Shown: positions 1-16,216 of the stretch, piece after piece
Layout of the letters: each line of letters starts with the position of its first letter
How positions within the stretch are numbered: the stretch's first letter is position 1
Assembly: GCF_000690725.1 (NCBI RefSeq)
Contig: NW_007578739.1
Span: forward strand, 60,997 to 77,212
Origin: Stegastes partitus
Taxonomy: Eukaryota
Direction: 5' to 3'
DNA length: 16,216 bases
Notes under the pieces: generated by a model
The model's database searches: none
Told to the model about the DNA's origin: nothing
What the model saw: only the letters and a program-made list of their open reading frames with translations
Made by a program: the position numbers and the translations under genes

Positions 1-39
<39 letters not shown>

Positions 40-46
40 TGTGTGT
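1..46. repeat. (GT)n microsatellite, about 18 pure units then interrupted
   Basis: Direct reading: gtgtgt...gtgggtgtgtgtgtc. Confidence 0.95.
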
Positions 47-55
47 CGAGGTCAC

Positions 56-745
56 ACTTTGTCTCTCATGTCCTGCTTTTTGTATCTTTGCAGTTATATT
101 TTGTCTCTTCGTTGTCGTTTCTTTTGATTAGTTTTTTGTTTTTTTGTGGTTGTTTGGATCTTTTTTTACATTTTTAGTGTTTAATGATTGTGTTTTTTCC
201 CTTTTTTGTTTTGGGTGGTTTCCCTACTTGGTCAGTTTTTGCATCTCTTTGGTTCTTTTTAATCTCTTTTTCGTTGTATTTTGTCTCTTTGCGATAATTT
301 TTTGTGTATTTTTGTCGCTAGCTTGTATCTGTGGTCGTGTTTTTCATCTCAGGGGTCATTGTTGTGTCTTTGTAGTGGTTTCTGTCTGGTTTTAATCTCT
401 TTATGGCTGCATCTTGTCTCTTTTGGGATAGTTTTATGCACGTTTGTTATTTTTGTGTCTTTGTGGTCGCTGTTTTTTATGTCTGTGGCAATTTTTTGTG
501 TCTCAGTTGTCGTATTTTATCAATAATTGTTTTTCGGCGTCTTTGTTTTTTGTGCCTTTTGATCGTTTTATCTTCCATCTTTGTGTTTTTCTTAATCTTT
601 GGTCATAATTTGTCTTTTTGTGGTTGTTTTGTATCTCTGGTTTTTAATGTCTTTGTCTCCTCGTGGTTGTTTTTTGTCTCTTTTTTATTTGTGTTCATAT
701 TTTTGATTGTGTGGTAGGTTTTTTTTATTTTTTTAGTGGAGCTCT
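56..745 (+). repeat. A-depleted T/G-rich low-complexity block with recurring ttttgtctct, tttgtgtct and ttgtatct motifs (degenerate minisatellite-like)
   Basis: There is almost no A on the + strand over about 660 bp. Short T-rich motifs recur irregularly. The ORF-track peptides here, rich in F, V, L and C, are translation artefacts. Confidence 0.8.
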
Positions 746-827
746 GTGACTTCTTTCCAGTCATTGATACTCAGCTCCAGGTCACAGTTATTGATCAGTA
801 TTTGTGGCAGAAGCTCTGAAAAAATAC

Positions 828-836
828 TTTTTAAAA
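828..836 (+). promoter_or_regulatory. TATA-like element (ctTTTTAAAAtgg) about 70 bp upstream of the first ATG; candidate core promoter
   Basis: An AT-rich TTTTAAAA motif sits at a plausible distance if transcription starts around 860. Alternatively, the AGs at 872-873 or 889-890 could be acceptors of an upstream non-coding exon, as in human MVP. There is no direct evidence for either. Confidence 0.2.
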
Positions 837-905
837 TGGCATTGACTTTTTTTTATCTCTTCTTGTTTAACAGGTTATTGCTCTCTGCAGGATTTCACAA
901 CAATC

Positions 906-1069
906 ATGTCTAAGAAGGGAGGAAACCGAGGGCCGGAGATGGAGGGGCCGGTGGAGGGCTCCATCATCCGGATCCCACCTCACCACTACATCCACGTTCT
1001 GGACCAGAACACCAACATCGCCCGCGTGGAGATCGGGCCGCTGACTTACATCCGGCAGGACAATGAGAG
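906..1069 (+). CDS. mvp: MVP coding exon 1 (ATG 906; [54 protein letters not shown] + AG of split Arg codon)
   Basis: Translation matches the conserved MVP N-terminus (human ...[39 protein letters not shown]). The donor GT at 1070-1071 leaves AG (phase 2), completed by A at 1150 to give Arg. A second in-frame ATG at 939 has a stronger Kozak context and could be the real start. Confidence 0.85.
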
Positions 1070-1149
1070 GTCAGACAGAACCAGATCTCACGGCTGCTTC
1101 TACTGAATCGCGGTCAGAATATAAATCCAAGTTTGACTTCTTTTCCCAG

Positions 1150-1345
1150 AGTGCTCTTTTCGCCGGTGCGAATGGTCATGGTGCCGCCTCGTCACTACTG
1201 CGTGGTCGCCAACCCGGTGGCCCGCGATGACAACGGCCAGGTCCTCTTCGACCAAGCAGGGCAGGCCAAGCTCCGCCATGCCGACCTGGAGATCCGGCTG
1301 ACCCAGGACCCGTTTCCTCTTTACCCCGGCGAGGAGGTCCAGCAG
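1150..1345 (+). CDS. mvp: MVP coding exon 2 ([66 protein letters not shown])
   Basis: Acceptor ttttcccag|A at 1148-1149 and donor CAG|gtctgt at 1346. Near-identical to human [26 protein letters not shown]...[22 protein letters not shown]. Confidence 0.9.
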
Positions 1346-1573
1346 GTCTGTGGGGTTATTAATGTCAGAGAAATATTTGATGTTGTTTTTGCACATTTGT
1401 GGACATATTTCTTTCTTTTTTGGAGTCACAGTTTGTCTGCTTTTGTTAGTTTCTTTGTGGTTGTATTTAGTCCCTTTGTGTTCTGTTAACCCAACAGAGG
1501 AAGTTGGTTTATGTGAGAGAAGTGTTCGGTGTATTGTTGGTCAGATTCGTGACGCTCAGTGTTTTCCTTTCAG

Positions 1574-1697
1574 GACGTAACAACGCTGCAGATCGTGTAT
1601 CCCGACACGGCTCTGCGTCTTCAGGCTCTGCTGGACTTCGAGGAAGCTGACGGACAGAAGAGGGTGGCTGGAGACGAGTGGCTGTTTGAGGGACCAG
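1574..1697 (+). CDS. mvp: MVP coding exon 3 ([42 protein letters not shown])
   Basis: Acceptor ttccttTCAG at 1572-1573 and donor G|gtaggt at 1698. Matches human ...[38 protein letters not shown]. The exon ends in phase 1. Confidence 0.9.
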
Positions 1698-1893
1698 GTA
1701 GGTCCACCTGCACTCAGGGACACACCTGAAAGTTTTACTCTTATTTGTTCACTCTGAATCATTAAGCATTTTCCATTTAGGATGTCATTAATTAACAGTA
1801 AATCGACTAAATGCTGTTAATAATTCAACAGATGAAAATTATATTAAACAATAAGGCAAAAGAAGAAGGTCATGCATGTCAGAAAATGTCTTG

Positions 1894-1969
1894 TAGCTCA
1901 GCTGTAGTCCCTGATTGTTCCACCAGGGGGAGCCTCTGACTATTCAATACTGTAGAGACCAGAGGAGGC
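1894..1969 (+). repeat. 5' part of an interspersed repeat, the same family as the intron 8 copies (..ctgtagtccctgattgttccaccagggggagcctctgactattcaatactgtagagaccagaggaggc)
   Basis: About 85% similar to 8511-8590 and to 8160-8205. Confidence 0.7.
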
Positions 1970-2594
1970 ATCATTCATGCTGTGTTCGTATTTGGACGCG
2001 TTTACAAGTTGACTCGCTTCATTCGCGCGTCTGCCAGGAATTCCCGCCCGTTTCCTGCCATTTTCCAATGTGCTATCATCAAACATGGCTGTGCTCGACA
2101 ACACTGCTGCTTTGTAACTGCTGTGGAAGGCCCAGAAACGATGGAGATCCAGACGCCGCCGTGTCTAGGTCCATCAGCTCCTCCAGAGAAGCATATAGCT
2201 CGGGGAGTTCCACGGCCTTCTCCAGGAGCTGCCCCTGGGTGATGACTGCTTCCAGCGCTATTTTTGGCTGACCCAGTTTGACAACCTGTTGGAGAGGATT
2301 GGTACCAGGACAACCCTCCAGGATACTAGGATACGTCACCAGAGGTTCTCAACACTGATTGGCCATCATGGCATGAATGTTCACTTGAGTTCAGATTTTT
2401 CAACTTGCGCGAATTTGCGTCATTTGCGCCTTTCGCTCTTTTAATGCAGCAGGATTCGTGTCATTTGCGCAGCGGTATTCGCGCCGCAGGACGTGTACTT
2501 GCGTCTAATCGCGTCTTCACATTGACTTTACATGTAAATCATTTGCGCGAATGATTTTACATGCATCTGGTGTGAACACAACATCGGACTACAG
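1970..2594. mobile_element. About 625-bp segment interrupting the intron 3 repeat copy; candidate nested non-autonomous element with a CpG-rich interior and 'atttgcgc' subrepeats
   Basis: The flanking halves (1894-1969 and 2595-2700) are contiguous in the intron 8 copies. The ends show imperfect inverted similarity (catgctgtgttcg vs gtgaacacaacatcgg). The interior has repeated (c)atttgcgc(g) motifs and a near-palindrome, aaatcatttgcgcgaatgattt, at 2538-2560. Confidence 0.45.
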
Positions 2595-2700
2595 ATAGTT
2601 TATGTTGGCAAGCAGAGAGCATTGTGGGAGTTTAGCTAGCAACGGGCACCATGACAAAGACTTCTGTGCAGGTTACTGACCTCCAGCTGACTCAGACCAG
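2595..2700 (+). repeat. 3' part of the same interspersed repeat (agtttatgttggcaagcagagagcattgtgggagtttagctagcaacgggcaccatgacaaagacttctgtgcaggt...)
   Basis: Matches 8590-8665 and 8205-8290 (gttggcaagcagag...caccatgaca..cttctg). Confidence 0.7.
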
Positions 2701-2943
2701 ATCAGGGTCTGAAGCACTCCTCCTGAGTTCTAAGTACAACAAACACTGTCGGTTTGTTCCTGATAAGGGAACCTCAACCAGCTTCAAGTCCTCTAATTCT
2801 TTGAGCAGTTTAGTGTCTACTCTGAATAAACACACAAAGACTGTGATTGTTTCTCTATAGCTTCGAGACATCATATTTGTTTATTCAGGTCACGCTCTGC
2901 AGCTTTTTTCTTATGTTTGTGACTCACAGTCGTGTTGTTTCAG

Positions 2944-3075
2944 GTACATACATCCCACGGAAGGAGGTGGTGGTTCTGGAGACCATCAAGGCCACAGTGA
3001 TCCGTGAGAACCAGGCCATCAGGCTGAGAGCTCGCAAGGAGGGCCAAGACCGAGGAGGAGTCCAACGGGTCACAG
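2944..3075 (+). CDS. mvp: MVP coding exon 4 ([45 protein letters not shown])
   Basis: Acceptor tgtttcag|GT at 2942-2943 and donor G|gtaaca at 3076. Matches human [33 protein letters not shown]...RVTG. The phase-1 ends are consistent with exon 3 and exon 5. Confidence 0.9.
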
Positions 3076-3646
3076 GTAACACACTCACCTGGACACACCT
3101 GTAGGAGTGTGACTGCAAAATTCTGCATGATTTATAGCCTCTCCACTCTTTCTCTACTCAGTACCTCAGCTGTAGGAAGATGCTTCACCATGCTGAATGT
3201 ATCTTCCAACAACTTGCTCCTCTGTTCACTGTTTGTTTGCATTTTTAAAAAATCCATCCAGGATGTGAATCTGGTTCAAGCAAACTTTTGATTTTTTTCA
3301 AATGTTGAAGTGTCACATGTAGACACGTGACGTCTCGATTCTTAAGCTCAGATTTGTTGAAGCTTTCTAACAGAATCACAGATGAGTTGTCCAAGGACGG
3401 TTTCATTTTCATAGTTTTTTTTTGCCACATTTTGGGTTCAGATGGTTAAAGGCACGATCTGCATAATGTGCTGCATTCAGTGGCAACCAGGAATTTTCGA
3501 CTTTTCAATTTAAAATTAAAGATCGCACCACCAGAAGTTGATTTTTTTTTTACTCCGTAACCCAACGTATTCATTTCACCCTTGTGCCATTAAAAGTTAG
3601 TTAGTTTCACCTGTGACTGAACCACCTGTCCCCGTGTGTTGTCCAG

Positions 3647-3741
3647 GTGAGGAGTGGCTGGTCCGGAAGGTGGGAGCTTACCTGCCGGGTGCTCACGAGG
3701 AGGTCATCGACATCGTCAACGCCTTCATCCTGACTGACAAG
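3647..3741 (+). CDS. mvp: MVP coding exon 5 ([32 protein letters not shown])
   Basis: Acceptor ttgtccag|GT at 3645-3646 and donor AAG|gtgact at 3742. Matches human [31 protein letters not shown]. Confidence 0.9.
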
Positions 3742-4573
3742 GTGACTCAGAACTTCGTCGACTTCCTAAACTCTTAAGTCTGATGATGTGTTCGAGCTGC
3801 TGCTGACTTCTTATGATCTCAGATAACTCATTTACTTCCTTTATTTCAGCGTTGCACAATGTATTATTCACACTGAGTGCCGTTTCATGTTCTTTATGCA
3901 AAAGTTGTTTCAGGTCCGTTGGACAGAGCTGCAGCTAACTATTAGTTTCACTTTTGATTATTTTCTGGATTAATCAGTTAGTTGTGAAAAGTGTGGATCA
4001 GCATTCCTTCAGATTGCTCAGATTATTCAGTTTACTGCCACAGAGGAGGAAAGAAACCAGAAAATATTCACATTTAAAGCTGCAATCGCAGAATTGAGAC
4101 TGTTTTTATAAAAATATTATTGCATTGATCATCAAAATAGTTACCAACTGTTGATGTTTGATTGCTTCGGCTGAAGAAAACTTTAAATGGAGACCTAAAT
4201 AACGTAGTGTGTTTATCTGCATGACTGTATAAAACATGAAACTGTGTTAATTTGGAAAAATCAAGTCTTTGTTGTAACATATCCCTTTTTTCATTATTAA
4301 TTTATTCATCTGCATAAGAGGAGAGAAACTAATATGCATTTTTTAGCAGGAAAATAAATTTAGATCAACATGGATTTGAAAAGTCTTAACTCAACTGTAA
4401 TAAAAACTAAACTCATGTATCGCTAAACAGCAGCAGCTCCCATTAGGGCCACATTTCACATGTCTGTAGCTTCTAAGCTGCTGTCGATGTCTGAGCTGCA
4501 TCTGTGTGGTTCAGGTTCGTTGCACACAGCTGCAGGTTTGTGGTGTATTTACACTGACTTCCTGTCTCTCCAG

Positions 4574-4810
4574 AGAGCGCTGCACGTTCGCGCTTTGCGG
4601 CCCTTTAAAGACGCCGGTGGACGTGACCGGCGTACTGGGGAGGAGTGGCTTGTCACCATGGCCGACCGCGAGGCGCATATCCCGTCGGTGGCCGAGGAGG
4701 TGGTCGGGGTGGTGGACGTGACCACGCTGAGCAGCCGGCAGTACTGCGTCATCCTGGACCCGGTCGGACCCGATGGGAAGCCTCAGCTGGGCCAGAAGAG
4801 GGTGGTGAAG
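4574..4810 (+). CDS. mvp: MVP coding exon 6 ([79 protein letters not shown])
   Basis: Acceptor ctctccag|AGA at 4572-4573 and donor AAG|gtaaaa at 4811. Matches human [27 protein letters not shown]...[23 protein letters not shown]. Confidence 0.9.
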
Positions 4811-4985
4811 GTAAAACTGATTATCCAGTTTCATTAATTAGCAGCTAAAGTTGACTTTTTTTGTTTCTTTTAATCATCAAAATGTCAGCATTCATCAGAA
4901 TCTGTCCATCAGCCCGTTTATGTACATGAAAAAACAACAATGTTAATTCAACCTCAGATCATCACATTTTTTAGAAACTATTATT

Positions 4986-5352
4986 GCTCGCGGGCTGCAG
5001 GGTGGTTCAGTGGTCAGCACTATTGCCTCGCAGCTAGAAGGTCGCCGGTTTACATCCCGGTGAGGACACCCGGGATCTCTCTGTGTGAAGTTTGCATGTT
5101 CTCCCCGTGCAGCGTGGGTTCTCTCCAGGTTCTCCGGCTTCCTCCCACACAGTCCAAAAACATGTTGAGGTTAATTGATGAGTCTAAATTGTCTGTAGGT
5201 GTGAATGTGAGTGTGCTTGGTTGTCTGTCTCTAAGTGTAGCCCTGTGATAGACTGGTGACCTGTCCAGGGTGTCCCCTGCCTTCACCCTGAGTCAGCTGG
5301 GATAGACTCCAGCCCCCCATGACCCTAGTGAGGATTAAGCGGTGTATAGATG
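4986..5352 (+). mobile_element. tRNA-derived SINE typical of teleost genomes, in intron 6
   Basis: The head is tRNA-like, with a box-A-like ggtggttcagtggtcagcac and a degenerate box B, ggtttacatcccggtg. It is followed by the characteristic teleost SINE core, tgtgtgaagtttgcatgttctccccgtgc...ctgtgatagactggtgacctgtccagggtgtcccctgcc...agctgggatagactccagcccccc. I recognise this from memory as a widespread percomorph repeat but cannot name the exact family. Confidence 0.8.
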
Positions 5353-5540
5353 ATGGATTATTGCTCGCCCATCTCTGAAATTTCTGAATCTTTTTAAAGA
5401 TATTTGTCAAACTTAGTGTTGAACTGTACAAGCTCCAGCAACTGCAAGCTTCAATCACACCTGCCATTTCTGCAAGAGTTGCTCAATCTAGTTTTTTCTT
5501 TACATTTGATGAACTAACTTCTTTTTCTTCCCTCCGTCAG

Positions 5541-5666
5541 GGCGAGCGCTCGTTCTTCCTGCAGCCTGGCGAGCAGCTTGAAAACGGCATCCAGGATGTT
5601 TACGTTCTGTCGGAGGAGGAAGGTTTGGTGCTGCGAGCCGTCGAGGCCTTTAATGACACCCAGGAG
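5541..5666 (+). CDS. mvp: MVP coding exon 7 ([42 protein letters not shown])
   Basis: Acceptor ccctccgtcag|GGC at 5539-5540 and donor GAG|gtgaga at 5667. Matches human [34 protein letters not shown]. Confidence 0.9.
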
Positions 5667-7327
5667 GTGAGAATCACCACCCAGCCTCGTTACTGGGGTG
5701 TAAACAATTTAATAAGGCACAAGTTTGTCTGAAAATTGCAGCCCTGAATCTTAACAATGACTTCTTTTGATCGAGTGCTCAGTGTAGAGACCTAAAAATT
5801 TGTCATATTCAGCTTTCTAGAAGTCCTTAAAAAGATCATGGGTGGTATGTTGTTCCATCAGGAAAGATAACCAAATGTGTTCCTAAATTCATGTGATATG
5901 TCATGAGAGTCAGTTTATTCTACGTGTCTCGTTTAAAACTGCGCCAAAAACAAATGGTTTGCTCCAGATTCTGCAAAAAACAAAACATTTTGAGCTCCTG
6001 GGTGACTCGGCTGTGAACAACAGTCTCATGACCAAAACTCAGAGTGTTCGGTTGAACTGCAGGCAGTGCTCCAACTCCTGGTGGTTCTGGATGATTCCTG
6101 ACGTTTCCAGAAGGTGAATGAGGTCGACAAAAGTCCACTTTATCAGCAGTCTTTCTCCAACAGGAGCAGAAAGTTAAAAGCTTTCCATCTCTTTCATGCT
6201 CAATAGATCTTGGCAACTTTCAAGTTTATTATTTATTCATGAGTTAATTTATGTCTCCATGTTGAATAAGACTTACATTAAATAAACTCGGCTTAAACTA
6301 AGATTAGCTTCTTATGCTGCAGGTGGAATCTGTTGAACCCTGAAACTGGCCGGCGGATTTGAAAGACGTGCTCTTTTTTAAAAAAACGCAATAAAACAGC
6401 CGTAAAGTGCGAGAACGTTCTACTTCCAGTCCTTTAAAGGATCTTGTGTAAGATGTGGAGGAGCAAGTTGTTGGACGATGCATTCAACACGGGGAAACAT
6501 CTTTCTTCAGCTGACATGCACATAATAGGTTTCTGCAGCTCCACCAAACACAGTTTTTCATGTTTTACAACCTTCGTTTGTCTTCGTGCGTCTCTGTGTG
6601 GAGCTGCTGGACCAGAAAGGAATGAAGCTCAGGGAGGAGCTGGTGTGTAAAGATCGTCCTGTGCAACCGGTCGATCTGAGAAGACAGATTAGAAAAGCAA
6701 ATGCTGTCTTTTCACAGGGGTGTGCTTTGCTGAAAGACCACCGGCAGGTCTATAGAGACTGGTATGAAGCTGCAGGTGTGTCTGTGGACTCTGGGGTTTA
6801 AAGGTGACACCACACCTGCTGTGGTTGGGTTTGGCTCTGCTGCTGCTGTTTATCTGGTTGGTTTCCAGGAGTTACACCTTAAAACGGCAGCAATGAGGTC
6901 AGAGGATTGTTCGCAAACAGCAAGACAAGCAGGTACAAAGTCTGAGCTATAAATTCATTTACAAACTATCAAGCAAACATGTCATTCACATCGTCCCTTT
7001 CCACACAGCAGCAGAAACTTAATTAAATGAGGCGGACATGTGAAGCTAGAATATGGTAGAAACGGGCACTGCCATCTTCTTCTGGAGGCGTCCTGTACAA
7101 TCAGGAGTGAACAGCAGCAGTTTTAGCATTTAACAGTTGAATATGTCTGTCCGGAAATAACATGATGGATACCTGTGATGTCATTCTGTAAAAACAACAA
7201 GTAGAGATCAGTTTTGAAAATAATAGTTGCAGTCACCACATACCAGACACTTATAATGCAGTCCTGACATAATTGTCTGAGGAAGGATGACAAATTCACC
7301 TTTTAATCTGATAAAAGGTCAAATAAA

Positions 7328-7400
7328 TGTAGTGGAGTAAAAAGTCAAAGTCGCCTAAAAGCCTCAAAAGTTACTTGAGTACTTGTTACTTAGCAGCACT
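7328..7400. repeat. Possible fragment of a fish interspersed repeat or MITE (gtagtggagtaaaaagtcaaag...aaaagttacttgagtacttgttactt)
   Basis: The 'agtggagtaaaaagt' and 'tacttgagtacttgttactt' motifs resemble repeat terminal sequences common in teleost genomes. This is a memory-based impression only. Confidence 0.3.
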
Positions 7401-7436
7401 GGTCTGAATGAGGTTTGGATGAAGCTGCTTTGTGTT

Positions 7437-7735
7437 CTTCACTTCCCCATCTTCCCTCCTAACCTGGCTAACCCATCTTCCCCCAACTCTTCTTCTTCTT
7501 CTTCTTCTCTTTTTTCTTATTCTCTTCCCTTCATCCTCACATCGTCCACCCTTTTCATTTCTTCACGTTGTTTTCCTTTCATGATTCTTGTTTTACTCAG
7601 TGCCTCCCTCCATCCCCCTCTCCTTCTCCTTCTCCTCCTCCTCTTCCTCCTCCTCCTCCGCCGCCGCTCCGATGCATCGCCACGTTAACCCTTCTTTCCG
7701 TCCTCCTCCTCTCTCTCCAACGCTCTCTCTGCCAG
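7437..7735 (+). repeat. Extended CT-rich polypyrimidine low-complexity tract, including (CTT)6 and (CTC/TCC)n runs, immediately upstream of exon 8
   Basis: Direct reading. It continues uninterrupted into the exon 8 acceptor. The ORF-track peptides here (poly-S, P and L) are artefacts. Confidence 0.9.
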
Positions 7736-7948
7736 CAGGAGGAAGAGGAGGACGAGGAGGCCCAGCAGGAGGAGAGGGCCAAGCGCTCCCGGAGGAGCGG
7801 TGTCCTGCGTCGCCCCGGAGACCGCTGGATGCTGCGCGGTCCCATCGAGTACGTTCCCCCCGCCACGGTGGAGGTGGTGCTGAGGCAGCAGGCCATCCCG
7901 CTGGACGAGAACGAGGGCATCTACGTCCGGGACATCAAAACTGGAAAG
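7736..7948 (+). CDS. mvp: MVP coding exon 8 ([71 protein letters not shown])
   Basis: The 3' two-thirds matches human [43 protein letters not shown]. Donor AAG|gtccga at 7949. The acceptor sits at the end of a roughly 300-bp CT-rich tract (..ctctctctgccag|CAG) and is a CAGCAG tandem acceptor at 7733-7738. The exact 5' end is less certain; in-frame alternative AGs lie at 7738 and 7765/7768. Confidence 0.75.
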
Positions 7949-7973
7949 GTCCGAGTTAGAAAATGTAGCGCTG

Positions 7974-8295
7974 TTTTGTTGTGTTTCAAAACCAAAGACT
8001 TTACATCAGAGATGTCCTGATCGGATCTCAAAGATCAAGATGGGTGATCTTTAAACTGATTGGTATCAGCTTGGGATGTTCTGATCTCTTTATTTGCCTC
8101 TGATTAATTTCCTATAGATTGCCTCTACTAGTTTGCTGCGAGCTGTATTAGCTCTGCCTCGCACTGTTTAGTCCTGTAGAAACCAGAGGAGGTGGTAGCT
8201 CCATGTTGGCAAGCAGAGCGTATTGTCAAGGTTTAGGTAGTAAAGAGTAAACACCATGACAAAGGCTTCTGTGTGGCGTAATGAGCTCAGCTCTT
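7974..8295 (+). repeat. Tandem-duplicated repeat unit A in intron 8
   Basis: Aligns at roughly 80% identity with 8318-8678. Shared blocks include aaccaaag..tttacatcagagatgtcctgatcggatctcaaagatcaagat, tatcagcttgggatgttctgat, and ccagaggaggtggtagctccatgttggcaagcagagcgtattgtcaaggtttaggtag...caccatgacaaaggcttctgtg. Confidence 0.8.
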
Positions 8296-8317
8296 TTTCA
8301 GGGAAAATAATCTGTTT

Positions 8318-8678
8318 TTGTACTTTTAGTGTCTTTTAACACCAAAAGTGTTAAATCATGGATGTCCTGATCTGATCTCAAAGGTCAGGATTGGAGCAGA
8401 TCAATACATTTTTTTACTGATCGATATCAGCTTGGGATGTCCTGATTAAGGTTATCCTGCTCGGATTCATGTAATATTTGGTGTCTGCTGATGCCATTTA
8501 CCGTTTGTCGGTTAGCTGTAGTACCTGGTTGTTCCACCAGGTGGAGCCTCTTACTGTATTAAACTGTTGCAACCAGAGGAGGCGGCAGTTTATGTTGGCA
8601 AGCAGAGAGTACTGTTCAAGTTTATCTAGTGAAGAGGCACCATGACATCTTCTGAGGCGTAATGAGCCCCAGCCAGAG
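8318..8678 (+). repeat. Tandem-duplicated repeat unit B in intron 8, the most complete copy of the family
   Basis: Same blocks as unit A, plus the 5' 'gctgtagtacctggttgttccaccaggtggagcctcttactg' portion that is also present at 1901-1945. Confidence 0.8.
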
Positions 8679-8824
8679 CTCTGATACTGAATCAAGTTGT
8701 GATCATTTAAGACATGAGCTCTTAACTGTAGTTGGATAAATAATATAACAGAAGTAATATAATAATAATATTAACCCTGCACACTGTCGATCACTCGTTT
8801 GAACTAACGCTGTCCGGCCTCCAG

Positions 8825-9060
8825 GTGCGAGCAGTGATCGGTCACACCTACATGCTGACTCAGGACGAGGAGTTGTGGCAGAAGGAGCTTCCTGCGAAGG
8901 TCGAGGCCCTGCTGACGTCCCGCATCGACCCGCTGGCCGACCGCTCGGACCGCAGGGGGGTGGTGGATCAGGAACCGAGGGACAAGACCAAGGTGGTGTC
9001 CTTCAGGGTCCCCCACAACGCCGCTGTCCAGGTGTATGACTACAGGGAGAAGAAAGCCAG
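8825..9060 (+). CDS. mvp: MVP coding exon 9 ([80 protein letters not shown])
   Basis: Acceptor ccggcctccag|GTG at 8823-8824 and donor AG|gtggga at 9061. Matches human [23 protein letters not shown]...[25 protein letters not shown]. The exon ends in phase 2. Confidence 0.9.
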
Positions 9061-9138
9061 GTGGGACAACCTGCCATGAAGGTTTGGAGGGCGCGGGTTA
9101 AAACAAACCAGCTGACCCGGTGGTGGTGTCGTCCACAG

Positions 9139-9336
9139 GGTGGTGTTCGGACCGGAGATGGTGATGCTGGGGCCTGACGAGCAGTTCACCGTGCTGTCGC
9201 TGTCTGGAGACAAACCGAAGAGGGCCAACGTCATCAAAGCCATCTGCCTGCTGCTCGGGCCCGACTTCTTCACCGACATCATCACCATCGAGACCGCCGA
9301 CCACGCAAGGCTGAAGCTGCAGCTCTCATACAACTG
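9139..9336 (+). CDS. mvp: MVP coding exon 10 ([68 protein letters not shown])
   Basis: Acceptor gtccacag|G at 9137-9138. Donor TG|gtaact at 9337 leaves TG (phase 2), completed by G at 9714 to give Trp. Matches human [66 protein letters not shown]. Confidence 0.88.
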
Positions 9337-9675
9337 GTAACTCACAGACACTGAGCTGACTGTACACTCGATATTGAAATTACATAAGAAAGATGATTAA
9401 CCGTAGCAGTTTACTGGAATAAATTCAGAATAAAAAAGATTTTCAATGTTTGCAACTTCTCTTAGTTTTTGCTTCAGTCACGTTTGTCACCGCTGTGGCT
9501 CATTTTTCTCTGCAACATAAAGTCCTGCAGCTCTGTGGACACACAACAACCACAAAGAAGGAGAGACTCAGAAATGTGTTCTGTGTAGAATGACTCAGAA
9601 TGACAAAACAAGTAGAATTTCATTGATCGTTTGTGGTACAAAAATTGCAACCAACCTTTAACCTCGAACTCAGTC

Positions 9676-9710
9676 TTCTTTTTCTTCTTCTTCTTCTTCT
9701 TCTTCTTCTT
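9676..9710 (+). repeat. (CTT)n microsatellite, about 10 pure units, forming the polypyrimidine tract of the exon 11 acceptor
   Basis: Direct reading: cttctttttcttcttcttcttcttcttcttcttcttcag|G. Confidence 0.95.
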
Positions 9711-9713
9711 CAG

Positions 9714-9858
9714 GCACTTTGAGGTGAAGTCTCCAGCCTCTGCTGGCGAGTCAGCAGCTCTGTTCTCGGTTCCTGACTTTGTGGGAGACGCCTGTAAAGC
9801 CATCGCCTCCAGGATCCGAGGAGCAGTCGCCTCCGTGCAGTTCGACGATTTCCACAAG
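9714..9858 (+). CDS. mvp: MVP coding exon 11 ([49 protein letters not shown])
   Basis: The acceptor is a (CTT)n tract, ..cttcttcttcag|G, at 9712-9713. Donor AAG|gtttgt at 9859. Matches human HFEV...[35 protein letters not shown]. Confidence 0.9.
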
Positions 9859-10391
9859 GTTTGTGTCTCAAGATTATTAATATTCAGTGTTGCGTTCAGG
9901 GACGTCTCGGCTTCACGTCATGCTCTGTGGAAACACAGAGAAGCCTCGCATGCATCACCACATGCTAAATGTTCCTGAATGCCTCACATGCAGCGGTAAA
10001 TGTAAGACATTACTGATGTTCCCTGAACACCTCACAGTCATTTTAAACACTGACATCACAGCTTATTGTGTTTATTTAAGTGTGAGAATCCAAAACTTGT
10101 TTCGCAATTTGACAACTAAGAAAATAACAAAAATTATATGAATATTTAGTATTTTTGTAGGGACAAGCTTTATTTATTTTTATTTATTACTAGCACCTCG
10201 TACGTAGAGTTAGCATGTAGCTAGCTGTTGCCCTTGAGCAGGTAGATTTGGCAACCACAGAACTACAACTACACAACATAAACTGTGACGCAATAAGCAG
10301 AATCTGTCCTTCAATACAGTATGAAGGACACGTTTTTCAGCTTATTAACGTTAAATCAGTTTAAATCTCATCTGATCTTTCTTGTTCTCAG

Positions 10392-10603
10392 AACTCCAAC
10401 CGGATCATCTGCTCCGCGGTGTTCGGCTTCGACGAGAAGCTGGTGGTGCGTTCGAGTCTTCACTTCAACCAGAACAACCTGGTGATCAGCAGCGTGGACA
10501 TCCAGTCGGTGGAGCCGGTCGACCAGAGGACTCGAGACGCTCTGCAGAAGAGCGTCCAGCTGGCCATCGAGATCACAACCAACTCCCAGGAGGCCGCCGC
10601 TCG
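10392..10603 (+). CDS. mvp: MVP coding exon 12 ([72 protein letters not shown])
   Basis: Acceptor tcttgttctcag|AAC at 10390-10391. Donor CG|gtacga at 10604 is in phase 2. Matches human NSARIIRTAVFGFE...[41 protein letters not shown]. Confidence 0.88.
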
Positions 10604-11159
10604 GTACGACGTCGGCCTTTCACATTCTCAGACACTAGCTGACGTCTGAGCACAAACAGCTGGATGTTAATATCTGTGTTAGACTCTGGTGCCATTTGTT
10701 TACCAGATAATCAACATTTTCAACAAGATATCAACAGATGTGATTTTTATCTGTGGAAAAAGTAACGACAACTTTGGCATCAGAAGCCAGTTTTGCCTCT
10801 TTGAGCAGATTTTTGTTGGTGTTTTACATTAATTCTCCCTTTGCTCCGATATGTCTAGTCTGAGTTAAAAAAGAAAAAGAAAAAAGGTAAATTACATCTT
10901 CAGTCTTGTTTATTCACTGTGTTTATGTAAACGGTGATGAACGCAGAAAGGATTTAGTTTCCAGATTACTGCCTCAGACGAGCTAAAATCTTTGGGAAGC
11001 TGTTTATATACACAAGAAAAGATACTACCGGTTGTTGTACTCCAACCAGCTCATACCAGTTTTAGATGCTGAGATTTTTATAGTTTAGAAAGCAGCAAAC
11101 AATCTTTTTTTACCCACAAAGAAACATGATGATGTTGACGAGGTTTTGTTTGGCTGCAG

Positions 11160-11276
11160 ACATGAAGCCGAGCGTCTGGAGCAGGAGGCTCGGGGGAAGC
11201 TGGAGAGGCAGAGGATCACCGACCAGGCCGAGGCCGAGAGGGCCAGGAAGGAGCTGCTGGAGCTGGAGGCCCTCAG
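11160..11276 (+). CDS. mvp: MVP coding exon 13 ([41 protein letters not shown])
   Basis: Acceptor tggctgcag|A at 11158-11159. Donor AG|gtgaag at 11277 leaves AG, completed by T at 12223 to give Ser, matching human ...ELEALS. Matches human [39 protein letters not shown]. Confidence 0.88.
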
Positions 11277-12222
11277 GTGAAGCCACAGCACTGGGTGAAC
11301 TGGGGAGGCACCAGTCCCACCTCTCAGACAGGACAGTAAACACTGCAGCTGGAAGGAGATCAGTGAAGGAGGAGTCGCTTGTTGTCTCGATAAATTTACT
11401 GCTCGTTCAGCAAACTAAAGCTGTAAAGATTTCTCCTGCTGTTGATGATGACGATAGGTTTTTGTTTTTTGGGGGCTCCAGTCACATTTTTTCTCACTGT
11501 GGGCTCATTTTTTCCCCACAGGTGTTACCAGCACTGACAAAAATGGAGGCTTGTTGTACAATAGATATTTAACTACTTACATTCATAACTTCCTTCACTC
11601 TCCTCTCTGCTCTGTGGAAACACCGCCTGAAGTTCAACTGGAAACCACATGTTTGTCACCAGACTGTTGGTCACAGCTGAGCCAGTCACTGTTCACAGAG
11701 GAGCTCAGAATTTAAAATGTTTTTACAGAGAGATTGTTATGAACACAAAAATCACAAATTTAAGCTTAGATTTAAATATAAATGTCCAGATGTTCCTGTA
11801 CGCCACACGTGATGCATTCAAGGACCAGCAAAGAGTTGAAAATCAGATTATTATTTCTGTTTTCTGATTTAAAAAATGGTGATTTTGGCAGTTTTGGGTT
11901 TCAGATGATCAACAATAATCAGATTACGTGACCCGAACCTGTTAGAATCACTCAGTCAGTGAATATTTCTTCTTTGATAGACGCAGAGCTCAGGAACGTT
12001 TAAACAGTTTGTAAATGGATTTAAAAATGCTGAAGATGTTTTCGTGCAGACATGTAACAGTCTGGATGCGTCATAAGGAGTTTTAACATTTATAAACGCG
12101 TTAATAAGTGCTCACAATGTGTTTTAAAGCGTCTGTTTATGCACGACTTCTGAATGCTGCAACGATTAATGAGGTCACTTGTTTTCTGTAAAAAACTAAC
12201 CAGCCGAGCGTCTGTGTTTCAG

Positions 12223-12349
12223 TGCTGCTGTGGAAAGTACCGGAGCTGCGAAGGCCGAGGCTCAGTCTCGGGCCGAAGCGGCTCGAATTCAGGGTGAGGC
12301 GGCCGTCAACGAGGCCAAACTGAAGGCCGAAGCTCAGAGGATCGAGGCG
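12223..12349 (+). CDS. mvp: MVP coding exon 14 ([43 protein letters not shown])
   Basis: Acceptor tgtgtttcag|T at 12221-12222 and donor GCG|gtacgt at 12350. Matches human [42 protein letters not shown], the cap-helix and coiled-coil region. Confidence 0.88.
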
Positions 12350-13406
12350 GTACGTTAACACGAGCTCACTAAAGTAGACGGCCAACAGCAAGCTTCACAT
12401 GAAAAAGAGATTTAAATGTTATTTTAAACCTCAGTTAATAAAAACTCCTGAAAAGCCTAAAAACTCTCCAATATGGTGAAGCATCCAAAAAGCTGTAGCT
12501 GGCATTAACCAGAGAGGAGAGTTTGTGTCGGCAAATACTCATACAATCAGTAAACTCTCATGTATTTGGCAGTTATGATCAGGACTGATGCTCTTACTCA
12601 GTGGAAGTGAAAAAATAATGATAGTTTCTAATATTTTTATGGCTTTTTGGCTTCTTTTGTCCTCTCAGGTGTGAGTTTTTATTAAAAACCTGACTGTGTA
12701 AATAAGAAATGATGCATTTAATCACTGAAGTTAATCAGCGACAGACTGTGATCATCAAAAGAAGAATCTTCTATTCATTATATTATATGGAATAAAAAAA
12801 CAACAACCATGGCGTCATGTAAACAAACCGGCATTTAAAGGGTTAAAATCCTAAATATCAATGAGTGTTTGGTAATTATGATCAGAACTCACGGAGAGCA
12901 AAAGAAATACGCAACTGAAACTGAGAAATAATCATAATACATAACATTTTTGGCGTTATTGATGTTTTGTCCTGAAGGACTTTTTTAAATTGCTGCCTGA
13001 GTGCTAAAGGAAGTGAGAACAGAGCAGCACAGTCTGTCCAACTCTAACCTAGTCAACAGGTTTTTATTACAGAATCCAAGATGACTTTTCCTCTGGGTTA
13101 GCAAAAAAAATCTTCTATCATTAGAAAAAAACAAAGAACGGAGGGTTTCGTGTCTGTAACTGTTTGTAGGTTTAGTTTAGTCGAATGTAAAGTGACTTTA
13201 AGTAAAGATTATATTCATGGTGGGTTATTTTCTCGATGGACCAATCAGCTGTTTGGTCTGAAAATGATGAAGGTGTGCTTCAGTGTTTCCTCAAATGTCT
13301 CGTTTTATCCAAACATGTTCAGTTTACTGTCACAGAGGAGAAAATAAGCTGCAGCCACAGAACTGAAGCTGTCGTAGTTTTAATCCAAGCCTGTGTGCGT
13401 CTGTAG

Positions 13407-13595
13407 GAGGCGGAGCTTCAGCGGCTGATGAAGGCTCGTGAGCAGGAGCTGAACTACAAGAAGGAGATAGACCGACTGGAGGTGGAGAAGCAGGAACGTC
13501 TGGCTCAGATCGAGAGTCAACGCTTCAGCCAGCTGATGGAGAGTTTGGGCAGCGACACCCTGAAGGAGATCGCCAGAGCCGGACCAGAGCTGCAG
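13407..13595 (+). CDS. mvp: MVP coding exon 15 (EAELQRLMKAREQELNYKKEIDRLEVEKQERLAQIESQRFSQLMESLGSDTLKEIARAGPELQ)
   Basis: Acceptor tgcgtctgtag|GAG at 13405-13406 and donor CAG|gtgctg at 13596. Matches human [62 protein letters not shown]. Confidence 0.88.
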
Positions 13596-14461
13596 GTGCT
13601 GTACCGACACCACGTCGTCACTCACGTCACAACACTAACGCCTCCATTTAAACCAAAGTCTGTTACATTTTAATAGAGATCTGAGGTTAGAAAGTGAAGT
13701 TCAAGCAAACTGGTCCCAATATTAAGTTAAAATGCTCTGAATGTTTACTACAGACGCTACATTACTGCTATTATTGAAAATTATTATTATTATTTACAAA
13801 AAGAAAACACAGTTAGTTATAACAACACTATATTCAAATTCCACTATTTCTGTTAAATACGTCAACTTACTGGTATTTATGAAGAACATTTGTTGAACCA
13901 AAGAGAAATAACATTAGAAATTAACTTATCAGGTTCAAACATGACTGTTTATACCCACAGGGTGTTTGGGTTTTACCGTTTAATTAGAAGGTTGGGAAAT
14001 GCACCATTCATTTCTGAGTCTTGAGAAGTTTATTTGATCTATAAATTGCCAGAAAACAGTGAAAAATATCCATCAGAGTTCGGAACAAGTCTAAATGATC
14101 GTCTTCAGACTGTCAGAAACTCAGAGATTCAGTCAAAATGTCAAATATTCATGTTTATAGGAGAGTCTTTGGGCCTTTTGTCAAACTGTGATGGATCCTT
14201 TTCACTGTTTTCTAGAATTTTATAAAGCCAATAACTGAAAATATATCAGATTAGACGCTAATGAATATAGGCTATAATTTTAACTTGTATGTTCAGTAGT
14301 CAAACACGTCGTAAACACATTTTTAAGTAAGTAATTCGTGAAGTGATAATAATAGTAAATAAAAAGTTACTTAAAATACACATAATGCAGTACAACATAA
14401 AACGCCTCCTTGAATTGGTGCAGAACTTTATTCTCTCTTTGTTTTGATGTCCGTCGTGCAG

Positions 14462-14581
14462 CTGAAGATGCTTCAGGCTCTCGGTCTGAAGTCGACTCTC
14501 ATCACTGACGGCTCGTCGCCCATCAACCTCTTCACCACCGCCAACGGCCTGCTGGGGGCGCTGCCGGGCCAGGGCCAGTGA
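14462..14581 (+). CDS. mvp: MVP terminal coding exon 16 ([39 protein letters not shown]; stop TGA 14579-14581)
   Basis: Acceptor ttgatgtccgtcgtgcag|CTG at 14460-14461. Aligns residue-for-residue with human [38 protein letters not shown]. It ends earlier than the human C-terminal tail. Confidence 0.85.
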
Positions 14582-14707
14582 GGAGGAGGAGGAGGATGAA
14601 GGCCAGAAGTAAACCTCGACTCGTTTTTCAGCTTTAAAAGCATCAGATTTCACGCAGGAACTCTGAATTTAGACAAAACAAATACAGAAAATCTGCATGA
14701 TTTGTCT

Positions 14708-14725
14708 GTTCATTCACTTATTTCA
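14708..14725. repeat. Left arm of an 18-bp perfect inverted repeat (gttcattcacttatttca); the right arm is at 14974-14991
   Basis: The reverse complement of 14974-14991 (tgaaataagtgaatgaac) is identical. The arms are about 250 bp apart and enclose the candidate poly(A) signals. Confidence 0.85.
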
Positions 14726-14850
14726 GTGTTGGAACTAAAAAGAGAAGAAAAAAAGTAAGAATTTAGTTTTTTTTAAAAAGGAAATGACTGTTTTATGATT
14801 ATTACTGAACAGTTAAAGTGTCTGATCCTGTTTTAGTTTCTCTGCAGGTG

Positions 14851-14856
14851 AATAAA
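14851..14856 (+). terminator. Candidate polyadenylation signal AATAAA (a second one at 14872-14877)
   Basis: This is the first canonical AATAAA, 270 nt downstream of the stop codon and followed by a T/GT-rich stretch (14900-14960). Further AATAAAs lie at 15199 and 15548. Confidence 0.4.
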
Positions 14857-14973
14857 CGGCAAACATCCAAAAATAAAACCCATTTTTAAGTCATTTTCAA
14901 TGTCTATGGAAAAAATATATTCAGATATTTTTTCCGGTCTTTTTGTTGTTGTTGTTTGTTTATTCAGATTAAA

Positions 14974-14991
14974 TGAAATAAGTGAATGAAC
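14974..14991. repeat. Right arm of the 18-bp perfect inverted repeat
   Basis: See the left arm. Confidence 0.85.
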
Positions 14992-16079
14992 GACAATTAT
15001 ATCTGTGATGGTTAAAGCGTCCAGGTGAAGCGAGTTTCGGAGGTTTACTTTTGGATCTCTGCTGCGAATTGAAGAAATTTTGTGCCTCTAACCGAAGATG
15101 CTGTTTCCTTCCCAAAGATTTCTCTGCTTTGCACTTAAATGTGACACGATGGGATGAAAGTTGTGTTTACATGTTAAACCTTTTCCTGTTTCTGTGGTAA
15201 TAAAGTCCAAGTGGAAGTCCGGCTGTGGGTCCGACATGAAGAACTGACATCCTTTGAAGTGCTAATGCTGGTGTTTTCACTATGACTTCTCTTTGAAGCA
15301 ATATTAAAAAATCTGGCGTACTTCTGTGTTCCTGGTGTGCGTTCATTTATCTGGACGGTTCACGAACACCTCCAGAGCTTCTAAAGTGTGCTTTATTATA
15401 GACAAGAGCTACAAAAATCGAATTGCTTGAGTCATTTTCTAGGTTTCAGCTTCTTAAATGTGACAATTTGCTGATTTTCTTCCTGAATTATTATTGTTAT
15501 TGTTTTCAGTTTGCTGTGTTTGGTTCAGATTTCTTCCTGTATTTCTGAATAAACTCCAAGTGGGTGAATGAAGACGTTTATAAGACGAACAAGCTCGTCC
15601 CATGAAAGTTGTTGAGGTTTTCTTCAACATATTAGAACAAACACCTGATTCTCGTTGTGCTTGTGATTAATGGAGAAACGTGACAGTTGCAAACAAATTA
15701 GAACCTAAAATGTGTCTCTGTTTAAGTTCATAATCCAAATGAATAATCAGTCCAGACGGCCTCAGAATCAGCTGCTTCTGTATCGACCATGACCAAGCCA
15801 TGCACAGGCTTACCGTCATCCTATGAATATTTTACAGGCCCTTGCCATACGTAGGTCAGAACACTCCTGCTACTCATGTTTTGGGATTTTAGAATTGTTT
15901 TTAGGCTTTTGAATGGAATAAAAACTTGAGACCCATCTGGTAAAAACTGCAAACAAATCAGTTTTACATCCATCTGAAGACTAAATCTGGTTTAGATTTT
16001 AGCCGCCCAGGTGGAGGTCAACCAGATCAGAGGATTCAGGAAACGTGTTTCTCCACCAACTTAGTTTTTGTTTCGAGAG

Positions 16080-16216
16080 TTTGGATTGGTTTCGGCATTA
16101 GGTTTGGATTGGGTTCTGACTGATTGGGTTTAGACTTGAGACTTAACTTTGGATTGGTTTCGGCATTAGGTTTGCATTGGGTTCTGACTGATTGGGTTTA
16201 GACTTGAGACTTAACT
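16080..16216 (+). repeat. Tandem repeat with a 68-bp period, 2 copies, truncated by the window end (tttggattggtttcggcattaggttt[g/c][g/c]attgggttctgactgattgggtttagacttgagacttaact)
   Basis: Units 16080-16147 and 16148-16215 differ at about 2 positions. The 'gattgg' submotif recurs inside each unit. Confidence 0.9.

Follow-up and report, generated by a model that had tools for sequence, protein, structure and literature searches.

The third intron of the gene for the major vault protein (MVP) of Stegastes partitus contains a repeat whose two halves are held apart by several hundred base pairs, and the question raised by this locus is what these base pairs are: a transposon that has landed in the repeat, a part of the repeat itself, or a CpG-island-like module that regulates the gene. 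We addressed it in a stretch of 16,216 nucleotides around the intron (the window, whose coordinates are used below). The segment 1978-2583 is very probably a non-autonomous deletion derivative of a teleost PIF/Harbinger transposon, which lies in the orientation of MVP and was inserted into an older repeat of about 190 bp in intron 3.

The split repeat in the MVP gene

MVP lies on the plus strand of the window. The translation of its joined exons is 90-92% identical to several fish major vault proteins, which agrees with the earlier identification of the gene, and its introns are correctly numbered 3 and 8 if the exon that carries the ATG is counted as exon 1. These homologues are the closest matches that we found, and at 90-92% identity they are too far for their introns to be compared with those of the window.

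A repeat comparison of the whole window reveals an interspersed repeat of about 190 bp, which is unbroken in intron 8 (8505-8690) and broken in intron 3. The halves had been described as contiguous in the former and separated in the latter; this is what we observe, and the gap measures 627 bp. The features that define the split are the following.

1575-1699 and 2944-3066, plus strand: the MVP exons between which the insert-bearing intron lies (intron 3 when the ATG exon is exon 1).
1891-1969: left half of host repeat copy A, 81% identical to 8505-8583.
2597-2715: right half of host repeat copy A; 2597-2639 is 86% identical to 8587-8629 and 2647-2683 is 81% identical to 8252-8288.
8505-8690: host repeat copy B, uninterrupted, a paralogous empty site (from the repeat comparison and an alignment).
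8156-8290: host repeat copy C, partial, the product of a local tandem duplication (about 350-390 bp) inside intron 8.

Because copy C sits in this tandem duplication, copies B and C count as one independent witness and not two, and the number of independent copies of the host repeat within the window is two (A on the one hand, B and C together on the other). An Rfam search over the entire window, at the gathering threshold, gives no family. ARAGORN finds no tRNA, and a tRNA-derived SINE origin of the repeat is therefore without support. The sequence ATCATTCRGACTACA may also belong to the host repeat.

Ends of the inserted segment and related elements

The element occurs once in the window. Its limits were placed by aligning it to the ends of two related elements, referred to as L127 and L122, which gives the following arrangement between the two halves of copy A.

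1970-1974: ATCAT, five junction bases that have no counterpart in host copies B and C or in the transposon relatives.
1975-1977: TCA, candidate left target-site duplication, placed by end homology with L127 and L122.
1978-2583, plus strand: probable non-autonomous, internally deleted PIF/Harbinger transposon of 606 bp, with 70-80% DNA identity to the short elements L122, L123, L129 and L127.
1978-1987, plus strand: 5' terminal inverted repeat (TIR), TGCTGTGTTC, in a 10/11 inverted match with 2574-2584; its core is common to L122 (GCTGTGCGTTCATAC) and L127 (TGGGGGCGTTCACA).
2574-2583, plus strand: 3' TIR, GAACACAACA, aligned with GAACGCACCA of L127, which is there adjoined by the target-site duplication TTA.
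2584-2586: TCG, candidate right target-site duplication; the homologous position holds TTA in L127, TAA in L129 and TCA in L122.
2587-2596: ten junction bases, GACTACAGAT, unmatched in host copies B and C; the final ones may correspond to GGYAG of the host repeat.

The segment had been said to have imperfect inverted termini, and such termini are found just inside the junctions: ATGCTGTGTTC (1977-1987) and GAACACAACAT (2574-2584) pair at 10 of 11 bases, a count that includes one flanking base, and the inverted match of the terminal 30 nt is equalled in 15 of 5000 shuffles (about 0.3%). A second symmetric pair, perfect over 10 bp, lies about 50 nt further inward (TCATTCGCGC at 2019-2028 and GCGCGAATGA at 2545-2554) and is equalled in 16 of 5000 shuffles. 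When the left end is aligned with gaps to the reverse complement of the right end, the score of 32 falls within the range of the shuffles (mean 20.6, maximum 34), which is why only these two short symmetric blocks are counted as inverted repeats.

Relatives of the element are present in three other assemblies, which are likely those of fish. L122, L123 and L129 are contigs of GCA_002003405.1, in which at least three copies were seen, while L126 and L127 represent one locus in GCA_977066275.1 and GCA_977066305.1. No complete autonomous element is among the relatives that were compared. A BLASTN comparison of 1850-2750 with these loci gives 70-80% identity over the 5' subterminal region, the start of the transposase and the last 110 nt or so. 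The parts of this query that belong to the host repeat (1850-1969 and 2597-2750) match none of the relative loci. The relatives thus share their ends with the window copy but have unrelated flanks, which shows that the element is a member of a dispersed family and not a part of the host repeat. According to the earlier note, the insertion would be refuted if other copies of the repeat contained the segment contiguously; at the other loci the segment has flanks that are unlike the repeat. The nested insertion proposed there is borne out, since the two halves are contiguous at 8505-8629, the element has ends of its own and its relatives sit in unrelated surroundings.

Like the window copy, the elements of L122, L123, L129, L126 and L127 have a TIR, a subterminal ACTCGCT(T/A)CATTCGC, a transposase start, a deletion and a 3' end of about 110 nt, which terminates in GTGAAC(A/G)CA(A/C)C in the relatives as in the window. 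They differ from it in species and locus and in their internal lengths (about 590-945 bp); besides, about 45 nt that follow the TIR of L122 and L127, ahead of their subterminal region, are absent from the left end of the window copy. They could have been lost by an internal deletion from one TTC(G) stretch to another, or it could be that the left TIR of the window copy is instead an internal look-alike in a copy truncated at its 5' end.

The clearest junctions are those of L127, where TIRs TGGGGGCGTTCACA and TGTGAACGCACCA are flanked by TTA on both sides. There, the element is surrounded by a miniature inverted-repeat transposable element (MITE) with its own inverted ends (at 6231-6262 and 7410-7441 of that locus), and deleting the element together with one TTA restores the palindrome GGCTTAGACTAAGCC of this MITE. 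L127 contains no uninterrupted copy of the surrounding MITE, so that the empty-site argument rests there on the restored palindrome. In L129 the right end is followed by TAA and the left end is beyond the contig; L122 has GTA or TAT on the left versus TCA on the right. Other copies, to which the earlier note had looked for termini and target-site duplications, thus define the termini and give TTA/TTA in L127, but the flanks of the window copy, TCA and TCG, agree at two of three bases only; neither is the usual TWA, and the difference between them is of the CpG-to-CpA type.

A metagenome scan with the pattern TGTGTTCN{15,45}TCATTCGCGCG returned 120 loci, all of which are chance matches by BLAST, the pattern being too short for the database.

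The transposase remnant and the superfamily

What can be read inside the element is given by three features.

2085-2339, plus strand: remnant of a transposase N-terminus, 85 codons from the ATG at 2085, interrupted in frame by stops at 2115-2117, 2166-2168 and 2196-2198 but free of frameshifts.
2079-2339, minus strand: 86-aa open reading frame, which is not a gene but this remnant read in antisense; its codons are in phase with those of the opposite strand.
2340-2399, plus strand: internal non-coding segment downstream of the deletion, common to L122, L123 and L129.

The minus-strand reading frames of 86 and 103 aa which had been described are both present, and, as had been stated, they have no recognisable domain: Pfam scans of the minus- and plus-strand reading frames of the window give nothing apart from one weak match (TopoV_HHH, E 0.9), which we dismissed. 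The exact sequences of both minus-strand frames are not on record, and a word-indexed protein search with the minus-frame and plus-frame translations gave no match, because too few 5-mers are shared. A phmmer search with the 86-aa frame against 1.84 billion representative proteins matched eleven short reading frames (63-235 aa, 42-57% identity), some of them from Cirrhinus mrigala, a cyprinid fish. The matched frames sit on fish contigs, antisense to the same transposase region, and the opposite strand of these contigs encodes what looks like a transposase start, such as LLEFHHLLQVLHLNDDRFQRYF in L122. Three phmmer matches (P0121, P0122 and P0132) were discarded as spurious, since these proteins are repetitive.

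The translations show that the informative coding strand is the plus strand, and that the minus-strand frames are an antisense image of the transposase remnant. The minus-strand peptide QLLEKAVEL, for instance, is what one reads when the plus-strand codons for EFHGLLQEL are reverse-complemented with their phase kept. The translation from the ATG at 2085 reads MAVLDNTAAL, stop, LLWKAQKRWRSRRRRV, stop, VHQLLQRSI, stop, LGEFHGLLQELPLGDDCFQRYFWLTQFDNLLERIGTRTTLQDTRIRHQR. Aligned from its first methionine, it is 54% identical over 87 aa to an open 100-codon start in L127 (BLASTP, E 1e-21), and a tblastn search of the whole window with the N-terminus of L127 finds 2085-2339 with an E value of 8e-20. 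The remnant is also 58% identical over 48 aa to a longer, decayed copy, L121 (E 3e-14), whose downstream frames match the Pfam family DDE_Tnp_4 (PF13359) with an E value of 3.4e-8, above the curated cut-off. More generally, when an intronic block of balanced GC content has reading frames on both strands, these can stem from a single dead transposase fragment, read once in sense and once in antisense. It may be added that the strand that is informative here is the one missing from the earlier account of the reading frames, which covered the minus strand.

The superfamily can be named by comparison with Harbinger-2_SS of Salmo salar (Repbase). The transposase of this element is 42% identical to the remnant over 65 aa (E 7e-10), with a further match at E 2e-8 and identities that range from 42 to 48%; its sequence was taken from the machine-read supplement of a survey of Harbinger elements in teleosts (PMC9179366), whose text may contain errors. 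The pattern RRRxVW...GEFHxLxQELRL...F..YF....QFD.LL..(I/V)G.R....DT.YR aligns with the plus frame. In contrast to Harbinger-2_SS, with which it was compared as protein, the window has about 85 codons with three stops and no DDE domain.

PIF/Harbinger elements have short TIRs, 3-bp target-site duplications and two genes, whose products are both required for transposition (PMC9179366; PMC9710019). In autonomous copies, the second of these genes encodes a DNA-binding protein of the Myb-like (SANT/MADF) kind. The short TIRs are present here as TGCTGTGTTC and GAACACAACA. The length of the TIRs in the superfamily is given as 25-50 bp in PMC9179366 and as about 15 bp in PMC9710019; those of the window are shorter than the former and close to the latter. 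A transposase of the DDE_Tnp_4 type is represented by its N-terminus only, through its homology to Harbinger-2_SS and L121. The window copy has retained both short TIRs, the CpG-rich subterminal regions and, of the transposase gene, the 5' leader with about 85 initial codons; the DDE catalytic domain, any second (Myb-like) gene and most of the interior are missing. The assignment to PIF/Harbinger is thus based on the N-terminal codons and on the relatives.

The earlier suggestion of a MITE or another non-autonomous element is therefore supported, and the superfamily can be added to it. A MITE is small (under about 800 bp), has TIRs and a target-site duplication but no coding capacity, and occurs in many homogeneous copies. 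The size (606 bp) and the TIRs fit a MITE, but a fragment of a gene can still be recognised in the copy, so that "deletion derivative" is the stricter term. The segment is best filed as an animal counterpart of the Tourist-type derivatives of plants. mPing, a Tourist-like MITE, is described in PMC2836001 and PMC9921582 as a deletion derivative of the rice element Ping which is mobilised in trans. Like the window element, mPing is a short PIF/Harbinger derivative that has kept its ends; unlike it, mPing belongs to a plant, has a high copy number and was recently active, and the window copy differs from mPing in that part of the transposase gene can still be recognised in it.

Subterminal arrays, junctions and history of the element

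On either side of the coding remnant, the element contains repeated motifs.

1988-2084, plus strand: CpG-rich 5' subterminal region, with the motif TCATTCGCGC at 2019-2028; ACTCGCTTCATTCGC is conserved in L122 and L127.
2400-2573, plus strand: 3' subterminal array, with ATTYGCGC or GCGCGAAT at 2407, 2422, 2463, 2477, 2541 and 2545, including a dyad at 2530-2563.

The motif ATTYGCGC occurs seven times in the insert (five on the plus strand and two on the minus strand), when 0.07-0.14 occurrences are expected, and nowhere else in the 16 kb. At least four copies of "atttgcgc" had been counted before; this holds if the C/T variant is included, but not for the exact motif, ATTTGCGC, which occurs three times (at 2422, 2463 and 2541). 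The palindrome with 8-bp arms, also pointed out before, is present at 2536-2557 as 11-nt arms with one mismatch and a perfect core of 8 nt, and it extends to 2530-2563. The final 110 nt or so of the 3' region are conserved in L122, L123, L127 and L129.

The CpG content follows these arrays. The observed/expected ratio of CpG is 0.93 in the insert, 0.64 in the window and 0-0.46 in the remainder of the intron; within the insert, it is 1.52 in 1970-2060, 1.72 in 2391-2596 and 0.40 in the interior (2061-2390). The insert is thus CpG-rich overall, as had been noted, but its interior, to which this richness had been attributed, is CpG-poor: the CpG richness belongs to the subterminal motif arrays. 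In the relatives, the strict motif is found twice in L127 and is absent from L122 and L123, and the ratio over the element is 0.88 in the former and 0.51-0.65 in the latter, whose CpG motifs, unlike those of the window copy, have mostly decayed. This loss fits a decay of CpG in what would be older copies, yet it weakens the argument from conservation.

These ratios bear on the idea that the element, whatever its origin, serves today as a regulatory module of the MVP intron, unmethylated and similar to a CpG island, with arrays that are protected or selected. A classical CpG island has at least 200 bp, a GC content of at least 0.5 and an observed/expected CpG ratio of at least 0.6, and is unmethylated in vivo. 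The insert as a whole has a GC content of 0.498 and a ratio of 0.93, and the window average of 0.64 already passes the latter threshold, so that this criterion discriminates poorly in this genome. The idea draws on the ratios of 1.5-1.7 in the two subterminal blocks, compared with 0.64 in the window, and on the fact that the arrays are far better preserved than those of L122 and L123, while the coding remnant has gathered three stops. However, the source copy may already have carried these stops, in which case the window copy may simply be young; the richness is found in the transposon's own motif arrays only and is a trait of the family (0.88 in L127); and the richest block has a GC content of 0.451, under the usual criterion for islands, compared with 0.521 in the CpG-poor interior. 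We consider a regulatory module very unlikely, and this part of the earlier note is without support in the sequence. In annotations, it would be appropriate to mask the segment as a non-autonomous DNA/PIF-Harbinger element that is nested within another repeat, and to treat it neither as a candidate gene nor as a CpG island or a regulatory module.

It could also be that the host repeat has a long form and that the 627 bp are its interior; the copies of intron 8 would then be derivatives of this form by internal deletion, as MITEs are of their parents. Towards its outer ends, the host repeat shows weak inverted matches: 1901-1915 with 2701-2715 (80%), and 1902-1910 with 2586-2594 (9/9), GGACTACAG being the reverse complement of 1902-1910. 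We estimate, however, that about one 9-bp inverted match per 800 bp or so is to be expected by chance. The junctions are also not entirely accounted for. When the element is excised in silico according to homology, copy A retains 15 nt (ATCAT, one TCA and GACTACA) that copies B and C do not have, and the exact pre-insertion site is therefore not reconstructed; besides, the window contains only two independent host copies with which this can be compared. Against a long form, symmetric ends that belong to the segment itself lie immediately within the junctions, elements at four other loci end in the same terminal sequences with flanks unlike the host repeat, and copy B is already uninterrupted and of full length. 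An origin of the 627 bp within the host repeat is therefore extremely improbable.

Last, the protein similarity could be misleading, and the non-autonomous element could belong to another superfamily of DNA transposons (hAT, P, Helitron, Spy or ISL2EU). The junctions that are diagnostic of other transposons are an 8-bp target-site duplication, TA, TTAA, A/TC...CTRR/T (the slash marks the junction) and AAA/TTT without a duplication. Reading by eye all boundaries that are compatible with the homology, we found no junction diagnostic of hAT, P, Tc1/mariner, piggyBac, Helitron or Spy. We regard another superfamily as hardly credible: the window has no clean TWA duplication, Spy elements, which are relatives of PIF, make no target-site duplication (PMC4122938), and the left junction is A/TC as at the 5' ends of Helitrons, but the plausible boundaries show neither an 8-bp duplication that would suit hAT or P nor TTAA or TA, the right end is not CTRR, the site is not the AAA/TTT that Spy requires, L127 has TTA on both sides, and the N-terminal homology runs from the first methionine over 87 aa and is linked to DDE_Tnp_4 and to a Harbinger element of Repbase.

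For the PIF/Harbinger derivative, the model of how it moved is Harbinger3_DR, a reconstructed active element of zebrafish (Sinzelle et al. 2008, as cited in PMC9710019 and PMC3016246). According to the account of that work given in PMC9710019, the Myb-like protein of this element interacts with the transposase and binds to a subterminal motif of 9 bp. By analogy, (TC)ATTYGCGC, a motif of 8-10 bp that is found near each end and in either orientation, one head-to-head dyad included, would be a candidate binding site of a Myb-like protein, and the short inverted ends would be the sites of cleavage. By what is established for the superfamily, the transposase and the Myb-like DNA-binding protein would have come from a full-length copy at another place in the genome; the Myb-like protein would have bound the repeated subterminal motifs and drawn the transposase to the inverted ends; the element would then have been excised and pasted into a 3-bp target, which was presumably duplicated also in the case of the window copy. 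The window copy would thus have depended, through mobilisation in trans, on proteins encoded by a full-length element elsewhere, and it is presumably inactive now.

It may be that the copy is young and that a Harbinger lineage is still active in this fish, the near-intact arrays being the result either of recent transposition or of a protection from methylation which exposes a group of short, GC-rich protein-binding sites in the MVP intron; we consider this unlikely. Were the family proved to be recently active in this fish, it might be of use as a marker or tool. The element itself is an ordinary genomic fossil, which matters little beyond annotation.

Regarding the choice of target, Harbinger3_DR inserts into the palindrome AAACACCWGGTCTTT (PMC3016246), and the site in the window is unlike AAACACCWGGTCTTT. 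We note that a right-flank pattern, TYR-GRCTWA, is common to three of four independent insertions of the present family; it may be that the family, like Harbinger3_DR, prefers an extended target.

Flanks and nesting of the Harbinger insertions

In three of the four independent insertions of the PIF/Harbinger transposon family, the right flank follows the pattern T(C/T)(A/G)-G(A/G)CT(A/T)A. This common flank could be due to chance or to a target preference.

Right flanks of four independent insertions
Window, 2584-2593, transposon in intron 3 of MVP: TCGGACTAC, fits the pattern
L122 (related short copy in GCA_002003405.1), ~2357-2365: TCAGGCTTA, fits the pattern
L127 (related derivative at a locus present in GCA_977066275.1 and GCA_977066305.1), ~6436-6444: TTAGACTAA, fits the pattern
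L129 (related short copy in GCA_002003405.1): TAACTGTTT, fourth insertion

At L127, the related Harbinger derivative is enclosed in a palindromic MITE with ends GGTTTCACAGACAGGGCTTA (6231-7441). This locus is a second case, in another fish genome, of the nesting of a transposon within a repeat that is seen in the window.

The host repeat and its copies in intron 8

The host repeat is the ~190-bp interspersed repeat that the transposon splits in intron 3. Intron 8 contains a tandem duplication (7974-8300 and 8324-8690) with a period of ~350-390 bp and an identity between units of 74-86%, which takes in the host repeat; the two copies of the latter in this intron are therefore not independent insertions.

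The 5' end of the host repeat, TGTAGCTCAGCTGTAGT, vaguely resembles a tRNA; despite this appearance, no tRNA was found by ARAGORN. The host repeat also includes CCACCAGGGGGAGCC or CCACCAGGTGGAGCC (1920-1934 and 8534-8548), which resembles the CTCF core motif.

The MVP gene and other repeats in the window

The MVP homologues were searched with a query of 358 aa. Among the matches listed, all homologues are at most 620 aa long, the top identity is 92%, and there is no full-length fish MVP (~850 aa), which indicates that the source species has no close match among them. The MVP exon that codes for an acidic run (14 residues) is adjoined by (CTT)n and (TCC)n microsatellites (7473-7800 and 9665-9718).

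The sequence upstream of the MVP start codon (1-900) has a (TG)n run and, after it, degenerate repeats of 34-35 nt that are strongly T-rich (AT skew about -0.7); one further unit of these repeats is present in intron 2 (1444-1477). Two sequences of 57 nt that lie in separate introns (3166-3222 and 6458-6514) form an inverted pair with 86% identity, and are probably two oppositely oriented copies of another interspersed repeat. Direct repeats with 90% identity (4026-4055 and 13318-13347) suggest an additional repeat family. The palindromic structure at 14030-14234, whose arms of 69 nt are 75% complementary and separated by a 67-nt spacer, looks like a MITE. Last, a 68-bp unit is present twice in tandem, with 99% identity, at the extreme end of the window (16080-16215).

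Follow-up and report, generated by a model that had tools for sequence, protein, structure and literature searches.

An MVP gene spanning the window

The window, a 16,216-nucleotide stretch of Stegastes partitus DNA (contig NW_007578739.1, positions 60,997 to 77,212), contains a complete MVP gene of 16 exons on its plus strand, as determined by tblastn and a splice-site-aware model. A human MVP sequence, used only as a guide, served as the tblastn query with which the 16 coding segments were located; the whole model is 69% identical to this guide sequence, which is not a database record. The predicted product is open, with 865 amino acids from an ATG at 939 to a stop codon at 14579-14581. An in-frame ATG at 906 is a second start candidate and would give a product of 876 amino acids, making two candidates within 906-941. 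In a Pfam search of the 865-residue model, PF01505 scored 213 bits and PF11978 scored 172 bits, and PF17794, PF17795 and PF17796 were also matched; Vault, Vault_2, Vault_3, Vault_4 and MVP_shoulder were all far above the Pfam cut-offs. The fragment encoded by exons 7-9 aligned with the rat and human MVP chains of the PDB over residues 304-479 (E = 1e-67). These domains and the match to MVP chains bear out the gene identity given by an earlier annotation of this DNA (the sequence-only reading).

Within the same gene, the exon 15 acceptor carries a second NAGNAG motif, TAG/GAG at 13404-13409 (ctgTAG/GAGgcg, phase 0; a slash marks the splice boundary here and below). If used alternatively it would add or remove one Glu, and it belongs to the HAGGAG class, which is rarely alternatively spliced. 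Elsewhere, a (TTC)n repeat at 9675-9713 serves as the pyrimidine tract of the exon 11 acceptor, a (GT)n microsatellite occupies positions 1-47 at the start of the window, and positions 505-716 are T-rich with a strong AT skew and form the longest AG-free stretch of the window. A scan of the whole window against Rfam gave zero family matches.

Our analysis centers on the boundary between intron 7 and exon 8 (Table 1). Exon 7, whose protein ends in ...AFNDTQE and whose donor is GAG/gtgaga, encodes strand β2 of MVP repeat R7 and the first 8 residues of the loop that follows. Exon 8, with its donor AAG/gtccga at 7949, encodes the remainder of the R7 loop, strand β3 and the sequence onward. The end of intron 7 reads ...ctctctgcCAGCAG at 7733-7738 and, in a longer reading, ...ctctctctgcCAGCAG, with CAG trinucleotides at 7733-7735 and 7736-7738.

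Table 1. Features around the exon 7/8 boundary of the MVP gene, in window coordinates.
Feature	Position	Strand	Details and basis
Exon 7 of MVP	5541..5666	+	phase 0 to phase 0; tblastn and splice-site model
Intron 7	5667..7735	+	2069 nt; gene model
Two CTAAC branch-point-like motifs (cctaacctggctaaccc)	7459..7475	+	kept in two relatives; putative branch-point role
(TCT)n pyrimidine microsatellite	7488..7527	+	intron 7; Tandem Repeats Finder
Upstream CAG	7598..7600	+	135 nt before exon 8, in frame; judged not to be the main acceptor
(CCT)n tract, 17.7 copies	7607..7659	+	Tandem Repeats Finder; complementary to exonic (GAG)n
Conserved non-coding intron tail	7668..7735	+	conserved in five group-A fish
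Tandem acceptor CAG/CAG	7733..7738	+	direct reading; NAGNAG, HAGHAG class
Exon 8 of MVP	7736..7948	+	213 nt, 71 codons; protein ends in ...TGK
Acidic low-complexity run	7736..7774	+	translation; (AGG/GAG)n repeat underneath (Tandem Repeats Finder)
In-frame CAG CAG (Gln-Gln)	7763..7768	+	inside exon 8; poor acceptor candidates
Basic cluster RAKRSRRS	7775..7798	+	codon comparison; purifying selection

For comparison we assembled ten other fish loci, which together with the window gave 11 sequences at the exon 8 acceptor. Two of these came from NCBI assemblies (Goodea atripinnis, L001, and Etheostoma spectabile, L003) and eight from Logan assemblies of sequencing runs (L002 and L004-L010). With the ORF across the acceptor (7568-8020) as query, a protein search recovered about 35-36 fish-type exon-8 ORFs, including those of Goodea and Etheostoma, which are two named percomorphs from different orders (Cyprinodontiformes and Perciformes). 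These protein-search matches were genomic ORF fragments only, and no fish ORF among them spanned the exon 7/8 junction; a search of the literature on fish MVP sequences or isoforms returned nothing useful. Acceptor strength was gauged by the pyrimidine fraction of the 17 nt upstream and by the bases at -3 and -4.

We also considered the MVP locus of Saguinus oedipus as a mammalian reference for intron positions, and rejected it as an intronless processed pseudogene with an in-frame stop. In the deposited assembly (GCA_031835075.1, L011 11054-11290), this pseudogene is annotated as protein (P0102, LRAL*PLEDGEDVEK).

Coding status and phylogenetic spread of the R7 loop

All 11 fish have a whole number of codons, between 19 and 28, from the exon 8 start to the RRPGDRW codons. 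All of the fish-type ORFs that cover the loop (about 35-36) have 6-14 D/E followed by 4-7 K/R, counted over the 14 residues before PGDRW. The acidic run varies in length between fish species, as would be expected from triplet slippage of the (AGG/GAG)n repeat that encodes it. AKRSRRS was found in 14 of the 16 sequences of group A, the percomorph-type group to which Goodea and Etheostoma belong, and other fish groups have ..KK..QRRP or VKR.R.SGV.RRP in its place.

Substitution patterns distinguish the loop from the intron before it. Among the AKRSRRS codons of five group-A sequences, we counted 25 synonymous and 4 nonsynonymous pairwise differences, and the differences included CGG versus AGG, AGG versus CGT, and a two-step serine switch between AGC and TCC. 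The exon core, used as a control, showed the expected excess at third positions, with 5, 5 and 25 variable columns of 47 at the three codon positions. The last 69 nt of intron 7 are about as conserved as the exon core, but their variable columns (4, 5 and 5 of 23) are spread evenly over the three codon positions. The synonymous excess in AKRSRRS and the third-position excess in the exon, set against the flat profile of the intron, thus indicate that the loop is coding and that the sequence upstream of 7736 is not. By orthologue comparison, then, the extra residues are exonic and coding, as the sequence-only reading had supposed: the loop stays in frame in every fish, and AKRSRRS is under purifying selection.

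A contrary arrangement would make the acidic and basic residues intronic, with the true acceptor further downstream and nearer RRPGDRW, as in non-fish MVP genes. Several non-fish ORFs do suggest an exon that starts 4-6 residues before PGDRW (for example ...YQ/RVNRRPGDRW). However, this arrangement conflicts with the purifying selection and the unbroken frame described above. In addition, no downstream AG combines a pyrimidine at -3 with a pyrimidine tract, the relatives are devoid of any YAG there, and the deposited Goodea protein includes the loop residues. We regard a downstream acceptor as extremely improbable.

The loop is shorter in mammals. The rat and human PDB chains read ...LQPLEEGE(S/G)(E/D)E(K/R)VSHQAGD.W at this position, and between LRA. 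and GD.W there are 35 residues in fish versus 16 in rat, a difference of 19. About 30 non-fish MVPs recovered in the same searches likewise have few residues at the loop (for example FMDG-SEKRAPGDRW). The shorter mammalian loop agrees with what had been claimed for human MVP, but the accompanying claim that the insertion is lineage-specific gave way on comparison, as the acidic and basic expansion was present in all of the about 35-36 fish-type sequences and in two percomorph orders. In these alignments, the enlarged acidic-then-basic loop is clade-wide among the teleost-type fish sampled, not species-specific.

At the level of codons, the constraint on AKRSRRSG shows that the basic cluster has some role. 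Because this constraint is strong, the loop is not functionless, and a spacing-sensitive function is therefore conceivable. The form of the cluster does not support its description as bipartite-NLS-like: the acidic run is followed by RAKRSRRS and, five residues later, by RR, with no upstream basic cluster, so that there is one basic cluster after an acidic run and not two with a 10-12 residue spacer. The monopartite NLS pattern K-[KR]-x-[KR] is matched by KRSR in the window and in most of group A, but many sequences from fish groups B and B2 are without it. Furin-type R-x-[KR]-R motifs (RAKR and RSRR) are present in group A and absent from most B and B2 sequences. MVP is a cytoplasmic protein; exposure to furin is therefore not expected, and cleavage at these motifs would seem implausible.

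Predicted disorder of the loop

In an AlphaFold2 model of the exon 7-9 fragment, residues 40-64 (TQEQEEEE...RRSG) form a coil with a pLDDT of ~55. Mean pLDDT over fragment residues 41-60 was 56 and 55, with values below 50 at 59-61, and the strands that flank the loop (27-33, 37-39, 65-67 and 72-75) were predicted with confidence. The model thus predicts an intrinsically disordered loop between ordered strands. In the known vault structures the R7 β2-β3 loop is partially disordered in all crystal forms and has been described as the most variable loop (PMC2752026). The loop had been proposed to be a surface loop between vault repeats; the AlphaFold2 coil supports a disordered surface loop, but its location is the β2-β3 loop inside R7 (PMC2752026).

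The rat and human R7 β2-β3 loop (PDB 3GF5, 4V60 and 4HL8; PMC2752026) occupies the same position in the fold as the fish loop. The rat loop is also acidic (EEGESEEK), flexible or partly disordered, and held between the same strands, LRA. and GD.W. In contrast, the fish loop is 19 residues longer and carries the conserved basic AKRSRRSG, which mammals are without. A second comparison is offered by the acidic β2-β3 hairpins of MVP repeats R3 and R4, which, like the fish R7 loop, are solvent-exposed acid-rich insertions in the same repeat fold (PMC2752026). These hairpins are the former 'EF-hand' regions, for which PTEN/Ca2+ contact has been proposed (PMC2752026). However, the R3-R5 insertions are ordered β-hairpins, whereas the fish R7 loop is a predicted coil and is bipolar, acidic then basic.

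A tandem acceptor at the start of exon 8

The CAGCAG motif is preceded by ctctctctgc, which places C7732 at -4. The proximal AG lies at 7734-7735 (boundary 7735/7736) and the distal AG at 7737-7738; both -3 bases, 7733 and 7736, are C, as in HAGHAG sites. Intron 7 has phase 0, so that an exon beginning at 7736 and one beginning at 7739 would keep the same reading frame, with a single Gln as the difference. The 17 nt before 7736 are 76% pyrimidine. Direct reading and the gene model thus confirm the proposed tandem acceptor, which lies in phase 0 and belongs to the 'plausible' HAGHAG class.

Such motifs are not rare. About 6% of human acceptors are NAGNAG (PMC1669710), and in published human figures 39-45% of HAGHAG sites are alternatively spliced (PMC1669710; PMC2279118). 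Disordered regions are enriched in such sites, and of the two AGs it is generally the upstream one that is favoured (PMC1669710; PMC2279118). The motif described here resembles the known HAGHAG tandem acceptors (TassDB) in having CAGCAG at the boundary, phase 0 and a one-Gln difference, and it resembles NAGNAGs known from disordered polar regions in that it too lies in a region that is polar and predicted to be disordered.

A YCAG acceptor with a pyrimidine tract stands directly before the acidic run in 11 of 11 fish. The tandem motif itself was found in only three of them, the window, L005 and L009, in which the first exon 8 codon is CAG. This codon is CGT in L002 and L006, two of the three sequences most similar to the window, and CGC in the third, Etheostoma (L003); it is TAT in Goodea (L001), TCT in L010, and CAA in L004, L007 and L008. 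In this comparison the acceptor position is evidently kept, but the tandem motif is not conserved and appears to have arisen recently. Since the closest relatives have CGY (Arg) as their first exon codon, CAGCAG is a side effect of the change of that codon from Arg to Gln.

Gln is found at the start of exon 8 in two fish groups, encoded by CAA (no tandem site) in one and by CAG (tandem site) in the other. CAG at the 5′ ends of exons is avoided or selected against (PMC2279118), and the CAA of one fish group, which encodes Gln without creating a second AG, fits this published avoidance. The recurrence of CAGCAG in L005 and L009 suggests that it is repeatedly tolerated, and it could have a role there.

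Which of the two AGs would be used can be anticipated from published rules. The proximal AG is preferred more strongly where the pyrimidine tract is longer and the branch point further away, and a pyrimidine at -4 allows use of the distal AG (PMC3250501). Because the tract is long and the putative branch point TTAAC lies 47 nt upstream with no intervening AG, we expect the Gln-containing form to be dominant, which is a prior and not a measurement. With C at both -3 positions and a pyrimidine at -4, a minor isoform without the Gln is plausible.

Two further in-frame CAGs within exon 8, at 7763-7768, had also been put forward as alternative acceptors. Their hypothetical use would lead to the loss of 10 or 11 codons relative to 7736, or of 9 or 10 relative to 7739. 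However, pyrimidines make up only 18% and 24% of the 17 nt that precede 7766 and 7769, versus the 76% for 7736, and the sequence between 7736 and 7763 is a purine-rich GAR run. Fish alignments revealed no pyrimidine-AG (YAG) in the corresponding stretch of the relatives. These CAGs are in frame, as claimed, but the low pyrimidine content and the lack of counterparts in relatives speak against them as acceptors; they are ordinary Gln codons and not credible acceptors.

These results bear on the suggestion that loop length is tuned by splicing. In its full form, a regulated choice among 7736, 7739, 7766 and 7769 would deliberately set the length of the loop and yield distinct vault isoforms. CAGCAG belongs to the class that is most often alternatively spliced (PMC1669710; PMC2279118), regulated NAGNAGs are known (PMC3250501), and the motif occurs in two other fish. 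Loss of the Gln would also place a Glu at +3 of Thr345 (TQEQ to TQEE), creating a minimal CK2-type S/T-x-x-E, as read from the sequence. However, Thr345 is not conserved (Goodea has NDAE), the CAGs at 7763-7768 have neither a pyrimidine tract nor conservation, and the synonymous, tandem-free CAG/CAA of one fish group fits selection against CAG (PMC2279118). Regulated mammalian NAGNAGs are conserved; in contrast, the CAGCAG described here is known from sequence alone and is not found in its nearest relatives. Conservation of the tandem motif across related species, the mark of a regulated NAGNAG, was not seen among the 11 fish, since the closest relatives have CAG/CGT, CAG/CGC and CAG/TAT. This absence argues against a conserved, selected splicing switch, and we consider tuning of the loop by splicing very unlikely.

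The conserved tail of intron 7 and an upstream CAG

Intron 7 is largely unalignable between fish; only its last ~150-300 nt can be aligned, and conservation extends over the last ~130-300 nt (window 7437-7735; L001-L009). The tail includes a conserved ccgaTGCATcgccacgTTAACcc block at 7670-7692 and, within it, a putative branch point TTAAC at 7685-7689 (A at 7688), followed by 47 nt of AG-free polypyrimidine up to the acceptor. Of five group-A fish, four have this 47-nt spacing between TTAAC and the acceptor and Goodea has 39 nt, and none has an AG within it. Further upstream, the two CTAAC motifs stand at the head of a 176-nt AG-free stretch. Among all AG-free stretches of the window, those at 7423-7599 and 7599-7734 rank second and third in length.

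Long AG-exclusion zones and distant branch points occur at the 3′ splice sites of PTB-regulated exons. The intron 7 end resembles such sites in having two extended pyrimidine stretches without an AG (176 and 135 nt), CUCUCU-type tracts and conserved branch-point-like motifs, a likeness of sequence features alone.

The (CCT)n tract of the intron (7607-7659) and the (GAG)n tract of the exon (7737-7778) are reverse complements of each other. In a predicted fold of 7590-7800, (CCU)n and (GAG)n are paired and the acceptor is buried (-78.5 kcal/mol, z = -2.7). The same pairing was predicted in the ten other fish, with z ranging from -2.7 to +0.5 across all 11. We rejected a selected RNA structure as the explanation of this pairing; with z reaching +0.5 among the fish, it is read as a consequence of base composition.

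The upstream CAG at 7598-7600 raises the question of whether exon 8 also, or instead, starts at 7601, fed by the CTAAC motifs at 7459-7475, in which case the loop would gain 45 in-frame residues. This CAG ends the 176-nt AG-free zone and is preceded by a T-rich tract (71% pyrimidine). It is positionally conserved, and in 10 of the 10 fish with this CAG the distance from it to the main acceptor is divisible by 3 (group A: 135, 90, 126, 147 and 132 nt; groups B and B2: 93 and 90 nt). The interval corresponding to 7601-7735 is free of stops in 9 of 10 fish, and a protein deposited for Etheostoma spectabile treats it as coding. However, an open frame is weak evidence here, as pyrimidine tracts seldom hold stops and CCT slippage preserves length modulo 3. 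The interval has no codon periodicity in three independent groups (variable columns of 4, 5 and 5 of 23; 13, 8 and 14 of 40; and 5, 4 and 5 of 40; against 5, 5 and 25 of 47 in the exon). Goodea has an in-frame TAA in the interval and its deposited model uses the downstream acceptor, and TTAAC followed by 47 AG-free nucleotides is how a branch point that serves 7735 would be expected to look. We therefore consider an exon start at 7601 unlikely. The main acceptor is assigned from these substitution patterns and from the single in-frame stop of Goodea, and not from RNA.

The Etheostoma protein (GCA_008692095.1, L003 36789-36935, P0121) is a 'hypothetical protein' that covers the intron 7 tail (...SLCQ/RGDEDEEE). 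We did not adopt it as the main model because the intron tail is without codon periodicity and the deposited model is partial and chimeric. As the model is partial and carries unrelated upstream sequence, its reading of the tail is probably a gene-prediction artefact.

Interpretation

The explanation we favor as probable is that the tandem acceptor is ordinary and recent and that the R7 loop of MVP in which it lies is bipolar, disordered and shared across the clade. According to this model, exon 8 would start at the first AG (7734-7735) after a conserved module of branch point and polypyrimidine tract, and its first ~24 codons would encode an enlarged, intrinsically disordered R7 β2-β3 loop. 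The length of the acidic run would shift by slippage of GAR triplets, and the basic cluster (AKRSRRSG in percomorph-type fish) would be maintained by purifying selection. A change of the first exon codon from the CGY (Arg) of the closest relatives to CAG (Gln) would thereby have created CAGCAG. The proximal AG, which includes the Gln, would be dominant, with a minor isoform lacking one Gln plausible. In a loop that is disordered and of low complexity, the gain or loss of one residue most likely amounts to neutral splicing noise and not to a tuning device.

In a joint reading of the same features, the 3′ end of intron 7 would act together with the first part of exon 8 as a splicing-control unit conserved in teleosts, coupled to a functional basic cluster beside a poly-acidic run. 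The unit may comprise two modules, each with its own branch point, pyrimidine tract and AG and with their ends at 7600 and 7735/7738, together with a (CCU)n tract that could pair with the exonic (GAG)n, and it may select between the short loop, the same loop less one Gln, and a loop with 45 more residues. AKRSRRSG, at 78 copies per vault, could then serve as a teleost-specific phospho-switch, import signal or RNA-binding belt. We regard this joint reading as quite improbable.

If the favored explanation of an ordinary tandem acceptor is true, the motif itself matters little, being one more tandem acceptor in a disordered loop. A modestly useful output is that a fish MVP gene now has a clean model of exons 7 and 8, and it comes with two cautions for annotation: some deposited fish gene models, such as that of Etheostoma, take the intron 7 pyrimidine tract as coding, and CAG Gln codons within a Glu/Gln-rich tract should not be taken for splice sites. 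For the MVP family, the finding that an enlarged bipolar R7 loop with a selected basic cluster is common to teleost-type MVPs would be relevant to the comparison and engineering of vault shells.
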